Below are positions 1-64,000 of a DNA stretch of 64,000 bases, piece by piece (positions within the stretch are counted from its first letter, which is position 1; each line of letters begins with the position of its first letter). Position numbers and translations under genes: made by a program. This DNA is from an uncultured Armatimonadetes bacterium (lineage in GTDB: Bacteria; Armatimonadota; Hebobacteria; Hebobacterales; Hebobacteraceae), in the NCBI GenBank assembly GCA_963716175.1, contig OY970296.1, positions 1,312,001 through 1,376,000 of the forward strand. Reading direction: 5' to 3'. Under the pieces are notes generated by a model. It had not been told where the DNA came from. It saw only the letters and a program-made list of their open reading frames with translations, and ran no database searches.

Positions 1-135
1 GGCCGGATGCTGCTGAGCTTCTCCTTCCTAGCCTGGCATCCTCACTTTCTGGGCGCCGTCCTGGGGGCACTGGTGCTGTCTCTGATCTGGGCGCTCACCA
101 GGCCTCTCGCACAGGCAGCGCCGCCGGCTAGCTGA
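1..135 (+). CDS. 3' end of a membrane protein (truncated by window edge)
   Basis: Frame 1 is open from base 1 to TGA at 133-135: GRMLLSFSFLAWHPHFLGAVLGALVLSLIWALTRPLAQAAPPAS, hydrophobic. Confidence 0.55.
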   Translation, partial: GRMLLSFSFLAWHPHFLGAVLGALVLSLIWALTRPLAQAAPPAS

Positions 136-625
136 GGGCGCGACGGCAGAGACGCCCGACAGACCCCAGGCAGCTTCTCAGGCTGGCCGAGAGGCGAAGT
201 GGACGCGCCTTATGCCTGGCCGCCTCTGGGCGCCTGTAGGCCCTCTTTTCGCGGTTTCCGGCAAGAGTGACGCGGGCGGTTGTGAGGGTCTTCCCCCGCA
301 TTCCCTTCCCGCGGGCGCAAGATTTCGCGGGAGGGCCATGTCCATTCTGTGGAAAGACTCCTGACAGAGCAGTGGCCGAGTCAGGGGCCATGACGGGCTC
401 CTGGCCGGCAGCGATGGACTTGGACGCACAGGCAGAGCCCGGTTCCCCACTGAGTCCACCACGCAGGAAGCTAGCTTCCGGGGGGGCGTCCAGGCGCACG
501 GGACGACGGAGCATTCTTGCCGTCCCCAGCAGAACATGCCGTCAGGCTGGATCAAAGCCAACGCGGCTGCGCTGAGCCGCGGTGGTGGGAGCTTTGCCAC
601 GGCCTTTCAGGGGGAACGACTGGCC

Positions 626-1792
626 ATGTACTCGCGTACGCGCCGGGGTGGCTTCAGCCTCACCGAGTGCCTCGTCACGGCCTTGCTCCTGGGGATCGGC
701 GTGGTGGGTGTGGCCAGCATGTTCGTCTACGCCACTGGCTCAGAGCGGAAGGCGCTTTACACCGCACAGGCGCGAACCATCGCTGAGCAGACTCTGGAGA
801 ACGTCCGCGCCCAGGGCTACGGAGTGTTCACGCAGCCCTCGGGCAGCGCCACCATCCCGACCCTGGGGCTGCCCCGGGCGACGGGGACGCTGGCCTGGCA
901 GCCCTATCCCGATAGCGGCTCGGAGCAGGGCCTGAAGCTGGTGGCCGTGAATGTGAGCTGGCGCTGGGGGGGTCCCAGCAGTGGTCAGTACCGACTGGTG
1001 ACTCTGATGTCAAGGCCGGAGGGGGGTAGAGCGATGCGCGCTGCGAGAGGGATAGACCGCGTGCGGGGCACCGCGCTCTGTGAGTGGATCATGGCCATGT
1101 TCATCAGCGGCCTCCTGTTCTCCGTGCTGCCGGGATTCTACTTCGGATACATCAAGGTTTGGGGGCGAGAGGCCAGCAGGCTAGGAGGGGCGGAACGGGC
1201 TGACCTGGTGCTGCAGCGGATGCAGGAAGAGATCCGCAATGCCCGCGGGGCCACCGTTTCCTCAGACGGGACCGCTTTGGGGATAGTGCTGCCCAAGCAG
1301 CACTACGATGCGACCGTGGGCCGCCCAGTGAACGATATAGACGCCTCCGGTCAGTTGGTGGACGGAGACCAGGTGCATTACTACTTCCTGGCCGACCCCG
1401 CCGGCACGGGCGCGGATTCCGGCGGGTTCCTCCGCCGGGTGCAGCGAGCAGATGGCTCCTGGCTCTCACCCCGGCTGATCACCGACGAGATCCATCCGGA
1501 ACTCAACCCACTGGCGCCCGGCGGGAGCAGCCCGCGACCCATCTTCGCCTACGACCCGACGCTGCGGATGGTCACGATCACGGTGAGTGCGGCCGAGGCC
1601 AAGCCCTCTGCCGGGAGCTTCGCGCCCACGGCCCAGCAGCCCAGGTGCTCGCGAGACGGCGGAACCCTGATCCGGGTCGCCACCGGCTCCCACCCGGAGG
1701 GAGAGATCCGGTGCAGCCGGTGTGGGACCCAGGTCCGGCCCAATGTGGAGATAATGACCTATCAGACCCAACTCCTGCTCCGGAACAAGTAG
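626..1792 (+). CDS. Two type IV prepilin-like proteins (PilV-like then PilW-like) read as one ORF, probably joined by an indel in the G run at ~1021
   Basis: G|FSLTE prepilin motif after ATG 626 and a second G|TALCE motif plus hydrophobic helix after ATG 1034. Confidence 0.7.
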   Translation: MYSRTRRGGFSLTECLVTALLLGIGVVGVASMFVYATGSERKALYTAQARTIAEQTLENVRAQGYGVFTQPSGSATIPTLGLPRATGTLAWQPYPDSGSEQGLKLVAVNVSWRWGGPSSGQYRLVTLMSRPEGGRAMRAARGIDRVRGTALCEWIMAMFISGLLFSVLPGFYFGYIKVWGREASRLGGAERADLVLQRMQEEIRNARGATVSSDGTALGIVLPKQHYDATVGRPVNDIDASGQLVDGDQVHYYFLADPAGTGADSGGFLRRVQRADGSWLSPRLITDEIHPELNPLAPGGSSPRPIFAYDPTLRMVTITVSAAEAKPSAGSFAPTAQQPRCSRDGGTLIRVATGSHPEGEIRCSRCGTQVRPNVEIMTYQTQLLLRNK

Positions 1793-1826
1793 CATCCTCA
1801 GCCAGGCCGGAGGGAGGCAAGAGCAA

Positions 1827-3014
1827 ATGAGAGACTGGTCCAGAGCTAAGCCGGGAGAGCAGGGAACGGTATTCCTGGTGGCGATGGTCATCCTCACCGT
1901 CCTGCTCTTCCTGGGTGCATGCCTGATCGAGCGGGCGGAGAACGGCCTGCACAGGGCCACGGTTGACAACTTCTCGGCCCGATCATTCCATCTCGCCGAG
2001 GCGGGTATCCATAGGGGCTTGTGGTCGCTGAACCAGCCCAATGGATGGTTCACCTATGCCGGGGATGCGCGCACCCTGCTGGGCGGCGGCTACTATGAGG
2101 TTAGCGTCATCCCGCCGCCCGCGCAGCGGGGGTTCTTCACGGAGCGACTCACCTTGCTGGGCACCGGCTATCTGCCAGGTGCAGCCGGCGCCCCGCGGTT
2201 CCCCATCAGGATCCAGGTGATCGCCCACAAAGATCCCCGCTACTTCGCCTATGCCGTCTTCGGCTCGCAGAAGGTGACGATTGGCAATGGGACTGTAACC
2301 GTCTCGGCTGACAGCTACACCACAGACAAGGGCGGATACGGAGGCGCCAATGTCGCTGAGCATGCTGATGTGGGCACCAATTCCACTGCGGCTGGCGCCA
2401 TAGAAATCCTGCCCAAGGGGGAGGTCCACGGCAATATCACCGTGGGCGCGGGGGTGCCAGCGCCCTCTGCGTGCGTCTCCAACCGGGGCCTCATCACAGG
2501 CAGCATCTCGGCGGCAACGGCACCCAATGCTCTGCCCAATGTCACCTCCTATCCCCCGGGCGCGATCGAACTCGGCGATGTCTGGCTGGATGCAACCCAA
2601 GAGCTGGTGCTGAATGAAGGCGTGTACCACATGACCGACCTGGACATGTTCGGGAGCTCCAAGATCACGTGCAATGGGAAAGTGGTAATATACGTAGATG
2701 AGTCTGGCGATCGCGACAGCCCCGAGATCCGCATCGGGGGCAACGGCTTTGTCAACACCTCTGGTGTGCCCTCCAACCTCGCGCTCTACTGCCTTCAGGA
2801 CGTCGTGGACATTAGCATCAGCGGCAACGGCAACTTCTGCGGCAGCATCTATGCTCCCCAGGCCGCCATCAAGCTCAACTCAGGCCAGGTGTATGGGTCA
2901 CTGGTGGGCAATACCGTTACCCTCAACGGCGCCACCGCGAGCGTGCACTATGATGAGGCGCTGCGCGACCACTCCGTTCCGCAGGCGACCATCCGCTCCT
3001 GGCAGGAGCTGTAG
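1827..3014 (+). CDS. PilX-like minor pilin / pilus assembly protein with C-terminal beta-helix
   Basis: EQG|TVFLVAMVIL N-terminus, LAEAGI motif, GSIYAP...GSLVG repeats, ends IRSWQEL. Confidence 0.75.
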   Translation: MRDWSRAKPGEQGTVFLVAMVILTVLLFLGACLIERAENGLHRATVDNFSARSFHLAEAGIHRGLWSLNQPNGWFTYAGDARTLLGGGYYEVSVIPPPAQRGFFTERLTLLGTGYLPGAAGAPRFPIRIQVIAHKDPRYFAYAVFGSQKVTIGNGTVTVSADSYTTDKGGYGGANVAEHADVGTNSTAAGAIEILPKGEVHGNITVGAGVPAPSACVSNRGLITGSISAATAPNALPNVTSYPPGAIELGDVWLDATQELVLNEGVYHMTDLDMFGSSKITCNGKVVIYVDESGDRDSPEIRIGGNGFVNTSGVPSNLALYCLQDVVDISISGNGNFCGSIYAPQAAIKLNSGQVYGSLVGNTVTLNGATASVHYDEALRDHSVPQATIRSWQEL

Positions 3015-3096
3015 CCGCGACAGTGCATCAGGCGTGAAGGCGATATGATCGTCAGGGCAGGGCCCAAAGAGGCCCTGCCCTGATCGCGTATGAACC

Positions 3097-4440
3097 TCAC
3101 CGGAGTGTGAGTGTCCCGTACTGGGCCGCGGTGGCCCAGATGGCGTAGGCGTTCAGGGCCAGCATGAGCAGGGAGATAAGAGTAAGGCCGAGCCTGGCCC
3201 AGCGCGCGTCGCCGAACAGCGCACTCAGGCCGCGGGCGGAGGCCAGGCCCAGCAAGGGCAGCACGCAGACCAGATAGCGTCCGCCGCTGGTGCCCATGCG
3301 CCAGTCCACTGTCAGCACGTTGCGGACGAGCCCGAGCAGCACCACCAGCGCGGTGAAGAGCCAGAGCAGGAGGGACCAAGATTCAGCGCCGGATATCGCC
3401 TCTCTGCTCCGGTGCAGGAAGGCGACGGCGAGCCCCGCGGCTGAGAGCAGGGCCAGGGCCAGCAGGAAGCGGGTGATCGCCGGGAGGTCGGCGTGGGCAC
3501 CGATGACATCGGCGGGCACGAAGGTGAACAGGAAGATCAGCCTGGGCAGCGCGCCCAGCAGCGCGGCCCGCGGGGCCTCCGGCAGGCCCCGCAAAGGGTA
3601 GAGATAGGGATAGACGAGAGGCGAGCCGTAGATCCACCACTTGCGCAGAAACCACCAGCCGGAGAGGGCGAAGGTGAGCAGGAGCGCAACGCCGATCCAC
3701 TGCAGCGCCTGCCCGAGCGACCTGGGGCTGGCCTCCAGGGCCAGCGCCAGCAGTGACACCACCACCAGGGCCAGCGCGGTCTCCTTGACATTGAGGGCCA
3801 CTCCCAGGAGCAGCCCCAGCACCGCCCAGTCCCGCCAGGTGACGCGAAAGGTCACCATGCGCGCCCACTGCCAGGCGGTGGCGGCGAACATGAGGATGAG
3901 CAGGGAATCGTTGTTGATCACCCCGGTGATGTAGGTGAACATGGGGGTGAAGGCGGTGAGGGCCACGCCGCCGAGCCAGAGCTGGGGGCGGCCGGGGAAG
4001 ACCATGCGCGCCGTCCACCACACGAAAAGCAGGGCGGCGGCGCCGAAGATCACCGAGAGCAGACGCACCGGCCGCACTGCCCCCGGCACCTGGAAGCTCT
4101 GTCGGGCTCCCTCCTGGTCCAGGAAGGTGACGGTCTGCTGGGGGAGGTGGGCGAAGGCGCGCCAGACCAGGGCGGCCAGGGCGTAGTAGAGCGGCGGCTG
4201 GTGCGCTTCATGCGTGCGGGCCGCGCCGGGCCGGTACACGTCGTCTTCCTCCCCGTGGGTGAGCGCAGGGAGCCGGCCATCGAGGGCGAGCGACTCGACG
4301 TAGATGATGTGTCCCGGCTCATCCGGGCCCCACTGCAGGCGGGTGGCGAAGGACTGGAGGGTAGCCAGCAGGCAGTAGCCGACGAGAATCGCGATCAGAC
4401 CAACGTGGGCGAGCCGGTAGCTGGGGTAGCTGGCAGTCAC
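3097..4440 (-). CDS. GT-C fold membrane glycosyltransferase (ArnT/PMT-like)
   Basis: PDEPGH, HQPPLYY, NNDSL and GRYL motifs; multiple TM helices; GTG start at 4440 inferred. Confidence 0.75.
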   Translation of the reverse strand: MTASYPSYRLAHVGLIAILVGYCLLATLQSFATRLQWGPDEPGHIIYVESLALDGRLPALTHGEEDDVYRPGAARTHEAHQPPLYYALAALVWRAFAHLPQQTVTFLDQEGARQSFQVPGAVRPVRLLSVIFGAAALLFVWWTARMVFPGRPQLWLGGVALTAFTPMFTYITGVINNDSLLILMFAATAWQWARMVTFRVTWRDWAVLGLLLGVALNVKETALALVVVSLLALALEASPRSLGQALQWIGVALLLTFALSGWWFLRKWWIYGSPLVYPYLYPLRGLPEAPRAALLGALPRLIFLFTFVPADVIGAHADLPAITRFLLALALLSAAGLAVAFLHRSREAISGAESWSLLLWLFTALVVLLGLVRNVLTVDWRMGTSGGRYLVCVLPLLGLASARGLSALFGDARWARLGLTLISLLMLALNAYAIWATAAQYGTLTLR

Positions 4441-4525
4441 AGCGCGGCCATTCTCGCGGGCTGACGGGGATTCCTCCCAGCAGAGACCGGCAGGGCTGCT
4501 GCGCGGGCTGCCGAAAGACAAGACC

Positions 4526-5149
4526 ATGCCTCTGGTGCATGTCTTCGATCTGGGAAACGTGCTGGTAGCCTTCCATGAGCGGTTAGTATACCAGCGGCTG
4601 CGGCAGCGCTGCCGGCCGGGTGCGAGGGTGGAGGCCGTGTTCGACGCGCACCTGGGGGCGGCCGGGGTTGACATCGGCGGCGATTTCGACCGCTTGCACC
4701 CGCTGCTGGTGCGAGACCTGGGCCTGAGCATGACCCTGGAGGAGCTGCGGCTGGCCTGGAACGACATCTTCTCTCCCATGCCGGAGATGCTGGAGGTGGT
4801 GCGGGAGAGCCCGCGCCCCCGCTACCTGCTCTCGACGACCAATGCTCCCCACGTCGTGTGGCTGCGCCAGCATTTCAGTTATGTCTTCGAGCTGTTCGAC
4901 CACTGCTTCCTCACCTGCGAGATCGGGCTGCGGAAGCCGGACCCGGCCCTTTTCCGGCACGTGGAATCCGTCACCGGCCAGCCGCCGGAGCGACACCTCC
5001 TGATAGATGATATGCCCCAGAACGTGGCGGGCGCTCGCGCCGCGGGCTGGCAGGCGATCCGATTCGTGGGCGTGGAGGACTGCCGACAGCGACTGGCCGC
5101 GCTGGCCGCCGGCCACAGGGAGGGAAGTGCTCGCCTGCCGGTGAAGTGA
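4526..5149 (+). CDS. HAD-superfamily phosphatase
   Basis: FDLGNVL motif I, LST, KPDP, IDD motifs. Confidence 0.9.
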   Translation: MPLVHVFDLGNVLVAFHERLVYQRLRQRCRPGARVEAVFDAHLGAAGVDIGGDFDRLHPLLVRDLGLSMTLEELRLAWNDIFSPMPEMLEVVRESPRPRYLLSTTNAPHVVWLRQHFSYVFELFDHCFLTCEIGLRKPDPALFRHVESVTGQPPERHLLIDDMPQNVAGARAAGWQAIRFVGVEDCRQRLAALAAGHREGSARLPVK

Positions 5150-5352
5150 GACGCGCCTCTTCGGCAGGTCGTCCGTCGCTGCGCTCGTGGCAAAGCCACG
5201 TCACCATGGGGGGAGGACCCTGCGAGGCGGGATGGGAAACCGACCAGACCTAGCCTCTGGAGTGACACCCGGGAGCGGCCGGTACTTGCCAGGCAGGCAG
5301 CGGCCGTACTAACATAGGAGAGACGAGCAAGGAATTGGTATGGAGGTGCGAG

Positions 5353-6252
5353 ATGGCTGAAGGGGCTAGCGAGATGCGTTCCACCTGGCGCAATAAGGTT
5401 GGCCTCGCCGAGATGCTCAAAGGCGGGGTGATCATGGATGTCACCACCGCGGAGCAGGCCAAGATCGCGGAGGAGGCGGGCGCGGTGGCGGTGATGGCGC
5501 TGGAGCGGGTGCCTGCCGACATTCGCGCCCAGGGCGGGGTAGCGCGCATGGCCGATCCCGTGAAGGTCAAGGAGATCATGGCCGCGGTCACCATCCCGGC
5601 GATGGCCAAGGCGCGCATCGGCCACTTCGCGGAGGCCCAGGTGCTGGAGGCGCTGGGCGTGGATTTCGTGGACGAGAGCGAGGTGCTGACTCCCGCGGAC
5701 GAGCAGTTCCACATTGACAAGCACCTGTTCAGGGTGCCCTTCGTGTGCGGCTGCCGGAACCTCGGGGAGGCGCTGCGGCGGATCGGGGAAGGGGCCGCGA
5801 TGATCCGGACCAAGGGGGAGGCCGGGAGCGGCAACATTGTGGAGGCGGTGCGCCACATGCGCATGGTGCAATCCGAGATCCGCCGTCTCACCACGCTGCG
5901 CTCGGATGAGCTGATGACTGCGGCAAAGGAGCTGGGCGCGCCCTATGAGCTGGTGTGCGAGGTGGCGCGCTTGGGCAAGCTGCCGGTGCCGAACTTCGCC
6001 GCCGGCGGCATCGCCACCCCGGCCGACGCCTCTCTGGTGATGCAGTTGGGGGCAGAGGCCGTCTTCGTGGGCTCGGGGATCTTCAAGTCGAACGACCCGG
6101 CGGCGCGGGCGAAGGCGATCGTGGAGGCCACCACCTACTACGACAAGCCGGAGGTGGTGGCCCGGGTTTCGGCCGGGATCGGGGAGGCCATGCCGGGGTT
6201 GGATATAGCCAAGCTGGATGAGAAGGAGCTGCTCCAGACGCGAGGTTGGTGA
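5353..6252 (+). CDS. pdxS: Pyridoxal 5'-phosphate synthase lyase subunit
   Basis: [27 protein letters not shown], ends RGW; GGAGG RBS at 5342. Confidence 0.98.
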
Positions 6253-6338
6253 GCGCAATCGGGACGAACATGCCCCTGCCACCGAGGGGCCGCGAAATCG
6301 CCGGCGGGCATGCCCGCCTTTGATGGCTTCTGACAAGC

Positions 6339-6545
6339 ATGGCAGACCGGAGGAACGACATGGTCGGAAGAGGCATTGCAGTCGCTGGCATCTGGGTTGG
6401 AGTGGGGATCGCGATCGGGCTGACCGGCGCCGCGCACCCCAATCTGCCGGGTTGGGTCTACAAATGGCTGCTGGTGAGCGCGGTGCTGGTGACCTGGCCC
6501 ATCGTGTTGCCGCTGATGGGGCCGTGGTCGTGGGGGAAGGATTAG
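6339..6545 (+). CDS. Small two-TM membrane protein
   Basis: 68-aa ORF with two hydrophobic segments between pdxS and pdxT; alternative ATG at 6360 has a GGAGG RBS. Confidence 0.5.
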   Translation: MADRRNDMVGRGIAVAGIWVGVGIAIGLTGAAHPNLPGWVYKWLLVSAVLVTWPIVLPLMGPWSWGKD

Positions 6546-6618
6546 GCAACGGCCCCACCCCTGCTGCGCAGGGGTAGGCCACAAGAGTGGGGTCGCAAGG
6601 GAAGGGTTGAAGTAGGAG

Positions 6619-7197
6619 GTGGCATTGAAGATAGGAGTGCTGGCCCTGCAGGGGGCGTATCGGGAGCATCTGCAGACACTGCGCAGACTCGGGGTGGAGG
6701 CGATGGGGGTGCGGACGCCGGAGGAGGTGGCGGCCTCGCAGGCGCTGATCATACCCGGGGGGGAGAGCACCACCATCGGGAAGCTGATGGTGCGCTACCG
6801 CCTGCTGGAGCCGATTCAGGCGCACGCGCGATCAGGGAGGCCTCTGCTGGGCACCTGCGCGGGCATGATCCTGATGGCAAAGCGGATCGAGGCGGCGGCC
6901 CAGGATCAGCCCCGGCTGGGGGTGATGGACATCACCGTGGCGCGGAACGCCTTCGGGCGCCAGGTGGACAGTTTCGAGGCCGACCTGGCTTTTGACGGGG
7001 TCAACAGCGGGCCGGTGCGGGCGGTGTTCATCCGGGCGCCGGTGATCCGGGCGGTGGGCGAGGGGGTACAGGTGCTGGCAGCCCACGAGGGGAAGATCGT
7101 GGCGGCGCGGCAGGGAAATCTGCTGGCCCTGGCTTTCCACCCGGAGCTGACCGAAGACGCGAGGATACATCGGTACTTTCTCTCGCTGGTGGGGTAG
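6619..7197 (+). CDS. pdxT: PLP synthase glutaminase subunit
   Basis: GVLALQG, PGGEST, GTCAG, FHPEL motifs. Confidence 0.98.
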   Translation: MALKIGVLALQGAYREHLQTLRRLGVEAMGVRTPEEVAASQALIIPGGESTTIGKLMVRYRLLEPIQAHARSGRPLLGTCAGMILMAKRIEAAAQDQPRLGVMDITVARNAFGRQVDSFEADLAFDGVNSGPVRAVFIRAPVIRAVGEGVQVLAAHEGKIVAARQGNLLALAFHPELTEDARIHRYFLSLVG

Positions 7198-7238
7198 GCC
7201 GAGGGGCCGGGGCTGCCGATGACGGCGGGAGCCTGAGA

Positions 7239-8006
7239 ATGGTCGCATCTGTGGGCCGGCAAGTGATGGCAGCTCTGGCCTTCGTAGGTGACCAGGTGCT
7301 GCTGTTGGGCAGCACCGCGGGCTATCTGGCGCGGGGCCGGCTCGGGCTGGGGCGAGCGTTCCAGCAGATGGCCGTCGCCGGTACCGACTCCTTGCCCATC
7401 GTGTGCATCACCATGCTGTTTGTGGGGATGGCCTGGGGCTGGAACACGGCCGGCTACATGGTGCGCTTCGGGGCGGTGGGCTATTTCGGGGGCAGCACCG
7501 CGGTGGCGATTGCACGAGAGCTGGGGCCGGCGCTGTGCGGAGTGGTGGTGGCGGCGCGGGTAGGATCGGCGTTCGCGGCCGAGCTGGGGACGATGACGGT
7601 GACCGAGCAGGTGGATGCGCTGCGGGCGCTGGCGGTGGACCCCGTCTACTACCTGGTAGTGCCCAGGGTGGTGGCCTGCGTGATCATGCTGCCACTGCTG
7701 ACGGTGGTGGCGGACGCGGCCGGGATCCTGGGCGCCTACGCCATCTCCACCGGGGTGGGCATCAGCTCCGGCGAGTACACCAGCTCCATGCAGCAGTGGC
7801 TGACCCCGACCAACCTCTACGGCGGTGTCGCCAAGGGGTTCTTCTTCGGGCTGATCATCGCGCTGGTCGGCTGCCGGCAGGGGTTGCGCGCCGGCGGGGG
7901 CGCGGCCGGGGTGGGGCGCGCCACCATCAGCGCGGTGGTGCTGAGCATCGTGCTGATCTACGGCGCCAACCTGCTGCTCACCATGCTGTTCTTCCGCGGA
8001 TCGTGA
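7239..8006 (+). CDS. mlaE: MlaE-family ABC permease
   Basis: RELGP, AELGTMTVTEQVDALRAL, LVVPRV motifs. Confidence 0.93.
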   Translation: MVASVGRQVMAALAFVGDQVLLLGSTAGYLARGRLGLGRAFQQMAVAGTDSLPIVCITMLFVGMAWGWNTAGYMVRFGAVGYFGGSTAVAIARELGPALCGVVVAARVGSAFAAELGTMTVTEQVDALRALAVDPVYYLVVPRVVACVIMLPLLTVVADAAGILGAYAISTGVGISSGEYTSSMQQWLTPTNLYGGVAKGFFFGLIIALVGCRQGLRAGGGAAGVGRATISAVVLSIVLIYGANLLLTMLFFRGS

Positions 8007-8791
8007 TGATGAGCGCCTCCACTCCCGATGCCCCCCGCGTCGAGCTCCAGGAGCTTCGCTACCTGATTGATGGCAAACCGGTGCTGAACGGCATTGACCT
8101 GGAGGTGGGCCGGAGCGAGATCGTCGGGATCATGGGCCGAAGCGGCAGCGGTAAGACCACCCTGCTGCGCCTGGTGATGGGGCTGGTGCGGCCTACCAGC
8201 GGGCGGGTGCTGATCAAAGGGCGCGATATTGGGCAGCTCAACGAGGAGCAGTTGGGCGAGGTGCGAGTGGACATGGGGATGGTGTTCCAGGGCGCGGCGC
8301 TGTTCGATTCCATGACGGTGGGGGAGAACGTCGCCTTCGGCCTGGTGGAGCATCGGCGCCTTCCGGGGTCGGAGGTGGCAGGGCGGGTGCGCGCGCTGCT
8401 GGAAATGGTGGCTATGGGTGGAAGCGAGCGGCTGATGCCCGCGCAGCTCTCGGGCGGAATGCGCAAGCGGGTGGGGATCGCGCGGGCGCTGGCGCTGCAG
8501 CCCTCCATCATGCTCTACGACGAGCCCACCGCGGGCCTGGACCCGATCTCGGCGGCGGCGATTGACCACCTCATCCTGCGCCTGTGCGAGCAGTTCCAGG
8601 TGAGCACGCTGATCGCGTCGCATGATGTGGCCAGCCTGCGCCGGGTGTCGGATCGGGCGGCCCTGCTGCACCGGGGCTTGTTCCTGGCGGTGGGGAGAAT
8701 GGCAGAGCTGGAGACGAGTGGTGATCCGGCGATCCAGCAGTTTCTCTCCGGGGCCCCGGAGGGGCCGCTGACTGATGAGGCCGGCGGGTGA
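8006..8791 (+). CDS. mlaF: MlaF-family ABC ATPase
   Basis: GRSGSGKT, LSGGMRKRV, YDEPTAGLDP; sits between mlaE and the MCE gene. Confidence 0.92.
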   Translation: MMSASTPDAPRVELQELRYLIDGKPVLNGIDLEVGRSEIVGIMGRSGSGKTTLLRLVMGLVRPTSGRVLIKGRDIGQLNEEQLGEVRVDMGMVFQGAALFDSMTVGENVAFGLVEHRRLPGSEVAGRVRALLEMVAMGGSERLMPAQLSGGMRKRVGIARALALQPSIMLYDEPTAGLDPISAAAIDHLILRLCEQFQVSTLIASHDVASLRRVSDRAALLHRGLFLAVGRMAELETSGDPAIQQFLSGAPEGPLTDEAGG

Positions 8792-8803
8792 GGAGGTAGC
8801 AAG

Positions 8804-10186
8804 GTGCGCACAGGAGCGGAGGTCAAAGTCGGGCTGATCACCCTGCTCGCAGTCGCCCTGCTGATCCTGTTCAGCATCTACATCACCGGGATTGGCTTTG
8901 GGGCCCACACCTACACCGTCTACGCGACCTTCGGGAATGCCCGGGGCATTGAGCGGGGAGATCCGGTGCAGATGGTGGGGGTGAAGATCGGTGAGGTGCG
9001 GTTGGTGAGCATCACCCCCTCTCGCAAGGCTCAGGTCACCCTGGAGATCGGGCGGCAGTACCGTCTCTATAAGAACTACGTGGTCCAGATATCCACCGCG
9101 GGCCTGATCCAGGAGCGCTTCATTGATGTCATCCCGGTCAAGCCCGGCGAGGAAGGGCCGGAACTGTCGGACCAGGCGACAATCCAGGGGGTGACCGCGC
9201 CCGACCTGGCCGACATGCTGAGAACGGGGCAGGAGGTGCTGACCAACCTGGACCGCACCACCCGGGAGCTACAGGTGGCGTTAAGCGACAAGCAGCTCCT
9301 GGGAGGGGTGAAACGCGCGCTGGAGAGCTTCACCAAGGCGGCTGATGCCACACGGCAGGCGGCCACGGTCGCGGCGGCGGTGGCGAAGGAGTCGGAGCCA
9401 GCGACAATGACCATTCTCGCCCAACTGAGGGCGGCGGCCGCGCACCTGGAGGCCACCACCCGGGCGGTAGAGGCGAAGGTGGCGCAGGGGACAACGCTGG
9501 AAGACTTGCAGGCGGCGGCGCGCAGCGCGCGGGAGGCCAGCGCGAACTCCGAGCGCCTCACCGCGAACCTGGCCGACATGGTCTCTGACCCGACGGTGAA
9601 GCTCGAGCTGCGCACCACCCTGGCGAATATCCATGAGGCCTCTATGTCTCTGAAGAAGATCGGGGCCGACCTGGAGGTGTTCTCCGGGAAGCTGCGGGAG
9701 GCGGCGCCGTCCGTGCCGGCCGTGATGAAGGAGGCGGAGCAGGTGGCAACCTCGGCCGAGCAGATCAGGGAACGCCTGAAGCCTCCCGAGATCCACGGCA
9801 ACTTCAGCGTGGCATACAGCGGAAAGGCGGGCCGCAGCTTCTCCACCGGCAGCCTCGATTTCAGCACCAGCCCGGGCCGCTTCCTGCGCCTGGGCATAGA
9901 CGACATCGGGGAGGGGAGCAACGTCAACATCCAGTTGGCGGAGCGTCAGCGGCTGGGCGTGCTCCGGTATGGGCTGGTGCGGTCGCGGCTGGGGCTGGGC
10001 TTTGACCTGGGGCGGCCGCATCGCGCCATCCTCTCGGTGGACATTTTCGACCCCAACCAACTGCGGGCCGACGTGTTGGCAGACGTCCCGCTTATCCTGG
10101 GGGCCACGGACTGGGGGATACTGGTTGGGATGCGTGATGTGGGCGGGGACAATCTGTTCGTGGCCGGAGCGCAGGCGAGAAGGTAG
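8804..10186 (+). CDS. MlaD/MCE-domain protein with long helical region
   Basis: EVKVG TM anchor, MCE motif GIERGDPVQMVGVKIGEV, coiled coil, beta-rich C-terminus. Confidence 0.9.
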   Translation: MRTGAEVKVGLITLLAVALLILFSIYITGIGFGAHTYTVYATFGNARGIERGDPVQMVGVKIGEVRLVSITPSRKAQVTLEIGRQYRLYKNYVVQISTAGLIQERFIDVIPVKPGEEGPELSDQATIQGVTAPDLADMLRTGQEVLTNLDRTTRELQVALSDKQLLGGVKRALESFTKAADATRQAATVAAAVAKESEPATMTILAQLRAAAAHLEATTRAVEAKVAQGTTLEDLQAAARSAREASANSERLTANLADMVSDPTVKLELRTTLANIHEASMSLKKIGADLEVFSGKLREAAPSVPAVMKEAEQVATSAEQIRERLKPPEIHGNFSVAYSGKAGRSFSTGSLDFSTSPGRFLRLGIDDIGEGSNVNIQLAERQRLGVLRYGLVRSRLGLGFDLGRPHRAILSVDIFDPNQLRADVLADVPLILGATDWGILVGMRDVGGDNLFVAGAQARR

Positions 10187-10279
10187 AATGGAAGGCGGTA
10201 AGTCTGGTGCATTCGAGGGGGGAGGGAGAGCGGAAGGCATACTGTGGACGGCTGCCGTACCAGATAGTAGGAGGCAGGG

Positions 10280-11122
10280 ATGGCGGTTGCGCGGGTTGCG
10301 ATTGCACATGGTGAGGACCCTCGGGCCCTGGTGAGCGAGGCGCTGGAGAAGATCCAGGCGCGCCAGGTGGTGAAGCGGAACCAGCGCGTGGTGGTGAAGC
10401 CCAACTACGTGGAGCCGATGAGGCCGGACGACGGAGTGACCACTGACCCCCGGGTGATCGGCGCGGTGGTGGAGTGGCTCCAGGCGCTCGGGGTGAAAGA
10501 TATCACGATTGCGGAGAGCACCTGGGACAAGGATCGCACCGACCGCGCCTTCCGCCTGGTGGGGCTGCCCAAGCTGGCCGAGCGCCTGGGGGTGAGGCTG
10601 CTCAACCTCTGCGAAGACGAGCAGGTTGAGGTCAAGATCCCGGATGCTCACTCGCTGCACAAGGTGCTGCTGGCCCGGACCGTCCTGGAGGCCGACTGCC
10701 TGATCAGCCTGCCCAAGCTCAAGTGCCACTGCATGGCCTACGTCACCCTGGGGATCAAGAATCTGATGGGCGCGGTGTTCCCGGACAAGGCGCTGATGCA
10801 CCGCGATCTGCACCAGCGGCTGGCCGACCTGGCGAGCGTGCTGCGGGCCAAGCTCACCGTGATAGACGGCCTGATCGGAAGCGAACGCCACGAGACCTCG
10901 GGCTCGCCGGTGAAGACCGATGTCATCATCGCCGGCCGCGACCCGGTGGCGACGGATGCGGTGGGGGCAATGGTGATGGGCATCGACCCGACCAGGGTGG
11001 AGCACCTGCGGCTGTGCGCGGAGCGGGGGCTGGGCGAGTATCGGCCGGAGAAGATCGAGATCGTAGGCGCGCCGCTGGAGAAGGTGCAGAAGAAGTACCG
11101 ACAGCCGGGAGGGTTTGGGTAG
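10280..11122 (+). CDS. DUF362 family protein
   Basis: VVVKPN, TTDP, PKLKCH, TLGIKN, DPVATD motifs. Confidence 0.9.
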   Translation: MAVARVAIAHGEDPRALVSEALEKIQARQVVKRNQRVVVKPNYVEPMRPDDGVTTDPRVIGAVVEWLQALGVKDITIAESTWDKDRTDRAFRLVGLPKLAERLGVRLLNLCEDEQVEVKIPDAHSLHKVLLARTVLEADCLISLPKLKCHCMAYVTLGIKNLMGAVFPDKALMHRDLHQRLADLASVLRAKLTVIDGLIGSERHETSGSPVKTDVIIAGRDPVATDAVGAMVMGIDPTRVEHLRLCAERGLGEYRPEKIEIVGAPLEKVQKKYRQPGGFG

Positions 11123-11138
11123 CGCCTTCCTCCCGGCA

Positions 11139-11182
11139 TTGACAGAGAGTGCTCCCAAGTGTACAGTCTATGTGTACACTTG
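11139..11182 (+). promoter_or_regulatory. Sigma70-type promoter with overlapping operator palindrome for the TA operon
   Basis: TTGACA (11139) - 17 bp - TACAGT (11162); inverted repeat CAAGTGTACA (11156-11165) / TGTACACTTG (11173-11182). Confidence 0.75.
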
Positions 11183-11194
11183 AGGGAGAGCAAT

Positions 11195-11443
11195 ATGAAG
11201 GCATCAATGTTGGATCTGCGGCGGCGGATGAGAGAAGTGCTAGCGGCCCTGGATCGCAACGAGCCAGTGACCATCACCTACCGGGGCAAGGACAAGGCAA
11301 TCATGTACCCGGTGCGCAAGCGCTCCCCGATGCGCGCGAGCGAGCATCCATCGTTTGGGATGTGGCGCGATCGCGAGGACATGCAGGACGTCGAGGCCTA
11401 TATCCGCAAGCTCCGCAAGCCGCGCATAGATGCTCTTCGATAG
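11195..11443 (+). CDS. Phd/YefM-family antitoxin
   Basis: MKASMLDLRRR...EPVTITYRGK; overlaps the PIN toxin start. Confidence 0.85.
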   Translation: MKASMLDLRRRMREVLAALDRNEPVTITYRGKDKAIMYPVRKRSPMRASEHPSFGMWRDREDMQDVEAYIRKLRKPRIDALR

Positions 11444-11807
11444 CGACATCCTGGTCTGGCATTACCGCGGCAATAAGGCCGTGGATGACGTGATTGACGA
11501 AACCCAGGAGCGTGCCATCTCGGTCGTCACGTACATGGAACTGCTGCGCGGCGCCCACGACAAGGAAGGGCTGACGCGCGTCAAGAGTTTCATCGCGGAT
11601 TTCGCGTTCGAGGTACTTCCGCTGACCGAGAGCATCGGCCACCGCGCCGTGTTCTACGTGGAGACTTACGGGCTGAAGGCAAACCTGGGCATCGCCGACG
11701 CCCTCATCGCTGCCACGGCCGCCGAGCACAACCTCACGCTGTGCACCGCGAACCGGAAGCACTACGCGCCGATCAGCGACCTGCGGCTGAGGATGGTGCG
11801 AGTGTAA
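11430..11807 (+). CDS. vapC: PIN-domain VapC-family toxin
   Basis: FDSDIL, ELLRG, DALIAATA, TANRKHY. Confidence 0.92.
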   Translation: MLFDSDILVWHYRGNKAVDDVIDETQERAISVVTYMELLRGAHDKEGLTRVKSFIADFAFEVLPLTESIGHRAVFYVETYGLKANLGIADALIAATAAEHNLTLCTANRKHYAPISDLRLRMVRV

Positions 11808-11876
11808 AGCAGAGCTGCATGGCAGGAGACCAGCTCCTGCCATGCAGTGCAGCCGCCGCCCACAGGAATGCCGCCG

Positions 11877-12999
11877 CTACAGGCTCTGCAGCAACTCCAG
11901 CATCTTGCGATCCAGCTTGTGACCGTGGAAGTCTTCGTAGGCGACGTCGGCGCGGCCGGAGTCCAGGAGGCCGAAGGAGCCGCGGAGGTTCCAGACGCCG
12001 TAGCCGATGTTGTGCTCCTTCAACAGCTCCAGGGTGTCGCGCAGCCAACCCAGGGCCACCGGGTGCGGGGTCTTGTTGTAGACGCCGCCTTCGTTGAAGT
12101 GCACGCCGACGCCGCGGTCGGCCAGCTCGAACCAGGGCCGGAGGTGCTCCACCAGCACGCCGCGATCCCAGCGCCGGCCGCCTGTGAGCACGCCCGGCCA
12201 GGCCGGCTCTGGCGCGTTCTTCGCCTCCGCGCCCGCCCATTCCGCGCGGTAGTGGGTGAGGAGGTGGGGCGCGTAGAAGTGGCCACTCTGCCGCGATGCC
12301 GAGGTCGGCCAGCTCCGGGCAGGGCTCACTCGCCCACTCCAGGCCGTCCGCGATCATGAGGCGATCGGGTGCGATCTCGCGGATGGCGGCAACCACTTTG
12401 CGGATGACGTTGGCGTGCTCCTCCCGGGTCATCTTCCCGATCTCCAGCGCGGGCTCATTGAGCAAGTTGAAGGAGAGCTGCGAGTTCGGAATGCTCTGGT
12501 AGCGCCTGGCGTACACCTGCCAGAGATGGCAGAAGGCGCGCTGCGCCTCCTCGTCCTTCCACAGGTCGTAGCCACCCACATCCTCTGAGGTGTGGTAGGC
12601 ATAGCCAGGGGCAGTATGCATATCGAGACACGCATGCAGCTTGTACTTGCGAGCCAGCTCCAGCCCGCGGTCCACTTCCGCGAGAGCGCGCTCATTGGCC
12701 TGGTAGCAGTCGTCGTCCTTCACCACCAGTTGGTAGGCGACAGAGATGCGGGCGTAGTCGAATCCCCAGTCCGCGATCCACTTGAAGTCGTCCTCTCGGA
12801 ACGGCTGGTAGCGGCCGGAGTGGAACATGTTGTGCACGTTGAACCCACGCCAGCGCGGCAGCACGGTCTGAGTCATCAGTCTCTCCTTTCTCAGTCTGGG
12901 CACGCGAGCCGCTTTCGAGGAGCAACCCAGCGCTCCTGCTGCCAACAGGCCCGTGGCCGCGGCCCGCGTCAGGAACTCCCTCCGCGTGAGTCGAGTCAT
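11877..12999 (-). CDS. Tat-exported glycoside hydrolase family 5 protein (frameshift at ~12290)
   Basis: TRREFL Tat signal, WRGFN, NEP motif; continues in another frame as HFYAPH...NEGG...WNLRGSFG. Confidence 0.85.
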
Positions 13000-13042
13000 G
13001 TCTCCTCACCGGCCCACCACGGCCATCCCGGCGACTGCCAAC

Positions 13043-14227
13043 CTACCCCAGTCTCCTCTCTCCGGCAGGGGTCTGCCAGATCGGCATGGCAACATCCGTG
13101 CAGAGCTGGATGACGAGGAGCTCGAGGGCGAGCGCGGGGTCGGTCACTTTCCCCTGAATCCCCTTGAGCGCGAGGTCGCAGGCGAGCAGGGCGCGCATGG
13201 CCTGGGCTAGCTGCTCCCAGGAGAAGGCCGCGGCCTGGGGCATGGTGCGACGGGCGAGCCAGGGGCGGCGGGCGAACACGGCGAGGACGTTCTTCCTGGG
13301 ATCCTGCGGCAGCAGGCTGGCGATCTCGTCATCAACCTGCGCAGGCTGCGAACCTGCCCTGCGGCTGGCCTGGTCAGGCTGCGCGGGTCCCGTGCTGCCG
13401 GGGCGCCAGCCGCGTTCCAGCAGGAGCTTGGTCTGCCAGATCACCCGGAGCGACTGGGCAAGTAGGGCGAGCAGTCGCTGCGGTTCCTCCCGGCGGTCAG
13501 CCAACAGGCTGCGCAAGATGCGGACCGCCCGCGCCGGGCTGCGCTTGCCCACGGCCTCGACCAAGCCCCACACGTCCTCTTCCACCAACTGGGGGGTGAC
13601 GGTGTCCACATCGGCGGTGGTGATGACGGGGGCCTCGCCCACGAACAGGCAGAGCTTCTCCACCTCGGACTCGATCTCGGCCAGGCCGGTGCCGACCTTT
13701 TGCTCGGCCAGCTTACGCGCGGCAGCAGGCGCGAGCTTCTTCCCCCACAGCTTGGCCCGGTCCACGGCCCAGGCCGCGGCCTGGGCCACCTTCATGCTGG
13801 GGAACTCGATGGCAAGGCCGGCCTGCTCCAGGGCGCGCTGCAATCGGGGGCGGAGGGCGCGACCGGACCGGCGCTCACCGGTCTCGGCGGTGACCAGAAT
13901 CACGGACACGCCCGGCAGCAGCGGCCCCACCTCTTTCACCAGGTGATCTTGCTCCGGCGCGGGGATGCGATCCGCGGCCTGCACGACGATCACCCGGGGC
14001 CCACCGAAGAGTGCGCCGGTCTGGCAGCGGCGGAGCAGATCGCGGGCGGTGAGGGCAGGCCCATCGAGGACCTCCCAGCTCGGCTCCTCACCCCCGGCGC
14101 TGACCTCGGCCCGCATCCGCGCCAGCGCCTCTCGTTTGAGGTGGTGCTCGGGACCGAACAGCAGACACCAGGTGCCGAGGCAGGTGAAGTCTTTGGCCTG
14201 CGCGTAGTCGCGGTAAGGGAGCTTCAT
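13043..14227 (-). CDS. holA: DNA polymerase III delta subunit
   Basis: LLFGPEHHL, LFGGPRVIVV, EVEKLCLF, DLALKG motifs; ATG at 14227. Confidence 0.88.
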   Translation of the reverse strand: MKLPYRDYAQAKDFTCLGTWCLLFGPEHHLKREALARMRAEVSAGGEEPSWEVLDGPALTARDLLRRCQTGALFGGPRVIVVQAADRIPAPEQDHLVKEVGPLLPGVSVILVTAETGERRSGRALRPRLQRALEQAGLAIEFPSMKVAQAAAWAVDRAKLWGKKLAPAAARKLAEQKVGTGLAEIESEVEKLCLFVGEAPVITTADVDTVTPQLVEEDVWGLVEAVGKRSPARAVRILRSLLADRREEPQRLLALLAQSLRVIWQTKLLLERGWRPGSTGPAQPDQASRRAGSQPAQVDDEIASLLPQDPRKNVLAVFARRPWLARRTMPQAAAFSWEQLAQAMRALLACDLALKGIQGKVTDPALALELLVIQLCTDVAMPIWQTPAGERRLG

Positions 14228-14829
14228 GGCCCTGCGCCTTCCGGGTCGGCCCGCGCTGCCGGCTTCGCGCCCAGGCCGAAGCTGCCCAGGCCCTGGAGTA
14301 TCAGCCAGCACGCGCCGAGGGTGACAAAGACATCGCCGATGCTGCCCGGGGTGAACCAGCGCGGCCGGGGAAAGAGCACAGGCAAGCGCTGCACGTCGGC
14401 CAGGGGCCTGAGCCGGGTGGCCGGCGTGATGGGTTTGTGGGTGACATAGGCGGGCGAATCCAGCAACTGGACGAGGCCGGTGTTGCCGGCCCGCACCGCC
14501 AAGTCGCGGTCCACCGGCATGGTCCCGCCATTGGCCGCGATCACCAGGAAGTTGAGGAAGACGCCGGCGGCGGCGAGGCGCATTCCCCAGAGATGCCGGT
14601 TGAGGAACAGCCCAGCCAGCAGGAAGAGATAGGCGGCGATGTTGGCCGGGCCCCCGAGCGTGGCGCTCAGCGCCACACCCCGCCAACCTAGGATGGCCAC
14701 CCCGATCTTGCCCAGGGCGGCGAGGATGAACAAGCTCGGCCACCGGAGGTCGAATGCGCGCAGGCGGTTCATGCGTCCGCCGGCGAGAACGCCCACCACC
14801 AGAGTCAGCAGGGCGGCATCGAAGAGCAT
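14224..14829 (-). CDS. DUF5317-like membrane protein
   Basis: NFLVIAANGGTMPV, LADV and SIGD motifs. Confidence 0.8.
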   Translation of the reverse strand: MLFDAALLTLVVGVLAGGRMNRLRAFDLRWPSLFILAALGKIGVAILGWRGVALSATLGGPANIAAYLFLLAGLFLNRHLWGMRLAAAGVFLNFLVIAANGGTMPVDRDLAVRAGNTGLVQLLDSPAYVTHKPITPATRLRPLADVQRLPVLFPRPRWFTPGSIGDVFVTLGACWLILQGLGSFGLGAKPAARADPEGAGP

Positions 14830-14912
14830 CTGCGAAGCTTTCCTGTCCGCAGAGGTTCGGCGGTCATGGCGGGATTACCTGGAATCGGCCCGCGCCACGG
14901 CCGCGGTTCTGA

Positions 14913-16013
14913 TCAATGATGCGCCGAAACGACCCTGGTCAGGACATATCCCAGGAAGAGCAGCCACCACAGCAGGCCCAAGGCCAGAGGCCAGGGGGTG
15001 AGAGCCCGGCCCCGGCCGGCCGCGACGACCGCGAACAGGAGGAGGGCGCTGCCGAGCGCGATCAGGGCGGAGAGCAGAGCAGCACTGCCGACCGGGGTGA
15101 GGCCGAACTGCCAGCGGGTGAGCAGGATGCCCAGGATCACCGGGAAGGTGGCTTGGAAGACCATGGCGCCGGTGATATTGCCCAGGGCCAGGGTGTCTTT
15201 ACTCTGGCGCACCCACACCACCGAGTTGAACTTTTCGGGAAGCTCAGTGGCGAGAGGAGCAACGATGAGCGCGATCACCAGGGGCGGGAAGCCGACGGCG
15301 GCGGAGAGCTCCCGGACTGAGTCCACGAAGATATAGGCGCCACCGACAATGAGGCTGAGGGCCAGCAACACCTGGGACCCGACGGCGCGCAGCCGCGGGC
15401 CCCGCTCCGCAAGGCTTCGCCTGCGCTCACGGTGCCGGGCGCGGTCGGCCGGCGGGAGCAGAGGCAGGGCGGCCCACACCAGGTTGAGCAGCAACGGCTC
15501 TTCCTTCTCACCCTCCTGGCTCTCTCGCAGGTTGAGATAGACGTAGTAGCTGTAGCAGAGCAGCAGTGCGACGGCCGTCAGCGGGCGCGCCCAATGCCCC
15601 CGGGGTGTGAAGCTGACCGCGATGGCCGTGGTGTAGAGGGGAAGGAAGAACCCGAGGTCGCGGGTGGCCACCTTGCGGTTGAGGGCGAGACGCCAGCCCT
15701 GCTGGCGCCGCCGGCGATAGCCCCAGGCGGCGAGCGCGGTGACGAAGAAGGCGAGCGTGGAGAGCATGAAAGGGGCACCCAGGATGGCGCCCAGGCCGAT
15801 CTCGTGGCTGTCCTCCTCGCGGAACAGCACCAGCGCGACGAAGGGGATGAGGGTCTCGGGCAGCGCGGTGCCCACCGCAGCCAGCACACTTCCCACCGCC
15901 GCCTCGGAGAGACGCAGCCGCACGCCGAGCCATTCCACGCCATTGGTGAAGAGCTCGGAGCCGACGATGATGACGAGGAAGCTGAGCAGCAGTTGGACGA
16001 TGTTGGGCGCCAT
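14913..16013 (-). CDS. Sodium:calcium antiporter family protein
   Basis: Two alpha repeats, GTALPET and ATELPEK. Confidence 0.9.
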   Translation of the reverse strand: MAPNIVQLLLSFLVIIVGSELFTNGVEWLGVRLRLSEAAVGSVLAAVGTALPETLIPFVALVLFREEDSHEIGLGAILGAPFMLSTLAFFVTALAAWGYRRRRQQGWRLALNRKVATRDLGFFLPLYTTAIAVSFTPRGHWARPLTAVALLLCYSYYVYLNLRESQEGEKEEPLLLNLVWAALPLLPPADRARHRERRRSLAERGPRLRAVGSQVLLALSLIVGGAYIFVDSVRELSAAVGFPPLVIALIVAPLATELPEKFNSVVWVRQSKDTLALGNITGAMVFQATFPVILGILLTRWQFGLTPVGSAALLSALIALGSALLLFAVVAAGRGRALTPWPLALGLLWWLLFLGYVLTRVVSAHH

Positions 16014-16091
16014 GCGCGGACTGGTATTCGGTGAGCGGCGGCGATGTGCCTGCCGCGGCAGGGGGACGCGGGGATCCGCAGATGTCGCAGA

Positions 16092-17414
16092 TTACGCAGA
16101 CGAACTGCTGGACTGGGTGCGCTGCAGCAAGAGCAAAGCGACCACGGCCGAGAGAGTGAGGAGGGCGGCGGCGAGGTAGAACGGAGAGCGGAGGTTCAAG
16201 TCCCACAGATAACCGCCTGCCAGGGGACCGAGGAAGGCCCCGGCACCTTGCGCGGTGGCCACCAACCCCATGATCCGACCGGTCGCGCCAGCAGGCGCCA
16301 GGTCAGAGACCAAGGCGAGCCAGGCGGGCAGACCGAGCATGAACCCGAGCATCACCAGCACGCCCGCCACCGCCAGTGGCAGCAGCGCGCGGCAGCACGG
16401 CAGGGCCCACAGAGCAGCTGCGCTGACGCAGAGGGCGAACTGGACCACGCGGCGCTTGGGCCAGCGATCGGCCAGATGGCCCAGCGGGATGCCAAGCAAC
16501 CCGGCGGGTACGAAAAGGGCTACCAGCAGGAAGCCGACGCTCTCCCGGGGGATGTCCACCACTCTCTGCACATAGGGAGCGAGGTACGGGGCAAGGGTGC
16601 CGGTGGCGAACATCTCACTCAGGGTGATCAGCATGATGATGGCGATCACCCGCGCCCGGGGCCATCCCCCGGCCTGCGTGACAGGTCCTGCACCTTGGCG
16701 TGACGGTGCTTGCCCGTCTGCGGAAGCTTCGGCAGGCAAGCCGCGCGCCTGCTCGGCACGGGCAGGCAGGGTCGAGGCCACCGCAGCGCCAGCGGCGGCG
16801 GCGATCACCACCATCACGAAAGGGGCCCTGCTCTCAAAGCCGGAGGGCAGGCTGCTGGCCTGCGCCAGCCATCTCCATAGAGTCATGGCCGCGCCGGCGA
16901 GCGCGGGGCCGAAGGCGAGGCCGGTGAGGTAGGCGGTGTTCATGACGCTCATCGCCAGCCCGCGCTCGCGGCTGGGCACATGGTCCGGCACCCCGGCGAA
17001 GAGGGGCGGCCAGAAGGAGGCAGCGCCCGCGCCATCCACCGCCCGCAGGGGCATGAGCAGGAGGTAGATCAGCAGGGGGAGCGCGATGAGGACTCGAGGT
17101 GGCACCAGGCAGATGGCCAGGGCCGTGCTGGCCGACACGGCGATCCCCATGATCACGAAGGGCCGCCGACCATGGCGATCGGAGAGGTGGCCGAAGGGGA
17201 GCTTGAGCAGCATCTCGGCGATCAGGAACGTCGAGACCAGCAGACCGAGAGTGCGGCCCGGCTGGTGCAGGTCGTCGAGCATGTAGAAGGGCAAGGAGAA
17301 GTTGTTGACCGAGGACTGCACAATCTCGCCGAGCGCCACGACCAGCGCCATCCGGCCGAGCACGGGGTAGCGGCGGAAGACGGCGAGGTAGGTGCGGTGG
17401 AGGAGGTCGAGCAT
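16092..17414 (-). CDS. MFS transporter
   Basis: GHLSDRHGRR and GHLADRWPKR motifs, ~12 TM helices. Confidence 0.92.
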   Translation of the reverse strand: MLDLLHRTYLAVFRRYPVLGRMALVVALGEIVQSSVNNFSLPFYMLDDLHQPGRTLGLLVSTFLIAEMLLKLPFGHLSDRHGRRPFVIMGIAVSASTALAICLVPPRVLIALPLLIYLLLMPLRAVDGAGAASFWPPLFAGVPDHVPSRERGLAMSVMNTAYLTGLAFGPALAGAAMTLWRWLAQASSLPSGFESRAPFVMVVIAAAAGAAVASTLPARAEQARGLPAEASADGQAPSRQGAGPVTQAGGWPRARVIAIIMLITLSEMFATGTLAPYLAPYVQRVVDIPRESVGFLLVALFVPAGLLGIPLGHLADRWPKRRVVQFALCVSAAALWALPCCRALLPLAVAGVLVMLGFMLGLPAWLALVSDLAPAGATGRIMGLVATAQGAGAFLGPLAGGYLWDLNLRSPFYLAAALLTLSAVVALLLLQRTQSSSSSA

Positions 17415-17477
17415 GGGGTGCTAGTCTTCGACAGAGGGCCGGCCGGTCCTATGAGAAGGGACGCGGGCCGGGCCGGC

Positions 17478-17610
17478 AGGCGGGCATGCGGAGATGGCTA
17501 GGTCGCCTGGGCGACCGCTGGCTAAGCCCGCCTTCGGCGGGCCGCCATCCCGGCCTTCAGGCCTAGGGACATGGCGGCTCACGGCCTAGCCACATGCCCG
17601 CCCTACAGGG
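17478..17610. repeat. REP/REPIN-like family A (GGCTAGG...CCTAGCC...GCCCTACA)
   Basis: Related copies at ~23339-23396, 38003-38080, 38878-38960 and 41985-42032. Confidence 0.75.
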
Positions 17611-17613
17611 CCC

Positions 17614-19075
17614 CTACCCCTTCATCACCCCCAGCGGCTTGAGCATCGCCACCATCTTCGAGATGCCGGCGCCGTGGCAGACGCGGACGACCTGGTGGAC
17701 GTCTTTGTAGGCCTCGGGCATCTCCTCGGCCAGGCCCTCCCGGCTGGCGGCGCGGGCGTAGACGCCCTGGGCGGCCAGCTCCTGGGCGATGTCGCGGCCC
17801 CGGGCGGAGCGGATGGCGGCGTGACGGCTGAGCAGCCGGCCTGCGCCGTGGCAGGTCGAGCCCCAGGTCTGCTCCATCGCCTTCTGAGTGCCAACGAGAA
17901 GATAGGAAGCGGTTCCCATGTCACCAGGCACGATCACCGGCTGGCCGGTCTTCTGATGGAGCGGGAGAAGCTGGGGGTGGCCGGGGCCAAAGGCGCGCGT
18001 GGCGCCCTTGCGGTGGATGCAGAGCCGCTTCGTCTTGCCATCAACCGGATGCTCTTCGAGCTTTGCCACATTATGCGCGACATCGTAGATGATCTCGAGG
18101 CCCAGCTTCTGCCGCGCCGGTCCCCAGCACGCGCTCGAAGGCCTCCCGGGTCCAGTGGGTGATGCACTGGCGGTTGGCCCAGGCGTAGTTGGCGGCGGCG
18201 GCCATGGCGGCAAGGTAGTTCCGTCCTTCCGGGGATGACACCGGGGCGCAGGCGAGCTGGCGATCGGGCAGAGAGATCTGGTACTTCTGCGTCGCCTTCT
18301 GCATCTCGATCAGGTAGTCGTCACACACCTGATGGCCCAGGCCGCGGGAGCCGGTGTGGATCATCACCGTGATCTGATCCAGATCGGTGATGCCCAGGGC
18401 GGCGGCGATCTCGGGATCGTGGATTTCGGCGACGGTCTGGATCTCCAGGAAGTGGTTGCCGGAGCCGAGGGTGCCGAGCTGGGGGCGGCCGCGCTCCTTC
18501 GCCCGGTCCGAAAGCAGGGCGGGGTCGGCGCCCTCGATGCGGCCATTGCTCTCGATGTGCTCCGCATCCTGAGACCAGCCCATGCCCTGGGAGATGGCCC
18601 ACTGCGCGCCTCTGACCAGCACGCGGTCGAGCTCGGCCTTGTCCACGCGCACCCGGCCCTTCTCGCCCACCCCGGAGGGCACATCGCGGAAGATCTGGTC
18701 GATCAGGTCCTTGACGCGGGGCTCGACCTCGGCGCGGGTGAGGTTAGTGCGCAGCAATCGCACCCCGCAGTTGATGTCATAGCCAACGCCGCCGGGGGAG
18801 ACCACGCCCTGCTCCACGTCGAAGGCAGCGACGCCGCCGATGGGAAAGCCATAGCCGTAGTGGATATCGGGCATGGCCATGGAGGGCCCCACGATGCCGG
18901 GCAGGCAGGCGACATTGACCACCTGCTCCAGGGAGTTGTCGGACTTGATGTCCTGCATCATCTCGGCCGAGGAATAGACGATGCCATCGGTGCGCATCTC
19001 CGGCTTGTAGCTGCGCGGGACGCGCCAGCGATAGGGATCTATGCGCTCGATTTTTCCGGACCAGGGCTTGCCCAC
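17614..19075 (-). CDS. rtcB: RtcB RNA ligase (frameshift at ~18120)
   Basis: MPDIHYGYGFPIG, DINCG, GNHF, HTGSRG, then HRKGATRA, HGAGR, EEMPEAYK in the second frame. Confidence 0.93.
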
Positions 19076-19179
19076 GCCAGTTCACCTCCGGGCCGCGGCT
19101 ACTTCTCATGTCAGCAGTGGTGGCGACCGGACGCGGCCAGCTACATACTACGGGAGAGCACAGCGAAAGGCAAGGACGA

Positions 19180-19719
19180 GGGCCGCCGATGTGTGACCAC
19201 GAAGATCAGAGAAGAGAACAAGCTGCTCCGGGAGAGCTGGTTGATCTCACCATAGCTCCAGGAGACCAGGTCCCCATTCCCCTCCTCCGCCCCGGTGGGG
19301 TTGTTCGCCGGGTCGTAGCTGTAGGTGAAGATGGAGATCACCGTCCCGTCCGACTTGCGGTTGCGCACCGCCTGGATTCGGCCGGCATCGTCGTATTGGG
19401 TCTCGGCGCGGCTGCTGTTGCCATAGGTCATGGTGGTGGGCCGGCCCAGGTCGTCGTACTGGTAGGTGCTCACCCCGCCGGTGCCGCGGTTCACCACCGC
19501 GGTTATCCAGTCGCGGGCATTGTAGCTGTAGTCAATGTAGCTGCCCGGCCGCGTCATCCGCGTCCGCCGCCCGCCGTCGTGATAGGTGAAGCTCACCGTC
19601 ACGCTGTTGGGATTCGTCGCCGAGGAGAGCTGGTTCCGCCCGTTGTAATCATAGCTGAACACGTCCTCTCCCGTGACCTGCATGCTCGACACCAAGCCGA
19701 CTCCGTTATACTGATAGGT
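19180..19719 (-). repeat. RHS/YD-repeat fragment, copy A (540 bp)
   Basis: TYQYNG, YDYNGRNQL, YSYDPANN repeats; near-identical to 20477-21120. Confidence 0.9.
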
Positions 19720-19857
19720 CGTCGTCTTGGACGTCTCCGCACTCACCGTCACGGATTTCAGCCATTTACTCGGATAGTAGACCTGGGTCGTGGTGCCCGA
19801 TGCATCCCGCGTCTCCGTGATTGCTGTCCCTGATTCCCCAGGACTGAGTGTTTCCTA

Positions 19858-20238
19858 TCACTTTCTCTTCACTAACCTGGCCAGCAGCAATGCTAATACT
19901 ACCGGTATCCCTAGTAGCCCGGCCCAATAGCTATAGTCCCTCGGAAGGCGATATTTCAGCCACGGACCCATCAGAAGCGACGGAAGGAAAAAGGCCAGGT
20001 TGGTGATAACCGCTGCCCACAGGGGCACGACCAGCCCGCGGCCCTCCACCGCAGTCAACACATAGAAAGAACCAAGACCCGCCAGCTCCAGGAGGAGTCC
20101 CAGGTATGCAATGAACAGAGGCGTGTGCTCTGCAATCCAACGTGCTCCTGGAAGCCGCCATCCCTCCATAGCGAGTATGACCCAGAGCACGAGGAGTATC
20201 CCGAACGTCTCGGGTAGTTTCCGGCTACGCCGGCTCAT
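19858..20238 (-). CDS. Small membrane protein, candidate orphan immunity protein
   Basis: About four hydrophobic helices, lower GC, lies between the RHS fragments. Confidence 0.55.
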   Translation of the reverse strand: MSRRSRKLPETFGILLVLWVILAMEGWRLPGARWIAEHTPLFIAYLGLLLELAGLGSFYVLTAVEGRGLVVPLWAAVITNLAFFLPSLLMGPWLKYRLPRDYSYWAGLLGIPVVLALLLARLVKRK

Positions 20239-20476
20239 AACGCCACACCGTCTGTCACACCAGCCCTTCTTCCTTCTCACTCAGCGGAGACACTTGCTAC
20301 ACTTTTCCATGCAATGCAGGGATTCGCCGGCTAGCAGCAGCGAACCGACCCCAGAGGCCGGCTCAGCCCAAGGGGCGATTTTCTCGGCCAGCCGAGGAAC
20401 TAGGGCTTTAGAGTACCTCGCCCACGCCCTGAACCTTCTGTCCGTGAAGTGGTAACAGATTCTGGCGGTCCAGCGG

Positions 20477-21120
20477 GGGCCGCCGATGTGTGACCACGAA
20501 GATCAGAGAAGAGAACAAGCTGCTCCGGGAGAGCTGGTTGATCTCACCATAGCTCCAGGAGACCAGGTCCCCATTCCCCTCCTCCGCCCCGGTGGGGTTG
20601 TTCGCCGGGTCGTAGCTGTAGGTGAAGATGGAGATCACCGTCCCGTCCGACTTGAGATTGCGCACCGCCTGGATTCTGCCGGCATCGTCGTATTGGGTCT
20701 CGGCGCGGCTGCTGTTGCCATAGGTCATGGTGGTGGGCCGGCCCAGGTCGTCGTACTGCTAATGAATGTCGCCCAAAGAAGTAACGGGCGACATTCATCA
20801 GAAAGCCAGGGAATGCCTGAAGAAAGACGCTCGCGCAATGTTACTTCATTGCGCGAACGTCGGTAGGTACTCACCCCGCCGGTGCCGCGGTTCACCACCG
20901 CGGTTATCCAGTCGCGGGCATTGTAGCTGTAGTCAATGTAGCTGCCCGGCCGCGTCATCCGCGTCCGCCGCCCGCCGTCGTGATAGGTGAAGCTCACCGT
21001 CACGCTGTTGGGATTCGTCGCCGAGGAGAGCTGGTTCCGCCCGTTGTAATCATAGCTGAACACGTCCTCTCCCGTGACCTGCATGCTCGACACCAAGCCG
21101 ACTCCGTTATACTGATAGGT
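20477..21120 (-). repeat. RHS/YD-repeat fragment, copy B, interrupted by a 104-bp insertion
   Basis: Same sequence as copy A plus 104 bp at 20758-20861 (644 vs 540 bp). Confidence 0.9.
20758..20861. mobile_element. Double-hairpin miniature element, family 1, copy 1
   Basis: Absent from RHS copy A; two hairpins with loop regions containing GAAGTAAC and GTTACTTC. Confidence 0.8.
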
Positions 21121-21311
21121 TGGAGTGAACCCCTCTGACTGGACAGTTCAAGGGGTCGCCACTATGCGAGTCGACGCGGAGGGCCGCTAGCTCTCGTTGT
21201 GGTGCCAGGGACTTGAGGACGGCGCGGATCCCCACGCCGGCGCCTGGAGCCACTGGCGCCAGCACCAACGTCAGAAGAACCAACCTCCGGCGGCTCAGCA
21301 TAGCATCTCTC

Positions 21312-22337
21312 CTATGGGCATCGGAGCCACGACGCGTCCTCCCCGCGGACGAGTGTCAGGGCCTCACCGGACTCTGTGTTTATGGCCCTCACGAGTGACA
21401 GCCCTTCCACCGCGTAAGGGCCACCAAAGACCCCACGGGAGGGGTGCCTTCGCTGGAAGTGGCGCTCCGTGAATAACACCCACCTCTCGTCAGGGCTCCA
21501 GTGGATGTCCTCGATCTGTGTCACCTCTTTCGTGAAGACCGGCAAGGCCTGCACCGTCTGCCGCTTCAGGCCACTCGCTGTAACCACCGCGAGCGACCGC
21601 CCCATATCGGCGACCGCCAGCATCTGGCCCGATGGGGCAAGGGAGACATAAGACGCAATGGCCAGCTGCCCGCGCGGTACGCTGAGACTTGCCCCGTCAA
21701 GGGTCAGTTCGAGTGGCGGCAATGAGCGGGGATCCTGCAACCAGGAGCGGATGTCCTGCGGCACAAGCGTCCGCGGAAGATGCTGCAGTACCTGGCTAAT
21801 GCCACTCGCGCGCTCTTGCCGGCGTTGTTCGACTGTATGCCTACCGCTGAGCGCAACCGCACCAGAGTTCATGTTCCACACTAGTTCGCGGTATCCTTTG
21901 TGCCCTTTCCACTCATCCGTGACCCCAAGGAGCACCTGCGCGTTGTCCAGCCACATCGGATAGTCGAAGAGGAATGAGAACTCGGCTTTTAGGCGCAAGG
22001 ACATGGCGGCCTCATCCGCGTCATCCAGATCCACCAGCGTGAAGGTGTACCGCCCTTGCCCGCTGCTCCACAAGAATTCCTCCTGCACCACGAGCGCGCG
22101 ACGACCATCGGGGGAAATCGAGTAGAAGGGACGCGACAGCAGGCGCGCCTCCGGGTTACGCCATCGCCAGAGGACACGCTCATACTCGCTTGCGTACCGG
22201 CACAGCCGCAACTCGCCCCCTGGCCGCTCCATCGTCTGGTAAAGCAGACTCATGGTCGGGACGCTCTCGTTCTGCCGGCCCTGTCCGCTCGCAGCGTGCG
22301 CGGTCAGGAGCGCGAACATGGCCAAACTAGCCAGCAT
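21312..22337 (-). CDS. Secreted beta-propeller-like protein, candidate immunity protein
   Basis: Signal-peptide-like start (start inferred); SPDGRR, APSGQM and WSPDERW blade motifs. Confidence 0.6.
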   Translation of the reverse strand: MLASLAMFALLTAHAASGQGRQNESVPTMSLLYQTMERPGGELRLCRYASEYERVLWRWRNPEARLLSRPFYSISPDGRRALVVQEEFLWSSGQGRYTFTLVDLDDADEAAMSLRLKAEFSFLFDYPMWLDNAQVLLGVTDEWKGHKGYRELVWNMNSGAVALSGRHTVEQRRQERASGISQVLQHLPRTLVPQDIRSWLQDPRSLPPLELTLDGASLSVPRGQLAIASYVSLAPSGQMLAVADMGRSLAVVTASGLKRQTVQALPVFTKEVTQIEDIHWSPDERWVLFTERHFQRRHPSRGVFGGPYAVEGLSLVRAINTESGEALTLVRGEDASWLRCP

Positions 22338-22356
22338 CAGGGGCCACCAACCAGCA

Positions 22357-22775
22357 TCACCTCGACGAGGCCCTCGGGTTGCCCGCGTCTCCGGCATTGT
22401 TGAGCAGGTTCTGCAAGCACTGCTTTTCAGCGCCATACGCCGCTTCCTCGCTTGGGTACTCGTCGGCTTGCTCTCCGAAACCGTTATGGGCCTCACATTG
22501 CTGCCGATGGGTTGGTTCATGTGCGTTAACCAAGCACTCCTTCACACAGGCTTGCTCGGGTTTCAGCTGACGCCACGCGTCGCAGTAGAACGTCCCAGTC
22601 TTCACCTTCCACACGCCTGACTGGCTGCACTTCTGCTTCTCATACGCGCAGCAACATGCCGTGCACACGTACCAGCGACTGACTGATCCACCCGGGTCGA
22701 ACCAGTGCGCGAGTATCTGGTCGATCTCTCGGATGCGGGCATGGATGGCTTGCTGCTGGTGAGAGGAACGGTCAT
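22357..22775 (-). pseudogene. Orphan cysteine-rich toxin C-terminal fragment with HExxH motif
   Basis: ...CLVNAHEPTHRQQC...EEAAYGAEKQCL; no convincing start of its own; RHS context. Confidence 0.45.
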
Positions 22776-23173
22776 CAGTGCACGTGGTAGGTTCGCACAC
22801 GTCCTTGTCTGTCAAACACGACAAAGAGGATCTCCACAGCCAGATCATGCAGTTCGTAAACCCAGACTTCATCCTCTTTTGAAGCGTTGAGCCTGACACC
22901 GTACTTGGCCTCGACGGCACCGGGCGACATCACGGACTCCGGCATCCCCAGCCTTGCGTGGATCTCACCCTGGGTGAATCCGGGCACGACCAAACGCTTA
23001 ACGTGCGACCTCGCGAGCCGGGGCGAGATACGCCAGAGACAGAAAGAGTTCAGCCCCACCCACAAGATCGCCACGCTAATCACCAGTGAGGTCGCGACTA
23101 TCACTCGCCGCACCCACTTCGCTCGCCGTAACCCGTCGCCCCACCAACTCGATCCAGCGCTCTGTCGTGACAT
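22775..23173 (-). CDS. Small membrane-anchored BamE/SmpA-like protein, candidate immunity protein
   Basis: N-terminal TM helix, PGFTQGEIHARLGMP, WVY, VVFDRQGRV pattern. Confidence 0.55.
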   Translation of the reverse strand: MSRQSAGSSWWGDGLRRAKWVRRVIVATSLVISVAILWVGLNSFCLWRISPRLARSHVKRLVVPGFTQGEIHARLGMPESVMSPGAVEAKYGVRLNASKEDEVWVYELHDLAVEILFVVFDRQGRVRTYHVH

Positions 23174-23623
23174 ACCTGCTACCCCCTAGCTGGACTGCAC
23201 CCCTGGGCCTGGACAGAGCGGGGCAAGATGCGCCACCCTCTGATGAGGCGGGTTCGTGCTTCGCAGCGAAGCGCTCCTTCGCAGAGTAGCGTAGGAAACC
23301 ACCTCGCTCTCGCCGCCGCCGGTGAGCTGCATGGTGGAGTGGCTAGACCTGCTGCGCAGGCCGCCATGGCGGTCTCTGACGGCGACATAGCCACCCAGGG
23401 CCTCCCCTCGACTCCGCTCGGGCCGGCCGTCACGGGAACCGGGGCCCGGCCGACGCGAATACTACGCTCACGCACAGGGAAATACAAGCACGGCTGCCGG
23501 CGCGCTGTAGCCGCCATAGCGCCTTAGGCGTAGCTATATGCCCGGCTCACGCCATGCAGCCCGGAGGACCCTCCTGAGGCGGGCAAGCCGGGCTCGCACA
23601 AAAGGGCGGGATGAATCCCGCCC

Positions 23624-26131
23624 CTACAGCTCGGCTTGCAGGCGCTGGATCTCCTGAGCGTATTGGTGCACCAGGGCGTCGGCGGTGGCCTGGTCGCGGC
23701 TCTCGGCGCGGACGTGGAAGACCGGGCCGGAGACATCGGGGAGCACCAGGGCCCAGCCCGCCGGGACGTGGATCTTGAGGCCGTCGAGCTGCTCCACGGA
23801 GAGGTCGCGGGTCTCCTCGTGCAGGCGTCTCATCACCAGGCCCTTCTGCTCCCAGGGGCAATCCACTTGCAGGTAGGCGCGGTAGTACCTGGGCACCCGC
23901 GCGCACACCTCGCCCAGCGTCTGACCGGTGACGGCGAGCAGCTCCAGCAGCTTGCCCAGGGCGAGCATGGCGTCGAACGCGGGCAGGAAGCGGGGGAAGA
24001 TGAACCCGCCGTCAACGTCGCCGGCGAAGGTGAGCTCGGGATCGGTGCCGGCCGCCTCCATCAAGGAGCCGGCGTCGGCGCGGGTGCGGATGGCCTGGGC
24101 GTGATAGCGCTGGCAGACTTCCTCCACGCCGGAGGTGGCGCTGAACGGCACCGCGACCCGGGCGCCGGAGTCACCGCGCTGGAGCACCAGGTCCATGAAG
24201 CAGAGCAGCAGGTCATCGCTCATCACCCTGGCGCCGTGCTCGTCAACGGCGGCGAAGCGATCGCCGTGGCCGCCCACGAGGAGGCCGAGGTCGCCGTGCA
24301 GCGCGCGCACCACCTCGCCCAGCTCGCCGACGCGCTGCTCCCGCCTCACCCAGGCCTCGTGGGAGCGAGTGGGATCAACGAAGGCGTTGACCGCAGTGGA
24401 CTCGCAGCCCAGGCGGCCCAGCACCAGGGGCATGAGCAGACAGAGGGGCCCGAAGGCGTAGTCCACCACCAGCTTGGGGGCGCGGCGGCGGATGGCGTCG
24501 GCGTCGAGGAAGTTGAGGAAGTCCTCGGTGTAGTACTCCACGGTGCGGCCCAGGAACTCGAGTCCTCCCACCGCCTCGCGCGGGGCGCGGCGGAAGTCCT
24601 GGCGAAAGAACATGTTCTCGATCTTGCGGGCGGCGGCGCGGGTGAGGTTCTTGCCACTGCCGTCGAAAAACTCAATCAGGGTCTGGGTAGGGTCCGAGGG
24701 CGACACTGAGACATGCACTCCGCCAGCCGCGCCCGAGATGTCCGCCATGTGGCGGGCGACGGCGCCGGGCATGGTGCGCAGGTCGAGCACATTGGCGCCT
24801 ACCGACATCAACCCCGAGATCATGGCCCGCTTGACCATGCGGGAGGTGAGGTGGGAATCGCGGCTGGTGATCACCTGCGCGCCGGCCGGCAGGTAGGCCC
24901 CATAGGCGGCGGCCAGCCCGGCCGCGAACTCGGGGGTGATCTCCACATTGGCGAGGCCGCTGACGCCGCTGGCGCCAAACAGCGTGCCCGGCCACTTGGT
25001 CCCCCAGATCAGGCTCATGGTGACCTTGGAGCCGCGGTCGGTGACTTTGTCGGGCCAGATGCGGATATGGGGCATGACCACCGTGCCCTCCTCCAGCAGG
25101 CATCGGTCGCCCACCACCGCACCTTCATTGATGGTGACGTGGCGCTTGGCGACCACGTTGCGGCAGACGGTGGCGGCGTTGAGCCGGCTGCCCGCGCCCA
25201 GGTAGGTCCCGCTCCAGACCACAGAACGGGTCACCACGGCGCCGGCCTCGACTACGCAGTTATCGCCTATGATGGAGTAGGGGCCGATCTGCGCCTCAGC
25301 ACCAATGCTGCAGCCATGGCCGATGAGCACCGGCGGCAGCAGGCGGGCGGCGTGATCAACCGCAGTGGCCCTGCCCACCCAGACCCCGTCGGCCAACCTT
25401 TCGCCGGGGAGATCCACCGCCACCGCGGCTCGCAGGCAGTCGTGATTGGCGGCGCGGTACTGCTCGAGGTTGCCGACATCGGTCCAGTAGCCCTCGGCGA
25501 CATAGCCGCAGAGGAGCTGGCCTTCATCCAAGAGGGCCGGAAAGAGATTCTGGCTGAAATCGAAGGGCCGCTCGGGGTTCACCCGGTGAAGCACTTCCGG
25601 CTCCAGGATATAGATGCCAGTATTGACCGTATCGGAGAACACCTCCCCAGCGCTGGGCTTCTCCAGGAAGTGGCGCACTCTGCCATCGGGATCGGTGATC
25701 ACCACTCCGTACTCCAAAGGGTTGGGCACCCGTGTGAGCACGAGGGTGGCGGCGGCCCCCCGCTGTTGGTGGAACTCGATGGCCGGGCGGAGGTCGAAGT
25801 CGGTGAGGGCGTCGCCGCTGATGACGAGGAAGGTGCCGCCCAGTTTGTCCATCAGCCGACGCACGCTGCCAGCAGTGCCCAGAGGGATATCCTCGACCGC
25901 GTAGGAGAGCTGCATGCCCCACTCCGCGCCGTCCTCGAAGTAGCTCTCCACCTCATCGGCGAGATAGTGGAGGGTGGCGAAGGCCTGGGTGACCCCGAGC
26001 CGCGCTAGCAGTGACATGATGTGGGCCATGATGGGCCGGTTGGCCACCGGGGCCATGGGCTTGGGGAGATCACAGGTGAGGGGCCTGAGTCTAGCCCCTT
26101 CACCTCCTGCCATCACTACCGCTGGGATCAT
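23624..26131 (-). CDS. Sugar-phosphate nucleotidyltransferase / phosphomannomutase-like fusion
   Basis: MAGGEGARLRPLT..PKP, hexapeptide repeats, C-terminal PGM/PMM domains. Confidence 0.92.
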   Translation of the reverse strand: MIPAVVMAGGEGARLRPLTCDLPKPMAPVANRPIMAHIMSLLARLGVTQAFATLHYLADEVESYFEDGAEWGMQLSYAVEDIPLGTAGSVRRLMDKLGGTFLVISGDALTDFDLRPAIEFHQQRGAAATLVLTRVPNPLEYGVVITDPDGRVRHFLEKPSAGEVFSDTVNTGIYILEPEVLHRVNPERPFDFSQNLFPALLDEGQLLCGYVAEGYWTDVGNLEQYRAANHDCLRAAVAVDLPGERLADGVWVGRATAVDHAARLLPPVLIGHGCSIGAEAQIGPYSIIGDNCVVEAGAVVTRSVVWSGTYLGAGSRLNAATVCRNVVAKRHVTINEGAVVGDRCLLEEGTVVMPHIRIWPDKVTDRGSKVTMSLIWGTKWPGTLFGASGVSGLANVEITPEFAAGLAAAYGAYLPAGAQVITSRDSHLTSRMVKRAMISGLMSVGANVLDLRTMPGAVARHMADISGAAGGVHVSVSPSDPTQTLIEFFDGSGKNLTRAAARKIENMFFRQDFRRAPREAVGGLEFLGRTVEYYTEDFLNFLDADAIRRRAPKLVVDYAFGPLCLLMPLVLGRLGCESTAVNAFVDPTRSHEAWVRREQRVGELGEVVRALHGDLGLLVGGHGDRFAAVDEHGARVMSDDLLLCFMDLVLQRGDSGARVAVPFSATSGVEEVCQRYHAQAIRTRADAGSLMEAAGTDPELTFAGDVDGGFIFPRFLPAFDAMLALGKLLELLAVTGQTLGEVCARVPRYYRAYLQVDCPWEQKGLVMRRLHEETRDLSVEQLDGLKIHVPAGWALVLPDVSGPVFHVRAESRDQATADALVHQYAQEIQRLQAEL

Positions 26132-26148
26132 GGCTTCAGCCCCCTTTT

Positions 26149-27435
26149 TCAGCTTCGATCTGGAGTTTCGTCAGACATGAGATAGCGAGGCCGGATACCG
26201 GGTCCGGCGGCTGGGGCGGCGAGGCGGGCGGCGGCCCGCTCGGATTGGCTCACGACTTCCTGGTAGATGGCGAGAGTTTGCCTGGCGATGCCGTCCCATT
26301 GGAAGCGCTGCTCTACTTCGCGGCGGGCGGCGCGGCGGAGACGATTGGCCAGGGCCGGATCGGAGAGCACGAGATTGATGCCCCAGGCCAAGGAGTGAGG
26401 GTTGTTCGCCCAGGTCTGAAGGCCGGTCTGGCGGTGGCGAACGACCTCGCGGAAGCCGCCGATGTCGGAGGTGACCAGGGGCACGCCGGCCGCCATCGCC
26501 TCCAGGGCGACGATGCCGAAGGGTTCGTACAGGCTGGGCAGGGCGACAACATCAGCGACGGCATAGAGGCGAGGGAGATCCTCCTCTGGCAGGAAACCAG
26601 TGAAGGCAACCTTGTGGCCCAGACCCAGGCCAGCGGCGCGCTCCCGGAGATGGCCCTGCCAGCCCCCGCCTGCCACCACGAGCTTGGCCTCGGGATGGGC
26701 CGCGATCACCTCCGGCATGGCCTCTATCAGCACCTCCACGCCCTTCTCCCGCACCAACCGCCCCACGAAGAGCACGATCTTCTCTCTCGACCCGGCCCAG
26801 CGGGCGCGGAACCCGGCCAGCTCCCTCGGGCGGTCGGCGCACTGGAGGCGGGCGGGATCCACACCGTTGGGCACCACGCAAACCTTGTCCGCCGGCACCC
26901 TCAGGCCCGAGGTTAGCTCCCCGGAGGTGGCCTGAGAGCAGCAAATGACCCGCCAGGCATCGTAAGTCAGGAGCCATTCCAGGGAGTGGATGTAGCTCTG
27001 GAGCGGGGTATGGATGCCCTGATTGCGCCCGGCCTCGGTGGCGTGGATGGTGGCCACCAGGGGAAGGCGCTGGCTGTGTTTGAGGGTGCGGGCGGCGAAG
27101 GTCACCAGCCAATCGTGGGCGTGAACCAGGTCGTAGCTGACCTCCCCCTCCCCCAGGATGCGCTCCAGCAGGAGGAAGTTGAGCTGATGGATATCGGAGA
27201 TGAAGTCCAGGGGGTTCACAGGGTTGGGCCGGGCGCGGAGCACCCGGACCTCCCCTTCCCCTGAGGGGATGATCTCCAGCTCGGGGGCGCCGGCGTGGTG
27301 TGCGGTGACCACGTCCACCGTGACCCCCGTGGCGGCCAGCGCGCAAGAAAGCTCGCCCACATGGCGGGCAATGCCCCCAATGATGCGCGGGGGAAACTCC
27401 CAAGAGAGCATCAGGACGCGCGTGGGCGGCTCCAC
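26149..27435 (-). CDS. GT4 glycosyltransferase
   Basis: WEFPP, HAHDW, EPFGIVALE motifs. Confidence 0.92.
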   Translation of the reverse strand: MEPPTRVLMLSWEFPPRIIGGIARHVGELSCALAATGVTVDVVTAHHAGAPELEIIPSGEGEVRVLRARPNPVNPLDFISDIHQLNFLLLERILGEGEVSYDLVHAHDWLVTFAARTLKHSQRLPLVATIHATEAGRNQGIHTPLQSYIHSLEWLLTYDAWRVICCSQATSGELTSGLRVPADKVCVVPNGVDPARLQCADRPRELAGFRARWAGSREKIVLFVGRLVREKGVEVLIEAMPEVIAAHPEAKLVVAGGGWQGHLRERAAGLGLGHKVAFTGFLPEEDLPRLYAVADVVALPSLYEPFGIVALEAMAAGVPLVTSDIGGFREVVRHRQTGLQTWANNPHSLAWGINLVLSDPALANRLRRAARREVEQRFQWDGIARQTLAIYQEVVSQSERAAARLAAPAAGPGIRPRYLMSDETPDRS

Positions 27436-27438
27436 CTC

Positions 27439-28042
27439 TCACTGTCTCCTTTGCCGCCCCGCCGCGTGAGTGCAGGAGGCGCACCAGCGCCGGCCCACTC
27501 GCTGCCACCGGCCGCAGCGGGCACAGCGGCGCCAGCCGGTGTCCTTGCGCCACTGCGAGATGCGGGCGAGGGAGAGGAAGGCGCGCTCTGCCCGGGCGCG
27601 GAGCTGGGGGTCCTCAATGTGGGCGGCCGCCTCCGCGATCTGGCGCTGTTGGCGGCCGGAGAGCCTGAGTTCCCGCGGGGCGAGGCTGAGCCGGCCGGGC
27701 TCGGCGAACCTGCCGGGCCCCGCCCGCGCGAAAGTGAATGTCTCGGATCAGGCCCGGTCCGATCCGCTGGGCCACCCGGCCCAGCAGCTCCTGGCGGCGC
27801 ATGTGCAGCTCCTGGGCCCAGGGCGAGGAGTCGGCGGAGATGATCAGGACGCCGTCTCTCACCGCCTCAGCCCGGGTGTGAGAGCTGACCACCTGGCCGG
27901 CGATCTCAGGCCAGGCGAGGACCACCTGATGTTCGCGGAAATGGGACCTGAGATTCAGATTGGCCAGCACGCCTTCCAACAGGCGGCTCAGAGGGGCTTC
28001 GCCCCTGGGCTTTGCCGTCGTCGGTTGAGACGAGCTATCCAT
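27439..28042 (-). CDS. dciA: DUF721/DciA family protein with C-terminal Zn ribbon (frameshift at ~27670)
   Basis: WPEIAG...WAQEL core; second frame ends CARCG...WCASC...RRQ with TGA at 27439-27441; downstream of dnaN. Confidence 0.75.
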
Positions 28043-28379
28043 TGCCTATCTCAGATGCGGCTGCCGCCTGCCGCGGCGAGCGCGGGATGTCGGCGACGTC
28101 AGCGCGGGTGACGATGACCTGCTCGCAGCGCCGACTCGAGATGGTTGAAGATGTTTTCCGCCACGCGGCAGCGCTCCTCCCGGAAGGGCCTGGTGTTTTG
28201 TTCACTCCGCGCTGCAACGGAGGGGCACTAGTCGAGCAAAAGGTCCGCATCGTGTGCCTGGCCTTGACAGTCAGGGTGGAGGGAAGGGCAGAAGGTTCCT
28301 CCTGCCCTTCCGCGTCTCGTGCGAAGCACAACACGATTTGCGAGACCTGCGTAATCCGCGGACGACTCTGTCAGCTGCG

Positions 28380-29498
28380 CTACAGCCGCATTGGCATCAC
28401 GACGTAGATATACTCGGGGTCGTCGGAGCGCTTGAGCAGGCCGGGGCTCTCGGGTCCGCTGAGCTGCCAGACTACGCTGTCCGAGTCCATAATGCCCAAG
28501 GCATCGGTTAGATACTCGGCATTGAACGCGATCTCAATCGCCTCTCCCTCGAGGGTCGCGGCCAGCTCTTCGTAGGCGCGGCCCACGTCCCCGCTCTCCG
28601 CGCTGATGGTCAGGGTCCCGTCGCCGGTGCGGAAGGTGAGCTTGCTCGCCTCGCTGCGCGCGACGATCGCGGCGCGCTTGATTGCGCCCAGGAGCTGCTC
28701 ACGGTTGACGGTGATCCTGCGATCGGGCTCCGACGCCAGCAGCCGGCTGTAGTTCGGGAATTGCCCCTCGATCAGCCGGGAGATCAGGATATAGGGCCCG
28801 ACCTGGAACATCATCTGCTGCTCGCCCCCGCGTATCTTCACCGGCGTCTCTTCCGCTCCTGGATCCAGCATGCGATTCAGCTCCTGGAGGGCGCGGGCTG
28901 GGACGATGGCCTGCCACTTGTCTTCCGACCCGAGCAGCTTGGCCTGGTCGGAGGCAGCAGTCTTCACCGCCAGGCGATAGCTGTCAGTAGCCACCATCTT
29001 GAGGCTTTCCCCATCCCTTTCCAGCAGCACGCCCGTGAGGATCGCCCTGGTCTCGTCCCGAGAGGCGGCGAAGATGCTGCTGCGGATCAGGTCACGCATG
29101 CCGGCCTGGCTCACCTCCACCGCGATGTCCCCTGTCACTTCGGGCAGCGCGGGGTACTCCTCGGCCGGAAGGCCATGGATAGTGTATTGCGACCGCTCAC
29201 AGCGCAGCTCCAGCAGCGCGCGATCCTGGCTCTGCATTTCAACGGTAGCGTCCGGGAGGCTGGCCACAACGTCTCCCAGGACCCGCGCGGGCACCGTGAG
29301 GGCCCCGGCTTCCTCGGTCTGAATGGGCACCGCGCTCTGGGCGCCGATCTCCATGTCGTAGGCCACTATCCGCAGGTCCCCGCCTTTGGCCTCAAGCAGG
29401 AGATTGCTGAGAATGGGCAGAGTGGTGCGCCCGGACACCACCCTGCTGACATGCTGCAGGGCTTCGTGGAGAACCCTTCGATTGCAGGTCAGTTTCAT
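28380..29498 (-). CDS. dnaN: DNA polymerase III beta clamp
   Basis: TLPILSN, ATDSYRLA, SRLIEGQFPNY, ends VMPMRL; ATG at 29498. Confidence 0.98.
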   Translation of the reverse strand: MKLTCNRRVLHEALQHVSRVVSGRTTLPILSNLLLEAKGGDLRIVAYDMEIGAQSAVPIQTEEAGALTVPARVLGDVVASLPDATVEMQSQDRALLELRCERSQYTIHGLPAEEYPALPEVTGDIAVEVSQAGMRDLIRSSIFAASRDETRAILTGVLLERDGESLKMVATDSYRLAVKTAASDQAKLLGSEDKWQAIVPARALQELNRMLDPGAEETPVKIRGGEQQMMFQVGPYILISRLIEGQFPNYSRLLASEPDRRITVNREQLLGAIKRAAIVARSEASKLTFRTGDGTLTISAESGDVGRAYEELAATLEGEAIEIAFNAEYLTDALGIMDSDSVVWQLSGPESPGLLKRSDDPEYIYVVMPMRL

Positions 29499-29682
29499 CG
29501 TCGCTCTCCCTGTGGCAGTGCCGCCACGGTCGCCTACCTGTTCGCTCCTCCCCGGCCAATTCCTTTCCCAACCCAGACCGGTCCAACCACCTCGTTCCCA
29601 GCCAGACCAGCCGACGTTGCTGGAGAAGGTCCGTCGTTCCCCAGAGGAGGTACAGGTCTTGTGGAGCCGAGAGTTGGGGATG

Positions 29683-29889
29683 GAGTAGTAGCTGTACTTA
29701 GAGAGATAATAATAATAATGATAAGGGCTGTGGATCAGGTGAAAACCACAGGGTAACCCGATGAAGTGGGCGGTTGTTATCCCCTGGCTGAAGAAGGAAG
29801 GCTGCGGATGGTTGTTGATAGAGTGAGCGGTGGCTAGCCGAGAGGTCCGGATTCCCGTGCCTGGCCCGGTGATGCACTTGTTGTCCACA
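29683..29889. other. oriC unwinding region: DnaA-trios, GC motif and DnaA boxes
   Basis: GATAATAATAATAATGATAA-GGGC-TGTGGATCA (29705-29737); further boxes including TTGTCCACA (29881) and TGTTGATAG; between dnaA and dnaN. Confidence 0.88.
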
Positions 29890-29897
29890 GGCAAAGG

Positions 29898-30029
29898 CTA
29901 GAGCGCATTTCATAACCTCCCTGCTGGCTGGCCGCACCACGCCCTCGCATGAAATGCGCCTGCCACGGCCTGACGTTGTGCAGTGCTGTTTCATAACCTC
30001 CCCTGGGAAGGTTATGAAACAGCTGCTAG
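29898..30029. mobile_element. MITE-like double-hairpin element, family 2, copy 1
   Basis: CTAG-AGCGCATTTCATAACCT...AGGTTATGAAACAGCTG-CTAG; near-identical copy at 46001-46132. Confidence 0.8.
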
Positions 30030-31393
30030 CCTTCGGTACGGAGCCTGGCGCCCAGCTCGTTGATCAGCGCTTGCACAGAGCTGTCCTGCATCTGCTGTCT
30101 GATCTTGGTGCAGGCGTGAATGACGGTGGAGTGGTCTTTGCCCCCGAAAGCGCGGGCGATGCTGGGGAAGGAGGCACTAAGCAGCTCGCGGCAGAGGTAC
30201 ATGGCAATCTGGCGGGCATGGACCACGTCCTGGGTGCGGGTCCGCGCGACCAGCTCGGCGATGGTGAAGTTGAAGTGCTCGGCCACCAGTTGCTGGACGC
30301 GGCTGATGCTGAGGGGTTGTTGGTGGTCCTCGAGAGAGTGATCCCGGAGCTGCTCCGCGGCGAGGGAGAGAGTGATCTCGGCGTGGGTGAGAGAGGCGGC
30401 GGCCAGCACCTTGATGAGGGCACCCTCCAGCACCCGGATATTGGACTTCACCACCTTGGCGATATAGCGAAGGACCTCGTCCGGGACGGGGATGCTCTCC
30501 GCTTGGGCCCTACGGGCGAGGATGGCCAGTCGGGTTTCCATATCCGGCGGCTTGATATCAGCGATCAGCCCCCACTCAAAGCGAGAGCGGAGCCGGTCGT
30601 CCATGATCTGGAGGTCCTTCGGGGGGCGGTCGCTGGTGATGACGACCTGGCGGCCGGTCTCGTAGAGCGTGTTGAAGACCTGGAAGAACTCGGATTCGGT
30701 GCGCTCCTTGGCGGCGATGAACTGAATATCGTCCACCAGCCAGAGGTCCACCTCGCGATACTTCTTGCGGAACGTACCGAAGCGATCGTCCCGAATGGAG
30801 GAGACGACGTGAAAGGTGAAGGTATCGCCGGAGACGTACTGGACGCGAAGGCCGGGATGCTTGGCTGCGCTGTGATGGCCGATGGCCTGCATGAGGTGAG
30901 TCTTGCCCAGGCCCACGCCGCCATAGAGGAAGAGGGGATTATAGGAGTCGCCGGGCTGGTTCGCGACCGCGAGCGCGGCGGCCTGAGCAAACTGATTCCC
31001 CTTGCCCACCACGAAGTTCTCGAAAGTGTACTTGGGATTGAGGGGAGTGGTGAGGAGGGCCTCGCTCTCACCGCGGGAGCCGGAGGCCGGGGGCCGCCTG
31101 CGGCGGGGCACCTGCTCTTCGAGGGCGAGGTCGAGCTGGGCGAGTTCGAAGTGCGCTTTCAGGGGTCGGCCCACCACTTGCTCGAGGGCGGCCTCGATGG
31201 CCTTGAGGCCATTCTTCTGGAGCCAGTCGCGCGCGAACTCACTGCCGACGGAAAGCTCGAAGGTGTCCTGACCGAGGACCTCGGGACGTACGTGCTTGAT
31301 AGAACTCCCGAAAGAGGGGCGAGAAAGCTTGCTGCCCAGCGCCCTTAGCACCTGCTCCCACACCTGCTGCACCGACGGCTGCGACTCCCGCAT
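30026..31393 (-). CDS. dnaA: Chromosomal replication initiator DnaA
   Basis: YTFENFV, GGVGLGKTHL, DDIQF, RSRFEWG, GGKDHSTV. Confidence 0.99.
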   Translation of the reverse strand: MRESQPSVQQVWEQVLRALGSKLSRPSFGSSIKHVRPEVLGQDTFELSVGSEFARDWLQKNGLKAIEAALEQVVGRPLKAHFELAQLDLALEEQVPRRRRPPASGSRGESEALLTTPLNPKYTFENFVVGKGNQFAQAAALAVANQPGDSYNPLFLYGGVGLGKTHLMQAIGHHSAAKHPGLRVQYVSGDTFTFHVVSSIRDDRFGTFRKKYREVDLWLVDDIQFIAAKERTESEFFQVFNTLYETGRQVVITSDRPPKDLQIMDDRLRSRFEWGLIADIKPPDMETRLAILARRAQAESIPVPDEVLRYIAKVVKSNIRVLEGALIKVLAAASLTHAEITLSLAAEQLRDHSLEDHQQPLSISRVQQLVAEHFNFTIAELVARTRTQDVVHARQIAMYLCRELLSASFPSIARAFGGKDHSTVIHACTKIRQQMQDSSVQALINELGARLRTEG

Positions 31394-31538
31394 GCCTCCC
31401 CCTTGTCCGACTGGTGCGAGCCGCCCGCTCGCCCAGCGCTCGGCGGTACCGGCCAGAATCAGAACCGGAGGCCAGAGTCGGAGATGGGAGCCCAGCCCGC
31501 GCGGGCCGGAGGGCGCAATCCCCAGGACACAGATCGGC

Positions 31539-31720
31539 TGTGGATTGGCTGCGCAAGCCTAGATGTTGGACAGGGAAAAAGATGCGATAATTGCTGGCTT
31601 TTTACGGGTCAGCCTTCAGGCCCTCGCCCTCTGCAAAACCCGGTATCATGTGCGGGCCCCGATGGAGTCAGGCACCAGGCTAGCCTAACAATCCACAACA
31701 CTATCAACACCTGTGGATAA
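31539..31720. promoter_or_regulatory. DnaA-box cluster upstream of dnaA
   Basis: Perfect TGTGGATAA at 31712-31720, plus CAATCCACA, CTATCAACA and TGTGGATTG nearby. Confidence 0.85.
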
Positions 31721-31773
31721 CTTCCCCGACCCTCACGGGCACCCTCATAACTCACCCAAATCCGACGGCGCGG

Positions 31774-31802
31774 ACTATAGCATACTGCCCACTCATTGGC
31801 AA
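31774..31802 (-). promoter_or_regulatory. dnaA promoter
   Basis: TTGCCA - 17 bp - TATAGT with TG extension on the minus strand. Confidence 0.7.
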
Positions 31803-31903
31803 GAGTTTTTTTGCCCTACAAAGTGATCGCTAGTATAGCTAGCAGGCGCCCACTATGTCATCGTTTGCGATCACCGCGCGCGAGCAGGTGAGCAGCAAGA
31901 GAC

Positions 31904-33382
31904 ATGGTAGAAGAAAGCGCGCACGCGCAATCTTACCGCGCACGTTGGTACCGCGCAAGAGGAGGCCGCGAAGTGACCGACATAGTGAGCGCGCTGGCAG
32001 TGGCCGTGAGCTGTGCGGCGTTGCTCTCACAGGGCAACCGCGATCACGCAAGCAGCGGCAGTTCTCGGATTCGCACCGCGGTGGAGGTGGAAGAGGAGGT
32101 CTATACTGTCGAGGTGGCCAACAACGGTGCGGGGCCGATGTGGTCCTATGGCTCGAGCTGCATTGCCCGCGTGGGAGAGCGGATCTTCATCAGTGGGCTG
32201 CAAACACTGGCTGACGTGCGGCCGGTGAACAACGTGCGCTGGCTGCTTCTCACGCGTCAGACCCAGGGCTGGGAGGTGGCGGCGAAGGGGAAGGGGCGCA
32301 CGCGGGAGCCGTGCCCGCTGGCCTGCTTTCCGGATGGCACGCTCTTCCTATCCGATAACCCCACGCTGACCGGCCCGGAGGCGGAGCGCGGCCCGGCCAA
32401 GCCGGAGATCCATGTGTTTTCCGCGCAGCATACCGAAGCCCCCTGGCAGACGCTACTGCCCGTGTGGCAAGGCGAGCCGCCCTTCTCCGAGCACTCCTAC
32501 CGGAGCTTCGCCGCGGACGCCAAGAACAGAGAGCTGATCCTGTTTCAGAACATCGGGTACACCCATGCGGAGTGGAGCTTCCGCGACCGGGACGGCAAGT
32601 GGTCGGTGCAGGGCAAGCTGAAGTGGCCCTGGGGCGCCGAGTATCCGGAGCCACAGCCCATTCGCGTGTGCTATCCGGCGGTGGCGCTGAAGGACCGGGC
32701 GGTGTACTTCTGCGGAGTGAGCGACATTGAGGAGCCATATCCGGAGTGGCGCCAGTACAAGCAGGAGCTGACCGGCCGGGAGTGGGACTACGATTTCCGC
32801 CGGTTGTTCTTCACCTGGAGCGATGACATCACCACCGGGAAGTTCCACGACTGGGTAGAGGTGTCGAGCCGCGATCGGACCTGCGGCTGGATCACGCCCT
32901 GCGACCTGTGGGTGGGGCCCGACGGTGCGGTCCACTTGCTGTGGACGGAGCGGGCGCTGGATGAGCGGCTCCGGGAGAAGCTCTTCCCGGGGGAGAAGCA
33001 GAGCTACGCGCTGATGTACGCGGTAGTGCGTGACGGGACAGTGGTGCTGAAGCAGCCGCTGCTGCTGGGCGGCGAGGGGATCTCTGGTGAGCGCCCGGGA
33101 GACGGGCGGTTTCAGGTGACGCCGGAGGGGCGCGTGTTTGTCTTCTACTACCTGGGGGGAGAGAACGCCCAGGGCCAGCCCATATCCGAGAACCGCGTGC
33201 TCGAGATCCACCCCGATGGCAGCCAGAGCGAGTCGGCGGTGGTGAGCCTGAAGCAGCCCTTCCGGAAGTTCTATACCGCGAGCTGGCGCGCGGGTTCGCC
33301 GCTGTCGCGGGTGTTGGATATCTACGGCACCGGTGCGGGCAAGAGTGAGGCCTTGAGGTACGCGCGGGTGCGGATCGAATGA
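31904..33382 (+). CDS. Secreted hypothetical protein, probable beta-propeller (BNR/sialidase-like)
   Basis: 492-aa ORF, host-like codon usage, FTWSDD and DLWVGPDGAVHLLW motifs; true start may be near 31973. Confidence 0.65.
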   Translation: MVEESAHAQSYRARWYRARGGREVTDIVSALAVAVSCAALLSQGNRDHASSGSSRIRTAVEVEEEVYTVEVANNGAGPMWSYGSSCIARVGERIFISGLQTLADVRPVNNVRWLLLTRQTQGWEVAAKGKGRTREPCPLACFPDGTLFLSDNPTLTGPEAERGPAKPEIHVFSAQHTEAPWQTLLPVWQGEPPFSEHSYRSFAADAKNRELILFQNIGYTHAEWSFRDRDGKWSVQGKLKWPWGAEYPEPQPIRVCYPAVALKDRAVYFCGVSDIEEPYPEWRQYKQELTGREWDYDFRRLFFTWSDDITTGKFHDWVEVSSRDRTCGWITPCDLWVGPDGAVHLLWTERALDERLREKLFPGEKQSYALMYAVVRDGTVVLKQPLLLGGEGISGERPGDGRFQVTPEGRVFVFYYLGGENAQGQPISENRVLEIHPDGSQSESAVVSLKQPFRKFYTASWRAGSPLSRVLDIYGTGAGKSEALRYARVRIE

Positions 33383-33438
33383 GCGGGAGCTGGGCCTCGG
33401 CCCAGCTCCCGCGTGCACTTGCGACTCGCGGTTTGGCG

Positions 33439-35463
33439 CTACATGGGCAGTTCGAACGCCCTCGCCACGTACACCGCCATCTGGTCGCGAGTCACCTCCC
33501 GCGCGGGCTGATAGGTGCCGTCGTCATAGCCCTTCACCACGCCGTTATCCAGGCAGGCCTTGATCGCCACGCCCGACCAGAAGCCGGCCGGCACATCCGG
33601 GAAGAGCTGGGCGGCGGTGTCGAGGGCGTCAGTGAGCTTGACCCATCCCTTCGCGCGGGCGATGAACACGGCCATCTGGCCGCGGTCCACGGGATCGGCG
33701 GGGCTGTAGATGGTATCGGTGTAGCCTTTCACCACGTTGCTGCTGACTGCGTACTCCACATACCTGAACGCCCAGTGATCGGTCGCCACATCGGAGAACG
33801 TCGCGGTGGCTGGGCCCGTGGGCACGTTCGCATCCCCTTTCGCCAGCGCGCGGGAGATGTACACCGCCATCTGATCCCGAGTTACGGGGTCGGTCGGCTT
33901 GTAGGTGCCGTCAGCGTAGCCCTTGACGATGCCTGCCGCACAGATGGCCTCGATCTCCCAGAGCGCCCAGTAGGGATCGGACGTCGAGGAGATGACATCC
34001 GAGAAATCGCTCGCGGGCAGCGACCACATGAGGCCCAGGTCTCCGAGCCATGGGTAGCTGTCTATCTGTGCGGTGACCACGTTGTTCGCCGGGTCAACCG
34101 TGGATGGCTTGCTGAAGTAACTGCGTGCCTCCGGGTCGTAGACGAACAGCGAAAGGTGAGCTTCCGCGGCCGCGGGGATTTCGGTGTCGTCATAGGTCAT
34201 CGCCACGGTGATGGGACCGCTGACCTGCGCGGTGGTCTGCACATGGAAGAACGGCTCGACCGCCACTTGGTCTGGCCCCAGCGCCGCCGGGAACGCCTCC
34301 TCCCGGATGATGCTGGTCCAGCCCTCCTTGTCCACCTCTGAGAAGGTGACGCTGGTGTTGTCCACTGTCACCGCGGGGTGCGTCGAGGTGGTGTTCGGGC
34401 CCGCCCAACTAAGCCAGTTATCCCAATTCTCATCATAGGTGAGGCGGGTGAGCTGCCCGGTGTTAAGGTCATAGAGCCACACCTCGCGCTGGTACCAGCA
34501 CATGGGGCCACTCGGATCGAACGGCAGGGCAGCGACGAAAGCGATCTGGTCGCCCAGCGGGGACCATTGCGGTCTCTGGGGGCCGACCATGTTCCGGATA
34601 TCCGAGAGCCAGGGATGGTCGGCGGGCTGGAAGTTGTACTTGGCGATGTGGGCTTCGATATCGGAGTCCTTTAGGAACTGCTGCACAAGCACCTGCGGAT
34701 GGCTGCCATCCGCGTTGGCCAGAACGAGCTGCCGCCAGACGCCGGACTCGCCGGAAACCGTATCAGACTGCTGCGTGGAATAGAGCAGCGCTGAGCCATC
34801 GCGCGACCACCTTGCATCCTGGTGGTCGGGGCCCGGGAGGATGCTGACATTGGCGCCAGTGACGTCCGCGGCTACACAACCCCCGCTCCCGTCGTCGCAC
34901 AAGAGGCGGGATCCGTCTGGCGCCCAGCTCGGGAACCAGGTGGTGTAGGTCGCCTGGGGCATCCACTGGCGGAGGTTGGTGCCGTCGGCCGCCATCAGCC
35001 ACACCTGGAAGCCCGCTTCGCACGTGACCTGCCCCACAGCAGGGGCGGCATGCTGGAAGGCGATAGTGCGGCCGTCCGGCGACCAGGCCGCGATGCAGTT
35101 GACCCCGCCCAAGCCAGCCGGGCCTGTGAGGTTGACAGCGCCGGTCCCGTCCAGATTCGCCACCCAGATTTCGCCCGTATTGGCGTGGAACAGGTCGCTC
35201 GTGGTGCGGACGTCGTAAGCCACCTTCGTCGTGTCAGGCAGGCTCTCGCCATTGCCGAAGACGGTCTGAGGCGTCACCACCGCGTCCGAGGCGCCATCCA
35301 TGATGTACCCGAGGGGAGCGCCGCTCTGATCCCAGCCCGAGACGAGCAGCTTCCCCTCGATCGGCACCCCCGCGGCGCGCGCGGGCGAAGGCATCGAGAC
35401 CACGAAGGTGAGCCAGACGAATACCATCACGGCAGCGATTCGCCAGAGACTGCGAGCAGCCAT
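33439..35463 (-). CDS. Secreted TolB/PD40 propeller protein with C-terminal SLH domains
   Basis: Signal peptide, WSPDG repeats, three GY.DG.Y.P...TRDQMA SLH-type repeats. Confidence 0.88.
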   Translation of the reverse strand: MAARSLWRIAAVMVFVWLTFVVSMPSPARAAGVPIEGKLLVSGWDQSGAPLGYIMDGASDAVVTPQTVFGNGESLPDTTKVAYDVRTTSDLFHANTGEIWVANLDGTGAVNLTGPAGLGGVNCIAAWSPDGRTIAFQHAAPAVGQVTCEAGFQVWLMAADGTNLRQWMPQATYTTWFPSWAPDGSRLLCDDGSGGCVAADVTGANVSILPGPDHQDARWSRDGSALLYSTQQSDTVSGESGVWRQLVLANADGSHPQVLVQQFLKDSDIEAHIAKYNFQPADHPWLSDIRNMVGPQRPQWSPLGDQIAFVAALPFDPSGPMCWYQREVWLYDLNTGQLTRLTYDENWDNWLSWAGPNTTSTHPAVTVDNTSVTFSEVDKEGWTSIIREEAFPAALGPDQVAVEPFFHVQTTAQVSGPITVAMTYDDTEIPAAAEAHLSLFVYDPEARSYFSKPSTVDPANNVVTAQIDSYPWLGDLGLMWSLPASDFSDVISSTSDPYWALWEIEAICAAGIVKGYADGTYKPTDPVTRDQMAVYISRALAKGDANVPTGPATATFSDVATDHWAFRYVEYAVSSNVVKGYTDTIYSPADPVDRGQMAVFIARAKGWVKLTDALDTAAQLFPDVPAGFWSGVAIKACLDNGVVKGYDDGTYQPAREVTRDQMAVYVARAFELPM

Positions 35464-35584
35464 CGCACACCCCCTCTGCGCCTCGGCGCAAGTCCGAACA
35501 TGTGACCCGCAAGGGCCCGCCGACTCCGTCCAGTATAGACCGTGGGCGGCGGGTATCGGCCGGAGGCCGTTACCCGCCCTCCAG

Positions 35585-37595
35585 TCACATCAGCAGGTCG
35601 AACGCCCGCGCGACGTAGACTGCCATCTGGTCCCGGGTGACCTCGCGCCCGGGCTGGTAGGTGCCGTCGTCATAGCCCTTCACCACGCCGTTATCCAGGC
35701 AGGCCTTGATCGCCACGCCCGACCAGAAGCCGGCCGGCACATCCGGGAAGAGCTGGGCGGCGGTGTCGAGGGCGTCAGTGAGCTTGACCCATCCCTTCGC
35801 GGGCGATGAACACGGCCATCTGGCCGCGGTCCACGGGATCGGCGGGGCTGTAGATGGTATCGGTGTAGCCCTTCACGACCTTCTGGTCCACGGCGTACTG
35901 GACGTACTTCAGCGCCCAGTTCCCGGCTGGCACGTCCGTGAAGGTCGGCGTGCCGGTGAAGTCCGGCACGTTGCCGTCGCCGCCCGCCAGCGCGCGGGCA
36001 ATGTAGGTTGCCATCTGGTCTCTGGTCACTTGTCCTGCTGGAGCATAGGTGCCGTCGGTGTAGCCGGCGACGATGCCGGCGGCGTAGGCGGCTTCGATCT
36101 CCCACAAGGCCCAGTAGGGATCGGCCGGGTCGGAGGACACGTCGGAGAAGTGGCTCGCCGGCAGCGGCCAGGAGAGGCCCATGGTGCCGAGGGCGGCCGG
36201 CTGGCCGGAGATCACATTGTTCGCGACGTCGCGGGTGACGGCCAAGTTCGTCCACTGGTCTGCCGCATCGTCGTAGCAGAGGAGCGCGAGATGACCCTGG
36301 GCAGTCGCCGGGACGTCCGCGTCCTGGTAGGTCATGGACACGGAGATGGGACCGGCAACCTGAGCTGTGGTGTGTATCTGGTAGAACGGCGCGGCTGCCA
36401 ATTGGGGGGCCGGCAGTGCCGGCGGGCTGTCGTCCAAGATGATGGTGGTGAGGCCCGGCTCAGTCACTTCCGAGAAGGCAACGGTCGTGTTGTCCACCGT
36501 AACCTGGGGGCTGTCCGGGTAGGTGTTCTCTCCCTGCCAGCTCAGCCAGGTATCGAACTTCAGGTCGTTCGTGATCCTGGTGAGATCGCCGTCGGAGAGC
36601 GTGTAGATCCACACCTCGACCTGCTGCCGGTAGTCAGGCCCGTCCGGGTCGAACGGCAGCGCGGCCAAGAACGCGATGCGGTTGCCCTTGGGGGACCACT
36701 GCGGGAAGAGCGGCCCCGCCCACCACTCCAGGTCGGCCGCCCAGTCTCGCTCCGACGTGTCAAGCCCGAGTCGCGCCACCATCGCCTGGGCGTCCGAGTG
36801 GTTGACGAACTGACGCACCAGTGTCTGTGGGTTGTCGCCGTTGATGTCGGCGACGCGTAGCTCTCGCCAGACGCCTGGCTCGCCGTTCACGGTGTCCTCT
36901 TCAGCCCAGGTGCCGGCAACGTGGCGCGCATCGGGCGAAATGTCCGCCCCCTCCCCTCTCACATTTGGGAGGGTCTGGACGTTGCTGCCATCCAGGTCTA
37001 TGAGCACTGCATTCGACTGCCCATAGACGGCGCAGATCAGACTGTGCCCGTCGGCCGACCAGCCCCCTACTTTGGGCGAAGCCATCCCCACTGGACTCAC
37101 GCGACGCGCGTTGCTGCCGTCGGCATTCATCACCCAGACCTCGAACCCCGTGTCACAGGGCTGCTGTCCCGGGACCGGGTCAACGTGGCGGAAGGCGATC
37201 TGACTGGCGTCGGGTGACCAGGACGGGAAGCAGTTGATGCCGGAGAGGCCGGCCACCTGGCTCAGGTTGGTTTGGGTGGAGCCATCGAGAGAGGAGAGCC
37301 AGATATCGCCGGACGTGGTCCACGGATCACCCGCTGTTAGCTGGTGGGCGAGCGCGTCTCCGAGCGGGGAGACATCCGCATGCTCGATCTCCGCGGGCCA
37401 GGCCGTGACCTGATCCGAACTCCCCTGCAGGTAGTAGGCATACGCGCTGATCTGCAACTCATAGCCCGATACCCACAGCTTCCCCTCGATAGGCACCGGG
37501 GCAGTGCCGGCCATCGCCGCCGACGCCCAGATGCAGCAGGCCACCACGATACACATCATCAGCATCGCGCGCATATCCCCCTCCGTTCTGCACAT
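35585..37595 (-). CDS. Paralogous TolB/PD40 + SLH protein (2-bp deletion at ~35800)
   Basis: Same architecture; lacks a GC dinucleotide relative to the paralog; corrected frame ends ARAFDLLM with TGA at 35585. Confidence 0.85.
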
Positions 37596-37799
37596 GCTTC
37601 CCCCGCGGCCCGGGGGGCGCCAGCCTGTGTCAGGCCGACCCGCCCATTATACCACTCGGCGCGGACGGAAGAGCGCACAATCGCAAGGTTTCTGGCTGCT
37701 AAGTGACGGTGGCAAGCCCCTGCCCGACCCGTGACAGCATCCGACCGCTGCGCGCCATACAGAGGCGGGGCAGCTACTGCTGGGCGCGCGCGGCTGGCC

Positions 37800-37828
37800 T
37801 TGCGGGAGGTGGGGTGGTGTGCTATACT
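37800..37828 (+). promoter_or_regulatory. rpmH operon promoter
   Basis: TTGCGG - 17 bp - TATACT with TG extension. Confidence 0.65.
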
Positions 37829-37900
37829 CAGCCAGTCACGGCCCCGGCCCGTTTGGGCCGGGTGTCTTTCACTTAGAGTCTCTAACAGAACCGGCAACAA

Positions 37901-37972
37901 TATCCACAGATGACGCAGATTACTCAGATTGATCTTGCGTCAATCTGCCGAATCTGCGGACTCATCTGTAGT
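37901..37972. repeat. ATCTGCG-type 9-mer tandem/inverted repeat
   Basis: CACAGATGACGCAGATTACTCAGATT...AATCTGCCGAATCTGCGGA; related units at 16074-16102 and 28336-28362. Confidence 0.7.
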
Positions 37973-38095
37973 TCCGTCAGAAGCTCTTAGAGGCCGCGAG
38001 CCGGCGGGCGTGTGAATGGCTAGGCCCTTCGGGCCGCCATGGCGGTCCGAGCAGTCGAACCTAGCCACGCCCGCCCTACAGATTGGGAGGGTGGA

Positions 38096-38242
38096 GTGAA
38101 ACGAACCTATCAACCACACCGGCGGCGGCGGCTGCGTACCCACGGATTCCGGGCACGTATGGCCACGCCGGGGGGCCGGAACATGCTGCGGCGGCGGCGG
38201 GCGAAGGGCCGCGCGCGGCTGGCGTCGGGGCCCTCCAGATAG
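38096..38242 (+). CDS. rpmH: 50S ribosomal protein L34
   Basis: MKRTYQP...[12 protein letters not shown]...RRRAKGR; GTG start with GGGAGG RBS. Confidence 0.97.
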
Positions 38243-38251
38243 GGAGGGCGC

Positions 38252-38614
38252 GTGGAGCGTCTCCGCCGGAAAAACGACCTGGACAGGGTGTTCCGCGAGG
38301 GCCGGCGGTTCTCTTGTCCCTGGGCTGTGCTGCAGGCGCGCGGGCGGACCGCCGAGGAGCAGCAGGCCGCGGGGCTGCGGGTGGCGGTGGTGGCGGCCCG
38401 CGGGTTCCCCACCGCGGTGGCGCGGAACCGAGCGCGGCGCCTGCTGCGGGAGAGCTGCCGCGTGGCGCTAGGGGAGGCGGAGGGCCGGTGGGACTTGGTG
38501 CTGGTTGCCCGACGAGAAGTGCTGAGCGTTCCCTTCGCGGCTCGGGTGGAAGCGTTGTCGGCCCTGCTGAGGGAGGCAGGTGTGCTTGGGGAGAAGGCAG
38601 CGGCGGCGGTATGA
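38252..38614 (+). CDS. rnpA: RNase P protein component
   Basis: RLRRKND, AVARNRARRLLRE (RNR motif); synteny. Confidence 0.93.
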   Translation: MERLRRKNDLDRVFREGRRFSCPWAVLQARGRTAEEQQAAGLRVAVVAARGFPTAVARNRARRLLRESCRVALGEAEGRWDLVLVARREVLSVPFAARVEALSALLREAGVLGEKAAAAV

Positions 38615-38985
38615 AGACCTCGGCGAGCGTCACCGGTGGTCTGGGGCGCGCCGCCCGCGCGGGCATTGCCCTGGTGCGGAGCTATCAGCAGTGGATGAGC
38701 CACCTGAAGCCGCGGACCTGCCGCTATTACCCATCGTGTTCCCAGTACGCGGTGCGCGCCATCGCGGCGCGAGGCCTGATCCGGGGTGGCCTGCTGGCGG
38801 CCTGGCGCGTGCTGCGGTGCAACCCCTTCTCGGCCGGGGGATATGATCCGGGGCCGTGGGAGGCAGAGGAATCGGGCGGCGGGCATGCAGAGATGGCTAG
38901 GTCGCCTGCCGCGACCGCCGTGCCGGCCGAAGGCCTAGCCACATGCCGGCCCGACAGGGCCCGAGTGGGAGAGGGCGGCAGATGA
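38611..38985 (+). CDS. yidD: Membrane protein insertion efficiency factor, with repeat-derived C-terminal tail
   Basis: CRYYPSCSQY, RVLRCNPF, GGYDP. Confidence 0.92.
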   Translation: MKTSASVTGGLGRAARAGIALVRSYQQWMSHLKPRTCRYYPSCSQYAVRAIAARGLIRGGLLAAWRVLRCNPFSAGGYDPGPWEAEESGGGHAEMARSPAATAVPAEGLATCRPDRARVGEGGR

Positions 38986-40385
38986 AGAGGCGCTGGCCGC
39001 TGGCGCTGCTGCTGATCCTGTTGCCCCTGCTGACGGGATGCTTCGGGGCCGGGGGCATGCCAGTGCCCATAGACCAGCTCCGAGACCTGCAGACCAAGTT
39101 CGAAGAGTTGGATCACGCCAGCCGGAAGGAAGTTGACAGCCAGCTGGCGACGCTTCAGCAGCAAGTGGCGCAGGTGGCGCAGAGCAAAGACCGCGCGGTG
39201 CGGGAGCAGGCGGGGAGGGAGCGGTTGCTGGCGGCCTATTGCTGGGAGCGGCGGGGCGACTTCTCCGATGCGGAGCGCAACTACGCCGAGGCCGGTAAGG
39301 GTCCGTATGCCGTGGTGGCGCTCTTCCGACTGGCGCAGGTGGCCGAATACCAGAAGGCCCAGGCCGAGGCGGAAGCGCAGAGCCCGAACCTGGAGGAGAC
39401 GCGCCGCAGAGAAGCGGCCGAGATCGCGAAGCTGGAAGGGAAAAAAGAGGTCCGAGCCCTGGAGCGAGTGGCCAACTTCCCCGTGGGCAGTGAGGTGCTG
39501 CTGCGAGAGCCGCTGGTGGCCTCGCTCCCGCTGCAGGCCTGGCATCTGGGGGCCGTCAGGCATGAGGCCTATGACAGGTTGGACGGTTACTACCGCACTC
39601 GCACCTCCTACCAGGTGATGGCCTTTCTGGTCAGGCTGTGCGGCGGCACGCAGCAGGTGGGCCAGCCAAAGAAGAGCTACCCCTACATTCTGGCGATCGT
39701 GCTGATCGCAGTGCTGGCGAAGTTGGTCACCACCCCGCTGACCGCGGCGCAGTTCAAGTCCATGCGCGCCATGCAGGCGATGCAGCCCGAGCTCAAGAAG
39801 CTGCAAGAGAAATACAAGGACGACAAGCAGCAAATGAGCCGGGCGCAGATGGAGTTGTTCAAGCAGCACAAGATCAACCCCGCCAGCTCCTGCCTGCCGA
39901 TGCTGATCCAGTTTCCCATCCTGATCTGGGTCTACTATGCCATTCGCTATTTCGTGTATCAGTTCGAGGGGGTGCACTTCCTCTATCTGCCGAGCCTGGC
40001 AGAGCCGGATGTGATCCCGGTGGGAGTGGGACCGTGGCCCGGTCCGCTGCTGGTGCTGTATGGGGTGAGCATGTACTTCTCGCAGAAGCTGCTCTCGCAG
40101 CCGACGGCCACGCCGGAGCAGCAGCAGCAGCAGAAGATGATGGCCTACATGATGCCGGTGATCCTGCTGTTCGTGCTCAAGGGGCTGCCGGCGGCCTTCA
40201 TCCTGTACTGGCTGCTCCAGAACATCCTCATGACCGGGCACCAGTGGCTGATCATGCGGCCCCAGCGGCTAGTGCAGGCGACCGCGGCCGCGGCGGCGGC
40301 AGCACCACCGCCGCTGCCACCGGAGGCGATCCAGAAGCTGTCGCAGGGAAGTCGGAGCGGCAAGAAGAAGAAAAAGCGGCGCTAG
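38982..40385 (+). CDS. yidC: Membrane protein insertase YidC with lipobox and helical N-terminal domain
   Basis: LTGC lipobox, MQPELKKLQEKY, CLPMLIQFP, LYWLLQN. Confidence 0.95.
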   Translation: MKRRWPLALLLILLPLLTGCFGAGGMPVPIDQLRDLQTKFEELDHASRKEVDSQLATLQQQVAQVAQSKDRAVREQAGRERLLAAYCWERRGDFSDAERNYAEAGKGPYAVVALFRLAQVAEYQKAQAEAEAQSPNLEETRRREAAEIAKLEGKKEVRALERVANFPVGSEVLLREPLVASLPLQAWHLGAVRHEAYDRLDGYYRTRTSYQVMAFLVRLCGGTQQVGQPKKSYPYILAIVLIAVLAKLVTTPLTAAQFKSMRAMQAMQPELKKLQEKYKDDKQQMSRAQMELFKQHKINPASSCLPMLIQFPILIWVYYAIRYFVYQFEGVHFLYLPSLAEPDVIPVGVGPWPGPLLVLYGVSMYFSQKLLSQPTATPEQQQQQKMMAYMMPVILLFVLKGLPAAFILYWLLQNILMTGHQWLIMRPQRLVQATAAAAAAAPPPLPPEAIQKLSQGSRSGKKKKKRR

Positions 40386-40516
40386 TGAGGGGCTGGCGCG
40401 GCAAGCGATGGGAGCACAGGGCGCGGGGTGAGGCGGACAGCAGTTCCTATGATCTCCCAACGGGGTTGACGGCGACAGGCGGCCTGGGGGATGGGGGCTA
40501 GGGAGGCGAGAGGCCG

Positions 40517-41155
40517 ATGCAATCCATCGAACAGTCTGGGCGCAATGTTGAAGAGGCGGTGCAGAGCGCGCTGAAGGCGCTGGCGGTGACGCGCGACCAG
40601 GTGGAGGTAGAGGTGCTGGCCGAGCAGAGCCGGGGGCTGCTGGGGATCCTGGGCCACACCGAAGCCAAGGTGCGGGTGACGGTGAAGGCGGGGGTGGCGC
40701 AGCGGGCGGTGCAGGTGCTGCAAGAGATCCTGGGGCACATGGGTATCGAGGCCACCCCGGAGATCACCGCGGATGACGCGGAGGCGGCCTGGATCAACCT
40801 GCGCGGGGGCGATGACCTGGGGCTGCTGATCGGAAAGCGAGGGCAGACGCTGGCCGCGCTGCAGTTGATCACGGCCATGATGGCCAACCGCGAGCAGCCT
40901 CCAGAGAACCGGAAGAAGGTGATTCTCGACGCGCAGGGCTACCGGGAGCGGCGAGAGCGGGCGCTGGAGTCCATGGCTCGCAACGCGGCCGACCGGGCGA
41001 AGCGAAGCGGCCGGGAAGTGAGGCTGGAGGCGCTCGCCCCGCGGGAGCGCCGGATCGTGCACCTCACGCTCGCCGAGGACCCGGGGGTGAGCACCCGGAG
41101 CGAAGGCGAGGACCCGGAGCGGGTGGTGATCGTCTCCCCCCGGCATACCCGGTAG
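40517..41155 (+). CDS. jag: Jag/KhpB/EloR RNA-binding protein
   Basis: Jag_N domain, KH motif LIGKRGQTL, R3H motif ERRIVH. Confidence 0.95.
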   Translation: MQSIEQSGRNVEEAVQSALKALAVTRDQVEVEVLAEQSRGLLGILGHTEAKVRVTVKAGVAQRAVQVLQEILGHMGIEATPEITADDAEAAWINLRGGDDLGLLIGKRGQTLAALQLITAMMANREQPPENRKKVILDAQGYRERRERALESMARNAADRAKRSGREVRLEALAPRERRIVHLTLAEDPGVSTRSEGEDPERVVIVSPRHTR

Positions 41156-41174
41156 CGCGGGCCGCATCCAGCCC

Positions 41175-42428
41175 ATGGACGACCCCGTCGGCGAGGCCGA
41201 GCGATGGCGGCGGGCGCTGGTCGAGGGGGCCGGGGAGCTGGGCCTGTCCGTGTCTGAGGCGGAGGGCGCGGCCTATCGCAGACACTTCGAGCTGCTCCTG
41301 CTGCACAACCCGCGCGCCGGCCTCACCACCATCACCGACCCGGTGGAGATTGCGGTCAAGCATTTCCTGGACTCCCTCACCGGACTGCTGGTGCGCGAGA
41401 TCGCGGCTGGCGCGCGAGTGGCGGAGGTGGGATTGGGGGGTGGCTTCCCGGGGGTGGTGCTGGCGGTGGCCCGGCCCGCGGCCTGCTACACCCTGATCGA
41501 GGCGAATCGCAAGCGGGCGGCCTTCCTGTCGGATCTGATCCAGACGCTCGGCCTGCCCCAGGTGTCGGTGATCGCGGCGCGGGCCGAGGAAGTGGGCCAG
41601 CGTCCGGAGCACCGGGAGAGCTATGACCTGGTGGTGAGCCGGGCGGTGGCGCCGCTCCCGGTGCTGCTCGAGTACCGCCTCCCCCTGGCGCGGGTCGGGG
41701 GAGAGGCGCTGGCCTACAAGGGCCGCGAGGTGGAGGCGGAGATCGGCGAGAGCGCGGCGGCGCTCGCGAAGCTGGGCGGCCGGATCGCGCGGCTGCGGCG
41801 GCTGTCGCTGCCCCAGGACATGGGGGAACGGGTGCTGGTATTAGTCGAGAAGTTGGCCTCCACGCCGGCCGCCTATCCGAGGCGGCCGGGCGCGGCGAGG
41901 AGGCGGCCGCTGGGCGGAAGGGAGAGGAGGCAGCCAGGCGGCCGAGGAAGCGAGGGCGCAAATGGTGACAGGGCAGGAGGCAAGCGGCTAGGTCTTGCGG
42001 ACCGCCGCCCCGGCCCGCGGAGCAGGCCTAGGGGCTCTTGCCCAGCGATCAGTGGGAGGCAATGTGATGCCAATCGAGCTGTGGGTGACGCATGCGCTGG
42101 AGAAGCTTTTCCCGGAGAGCAGGAAGCCGGAGGGGGCGGCGGAGGAGATCGTCCTCAAGGCCGGCCGCAACGAGACCGAAGACGCGCAGATCGCGCTGCA
42201 CATTCCGAGGGGAGTCGAGATCGCGGAGGCCGGCTTCAGCCTCCCGGATCTGACCGGGCCCAAGGGCCGGGCGATCCCGAAGCAGCAGCTCTCGGCCTCC
42301 TGGGTCTGGTATACCTATGTGCTCAACAACCCGCCCGCGAACAAGGAGCCATCGAGCTATCTGCGGAAGGCGCCGGCCTTCTTCCCGGACGCGTTTCTGG
42401 AAGAGAAGACCATCTTCATCCGGGATGA
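41175..42428 (+). CDS. rsmG: 16S rRNA m7G527 methyltransferase; homology ends at ~41915 and the ORF runs on
   Basis: KHFLDSL, GGGFPG, ARAEE, SRAVA, YPRRPG; the tail overlaps the next gene and is probably an indel artefact. Confidence 0.85.
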   Translation: MDDPVGEAERWRRALVEGAGELGLSVSEAEGAAYRRHFELLLLHNPRAGLTTITDPVEIAVKHFLDSLTGLLVREIAAGARVAEVGLGGGFPGVVLAVARPAACYTLIEANRKRAAFLSDLIQTLGLPQVSVIAARAEEVGQRPEHRESYDLVVSRAVAPLPVLLEYRLPLARVGGEALAYKGREVEAEIGESAAALAKLGGRIARLRRLSLPQDMGERVLVLVEKLASTPAAYPRRPGAARRRPLGGRERRQPGGRGSEGANGDRAGGKRLGLADRRPGPRSRPRGSCPAISGRQCDANRAVGDACAGEAFPGEQEAGGGGGGDRPQGRPQRDRRRADRAAHSEGSRDRGGRLQPPGSDRAQGPGDPEAAALGLLGLVYLCAQQPAREQGAIELSAEGAGLLPGRVSGREDHLHPG

Positions 42429-43775
42429 CTGGACGCAGCCGCTGTGGGTGTCGGTGACTGTTCCCAAGGGCACGCCGGCCGGGGAGTACAGAGGCACGCT
42501 CGGGCTCGACCTCAGGGAGCGCGGCGGCGAGAAGCATCACTTCGAGGTGCCGATCACCATCACGGCGCGGCCCTACGCGCTCCCGGACGAGTTCCATCTC
42601 CACCACACCGAGTGGTTCTGGCCCCAGGCGGTGGCCAGGTACTACCATCTGGAGCCGTGGTCGGAGCCGCTCTGGGCCTGGATCGAGAAGGCGGCGGCGG
42701 ACCTGGCGCGCCATCACGACGACATGATCCTGACGCCGCTCTATGAGCTGGTGGAGATGAAGAAGACGCAGTCCGGGTTCCAGTTCGATTTCTCCAGGCT
42801 CGATCGCTGGGTGCGGACGTTCAAGAAGGCCGGGGTGGACTGGATCGAGGGCGCGGCATCTCGCTGGCCGCGGCGCGGGCTGGGAGAGCGATTTCGTGTG
42901 GCGGCGGATGCGAGCGCTGGGCAGCAGCGGGAAAGCGGTTGATACCTCCAGGGGCAAGCTATCGGAGGAGCAGTTCGAGCCCTATCTGGAGGCTTTCCTC
43001 AAGGCCGTGCACGCCCATCTCCAAGCAGCGGGGCTGGGCGAACCGGTACGTGCAGCACATCGCGGATGAGCCGATCGCGGCGAATGAAGAGAGCTGGTGC
43101 CATCGCGCGAGAAAGGTGCGGGGATGGCTGCCGGGGGTGAAGACGATTGACGCGGTGGAGACCGATGGCCTCGTAGGGCTGGTGGATTGGCGGGTGCCGC
43201 AGATCCAGGAGATCACGTCGGAGCGAAAGCGCAACCCGGGCGAGGACCTGTGGAGCTACACCTGCCTCGTTCCCCAGGGGCAGTATCCGAACCGGTTCCT
43301 CGACTACCCCTCCATCCGGAACCGCATTCTGTTCTGGCTCTGCTGGAGCCTGGACCTGAAGGGCTTCCTGCACTGGGGCTACAACTCGTGGCGGGCCTGG
43401 CAGGGGGTGCCGGTGGCGGTGGACGTCTCGCCCTGGATGGATGCATCGGCCGGCAGCATCTACTGCGCGGACCGGAACCCGCTGCCCGCCGGGGACCCCC
43501 ACATCGTCTATCCCGGCAAGAGCCAGATCTGCTCCAGCATCCGCTGGGAGGATGTGCGCAGGGGGTTCGAGGATTTCGAGTGCCTCTATCTGTTGGAGCA
43601 AGCCGCCGCAGCCGCACCGAGAACCCGGGAGGCACGCGCGGCGAAGGCGCTTCTGCATCGGGTGAGAACAGAGATCGCGGCCACACCGCTGCGCCATACC
43701 CGCGATGCTCGGGAACTGCTGGCGGTGCGGGAGCAGGTGGGGGCGCTGCTGGGCAAGCTGGCGGGCGAAGGGTAA
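42067..43775 (+). CDS. DUF4091-domain putative glycoside hydrolase (frameshifted at ~42850-43020)
   Basis: GRNETE, PDAF, QPLWVSV, ADEP, WSYTC, GFLHWGYN, SIRWE...GFEDFE across two ORFs. Confidence 0.75.
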
Positions 43776-43801
43776 AGGCTGCGGCACGCGGCTGAAGAGC
43801 C

Positions 43802-43878
43802 TGTGGGAGCCTCGTCCGCGAGGCGATTGGTCCGGGCGAGGCCCCACCCCAGTATCGCCCGGAGGACCGGGCTCCCAC
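43802..43878. repeat. Inverted GTGG-type REP pair between convergent genes
   Basis: GTGGGAGCCTCGTCCGCGAGGCGAT ... ATCGCCCGGAGGACCGGGCTCCCAC. Confidence 0.7.
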
Positions 43879-43930
43879 GAACGGGGTCACGGCCCACCAA
43901 ACACGGTCGTATCCACCAGCGTCGGCCCGC

Positions 43931-45367
43931 CTACGGCCCTGCCGCCCGGAACCGCACCCAGCTCACCACCGCGGGGTCGGTGAGGCGGTCGCGGATGCTG
44001 CCGTAGCAGGTTACGAAGAGATCTTTCCCGGCCTGGCTGCGGGCGGGTAGGGGCAGCCCTGTGATCACCACCTTCCCTGGCGGGCCCGCCTCCACCCCGG
44101 CCTGCAGCGCCTGCGCACCGGTGGCGGCCTCCAGTCGGACGGCCTCTGTCTCCCCGCGGGAGTGCAAGTACACAGTGGTGATGACTGGCAACTGGTGCTC
44201 ATCCCAGGTGCGCAGGTCGAGGCAGAGGTAGCCGCGCTCGGGGATGCGCTTGGGGGCGGTGGTGAGTTCGGCCCGCGCCATCCCGTTGTCCGCGACCTGC
44301 AAGCGCAGCTCCTTCACTTCGGCGCCTCCCAGGCCGCGCCGCGCGGGATTCCGGTCTCGCCACTCCACGCGGGTGTGAGGAGCCAGCGTCCGGGGCGGCA
44401 GCAGCTCGAAGATCTCATCCTGGCGGGGGAAGGACAGCAGCAGGCGGTCGAAGCGAGGTGTCTGCGAGCGGTAGCTCTTCACGTCGGCCAGCTTCTGCTT
44501 GGCTTCTTCCGGGGTGAGGGGCAAGCGGTACCACTGGGCCTCGGGCCCGGACAGCTCTGGCGGCGGGAGCAGTGCCAGCTTGACGCCGCTGCGCATGGGC
44601 GCGGGATAGCGGGGCCAGTGGATGAGGTAGCCCCAGAGCTGAGCGGCCTCGGCCCAGTCCGCGCCTCTTACCGCGGCGGTGGCGAGCGCGTATCCGACGA
44701 AGCAAGCGGTCGCCCAGTGATCCGGGTGGATGTCCCGGGGGTGGGTGACGTAGATGCGGGTGGGGCGCAGCTGGTGGAGGATGGCGCTGAGATCGGAGAG
44801 CACCTGTTGGCCGCAGTAGGGGGCCTGCGGGGTGAAGGTCCGCGCGTAGGGAGAGAAGCTGACACGGGTGTAGGGCGACTGGTAGAGGTCGGAGTAGCGC
44901 CAGTGCTCTGGCCGCCAGAGGGCCACCAGGCCGTTGTTGGGGAAGCCCAGGAAGTGAACGTGGTGGGGGCTGACCCCCAGCGCGGCCAGGGCGCGCAGGC
45001 TCTCCTCCTGGCGCGTGCGGCCCAGGCTAATCATGTTGGCGGGCTTCCAGGGCAGCTCTCGTTCGCCGAGCACGACCGCCAGCTCGGAGGCGTCGCCATT
45101 GGTCATGAGCACTACGTAGACCTGGGCGCCGTTGGCGACCGCTTGCTGGATCAGGCCGCCACAGCCCAGCACCTCGTCATCGGGGTGAGGGGCGACGATC
45201 AAGATGCGGTCGTCTCTTCCGGGCGCGGGCATCTCGTCCACGAAGCCGGCCGCGCGCAGGGTGTGCTTCCACGCCAGGGAGCTCACCAGCCAGGAGCGGA
45301 AGCTGACGGCCGCAGCCGCGGCCACGATCAGGGCGATGATGATCCGGAGGCGGCGCCACCTACGCAT
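43931..45367 (-). CDS. PIG-L/LmbE family deacetylase
   Basis: APHPDDE, TNGD, RQEES, DIHPDH. Confidence 0.9.
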   Translation of the reverse strand: MRRWRRLRIIIALIVAAAAAVSFRSWLVSSLAWKHTLRAAGFVDEMPAPGRDDRILIVAPHPDDEVLGCGGLIQQAVANGAQVYVVLMTNGDASELAVVLGERELPWKPANMISLGRTRQEESLRALAALGVSPHHVHFLGFPNNGLVALWRPEHWRYSDLYQSPYTRVSFSPYARTFTPQAPYCGQQVLSDLSAILHQLRPTRIYVTHPRDIHPDHWATACFVGYALATAAVRGADWAEAAQLWGYLIHWPRYPAPMRSGVKLALLPPPELSGPEAQWYRLPLTPEEAKQKLADVKSYRSQTPRFDRLLLSFPRQDEIFELLPPRTLAPHTRVEWRDRNPARRGLGGAEVKELRLQVADNGMARAELTTAPKRIPERGYLCLDLRTWDEHQLPVITTVYLHSRGETEAVRLEAATGAQALQAGVEAGPPGKVVITGLPLPARSQAGKDLFVTCYGSIRDRLTDPAVVSWVRFRAAGP

Positions 45368-46011
45368 CTTGAAGTGCTGCCTCGCGGAACTGAAGCGTCA
45401 TGACCTCCCAGGGGCCGCGGCTGTCCTCGAATTGGCCGACCACGCGGAAGCCGATCCGCTGGTAGAGCCGGCGCGCGGGCTGGTTCTCCGGGCGGACTTC
45501 CAGCCGCACGCAGTCATATCCTCGCGCGGAGCCGGGAGAGGGCGAACCGCAGCAGGCCGGCTCCCAGACCGCGGCCCTGCCAGGCCGGGTCCACTGCAAG
45601 CGAGAGGATGCGGGGACAGTCCGCCCCGGGCAGGCGGCCGGCGCGCCAGAAGCTGAGCTTGTCGGCCAGCAGTCGCCGCACCGCGGCCAGGGGGAGGTGA
45701 TAGCGGCCCCACAGCCAACGCCAGAGCCAGACCAGAGGCAGACCGCGCGCCAGGCTGATGCGCCGCAGACGGCCCAGGTCACAGGGCGCGATGACATAGC
45801 CGACGATCCTGCCCTCCGGCCTGGCTTCGGCCAGGCTGATCGAGTCCGGCTCGGCCAGCAGACACGCCCCCGCCAGATCGGCAATCGCCTGCGCCGAGAG
45901 CGCGGGCGCGTGCAATTGCTCCAGGGTGATGCTGAAGGCGCGCAGGTACACCTGGCCTACAGCCGGCAGGTCCTGCTTGGCGGCTATGCGGTAGGTTACG
46001 TTAGAGCGCAT
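45360..46011 (-). CDS. GNAT acetyltransferase (frameshift at ~45530)
   Basis: LAVDPAWQGRGLG then LEVRPENQPARRLYQRIGF in a second frame; likely ATG lies in the end of the repeat element. Confidence 0.8.
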
Positions 46012-46132
46012 TTCATAACCTACCGGCTGGCTGGCCGCACCACGCCCTCGCATGAAATGCGCCTGCCACGGCCTGACGTTGTGCAGTGCTGTTTCATAAC
46101 CTCCCCTGGGAAGGGTATGAAACAGCTTCTAA
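46001..46132. mobile_element. MITE-like double-hairpin element, family 2, copy 2
   Basis: TTAG...CTAA bounded near-identical copy of 29898-30029. Confidence 0.8.
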
Positions 46133-46232
46133 GGAGCGTCGCCGAATGAAGTAACACGGCGAAGCTCAAGAGGCGGCCCACACAGGCACAGGGCGATGTC
46201 CGCACATTACTTCGTTGTGCGAACATCATTAG
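46131..46232. mobile_element. Double-hairpin miniature element, family 1, copy 2 (inverted)
   Basis: Minus strand begins CTAATGA like copy 1; hairpins at 46134-46167 and 46195-46227 with loops GAAGTAA and TTACTTC. Confidence 0.7.
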
Positions 46233-46267
46233 TCATCGCATGGCGATGGCAGGCCGACGCGAACGCG

Positions 46268-47446
46268 TCAGGAGGCGCCCACCTGGCGCACCTTGACGAA
46301 CTCGCCGGTCTCGGCAGACTCCTTGGCAGCCAGGCAGGCATAGATGCTCTGAAGGCCGGCCCAGATCGGAGTGCGGGAGGCGGCCTTGCCCTGGATCAGG
46401 TCTATGAAGTTGTAGGCCAGCACCAGGTTGCCGCCGAAGTGGCTGAGCCCTTCTCCCCCGACGACTCTTTCGCTGAAGGGCGCGTGGTGGCGCACTCGCT
46501 TCAGGTCGTTGGTGTACCAGTCGAAGCCGACGGTGCCATGATAGCCGCTGATGGTGGCTCCCCGGGCGCCGGCGTCGCGGCGGGTGTAGAAGACCTGAGT
46601 GTAGGCCCCATGAGCGCCGGAGGCGAACTCGACCAGGGCGCTGGAGGAATCCTCGTTCATCCCGGTCCCCGGTGAGCCGATGTCTACGCCGAAGAGGCAC
46701 GGGTGGTCGCGCCGGGTGCCGCCGGAGAGGTTTCGCCTGCGATTCTCCGGGCTCTCCAGGCAGGTGTCGGCCTCATCGCACTGCGAGCAGACCAGGCCCA
46801 CCGGCTTGCTGCCTCCGAAGATGCGGCCATAGCAGGCCATCGCCCCCACGCGCACGATGTTCGCCCCCATCAGGTACATCATATAGTCGAAATCATGGGT
46901 CGCCTTCTGGATGAACAGGCCCTGCGTGATCTCGAACTGGCGATATTGGCCATCGAAGTAGCCGGTGCCATAAGGCACGTAGTTCACGGCCGTGATGTGC
47001 TCCGGGTTGCCCACCGCGCCGTCGGCGAGGTACTGGTGCGCCAGTTCGCAGAGTGGGGAGACGCGCAGAGGGAAGCTCACCACCACCTGGCACTTCGACT
47101 TCTCGAAGCCCCGCTCGAGCTGGCGCGCCTGCTCCATGGTGTTGGAGACCGGCTTCTCCAGGAAGAGGGGAAGATCATACTTGGCGGCCTGGATAGCATA
47201 CGGGGTGTGCAGATGGCAGCGGGTGCCGACGGCCAGGGCATCGAGCTTCGCCTTCTGCACCATCTCGTCCAGGCTCGGGTAGAAGGTGACGCCCTCCCGA
47301 TCGCATTCGTCCAGCCGGGAGCGAGCGCGACCCTCGTCGGGGTCAACGATCCCCACCACCCGCAGCTCGGGCGCCACCTCCCGCATGGGGTCGTTGATCA
47401 TGTTGCTGATACGCGAACCGAATCCTACTACACCCAACCTGATCAT
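46268..47446 (-). CDS. Gfo/Idh/MocA oxidoreductase
   Basis: LGVVGFG, LEKP, KATHDFD, HFGG. Confidence 0.92.
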   Translation of the reverse strand: MIRLGVVGFGSRISNMINDPMREVAPELRVVGIVDPDEGRARSRLDECDREGVTFYPSLDEMVQKAKLDALAVGTRCHLHTPYAIQAAKYDLPLFLEKPVSNTMEQARQLERGFEKSKCQVVVSFPLRVSPLCELAHQYLADGAVGNPEHITAVNYVPYGTGYFDGQYRQFEITQGLFIQKATHDFDYMMYLMGANIVRVGAMACYGRIFGGSKPVGLVCSQCDEADTCLESPENRRRNLSGGTRRDHPCLFGVDIGSPGTGMNEDSSSALVEFASGAHGAYTQVFYTRRDAGARGATISGYHGTVGFDWYTNDLKRVRHHAPFSERVVGGEGLSHFGGNLVLAYNFIDLIQGKAASRTPIWAGLQSIYACLAAKESAETGEFVKVRQVGAS

Positions 47447-47540
47447 GTGTCCCTTCCTGACAGCTACTGCCTATTCCATTAGCCGCGCCGAAGCGCGGTT
47501 CCTGTTGGGGGGGCATGAGAGCGACCGCGGAGCGAAGCAA

Positions 47541-47583
47541 GTGAGCCGCGAGGGCTTCGAACCCCCGGCCTCGGGATTAAGAG
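47541..47583 (-). repeat. Degenerate 3' half of tRNA-Lys, putative att site
   Basis: Reverse complement CTCTTAATCCCGAGGCCGGGGGTTCGAAGCCCTCGCGGCTCAC resembles the 3' half of the tRNA at 52204-52279. Confidence 0.75.
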
Positions 47584-48015
47584 ATCGCCGCCGGAGGCGT
47601 CTCCTCTGCGGATTGGCGATCCACAGAGTCCCCTTGCTCTGCCCTGAGCAGTGCCCTGGAACAGACACACGGGATTCAGCTAGGTTTTTCCTACCTTTTC
47701 TTGAGGTAGGTTCTGCTACTAGATGGTCCGACCTGGACGGTCGCTGGTCCTTGTGTGGCCACTGGAATGATGGGCAGAATCAGGTCGAATCCTATGGTCC
47801 TCCGCTGAGAGTTGCAGCCTGCCCCGAATTGGGCTAGACTGGCAGCATGCAGGGCGGGTCTCGCCTGCCAACCTTGCAGGTGGGTGGCGTTCTGCCGATG
47901 CGTACAGAGGGGCCCGATGGCTGTCTCGGGATCTTGGGACCCCCTGCTCGGCTGGAAGCTGAGCTGGCATAGGCATCAGGTGTCGTCTGAAACCCTGCTG
48001 CGGGAGGCGATAGCG

Positions 48016-49109
48016 GTGCGATTGCACATTCAGGACCCGACGGACGAGCAAGCGCCCTTCCTTCATGAGAAAATACTGGAGCTGTGCCAGGGCGCGACGC
48101 ACGGGGCTGGTGCCTTCGGTTTCGTGACTCGCGAGGGCGTAGACCTCCTGCTGAGGGATGAGGTGTTCAGGAGGTTTGCCAAACGAGGTACATTCAGTCT
48201 AGTTGTCGGGATTGATGGAGTGACGGATCTGCGGGCCCTGGCTTCGCTTCAGGAGGCGAGTGGCGGGCTGCCTGGGCTGACGACTAGGGTGTTCTACCAC
48301 GATCTCCCGCAGCCGGTGTTCCACCCCAAGTTCTGCTGGTTCAGGCACAGGAGAAGGGGGTTCCTTGTCACTGGTTCGGGCAACCTAACCGCCAGGGGAC
48401 TGCGAGCTAACTGGGAAGCGTTCGCCGTCGACGAGCTTGACGTCAAAGAAACCAAGGCACTAGAGATACAGTGGACGCGGTGGGTTGCGCTCCATGGTGC
48501 TCGCTTGAGGCCCTTGGATGATGCGGAGGTGCTCGCCCGGGTTGCCCAGAACGTACGCAGGCCGGCACGTGGGCGTCGTGGACTCGCCGCGAGGAGGAGG
48601 AGTTAGAGGCCGAGGAGGCACCCGTCGTCGGGCCGTCTCCGTCCGGCCGGGTGCTGATCGCGGAGATACCACGTGCGGGAGGACGCTGGAAGCAGGCGAA
48701 CTTCGACCTGCGCACCTTCCGCGGGTTCTTCGGTGTGCGACCTGACACGGTGCGGAGGGTGGTACTGCAACACGTTGACGAGTCCGGCGAGTTGGGGGCA
48801 CTCGAAAGCCGCCAGAGCGTGTCAGTCAGGAGCCAGAACTACCGGTTCGAATTGGCCGCTGCGGCTGGATTGCAGTATCCAGTAGCAGGTCGCCCCATAG
48901 CGGTGTTCGTGGAGATTGCCCCGCGCACTTACAGGTACCGGCTCCTGATGCCCGGTGATCCTCGTTATCGGACGGCAGATGCCCTCTTGCGTCGGGAGTG
49001 GAAAGGCCGGCGCGACCGAATGCGCCGTGTGATCAGCACTACGGACTTGCTGTGGCAAGCTTGGCCAGACTCGCCGCTCTGGCGGATGCCGCTGGAGGTC
49101 GACGATTAG
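48016..49109 (+). CDS. PLD-family (HKD) nuclease, putative restriction endonuclease (frameshift at ~48590)
   Basis: FHPK...TGSGNLT...NWE; GGGAGG RBS; the shifted frame continues EEEELEAEEAP...LIAEIPRAGGRWKQANFD, giving ~364 aa in total. Confidence 0.75.
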
Positions 49110-49110
49110 A

Positions 49111-50532
49111 GTGCAAGGTGTCTTCATGTCCGGACAGGCCGCTTTCGACTTCGGAAACGCGAAGGAAGCCGCGTCGCCAGGGGAGCGGCCGAGGCCGAGG
49201 GTTCGGGGTCCGTTGCGCCCTATCCACTATCTGGGAAGCAAGCTTCGTATTGTCGGTCTAATCCGAGAAGCCGTTGACGCGGTCGATGCTTCCGGCGGTC
49301 CCGTCTGCGATCTCTTCGCTGGTTCGGGCACAGTCTCGCGGGGGCTGTGTGCTTCTCGCGAAGTCGTAGCGGTCGATATCCAGGAGTACTCGAGGGTGCT
49401 CTGTTCGGCCCTACTTAACACCCCTGACATAGCGAAGGACGCGGCGGAGCATCTCGTGAGCAGGGCACTCTCGTCGGATCACGCTCGTCGGCTCTCTCGG
49501 GCAGTCGAGCCGATGGTTAGCTACGAGGAGAGTTGTCTGCATCGAGCTGGTGGCGGCGATGTGGACCCGCTGTGTGAGCTGCTCGAACACGCATCTATCG
49601 TCTCATTCCAGCTGAGCGCGGAGTGTATCAGGAACACGGAGTTGTCCTCGGCCTTGGACGAGACCGTCTCGCGACTGCGGGAGGCCGGCTTGGAGGATAC
49701 ACCGGGCGCAATGACAACGCGGTACTTCGGCGGGGTCTACTTCTCATACTCCCAGGCGTCACACATGGACATGCTACTTGAGGCCGTGGCGGGGGTTCCG
49801 CTTTCCGAAAGAGACGTCTTCTTGGCCGCGGTCCTGAGCACGGCGAGTCAGGCCGTCAACACTGTAGGCAAGCAATTTGCGCAGCCGATCCGTCCGCGGT
49901 ATTCGGATGGCAGGCCAAAGCGGAACCTCGCTGGACGGATCGCTCGCGATCGGGCGATCAGCGTGGCCAAGGCATTTGCGACCTGGGCGGCGCGGTATCT
50001 GGCCCTGGGACCGTCAGGCCGCAACCATCGCGTGATCCGGAGCGACTACGCAGACGCTCTGGACACTTTGGAGGGCCAAGTGAGCGTTGTGTATGCGGAT
50101 CCGCCATACACTCGTGATCACTACAGCAGGTACTACCATGTGCTTGAAACGCTCTGCCTCCGTGACTGCCCGGCGCTCTCAACTGTGCGGGTGCGTGGCG
50201 ATGAGCGGATAAGCAGGGGCATATACCGAGCCGGTCGGTACCAGTCTCCGTTCTGTATCAAGTCGGAAGCTCCACGTGCCTTCTCCACGCTCTTCTCGAA
50301 GGTGCGACGCTTAGGCGTTCCCCTGGTCCTGTCCTACTCCCCGTTTGAGAAGGATAGGGGTGCGAGGCCGCGACTGATGGCCGTCGAGGAGATTGCGGAG
50401 CTAGCGTGCAGCTCATTCAGTTCGATCGAGATCGTTTCCGCCGGAAGGATAGCACATAGCAAGTTGAACCGGTCGGACGTGAACAAGGCCACTTCCCATG
50501 ATGCAGAGAAGCTCCTCATCTGTAGGCCCTAG
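49111..50532 (+). CDS. DNA adenine methyltransferase (D12/FokI-like, alpha order)
   Basis: YLGSK, DLFAGSGTVS, YADPPY, YSRYYHVLET. Confidence 0.9.
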   Translation: MQGVFMSGQAAFDFGNAKEAASPGERPRPRVRGPLRPIHYLGSKLRIVGLIREAVDAVDASGGPVCDLFAGSGTVSRGLCASREVVAVDIQEYSRVLCSALLNTPDIAKDAAEHLVSRALSSDHARRLSRAVEPMVSYEESCLHRAGGGDVDPLCELLEHASIVSFQLSAECIRNTELSSALDETVSRLREAGLEDTPGAMTTRYFGGVYFSYSQASHMDMLLEAVAGVPLSERDVFLAAVLSTASQAVNTVGKQFAQPIRPRYSDGRPKRNLAGRIARDRAISVAKAFATWAARYLALGPSGRNHRVIRSDYADALDTLEGQVSVVYADPPYTRDHYSRYYHVLETLCLRDCPALSTVRVRGDERISRGIYRAGRYQSPFCIKSEAPRAFSTLFSKVRRLGVPLVLSYSPFEKDRGARPRLMAVEEIAELACSSFSSIEIVSAGRIAHSKLNRSDVNKATSHDAEKLLICRP

Positions 50533-51718
50533 TGTGGGGACAATGACGGAACACGCTATGTGGTCGTCGCTCCAACGCGGCCTCCGCGCTGCGGGCTTCG
50601 TGCGTGTTCCTGAGCTGGGATACGGAAGGCGCGGCGCTGGCAACATCGTTGTACAGGCCGATAACGCTGACGTGCTGAAAGCGATCACACCAGCCGCTTC
50701 CGGGCAGATCCGCTGCGTCTACATTGATCCTCCGTACAACAATCGCGAGCAGTACACTCACTACGGGGACGCTCTCAGCCATGAGGCGTGGCTCGACGGG
50801 GTCACCTCGCGGCTTGGGTACCTCGCACAGCTGCTGCGTGGGGACGGTAGCCTTTGGATTTCCATCGACGACAGAGAGATGCATTACCTGAAGGTGGCCG
50901 CCGATGAGATTCTGGGTGCACAGAGCTTCGTGACCACCATTATCTGGGAACAGCGGACGACTCGTGAGAACCGTAGAGCGTTCTCAAACAACCATGAGTA
51001 CCTGCTCGTCTATGCGAGGGACCCACTTGCGTTTCGGCGGACCCGTAACCTGCTGGACTTCACGTCGGAGGCGCGAAGTCGCTACAAGAACCCAGACAGT
51101 GACCCGCGGGGACCGTGGCAGTCGGTCTCCGCGAACGTGCAAGATGGTCACGCCACGCGGGCGCAGTTCTACGAGGTCATCTCGCCAAGCGGCAGGCGCC
51201 ATGCCCCCCCAAAGGGCAGGTGCTGGGTCTATAGCAACGAGAAGATGCAGGAGGAGATCGCCAGGAACAACATCTGGTTTGGTAGCGACGGAAATGGTGT
51301 ACCAAGGCGGAAAGTGTTCCTGCATAGCAGGGGCAAGGGGCTTACGCCTCATACCCTCTGGCTGGCATCTGAAGTCGGAACAAGCAAGTCTGCGAAGAAG
51401 CACCTATTGCAGATGTTCCCGCACGAACCCGTCTTCGATACCCCCAAACCGGAGGAACTAATCCATCGAATCCTCCGTATCGGCACCAATCCGGGGGACT
51501 TCGTTCTCGATGCCTACTTAGGTTCGGGGACAACAGCGGCAGTTGCGCACAAGATGGGACGGCGGTACATCGGTATCGAGTTGGGGGACCATGCGATAAC
51601 GCACTGCGTCCACCGGCTTCGACTCGTCGTTGACGGCGAGGCGGGAGGCGTATCCAATCTGGTCGGCTGGAAAGGAGGCGGCGGGTTCCAGTTCTTCAGA
51701 CGGGGTGTGGCTCAATGA
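50498..51718 (+). CDS. Beta-class N6/N4 DNA methyltransferase (Mod-like)
   Basis: YIDPPYN, FDTPKPEEL, DAYLGSGTTAAVAHKMGRRYIGIE; start may be near 50543. Confidence 0.92.
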   Translation: MMQRSSSSVGPSVGTMTEHAMWSSLQRGLRAAGFVRVPELGYGRRGAGNIVVQADNADVLKAITPAASGQIRCVYIDPPYNNREQYTHYGDALSHEAWLDGVTSRLGYLAQLLRGDGSLWISIDDREMHYLKVAADEILGAQSFVTTIIWEQRTTRENRRAFSNNHEYLLVYARDPLAFRRTRNLLDFTSEARSRYKNPDSDPRGPWQSVSANVQDGHATRAQFYEVISPSGRRHAPPKGRCWVYSNEKMQEEIARNNIWFGSDGNGVPRRKVFLHSRGKGLTPHTLWLASEVGTSKSAKKHLLQMFPHEPVFDTPKPEELIHRILRIGTNPGDFVLDAYLGSGTTAAVAHKMGRRYIGIELGDHAITHCVHRLRLVVDGEAGGVSNLVGWKGGGGFQFFRRGVAQ

Positions 51719-52203
51719 GGAGGTATCCGGTCCGCGTCTCCCTGGGCAGGATGTCACCGGTGCTCTTGCCGTTCGGTCTTTCCTCCGACGATCCCAAGGG
51801 TGCAGCTGCCGAGGGTTCGTCGTAGGTTACCGAGCAGCCATGGCCGCCGCTAAGATCCCAGGGTCCGAGCGGCGTCGCGATGCCTTCGGTGTGACATCAC
51901 ATCGACGTGGCCAGGAATCTCCGGGGAGACCTCAGATCGGGCCACGCAGGGGTGGAGCCGTTAGGGCGGTAGGAAAACGAAGGGGCGGGGCACTCGTGCT
52001 GACATACCCCGCCCCTGGGTCTGCTGACTAGGCAGCCCGCCTCATCTTCGCAATGAGCTTTGAGGCGCCGTCTCTGGTCCTGAGGATCTTCAGCATCTGG
52101 TCAGTTGCGTTGTCTTCGAGGGCATTCCTGAGCGCGGGGTGTCGGAGACAGGCCGTGTAGCAGTCGCTGGATGGTAGGAGATCGCCGCTGTTGTCGCGAT
52201 GTG

Positions 52204-52279
52204 TGGTGAGCCGTGCAGGGATCGAACCTGCGACCTGAGGATTAAGAGTCCCCTGCTCTGCCAACTGAGCTAACGGCCC
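52204..52279 (-). tRNA. tRNA-Lys(CTT)
   Basis: GGGCCGTTAGCTCAGTTGGCAGAGCAGGGGACTCTTAATCCTCAGGTCGCAGGTTCGATCCCTGCACGGCTCACCA; 76 nt cloverleaf with CCA end. Confidence 0.97.
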
Positions 52280-52321
52280 ACACAGGCGCGGAGTCCGCAG
52301 CGCGGACTCCGCAGGTCCATC

Positions 52322-52350
52322 AGCCTAACATAGCGATAGCCCAGCGTCAA
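52322..52350 (-). promoter_or_regulatory. tRNA-Lys promoter
   Basis: TTGACG - 17 bp - TAGGCT with TG extension. Confidence 0.6.
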
Positions 52351-52464
52351 GCGAGAGCGAGATCGGTTTCGGGACTGAAGTCCCGAAACACCGAGGGGCA
52401 GGAGGCAATCCGCCTTCGCCGAGGCTTCGGCGGACAAGGCTCCTGCCCAACATGCACTACAAGT

Positions 52465-54012
52465 TCACGGCTCTCCCAGGTCCTCGACGATGCGGGCGAT
52501 GCGCGCGAAGTGACGCTTGAGGGAAGGGTAGAGCGCGCGGTACACGCGATAGTAGCGCTGGTAGATGGCGGAGGCCTGGCGGTGAGGACGGACCGGCTCT
52601 CTGGTGCGGACGGTGGCGGCGCAGGCGGAGGGCACGTCGGGCCAGAGGCCGGCCGCCACTCCGCCCAGGAGGGCGGCGCCGAAGGCCGCGCCCTCGTCAA
52701 TCGCCATGCCCACCAGCGGAGTGCGGAAGACATCGGATTGCATCTGTCGCCAGAAGGCGCTGCGCGCGCCGCCTCCGGTGTTGCGCACTTCGCGGACGGG
52801 CAGCTTCATCTCACGCAGAATCTCCAGCGAATCCCGCAGCCCGTAGCAGACCCCCTCCATAGTCGCCCGCGCCAGGTGGCCCTTGGTGTGCCTCAACCCC
52901 AGTCCCAGGAAGACGCCGCGGGCGCTGGGGTCGGCATGGGGGGTGCGCTCGCCGGTGAGGTAGGGAAGGAAGATCAAGCCCTCGGAGCCGATGGGCGCCC
53001 GCGCCGCCTCGGCGGCGATGATCTCGTAGGGGTCCACCCCGCGCGCCTCCGCCTCCGCTTTCTCCTCTCCGGCCAGGGTATCCCGGAACCAGCGCAGGGA
53101 GCCGCCGGCCATCAGCATTACGCCCATGGCGTGCCACTGACCGGGGACGGCGTGGCAGAAAGTGTGGACCCTCAGCTTCGGGTCCATCCTGGGCTCGCGC
53201 ATGGGGGCGAACACGGTGCCCGAGGTGCCCACCGAGACCGCGACGATGCCCTCCTCGATCACGCCATTGCCCACCGCGGAGCAGGCGTTGTCGCCGCCGC
53301 CTCCGGCGATGGGCAGTCCCGCCCGCAAGCCGATCTCGGCCGCGGCCGTTGAGGAGATGGAGGTGGAAGCGATGGGGGATTCGTAGACCCTGGGGAGCAT
53401 ATCGGCGGTGAGCCCGAGCCCATCGAGCATCACCTGCGACCACTGGCGCTGGGCGACGTTGAGCAGGGAGGTGCCGGCAGCGTCCGAGACCTCGGTGGCG
53501 AACTCGCCGGAGAGCCGGAAGCGGATGTAATCCTTGGGCAATAGGATCATCCGCAGGCGCGCGTAAAGCTCCGGCTCGTTGTCCTTGAGCCAGACGATCT
53601 TGGGGGCCTGGAAGCCAGTGAGCACGGGGTTGAGCGTCTCCGCCACCACTCGCTCGAAGCCGATGGTGTCGTGAATCCAGGCGCACTGCGCCGCGGTGCG
53701 CTGGTCGCACCAGAGCAAGGCCTCGCGCAGCACCTGGTGGTCTTTATCGAGGAAGACGGAGCCGTGCTGCTGGCCGGAGAGGCCCACTCCGCGCACTTCC
53801 TCAGGCCGCGCGCCCGAGGTCGTCATCACCTCGCGAATCGCGTCCACCGTGCCCTGCCACCAGTCGGCCGGGTCCTGCTCGGCCCAGCCCGGGCGGGGGG
53901 TGTGCAAGGGGTACTCCTTGGTGGTGCTGGCGACGACCTTGCCGGCGGCGTCAATGAGCAGGGCCTTGGCGCCGGTGGTGCCGACATCAACTCCCAAGAG
54001 GTAGTCCGGCAT
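52465..54012 (-). CDS. xylB: Xylulokinase
   Basis: GVDVGTT, SGQQHG, LLPKDYIR, GGGDN, PYLTGERTP, GGGARS. Confidence 0.93.
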   Translation of the reverse strand: MPDYLLGVDVGTTGAKALLIDAAGKVVASTTKEYPLHTPRPGWAEQDPADWWQGTVDAIREVMTTSGARPEEVRGVGLSGQQHGSVFLDKDHQVLREALLWCDQRTAAQCAWIHDTIGFERVVAETLNPVLTGFQAPKIVWLKDNEPELYARLRMILLPKDYIRFRLSGEFATEVSDAAGTSLLNVAQRQWSQVMLDGLGLTADMLPRVYESPIASTSISSTAAAEIGLRAGLPIAGGGGDNACSAVGNGVIEEGIVAVSVGTSGTVFAPMREPRMDPKLRVHTFCHAVPGQWHAMGVMLMAGGSLRWFRDTLAGEEKAEAEARGVDPYEIIAAEAARAPIGSEGLIFLPYLTGERTPHADPSARGVFLGLGLRHTKGHLARATMEGVCYGLRDSLEILREMKLPVREVRNTGGGARSAFWRQMQSDVFRTPLVGMAIDEGAAFGAALLGGVAAGLWPDVPSACAATVRTREPVRPHRQASAIYQRYYRVYRALYPSLKRHFARIARIVEDLGEP

Positions 54013-54172
54013 GCTCGCGCTCCTTCCGTAGCCTCGCCAAGCACTTTCGCGCCTTACGTCAGAAATCCTCCCCGGCCAGCAGTGGCATCCTCTAGGGCTG
54101 CCATTCTCTTCGGCTGCGCTCGGGACATGCCTATGCCAGCTAGGCCGGGCGTGGGCACGTCCGGCCTACAGC

Positions 54173-55222
54173 TCAGGACAGGCCTCGGACGCAACGAAAA
54201 CCGAGGTTGCCGCCGCGGTTGGCGGGGTCGGAGTAGCAGCGGAAGTCACAACGGAAGTACCTCGAAGTGCCATTGTACCACGAGCCGCCCCGAAGCACCC
54301 TGTAGGTTCCACTTAGGGGTGGCGTGAAGTCGCCCTTAGCGTATCTCTTATAGGCATGCTCATCATACCAGTCCACACACCACTCCTCTACGTTCCCCGC
54401 CATGTCCAGGCAGCCATAGGGGCTGGCCCCGATCGGATACGACCCCACCGCGGCCGGGCCCCCACGAAACCCGTCGTGAGAAGCCACCCATTCCTCAGAC
54501 GCTACGGCCCAGTCCGATGGGTCCGAGTGGGTCTCGCCAGTAATAAGCTCCAAGTTGCGGCACCGTCTCGGGTCCCACGACTCGCCCCAGGGGAACGTAC
54601 GGCTGCCACTCCCGCGCGCCGCCTTCTCCCATTCCAGCTCCGTGGGCAGACGGCGTCCCGCCCACTCGCAATAGGAGCGGGCATCCTCCCAACTCACAAA
54701 GACGACTGGGAATCTCTCCAGGCCGGAGGGGATCTCCCCGCCGCTCCAATGATCTGGCGCGCGATGGCCGGTTGCGCGCACGAACTGGAGGTACTGCGCG
54801 TTGGTGACCTCGGTGCGGCCGGTCCAGTAGCCGGGCAGGTTTGCCTGGCACTGTGGCTGCTGGTCCTTGAATACCTGTCTCTTCTCACCGGCATGTTCCT
54901 TCAGCCAGGCATCAATCTGCGCGTCGCTGGTCCCGAGAGTGAACTCCCCAGGGGCGATGTACACCATCTCCATCCCATCCTTCGGGTTCATCCACACATC
55001 TCCAGCCTGCGGGTTGGCGGGTGGCTTCGGCGTGAGCCAGAGGACGGCGTTGGGGTTGACCGCCGGAGCAGGTGACACGGGTTCGGCCGGCTGCGGGCCA
55101 TTCGGCCTGACCTTCGAGGCTTGTGACACGCGTTTCGCCGGCCGTTCCTCGGCCGCGCAGCCGACCACCACAAGACACAGCACTGCACACAGCGGAACCA
55201 CACAGAATCTGATCTTTCGCAT
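54173..55222 (-). CDS. Lipoprotein with FGE-sulfatase (SUMF1) domain
   Basis: VVGC lipobox, TEVTNAQY, RLPTELEWEKAARG, DMAGNVEEW, GFRC. Confidence 0.9.
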   Translation of the reverse strand: MRKIRFCVVPLCAVLCLVVVGCAAEERPAKRVSQASKVRPNGPQPAEPVSPAPAVNPNAVLWLTPKPPANPQAGDVWMNPKDGMEMVYIAPGEFTLGTSDAQIDAWLKEHAGEKRQVFKDQQPQCQANLPGYWTGRTEVTNAQYLQFVRATGHRAPDHWSGGEIPSGLERFPVVFVSWEDARSYCEWAGRRLPTELEWEKAARGSGSRTFPWGESWDPRRCRNLELITGETHSDPSDWAVASEEWVASHDGFRGGPAAVGSYPIGASPYGCLDMAGNVEEWCVDWYDEHAYKRYAKGDFTPPLSGTYRVLRGGSWYNGTSRYFRCDFRCYSDPANRGGNLGFRCVRGLS

Positions 55223-55277
55223 CGCAGTCCCTCCGCCCATGTTCCGGTGTCTCGGTAGTTTCGAGTGGCACAGACAA

Positions 55278-55412
55278 GTCTCCTTCGCTGAAGCTCCGGA
55301 GACGAAGGCTCCTGCCCAACCCAGCGGTAGGGCAGGTCCGCGACCTGCCCCGGCGGGCATGCAGTCCTGCTTCGCCAACGCTTCGCAGGACAAGCGACAC
55401 GCCCGCCCTACA
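55278..55412. repeat. Cluster of REP-like palindromes
   Basis: GTAGGGCAGGTCCGCGACCTGCCC plus CTTCGC..A.GCT.CG units related to 52398-52452 and 55858-55949. Confidence 0.75.
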
Positions 55413-55953
55413 GGACGGGACCGCGCCGGCGAGGCAGGAAGCTGCTCGGCCAAGCAATGATCTGCAGGGCGAACAGGAGGAGGACGGAGTCGCGGAGGAT
55501 CATGACCCAGCCCACGCGGTCGGTGAAGAAGGGGAAAAAGCAGCCGCAACTGATGTCCAGGCCGCGCAGCATGACCAGGCCGGCGGCGCCGATGAAGAGG
55601 GTCAGCAGGCCGGCAAGGAGCAGGGCGGCGCTCCGCGGCCAGAGGCCGATCACCAGGAGAACGCCTGGCACCAGCTCGACCCAGGGCAGGATGATGCCGG
55701 CGAGGTTGATCAGGTTGGGGTGGAGGATGCGGTAGCCGTAGATGAGGCGGGCGAATTCGTCGGGCCGCAGCAGCTTGGGGAAATCGGAGTAGACGAAGAG
55801 GCCGCCCAGCAGGAGGCGGCAGACGGCGCCGGTGACGGGGTGGGAGAGGACGCGCACCAGGGCAGGTCCGCGACCTGCCCCACCAGTTGGCGGTGCTTGG
55901 GCAGGTCGCGGACCTACCCCACCGGCCGCAGGTTGGGAACCTGCGCTACTCAA
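55408..55953 (-). CDS. MauE/DoxX family membrane protein
   Basis: LPWVEL, ISCGCF, ILRD; N-terminal ~30 aa are repeat-derived. Confidence 0.88.
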   Translation of the reverse strand: MSSAGSQPAAGGVGPRPAQAPPTGGAGRGPALVRVLSHPVTGAVCRLLLGGLFVYSDFPKLLRPDEFARLIYGYRILHPNLINLAGIILPWVELVPGVLLVIGLWPRSAALLLAGLLTLFIGAAGLVMLRGLDISCGCFFPFFTDRVGWVMILRDSVLLLFALQIIAWPSSFLPRRRGPVL

Positions 55954-56504
55954 GGGTGATCCGCCTTCTTCTGCGGAAAGCCGGCGGCCTGCCAGGCCCC
56001 CCAGCCCTGCTCGAAGACGTGGATGGGCTTGGCCACGAGCCCGCGGAGACGGTCGGCAACCTCGACGGCTTCATCACACTCGATGCTCTGGCAGTAGACG
56101 ACCAGGGAAGGCGCGGCCTCTACGCGCTCCACCAGGTCGGGATAGCGGGCCTCGAAGCTCCTCGCGGGGAGGTTCAAGGCGCCGGGGATATGGCCCTTGT
56201 CGTACTCCTGGGCAGAGCGCGCGTCCAAGAAAAGCGAGGCCTTGGCAGCGAAGGCCGCATGCGCCTGGTCTGGGGTCATGGGGAGAAGGCCGGAGGGAAG
56301 TGGCAGCGAAGCGGGCTGCTCGGGCTGAGGCTTGGGGAAGATGGGCAGGCCGCGGGGAGAGAAGTGGTTGACCAGCAGGCCCAGGGCGGCGCTGGCGACG
56401 AGCATGGCCAGCGAGCCCAGCAGCACCGTGGCGAGGTGGGCCTGGCCCGCCTCAGGGGGCCTGAGGCGGCAAGGGTGGAGTTGGCTGATCCACGACTCTG
56501 GCAT
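55950..56504 (-). CDS. Membrane-anchored rhodanese-domain protein
   Basis: FLDAR, GHIPGA, VVYC, GWGAW. Confidence 0.88.
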   Translation of the reverse strand: MPESWISQLHPCRLRPPEAGQAHLATVLLGSLAMLVASAALGLLVNHFSPRGLPIFPKPQPEQPASLPLPSGLLPMTPDQAHAAFAAKASLFLDARSAQEYDKGHIPGALNLPARSFEARYPDLVERVEAAPSLVVYCQSIECDEAVEVADRLRGLVAKPIHVFEQGWGAWQAAGFPQKKADHP

Positions 56505-57192
56505 TGACCGGGATGCGCAGCTCCTTGCAGTGAGGTAGGTTTGCGCGCACGATGACCTGGGCGGTAACGCGTTCCGGCCGGGTCACGGGACCGAAGCGGA
56601 CCTTGAGCCGATAGCCGCCCTGCTTGTCGGCGATGGGCACGAGGCTGAGGACCTGCACCGCCTGATTGTCGGCCCGCGGGTCGAAGAGGCGGAACTTCTT
56701 CACCTCTGCCGGGCGGATGAGCACCTCGCGCTCGAGGGCTTCCCCGAGCCTGACATTGCCCAGGTAGAGCCCGGAGGGGATGATCTCCACCTCCATCTTG
56801 ACGACTCCGCTGAGGGTGAGGGTGACCCTGGGCTCGGCCGGGTCGCTGGAGTCCACGTAGATGTGCTTGCTCACCCGGTCCCGCATGCGCCCGGACTTGA
56901 AGGTTACCTTGATGGCCGCGGTCTCGCCTGGGAGGAGTTCCTGGCGGGAGGGCAGGGCGGCAGTGCAGCCGCAGGAGCTGGTGACCTTCTGGATCTTGAG
57001 TGGGGCGTCGCCGATATTGCGCAGATCGAAGCTGTGGGTGATGCTTCCCTCCTGGTACATGCTGCCGAAGTCGAAAGTGGTGCGATCGAAGTGGATGCGG
57101 GGCCCGGCCGCAGGGAAGGCGGGCAGGGAAGCGAGAGCGAGGAGGACGGCGAGGGCCATGGCGCTGGTGAGCTTGCTGCCAGCTATCTTCAC
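56452..57192 (-). CDS. DUF1573 domain secreted protein
   Basis: FDFG, NIGDAPL, SSCGCT, PGET. Confidence 0.88.
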   Translation of the reverse strand: MKIAGSKLTSAMALAVLLALASLPAFPAAGPRIHFDRTTFDFGSMYQEGSITHSFDLRNIGDAPLKIQKVTSSCGCTAALPSRQELLPGETAAIKVTFKSGRMRDRVSKHIYVDSSDPAEPRVTLTLSGVVKMEVEIIPSGLYLGNVRLGEALEREVLIRPAEVKKFRLFDPRADNQAVQVLSLVPIADKQGGYRLKVRFGPVTRPERVTAQVIVRANLPHCKELRIPVNARVVDQPTPPLPPQAP

Positions 57193-58223
57193 GGTCTGCC
57201 TCCGGCGGCAGCGGCGAAGTGGTCGAACCCCGTGTCCGGCGTCATCGCATTTCCGCTAGCATCGAGGAACGTGACACCGGTCCCATCAGTAATATCACCG
57301 ATCACGGTGACGGCGGTGCCGGTTCTCGCCAAGACGGCGGCTGCGATCTCGGGCGCGGCCGCGGTCGGACACGTGAACAGCAGTTCGTAATCTTCCCCGC
57401 CGCTGAGGGCCAGCTCCAGGGGATCTCGACCCAGCTTTGGGGCGAGGGCGAGCGCGGCGGGATCGGCGGGGACGCGCTGGCACCAGACCCGGGCGCCGAC
57501 GCCGCTCTCCCCGCAGAGGCGAGGCAAGTCCTGGGCCAGGCCGTCGCTGAGATCCATCATGGCGGTGGCGAGCCGGCTCTCGGCGATGGCACGGGCCTCG
57601 GCGAGCCGGGGTCTGGGTTTGTGGTGGGCCTGGAGGGCGCGGGCGAACTCGGGGCTGCCGTCATCGGCGAGCATGTGCTGGCGCAGGGCCAGCCCGGTGG
57701 CCGAGGCGCCGAGCGCGCCGGTGACCAGCAGTGCATCGCCGGGGCGCGCGCCGCGGCGGCGCAGCATGAGGTGCTCGTCTACCCAGCCGGTGAGTGCGAC
57801 ATCCACCACCAGGGGGCCGGGGGAGCCCACCAGGTCGCCGCCGACCAGGGCCGCGCGATACTGGGAGGCGGCCGAGATCAGGCCCTGCGCGATCTGCTCC
57901 ACCTCCTCGGCGGGCAGATCGCCGGGGGCCGCGATGGAGGCAACTGCCGCGGCCGGCTCCCCGCCCATGGCGGCGATGTCGCTGAGATTGGCGGCCATCG
58001 CCCTCCAGCCGATCTGGTCGGGGGTGGCCCAAGCGCGGCGAAAGTGGATCCCCTCGACTACCATGTCGCAGGTGAGTAAGAGCACCCGGTCGCCGCCGGT
58101 ATGGAGCGCGGCCGCGTCGTCGCCTGGGCCTACTACCACATCCGCAGTGAGGCCGGGCGCGGCCAGGGCGCGGAAGCGAGAGATGATCCCGTTCTCGCCC
58201 ACCTGGCGCAGGGGGAGGCTCAT
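57189..58223 (-). CDS. thiL: Thiamine-monophosphate kinase
   Basis: GDDAA, NLSDIAAMGG, DLSDGL, GGEDYEL. Confidence 0.95.
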   Translation of the reverse strand: MSLPLRQVGENGIISRFRALAAPGLTADVVVGPGDDAAALHTGGDRVLLLTCDMVVEGIHFRRAWATPDQIGWRAMAANLSDIAAMGGEPAAAVASIAAPGDLPAEEVEQIAQGLISAASQYRAALVGGDLVGSPGPLVVDVALTGWVDEHLMLRRRGARPGDALLVTGALGASATGLALRQHMLADDGSPEFARALQAHHKPRPRLAEARAIAESRLATAMMDLSDGLAQDLPRLCGESGVGARVWCQRVPADPAALALAPKLGRDPLELALSGGEDYELLFTCPTAAAPEIAAAVLARTGTAVTVIGDITDGTGVTFLDASGNAMTPDTGFDHFAAAAGGRP

Positions 58224-59503
58224 GGCCGACTCGCGGCCGAGGGCCCCAGCAGGGCAAAGACGCAGTAGGGCCCGCACATGGAGCAGGTAGCGCCCTCCTC
58301 ACCCCCTGGCTGATGGCGGGAGCGGGCCCTTTCCGGGTCGAGGGCGAGGCGGAACTGCTCCTCCCAGTCCAGGCTGGCGCGGGCCCGCGCCATGGCATCG
58401 TCCACCGCGCGCGCCCGCGGGCCCAGGCGGATGATGTCCGCGGCGTGAGCCGCGATGCGAGTGGCGATCACGCCCGCTCTCACTTCATCCGCGGTTGGCA
58501 GGCCCAGGTGCTCGGCGGGAGTGAGATAGCAGAGAAAATCGGTGCCCGCCATGCCGGCCAGGGCGCCGCCGATGGCGCCGACGATGTGGTCATAACCTGG
58601 GGCAATGTCGGTGACGAGCGGCCCGAGTTGGTAGAAGGGCGCGCCGTGGCAGAGGCGCTTCTCCAGGACGACATTGGCCACCACCTGATCGAGCGGGAGG
58701 TGGCCGGGCCCCTCCACCATAGCTTGCACGCCGGCGGCGCGAGCGCGCAGCACCAGCTCGCCCAGGGCCGCGGTTTCGGCGAGCTGGGCGCGGTCCGAAC
58801 CATCTGCCAGGCAACCCGCGCGCAGACCGTCACCAAGACTCAAGGTGACGTCGTGCTGGCGGCAGATGGCGAGCAAGTCATCGAAGCGAGCGTAGAGAGG
58901 ATTCTCGCGGCCGTGGTCCCTCATCCAGCAGATAGTGAAGGCGCCGCCGCGGCTGACCACACCAGTGAGCCGACTGCCGTTGAGGGCTAGCTTCGCCGTC
59001 TCCTGAGTGACGCCGCAGTGAACGGTGATGAAGTCAACCCCATCCTCGGCGTGCCGGCGAATCACCCCGAACAGGTCCTCCTCGGTCATGGCGGCGACTC
59101 CGCCCCGGGCCTGGGCCGCGACCGCGGCTTGATAGATGGGGACGGTGCCGACTGGCACCTGGGAGGCGGCAATCACCTGGCGCCTGATGTCGTCCAGGTC
59201 GCCCGCAGTGCTCAGGTCCATCACCGTGTCGGCGCCGGCGTCGAGGCCCGCCCCGAGGCGGGACAGCGCTTGCTCGACCGAAGGATCGGCGGCGGAGGTG
59301 CCGATGTTGGCATTGACCTTGATGCGGAGCCCGGCGCCGATGGCGGCGGGCCGGCGGCGGCGGCGGTTCTGATTCGCGGGGAGCACGATGCTGCCCTCGG
59401 CCAGGCCGCGGCGGAGCTGCTCAGCCGGAAGGCTCTCCAGCTCGGCCGCCAGCTCCATCTCGGGCGACAGTCGGCTCTGTTGTGCGAGTTCGAGTTGGGT
59501 CAC
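58220..59503 (-). CDS. thiC: Phosphomethylpyrimidine synthase
   Basis: KVNANIG, VSRGG, EGPGH, PAEHL, CSMCGPYC; flanked by thiE and thiL. Confidence 0.93.
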   Translation of the reverse strand: MTQLELAQQSRLSPEMELAAELESLPAEQLRRGLAEGSIVLPANQNRRRRRPAAIGAGLRIKVNANIGTSAADPSVEQALSRLGAGLDAGADTVMDLSTAGDLDDIRRQVIAASQVPVGTVPIYQAAVAAQARGGVAAMTEEDLFGVIRRHAEDGVDFITVHCGVTQETAKLALNGSRLTGVVSRGGAFTICWMRDHGRENPLYARFDDLLAICRQHDVTLSLGDGLRAGCLADGSDRAQLAETAALGELVLRARAAGVQAMVEGPGHLPLDQVVANVVLEKRLCHGAPFYQLGPLVTDIAPGYDHIVGAIGGALAGMAGTDFLCYLTPAEHLGLPTADEVRAGVIATRIAAHAADIIRLGPRARAVDDAMARARASLDWEEQFRLALDPERARSRHQPGGEEGATCSMCGPYCVFALLGPSAASRP

Positions 59504-60153
59504 AAGTTTGCTCCTGCTGCGGTGCCGGCCCGCGCCTCGCGGACGGCGCGCAAGAGGGCGGCGGTGGCCTCGGTCATGGACTCAGCCTCGGAGACGGCGG
59601 AGATCACCGCTACCCCGTCGGCGCCGGCGCGGATCACCGCGCCTACATTGTCGCGGGTGATGCCGCCGATGGCAAGTACCGGGAGGCTCACGGTGCGTCT
59701 AATCTCCGCGATGCCGGCGAGGCCGATGGCTTCGCCCGCGTCGGCCTTGGAGGGGGTGGAGTAGATGGGCCCCACCCCCAGATAGCTGGCGCCCTCCGCC
59801 TGCGCCTGACGCGCTCGCGCCGCGGTGGCGGCGGAAGCCCCGATGATCGCCTGGGGCCCCAAGAGGCGGCGGGCGGCAGCGACAGGCAGATCTTCCTCGC
59901 CGAGATGGACCCCGTCGGCGCCCACGGCGAGGGCGAGATCTAGGCGATCGTTGACCACGAACGTGGCTTGGTACTGCCGGGTCAAGTGGCGCAGCTCCTG
60001 GCCCAGCTCCCAGAGGGCGAGGCCCCCGAGGGCCTTGTCCCGCAACTGGATCAGGCGAGCGCCTCCCTCCAGCGCGGCGCGGGCCACCTCGAGGTGGCCG
60101 CGCTGGAGGCGGTCGCAGCGAGCAGTGATGACGCAAAGGTCAAACTCAGCCAT
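59500..60153 (-). CDS. thiE: Thiamine-phosphate synthase
   Basis: QLRDK, VNDRLD, GVHLG, TPSK, AIGGI. Confidence 0.95.
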   Translation of the reverse strand: MAEFDLCVITARCDRLQRGHLEVARAALEGGARLIQLRDKALGGLALWELGQELRHLTRQYQATFVVNDRLDLALAVGADGVHLGEEDLPVAAARRLLGPQAIIGASAATAARARQAQAEGASYLGVGPIYSTPSKADAGEAIGLAGIAEIRRTVSLPVLAIGGITRDNVGAVIRAGADGVAVISAVSEAESMTEATAALLRAVREARAGTAAGANL

Positions 60154-60159
60154 GGTATG

Positions 60160-60741
60160 CTAGCGGCAGGGCGCTTGCTCGGCCCGCGCCTTCAGGTCCA
60201 GATAGATGGCATGGGCGATGACGGAATGGGCGTCCTCAATCTGCTGCATGCTCTCGGCCGGCACCACCAGGGAGCAGTCGGCCAGCGAGGTCATCTCACC
60301 CCCGTCGCGGCCGGCGAGCGCGACCACGGTCGCCCCCGCCTCCTTTGCCACTCGCATGGCGCGGAGCACGTTCTGGGAGCGCCCGCTGCCGCTGAGGGCG
60401 AGCAGCACATCCCCCTCCCGCACCAGGTTGCGGAGGGGCTCGCAGAAAATGTGCTCATAGCCCAGGTCGTTGGCATAGGCGGTGAGCATGGGGACGCTGT
60501 CCACCAGGGAGATGGCTCGGAAGCGCCGCGCCCCGGGCGGCAGGTCCACGCCCTTGGACAGGTCCTCGACGAAGTGGGAGGCGGTGGCGCTGCTGCCACC
60601 ATTGCCGCAGGCGAAGATCTGGGCGTCGCGGCAGTAAGCGCGCCAGAGCTGGTCCACCACCGCAGTCAGGGAGTCGCGGGGCACCCGCTGGAGGAGCCCG
60701 GCAACCTGGTCAATGTAGTCGCCCATCGTGATTGCTCTCAA
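60160..60741 (-). CDS. SIS-domain phosphoheptose isomerase-like (GmhA family) protein
   Basis: GNGGS, ANDLGY, SGSGRSQN, IEDAH. Confidence 0.85.
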   Translation of the reverse strand: MRAITMGDYIDQVAGLLQRVPRDSLTAVVDQLWRAYCRDAQIFACGNGGSSATASHFVEDLSKGVDLPPGARRFRAISLVDSVPMLTAYANDLGYEHIFCEPLRNLVREGDVLLALSGSGRSQNVLRAMRVAKEAGATVVALAGRDGGEMTSLADCSLVVPAESMQQIEDAHSVIAHAIYLDLKARAEQAPCR

Positions 60742-60806
60742 GGGCCAGTATAGGCAGGGCGGGTTTGGGGTGTCAAGGCGAGGTCGAGGCCGGTCGTGGG
60801 TCAGTT

Positions 60807-61630
60807 TCAGAGGAGCAGCCTCACAATTTCTTCGACAGACCAGACGTGATCGGTGATTCCGGCGGCCACGGCAGGCGTGGTTTTCAGCGTCTGGTGAACC
60901 CTGGCGAAGTTGTAGTACATGAAGTGCAGGGAGACAGCGCAGAAGTGATTCTCCAGCTTCTTTGAGAAGGCGTTGGTCAGCCGGGTGAAGCTCCGCAGGC
61001 CCATCCGAACGGTCAGATTCCGGCGCTCTATGTAGCTGGTAGAGATGTGCTTGGGATCGGGCCTGCCCATGATCGGCGTTCTCTCGGCGGCTATGCGGAC
61101 GGGCGGGCTGTATCGCTTCCCGCCTTCGGCGTCCTGGCCGTACAGCTTGACCAGCATGGCATAGTCTATGTCGGCCCCGAAAACCTCTTCAACGGCGTTC
61201 AGGTAGACCTTCAGGCCGTCCGTGGTTAGCTGCACGCGGTTGACCAAGCGGGATTCCAGGTCGGTGATGAGGTCATAGGCGGCCGTCGCGTCCCCTCCCC
61301 GACCTGCCAGCAGATCATCAGCTTGCTGTCTGCGTCCATTGCCGTCCACGTCCACACGTCACCAACGCCGAACTCGCCGCGCCTATGCTCAGGGACATTC
61401 TTCTCCTTGGCCCCGGCGAATGACCAAATCTCGTCGCACTGGACGCGCTTGGAGGCCAGTCCCTGGAGGGTCTGGTTCCGGTACTCCCAACAGGCGTGAC
61501 CAAGCTCCACAAGAAGCTTGGTCACGGTGTTCTTCGCCGCCCCGGTTATGCGAACCGTGGAGCGGATCGAGTTTCCCTCTACCAGACAGCGGACAACGGC
61601 TGCTCGGCGCTCAGGCGACAGCTTGTTCAT
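60807..61630 (-). CDS. IS1-family DDE transposase (frameshift in G run at ~61295)
   Basis: HTH GNSIRSTVRITG, QCDEIWSF, TTDG, STSYIERRN, RLTNAFSKK, TPAVAAG. Confidence 0.88.
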
Positions 61631-61637
61631 GCTGACC

Positions 61638-61666
61638 AGTATACATGACTGGTCTAGCTTTGTCAA
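61638..61666 (-). promoter_or_regulatory. Near-consensus promoter of a probably leaderless transposase mRNA, with operator palindrome
   Basis: TTGACA - 17 bp - TATACT - 7 nt - ATG; GACCAGT-N7-ACTGGTC overlaps the -10. Confidence 0.75.
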
Positions 61667-61866
61667 GCATTCTGGTCATATTCTTTCGGTGGTTTCTCCG
61701 ATGGGGTGGTCTGCGACTCTTGGGCAGCCTCTTTACCAAGCTCTCGCGCACGCTCCAGAATCTCTTCCTTGGTGTACAATCGTGGGCCGTCAGGTAGTGT
61801 TGCGGCGCATCGCAGGCAACCACGCTGTAGCCAGCCGGAGTGCACCGCTCCTTGCCTATGCTTCAT
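61663..61866 (-). CDS. Small hypothetical passenger protein (67 aa)
   Basis: ATG with GGAGGG RBS overlapping the end of the upstream cargo gene; YTKEEILERARELG. Confidence 0.4.
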   Translation of the reverse strand: MKHRQGAVHSGWLQRGCLRCAATLPDGPRLYTKEEILERARELGKEAAQESQTTPSEKPPKEYDQNA

Positions 61867-63124
61867 CGCTTCCCTCCAAGTACCTCGCGCTGAACGCGGG
61901 GTTGAACTTCGCATCAAAGTAGTGCTTGCGCTTGATCCATATGAATCCATCGCCTTTGCTGATTACGGCCACATCAGTCGGGCCGCCTACTGTCTCTGCA
62001 TCCTGAGATGCCCTGCGTTTCAGGGCAGTCAGGTTAACCAAGGCCTCTGCCAAGAGGGCTAACTCCTCCTTTGGCATCGAGGCCACAACGCTCAGTAGCG
62101 GTGATATGAACATCTCCCTTCTGATTGTACCTAGCTTCTCTTCGAGTTTTTGCCTCAGCTCCTCGCCTATGGAGTGTGCAACGGCCGCTGCCTCAGGTTG
62201 GTTCGTATTCTGGAACTGATTCCCCTTCTCCTCAAAGAATGCACCCAGGAAGGACGCCAACACACCCCTGTATACCGGGTCCATTCCCTCAACGAACGTA
62301 GCCATTACGTCAGTCTGCGCGAAAGGCTCTATGTGGCCCAGCACCTCATCCGAGATGTCCACGCTTGCGCGCTGCCTCACCTTGTGCACCCCTAGCGCTG
62401 AGCAAGAGAACTCGAAGTTCCTCAGGCGGGGAAATACGTCTTTCGTCCCGAATCCCGTTATGGCAAAACCCGTCTCGCCGCCGAACTGCACATCATGGAG
62501 GAAATGGTCAAGGACTAGGTTTCTGACTCTCCCTTTCGTCTCGGCATTGATCGAAAACAATTCGCTAAGCCTCTCCAGGACAGGCCCCAACTCTGGGTTG
62601 ATCGCGTTGGCAATCGAATCCCTCACCTCGGGGAGAGCTACATCGGCGATGACTGGAGACCCGCTTACGCCCTGCTCGTATTCCGCCAGCACCTCCAGAA
62701 GCGCCGCCTGCGCCTCCGCTTCACTGGGATGCCCCCATGCAGATAGCTGCCGCAGCTTCTCAAAGGTCCCTTCGGTTAGTCTCCTTATGCATTCGCGTCC
62801 GAGAGTCACCAGGGACAGCCGCCGCGCCTCATCGCTAAAGACCGAATCATTAGTCCTCAGGAATTCCTCAAAACACTCTGCGTAGCCCTCAAGATGGTCG
62901 CACTTCTGCTGTTTGCGGATACGACGGAACTCCTTGATCGCCGTCTCGACAGGCACTCCCATCACTTCGGCAGAACTGTAAACCATGATACCGACTGGTT
63001 GGTGTTTGCTGAGAGCAAACAGTTTGTTGACAGTGTTGAATATCTTCAGACCGGCCGTCGTAACTGCGCTGTCAGCGGCGAGCGCCACCGCTTGCTTGGT
63101 GAGAACAGCGACCTCGGATGTCAC
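61856..63124 (-). CDS. Passenger protein, putative Ntn-hydrolase (proteasome beta-like) with large insertion
   Basis: MTSEVAV...ALAADSAVT, NKLF, C-terminal TVGGPTDVAVISK. Confidence 0.65.
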   Translation of the reverse strand: MTSEVAVLTKQAVALAADSAVTTAGLKIFNTVNKLFALSKHQPVGIMVYSSAEVMGVPVETAIKEFRRIRKQQKCDHLEGYAECFEEFLRTNDSVFSDEARRLSLVTLGRECIRRLTEGTFEKLRQLSAWGHPSEAEAQAALLEVLAEYEQGVSGSPVIADVALPEVRDSIANAINPELGPVLERLSELFSINAETKGRVRNLVLDHFLHDVQFGGETGFAITGFGTKDVFPRLRNFEFSCSALGVHKVRQRASVDISDEVLGHIEPFAQTDVMATFVEGMDPVYRGVLASFLGAFFEEKGNQFQNTNQPEAAAVAHSIGEELRQKLEEKLGTIRREMFISPLLSVVASMPKEELALLAEALVNLTALKRRASQDAETVGGPTDVAVISKGDGFIWIKRKHYFDAKFNPAFSARYLEGSDEA

Positions 63125-63369
63125 TTGTGCTTACTCCACCGCGCGATAGCGGCGAGCCTAGCAATCTCCGACCGTTCGTCGGCCGATAGCTTCTGCGCTC
63201 GTGCCTTCCCGCCTTTCAGCCCTCCGAGACGACCGAGGACAACTGCCGCGGGATTCTTGCCGCGCTTCCAGTCCTTCGGCGCTTCGCCCATCGCCTCCCT
63301 CACCACCCGGAACGCGATCTCATTCACATCCTCGGGGCCTTGCTTTCCCCTGCTTGACCGTTTAGGCAT
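63121..63369 (-). CDS. Small basic protein with GGLKGGKARA motif
   Basis: KNPAAVVLGRLGGLKGGKARAQKLS..ERSEIA..AA.ARW; 4-bp overlap with the cargo gene. Confidence 0.8.
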   Translation of the reverse strand: MPKRSSRGKQGPEDVNEIAFRVVREAMGEAPKDWKRGKNPAAVVLGRLGGLKGGKARAQKLSADERSEIARLAAIARWSKHK

Positions 63370-63442
63370 AGCTCAGGATACCACACGGCGCGCCGGAAGT
63401 CCAGTACTTGTCACAGGAACCTTCCAAGCATGTGCAAAAGCG

Positions 63443-63480
63443 ATCTCGGCAGACGAAGCGAAAGCTTCGTCTGCCGAGAT
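63443..63480. terminator. Perfect 17-bp hairpin inside the transposon end
   Basis: ATCTCGGCAGACGAAGC-GAAA-GCTTCGTCTGCCGAGAT followed by T-rich sequence; terminator function is inferred. Confidence 0.5.
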
Positions 63481-63794
63481 GCAATTTCCTTGTTTTTCCG
63501 CGAAGACCCTGTTCGATTTTCTAAGCATTGAGATTCCCACGCCCGACGACCATCCTCAAACTGACCCACTACCTCGAGGCCGGTCGTGGCGACAGACATG
63601 TCGCTCCTGGCGAGGGTGCGGCTTTCTTGACTTTTCCGGGGTAGGGGGCTAGAATCGCGATGTTCGTCTCGCACTGCTGAGAGGCGAGTCCGGCATTGCA
63701 CTGCAAGCCGGCGAGACGGCCTGTCCGCGACTGCGGGCGGGCCGTTCGCGCGAGCAGGGCCGCCCCTCTGGCGCGGCCCCCGGAAAGGATACGC

Positions 63795-64000
63795 GTGATC
63801 CACAAGCACGCCGTTAGGGTTCTGATCATCCTGGTTGCGCTGGTGCCAGTGTTGATGGCGGGCTGCGGCCGAGCCAAGAGCAGCAATATCATCGCCCGGG
63901 TGGACGGGCATGCGATCACCAAAGACCAGCTCTTCGACTCCATGGAGCAGGCCGACAACGGCGACGCCGGGCGGCGGGCCCTGGACGCGCTGATCGTCCG
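63795..64000 (+). CDS. 5' end of a PrsA/SurA-like lipoprotein foldase (truncated)
   Basis: MAGC lipobox, IARVDGHAIT..QL...ALDALI. Confidence 0.65.
   Translation, partial: MIHKHAVRVLIILVALVPVLMAGCGRAKSSNIIARVDGHAITKDQLFDSMEQADNGDAGRRALDALIV

Follow-up and report, generated by a model that had tools for sequence, protein, structure and literature searches.

Fuchs, Alva and Lupas (2021; PMC8665760) reported 22 new proteasome homologues and defined the Ntn type by a Thr (or Ser) nucleophile, Asp17, Lys33 and the oxyanion-hole Gly47. Among these homologues are the PMI proteins (Proteasome homolog with Multiple Insertions), with HDY66466.1 representing PMI-4. In that paper, insertions at both of two sites, after H1/H2 and between H3 and H4, are ascribed to PMI-3 and PMI-4 only and should prevent ring assembly in these families; for the 22 homologues the authors state that genomic context gave no pointer to function. 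Connectase is described there as a monomeric and highly specific proteasome relative, and this archaeal homologue acts as a protein ligase (PMC7980362). Beyond PMC8665760, our literature search, judged by title, found no paper on PMI function, and none that joins Ntn, anti-phage and proteasome.

A second body of knowledge concerns the vehicle. According to ISfinder and reviews, the single-ORF ISMhu11 group of the IS1 family carries passenger genes; the name ISMhu11 itself was not found in the searchable literature. Here we describe a locus at which the two subjects meet, within a stretch of 64,000 nucleotides from an uncultured Armatimonadetes bacterium (the window). The element is real and its cargo belongs to a described protein family; the mobile context is new, as is a candidate partner. 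At a probability of about 0.5, we read the locus as a passenger transposon whose PMI-type protease and coupled ~60-aa ORF act together as a conflict module.

The transposon and its target site

An IS1-type, passenger-carrying transposon of 2,782 bp occupies positions 60792-63573. Coordinates and residues follow window numbering throughout, and all genes of the element lie on the minus strand. The features are as follows.

60784-60791: left copy of the target-site duplication, TCGAGGCC, 8 bp, present as a single copy in empty-site contigs
60792-60810, plus strand: left terminal inverted repeat, GGTCGTGGGTCAGTTTCAG
60807-61355, minus strand: C-terminal transposase segment with the DDE region, a frame of 182 aa that shares 91% identity with the intact sister copy over residues 129-289 of the latter
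61226-61666, minus strand: N-terminal transposase segment with the HTH region and a likely ATG start at 61630 (MNKLS...), judged from relatives
61638-61666, minus strand: promoter-like site TTGACA-17-TATACT, sigma-70-like (11/12), directly upstream of the transposase start
61663-61866, minus strand: 67-aa ORF, which shares 11 nt with the end of the protease gene and lies where the family's ~60-aa partner ORF is found
61856-63124, minus strand: 422-aa proteasome-like Ntn (Thr-nucleophile) protein of PMI type, with two helical insertions and a match to phrog_5990
63121-63369, minus strand: KGGKARA basic protein, 82 aa, adjoining the right end and reading inward
63443-63480: hairpin (perfect 17-bp stem, 4-nt loop) separating the KGGKARA gene from the right end
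63555-63573, minus strand: right terminal inverted repeat, reverse complement GGTAGTGGGTCAGTTTGAG
63574-63581: right copy of the target-site duplication, TCGAGGCC
63582-63589: host sequence GGTCGTGG, which matches the opening 8 nt of the left repeat exactly and lengthens the direct repeat to 16 nt

A reading made from the sequence alone had given the element 18-bp terminal inverted repeats and an 8-bp duplication. The inverted repeats are present, but they measure 19 nt, of which 17/19 are complementary; position 4 of the left repeat is C in this element and A in most relatives, and GGTAGTGGGTCAGTTTGA is the end sequence that bounds elements of the KGGKARA transposon family. The duplication stands as described: TCGAGGCC flanks both ends, has the length usual among relatives and occurs once in the empty site. 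The exact direct repeat is nevertheless longer, 16 nt (TCGAGGCCGGTCGTGG, at 60784-60799 and 63574-63589), and its final 8 nt are the opening 8 nt of the left repeat. A 16-bp target duplication, or an element starting at 60800, is ruled out on two grounds. In an alignment of three copies from the same genome, similarity begins exactly at 60792, and among ten related elements with matching ends the 8-bp duplications are perfect in nine and agree at 7/8 letters in one. The true target duplication is therefore 8 bp, and the target by chance ran on into GGTCGTGG, which is native to the target since the empty site contains it. A target preference for end-like sequence was also considered and found no support; the right flanks of the other nine delimited elements are unlike the element end.

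The empty site is seen directly. In metagenome contigs from two studies, 60783 is joined to 63574 with 2,790 nt skipped (one contig of 1,812 nt from run X1 and one contig from run X7, thus two of the four runs examined), and the flanks of these contigs differ from the window at 14/984 and 2/427 letters. Closely related strains therefore carry the empty site. Metagenome contigs also part from the window sequence exactly after 63573. Among related genomes no empty site was found: the left flank is present in 11/20 (12/21 with the window's own), and the intergenic region is unconserved at 77-79% identity. Base composition follows the same limits, with GC at 0.55-0.62 inside the element and 0.69-0.755 in the flanks, a drop of about 10 points. 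The ends, the duplication and the empty-site contigs together bear out the earlier view of a delimited IS1-type passenger transposon, which inserted between two divergent host promoters. The hairpin near its right end has a counterpart in a 13-bp perfect palindrome at the equivalent place of the sister copy, and may insulate the element against outside transcription.

The element resembles IS1 in its short inverted repeats starting with GGT, its 8-bp target duplication, its passenger genes between the ends and its DDE transposase with N-terminal HTH, for which PF03400 and NF033558 are the best matches. The sister transposase scores 32.1 bits against PF03400 (cut-off 24.1) and 63 bits against NF033558 (IS1 family), its best NCBIfam match; the window's fragments alone reach 16.3 bits and 35 bits with the IS1 models. 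The element differs from IS1 in that the NCBIfam score falls below the curated cut-off of 100 and in a conserved second backbone gene, encoding the KGGKARA protein, at its right end; we know of no description of this gene for IS1 elements. Judged by sequence, the element is best placed in a remote IS1-family branch whose members have a single ORF.

In the window the transposase is split into two overlapping frames, whereas a single 290-aa frame encodes it in the same genome's sister copy. The break lies near 61290-61296, where the two copies differ in length by 1 nt, and in one related metagenome contig an additional T follows 61294. Classical IS1 uses programmed frameshifting to make its transposase; here no slippery run is seen by eye at the break and relatives have single frames, so that we treat the break as a mutation. 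Of the earlier description of a separately promoted transposase, the promoter-like site holds, and the sister copy has the same hexamers at the same place (read by eye); the frameshift had gone unremarked. Because its own transposase is frameshifted, the window copy probably moves only if another copy provides the enzyme.

A fixed backbone with an exchangeable slot

The KGGKARA gene is present in 14/14 related transposons whatever their cargo, and lies upstream of the protease gene in only 4/81 loci. It is therefore a backbone gene of the transposon and not a partner of the protease, the part for which it had been proposed. Its protein matched nothing in the ESM Atlas beyond unnamed clusters or clusters auto-named 'histone H1'. 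The element family consists of a fixed backbone, in the order left end, transposase, KGGKARA gene and right end, and one variable slot.

In the sister elements the cargo between the ends, whose diversity the sequence-only reading had proposed to survey, varies. The slot holds RmrA (RosmerTA) in three sister elements, L118, L119 and L123 (E = 2.6e-61, 1.6e-92 and 1.4e-57), and a PD-Lambda-2_B-like protein (1.9e-39) with HigB in the second copy of the same genome; further cargo comprises ClpP-like SDH proteases, a STAND NTPase, P63C proteins and a GNAT. Wherever sister cargo is annotated, it belongs with defence, toxin-antitoxin or regulator genes. Three transposons carry the protease gene, and the proteases come from two very different lineages, with 36% and 48% identity to that of the window. 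In the window copy the slot is filled by the PMI-type Ntn hydrolase gene and its translationally coupled small ORF. RosmerTA and PD-Lambda-2 (PADLOC models RmrA and PD-Lambda-2_B) share this slot with the protease pair but have no sequence or domain relation to it; only their position connects them.

The protease and its small downstream ORF

The operon is coupled as had been read from the sequence: the GTG start of the protease gene overlaps the stop of the upstream 82-aa gene by 4 nt, and the 67-aa ORF is joined to the protease gene by its own overlap. The motifs noted earlier, an M-T start, AADS, a Lys (Lys34) and the C-terminal segment ETVGGPTDVAVI, are all present in the cargo protein. 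Its AF2 monomer model (pLDDT 85.9, pTM 0.82) matched proteasome subunits or Anbu in 33/33 of the PDB entries listed by Foldseek, with E of about 1e-4 to 2e-3, probabilities of 0.99-1.00 and target TM scores of 0.37-0.57. In this model, helices spanning residues 98-209 and 283-349 interrupt the core and form a cap. Across 40 sequences D18, S19 and K34 show no variation, and conservation of T2 is 90% or higher; a second alignment likewise shows no variation at D18 and K34. Once Met is removed, D18 and K34 become positions 17 and 33, the proteasome spacing, and a nearly invariant G45, a possible counterpart of the oxyanion-hole Gly47, follows 11 residues after the Lys. An M/V-T start is found in 221 of 237 near-full-length members, most exceptions looking like truncated gene calls. 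The nucleophile stands directly after the initiator Met, the removal of which should expose it.

At the level of sequence the relationship is remote. A profile search against PDB sequences reached a proteasome beta subunit only at E = 0.16, and homology to the proteasome therefore rests on fold and motifs. The top matches of that search, cullin repeats (E about 1e-3), lie on the helical insertion and were set aside as likely helical bias. Pfam and NCBIfam gave no match for the three proteins of the cargo operon. Taken from the model, the fold is of the proteasome-beta/Anbu-like Ntn type, and with conserved Thr2, Asp18 and Lys34 the earlier suspicion of a proteasome-type cargo is supported; catalysis by the protein is what these residues lead us to expect. 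The cargo shares with proteasome beta, HslV and Anbu the Ntn fold, the N-terminal Thr, Asp and Lys at equal spacing and a C-terminal GG-x-x-D-V-A-V-I strand motif. It differs from them in being about twice as long, through helical insertions of ~110 and ~65 residues, in giving no significant sequence match, and in that no AAA+ partner lies near it.

This resemblance of PMI proteins to the proteasome had already been described (PMC8665760), and the cargo is probably a PMI protein of that study, namely PMI-4. Cargo and PMI-4 both have a beta-sheet core with Thr1/Asp17/Lys33 and no propeptide, and the window model shows two insertions at the expected sites, a long one behind H1/H2 and a second separating H3 from H4. 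PMI-4 is preferred to PMI-3 by description and distribution only: abundance and a range that includes Firmicutes, Cyanobacteria and phages fit the PMI-4 row of Table 1 in PMC8665760, not that of PMI-3. What sets the present family apart from the PMI description, whose authors found no informative genomic context, is a conserved ~60-aa downstream ORF and the transposon, satellite and prophage context.

Downstream of the protease gene, a ~60-aa ORF was found at 44/81 loci by BLAST clustering and at 63/81 by HMM, the 44 being the training set and 19 of the 37 others new matches. It has one short, strongly conserved linear motif, EFEKKYFP-like, and a Streptococcus satellite and a Providencia phage have small CDSs annotated in the corresponding position. 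The window's 67-aa ORF occupies the position that this small partner has in most homologous loci, which upholds its earlier proposal as a partner; its own match to the partner-ORF HMM is weak and not significant (E = 0.19). The complex was modelled for the pair of another locus, L017, and scored 0.62 against 0.00 for the best of 3 controls. That mark is reached by 58/80 solved complexes and 2/110 mismatched pairs, a calibration roughly valid here, where our own alignments were used. The L017 runs shared at least 65% of contacts, with a partner pLDDT of at least 62. In the prediction the two proteins meet on the first helical insertion, at about residues 121-139 and 186-190 in window numbering, and not at the active site, and the model therefore does not distinguish inhibition, targeting or cleavage of the partner. 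On this modelling the small ORF is a new candidate partner of the protease, and the pair may bind inside the cell: for typical members the prediction has the EFEKKYFP-like motif docking on that insertion, and the small protein would gate or target a substrate-specific Thr protease.

Connectase offers a possible working model for such a pair, by analogy. It likewise combines a proteasome-like core and added helices with specificity for a short conserved partner motif (PMC7980362). It differs in that its insertion lies between strands S3 and S4 (PMC8665760) and its substrate is a methyltransferase subunit (PMC7980362), and ligase activity is not implied for the window protease. The pair might accordingly be a specialised cellular enzyme, for example a connectase-like sequence-specific protease or ligase with the small protein as substrate, adaptor or chaperone, that sits in the transposon by chance. 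The single short linear motif of the small ORF is what a recognition sequence would look like, and the insertions of PMI-3 and PMI-4 should block ring assembly, connectase itself being described as monomeric and highly specific (PMC8665760). We nevertheless find this doubtful, given that the protease gene has entered three transposons of two lineages, that the annotated sister cargo is all of defence, toxin-antitoxin or regulator kind, and that homologues, as set out below, are extremely patchy and occur in phage satellites and at prophage accessory positions.

The coupling of the two genes raises a further alternative, a pure addiction module in which the protease is the toxin and the small, labile protein the antidote, stabilising its mobile elements without an anti-phage role. 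A two-gene, translationally coupled and self-contained module is scattered over unrelated contexts, binding of the small protein is predicted by the model, and sister elements carry HigB and a GNAT beside a small ORF. Yet the small gene comes after the large one, and searches of the small protein revealed no DNA-binding domain; moreover, such a role is hard to separate from defence, as many toxin-antitoxin modules also defend against phages. We regard it as unlikely.

Distribution of homologues and the role of the pair

The family is large (4,856 clusters at 50% identity, E <= 1e-3), with homologues in many bacterial phyla, including Firmicutes and Cyanobacteria, in Euryarchaeota and in phages. 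Within the phylum it is extremely patchy: a full-length PMI occurs in 4/301 genomes, and in 0/14 other genomes of the same family. Some homologues occupy accessory positions of phage satellites and of a lambdoid phage. In Streptococcus satellites the gene stands at the very end of the element, and in a Providencia lambdoid phage it lies between antiterminator/methylase genes and lysis genes. Such positions, and the fact that homologues form phrog_5990, could mean that the cargo serves the mobile element or phage rather than host defence, through counter-defence or superinfection exclusion, with the processing of a phage or host protein as one conceivable route. This seems improbable to us: only 13 of 50,697 phage records have a homologue, against thousands of cellular clusters, and the role is hard to picture in a 2.8-kb transposon without other phage genes.

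Immediate neighbours of the homologues (n = 127, from 80 other genomes) are mostly housekeeping genes. No neighbour family dominates among the 25 commonest families listed, the commonest Pfam family being HTH_3 at 3/127, and a raw tally gave only a handful of defence-model matches. The defence-neighbourhood enrichment that had been anticipated was thus not seen in this set, which is weak evidence. Nor did the PADLOC check find the operon: in PADLOC-DB 2.0.0, 0 families matched the three operon proteins (422-aa, 82-aa and 95-aa frames) at E <= 1, and the typical family member L017 gave a weak Cas8b match alone (E = 7e-4). The housekeeping neighbours and the lack of PADLOC matches speak against defence or addiction and are in keeping with the specialised cellular enzyme considered above. 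On the other side stand RosmerTA and the PD-Lambda-2_B-like/HigB cargo in the sister slot, and the homologues at satellite and lambdoid accessory positions.

We therefore return to the conflict module. From the sister cargo and the genomic positions we infer a defence or addiction role, in which the pair would form a self-contained module, of abortive-infection type or an addiction system, with transposons, phage satellites and prophages as the vehicles of its spread. A bolder form of this reading is possible and we hold it only tentatively: PMI protease and cap-binding micro-protein would constitute a new two-component immune or addiction system, with the protease released or retargeted on infection, and the KGGKARA transposons would be dedicated IS1-derived shuttles for conflict modules (RosmerTA, PD-Lambda-2-like, SDH protease, STAND NTPase and PMI).

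For the most abundant of the newly reported homologue families, the locus and its relatives provide a first functional context, consisting of a conserved, co-translated micro-protein for which binding to the helical cap is predicted, recurrent uptake into transposons that otherwise use their exchangeable slot for recognised anti-phage and toxin-antitoxin systems, and accessory positions in phage satellites and a lambdoid phage. An orphan enzyme family thereby becomes a testable two-gene system. The transposon family, with its clean ends, 8-bp duplications, conserved small basic protein and insertion polymorphism visible in metagenomes, is a neat case from nature of a small DDE element exchanging conflict modules.

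The element, its ends and its insertion site

A repeat search places the inverted arms of the element at 60792-60810 and 63555-63573 (19 nt, 17 of 19 complementary), and in an alignment of the three left ends of the window's genome, similarity begins exactly at 60792. The features enclosed are as follows.

Features of the element (window positions)
60807-61355, minus strand: transposase, 182-aa frame
61226-61666, minus strand: transposase, 146-aa frame
61666-61638: near-consensus promoter-like site TTGACA-17-TATACT, immediately before the probable start of the transposase
From ATG at 61866, minus strand: small ORF, 67 aa, 11-nt overlap with the 422-aa gene
61856-63124, minus strand: cargo protein, 422 aa, GTG start, 4-nt overlap with the upstream stop
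63121-63369, minus strand: KGGKARA basic protein, 82 aa

The overall layout proposed in the sequence-only reading stands, but the exact direct repeat, TCGAGGCCGGTCGTGG, is 16 nt long (60784-60799 and 63574-63589) rather than 8 nt, and the left arm opens with the second half of this repeat. In the empty site TCGAGGCCGGTCGTGG is present once, natively, so that the target duplication measures 8 bp, as usual, and the 8 host bases that follow it (63582-63589) equal the element's first 8 (60792-60799, GGTCGTGG). Such a host match is absent in all other delimited elements and by our calculation has a chance of ~1.5e-5 per site. At position 4 of the left end, the window has C, most relatives have A and a fragment copy has G.

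Alignment to the window of contigs drawn from four public metagenome runs showed two, from different studies (runs X1, 1,812 nt, and X7), that joined 60783 to 63574, skipping 2,790 nt; the flanks of the X1 contig differ from the window in 14 of 984 and 2 of 427 letters. Further contigs keep the right end of the element and diverge exactly after 63573. A search of sequencing runs for the locus listed no RNA data set. Close strains therefore lack the element, and its end also adjoins other sequences. GC content is 0.55-0.62 inside the element versus 0.69-0.755 in the flanks. The element is a real, recently mobile insertion. Near-consensus promoter-like sites lie at 60747-60776 on the minus strand, facing the left host gene (SIS-domain-like), and at 63627-63655 on the plus strand, facing the right one (lipoprotein/PpiC-like); as both divergent sites are just outside the element, the insertion sits between two promoters and cuts neither.

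The intact sister transposase encoded elsewhere in the genome passes the Pfam IS1 cut-off (PF03400, 32.1 bits against 24.1), but its best NCBIfam match, also IS1 family, reaches 63 bits, below the curated 100, and we therefore class the transposase as a distant, single-ORF member of the IS1 family. The ISMhu11 group, to which the element can be compared, is said to carry passenger genes; the name itself had no match in the searchable literature. Relative to the sister copy, a 1-nt length change near 61290-61296 splits the window's transposase frame, and one related metagenome contig has one extra T behind 61294. Programmed slippage was considered for this break and rejected: by our own reading no slippery run is present there, and the transposases of related elements are single frames, so that the break is read as a mutation. 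The window copy of the transposon is probably non-autonomous.

A backbone gene and a variable cargo slot

From the flanks of transposase matches and two protein-search loci, we delimited ten elements, the window's (WIN) included, that are 2,469-3,736 bp long and have ends GGTAGTGGGTCAGTTTGA or variants. Target duplications of 8 bp are perfect in nine (WIN, L011, L054, L116, L117, L118, L119, L121 and L122) and match at 7 of 8 positions in L123; in L007, L124, L125 and L126 one end is degenerate, not found or past the contig edge. The transposase is present in 13 of 301 genomes of the phylum, counting the window's own. This genome, a single contig of 4.56 Mb, also contains a second copy, whose 290-aa transposase is intact (L007, 3474 to about 6810; G000:C1 about 2417473-2420810). 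The cargo region of this copy comprises genes for a HigB-like toxin, a PD-Lambda-2_B-like HTH-peptidase and a 154-aa protein, with a KGGKARA gene; the copy is degenerate at its right end, and a search for its target duplication found none. A solitary 233-bp fragment (L003/L008, G000:C1:1112689-1112921), 85% identical to the window's element, retains the left end and the transposase C-terminus. On a Capsulimonadaceae MAG contig (L011, 3781-6635 in reversed coordinates), an element of the same family carries the same protease cargo with the transposase gene inverted relative to the window, its ends and 8-bp duplication being intact.

Both small ORFs had been proposed as partners of the cargo. 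For the KGGKARA protein this does not hold: tblastn found a homologue in 14 of 14 related elements examined, always adjoining the right end, whereas of 81 protease loci just 4 have the gene upstream of the protease. The KGGKARA gene thus belongs to the transposon and is no partner of the cargo. The protein belongs to no Pfam or NCBIfam family and resembles unnamed clusters of small basic proteins, one of them auto-named 'histone H1 family'; its motif also opens the 340-aa P63C protein of L116 and the phrog_2384 profile. Our guess is that it binds DNA and helps or regulates transposition. A third KGGKARA-type gene of the same genome (L009 4402-4695, G000:C1:2225440-2225679, 69% identical) has no transposase match nearby; a 306-aa protein is adjacent and, by our own ORF reading, ParB-like and DNA methylase-like proteins lie ~1.3 kb off, so this may be another mobile region. 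In a Pyrinomonadaceae MAG (L077 4615-6508), the KGGKARA gene, protease gene and small ORF are ordered as in the window, with no transposase match within 5 kb; this is either a decayed element or a link of these genes outside the transposon.

The variable slot lies between the transposase and the KGGKARA gene.

Contents of the variable slot in related elements
WIN, L011, L054: protease pair (protease and small ORF)
L118, L119, L123: ~225-aa protein and RmrA-type HTH-peptidase (RosmerTA antitoxin models, E = 2.6e-61, 1.6e-92 and 1.4e-57)
L007 (second copy, window's genome): HigB-like toxin, PD-Lambda-2_B-like protein (E = 1.9e-39), 154-aa protein
L117, L121: ClpP-like SDH protease, with a small ORF after it
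L116, L126: P63C proteins
L122: HARE-HTH protein
L125: AAA_16/STAND NTPase
L126: GNAT beside a 74-aa ORF

The L054 protease is only 36% identical to the window's (transposase, 54%), and two distant protease lineages therefore share one slot. The SDH-protease elements resemble the proteasome-like cargo in layout, a protease with a small downstream ORF; these ORFs (L117 1377-1655, 92 aa; L121 1454-1645, 63 aa) overlap the protease genes 3'.

A proteasome-like protein and its small neighbour

The 422-aa protein matches no Pfam, NCBIfam or PADLOC model but aligns end to end with phrog_5990, of unknown function (E = 1.6e-87). Its family is large: a word-indexed search matched at least 3,987 proteins, and E <= 1e-3 is reached by 4,856 clusters (50% identity), with members in many bacterial phyla and methanogen or ANME archaea. 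Among 40 aligned members, invariance is complete or almost complete at D18, S19, K34, a GFG motif and a C-terminal ETVGGPxDVAVISKGDGF block, and T2 is absent only where the N-terminus is cut; 221 of 237 near-full-length members start M/V-T. In an AlphaFold2 model (pLDDT 85.9, pTM 0.82) the beta core is broken by helices at 98-209 and 283-349. All 33 Foldseek matches listed from the PDB are proteasome subunits or Anbu (probability 0.99-1.00, E 1e-4 to 2e-3, target-normalised TM 0.37-0.57). A PDB-sequence profile search found the archaeal beta subunit at no better than E = 0.16, on the C-terminal strand. These matches and the conserved Thr2, Asp18 and Lys34 bear out the predicted Ntn fold suggested earlier; after the predicted removal of Met, Thr1, Asp17 and Lys33 would correspond to the proteasome triad. 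In three other genomes of the phylum (G145, G182, G253), ORFs of 283-356 aa align with the protease profile solely over its C-terminal 60-90 positions (E 1e-13 to 1e-16) and may be other proteasome-like homologues.

Fuchs, Alva and Lupas (PMC8665760) describe 22 new proteasome homologues, of which PMI-3 and PMI-4 alone carry a long insertion at each of two sites, after H1/H2 and between H3 and H4. PMI-4 stands out by its abundance, with 501 sequences at 90% identity from many bacterial phyla, Euryarchaeota and phages; the authors report no genomic context suggestive of function. Judged by description, the insertions, abundance and range of PMI-4 fit the cargo family, which is probably this already described homologue. 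Our literature search found no later publication on PMI function.

In 81 loci (80 genomes and the window), a same-strand ORF (median 62 aa) whose start lies only a few bases from the protease stop formed a BLAST cluster in 44. A profile from these recovers it in 63 at E < 1e-3, with E-values relative to a small candidate set, including 19 of the 37 non-training loci. Its motif is approximately Y-x-S-x-x-E-F-E-K-K-Y-F-P-K, then D-x-x-x-L-G-x-x-L-A-K-E-S-L. GenBank entries for a Streptococcus satellite and for a Providencia phage have small CDSs annotated at this place, that of the phage with AEWEQKFVEPRK. The window's 67-aa ORF has no significant similarity to the profile (E = 0.19); by our own reading, a P...LG..A.ES pattern is common to it and to L010 and L011, its nearest relatives, and its alignment with the family keeps the register. 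For the L017 pair, a relative of the window's, a complex model gave a score of 0.62, the best of three controls 0.00; solved complexes score this high in 58 of 80 cases and mismatched pairs in 2 of 110, counts that are rough here, where our own alignments were used. At least 65% of contacts agree between runs, with partner pLDDT of at least 62, and the small-protein motif (residues 14-30) contacts residues 124-142 and 191-193 in the first helical insertion. The model supports a putative binding of the small protein to the protease in this relative's pair.

Distribution and possible function

Of 301 genomes of the phylum, 4 have a full-length homologue; the window's family is represented by 14 further genomes, all without one. 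Among 50,697 phage records, 13 contain a homologue, and seven of the 13 are Streptococcus satellite phages; it is the second-to-last gene of satellite Javan103 and, in a lambdoid Providencia phage, lies between antiterminator/methylase and lysis genes. Both positions are usual sites of accessory genes.

We put a conflict function in defence or addiction, a pure addiction variant included, at roughly one in two. The company in the slot, the patchy distribution, the satellite and prophage sites and the toxin-antitoxin-like layout point to it. Against it, there is no defence-database match, no neighbourhood enrichment and no phenotype. The ORFs of 100-650 aa nearest to the gene on each side, up to 1.5 kb away, in 80 genomes (n = 127) are heterogeneous, with HTH_3 and HTH_31 as top Pfam families (3 of 127 each), many housekeeping enzymes and a few matches to restriction-modification, E1-E2 or candidate defence models, and this crude test gives no support to defence-island enrichment. 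The main rival to a conflict function is a specialised cellular protease or ligase, with the small protein as its dedicated substrate or adaptor. The safest statement is that the protease and its small neighbour form a self-contained two-gene module that moves horizontally and has a proteasome-type Thr hydrolase at its centre.
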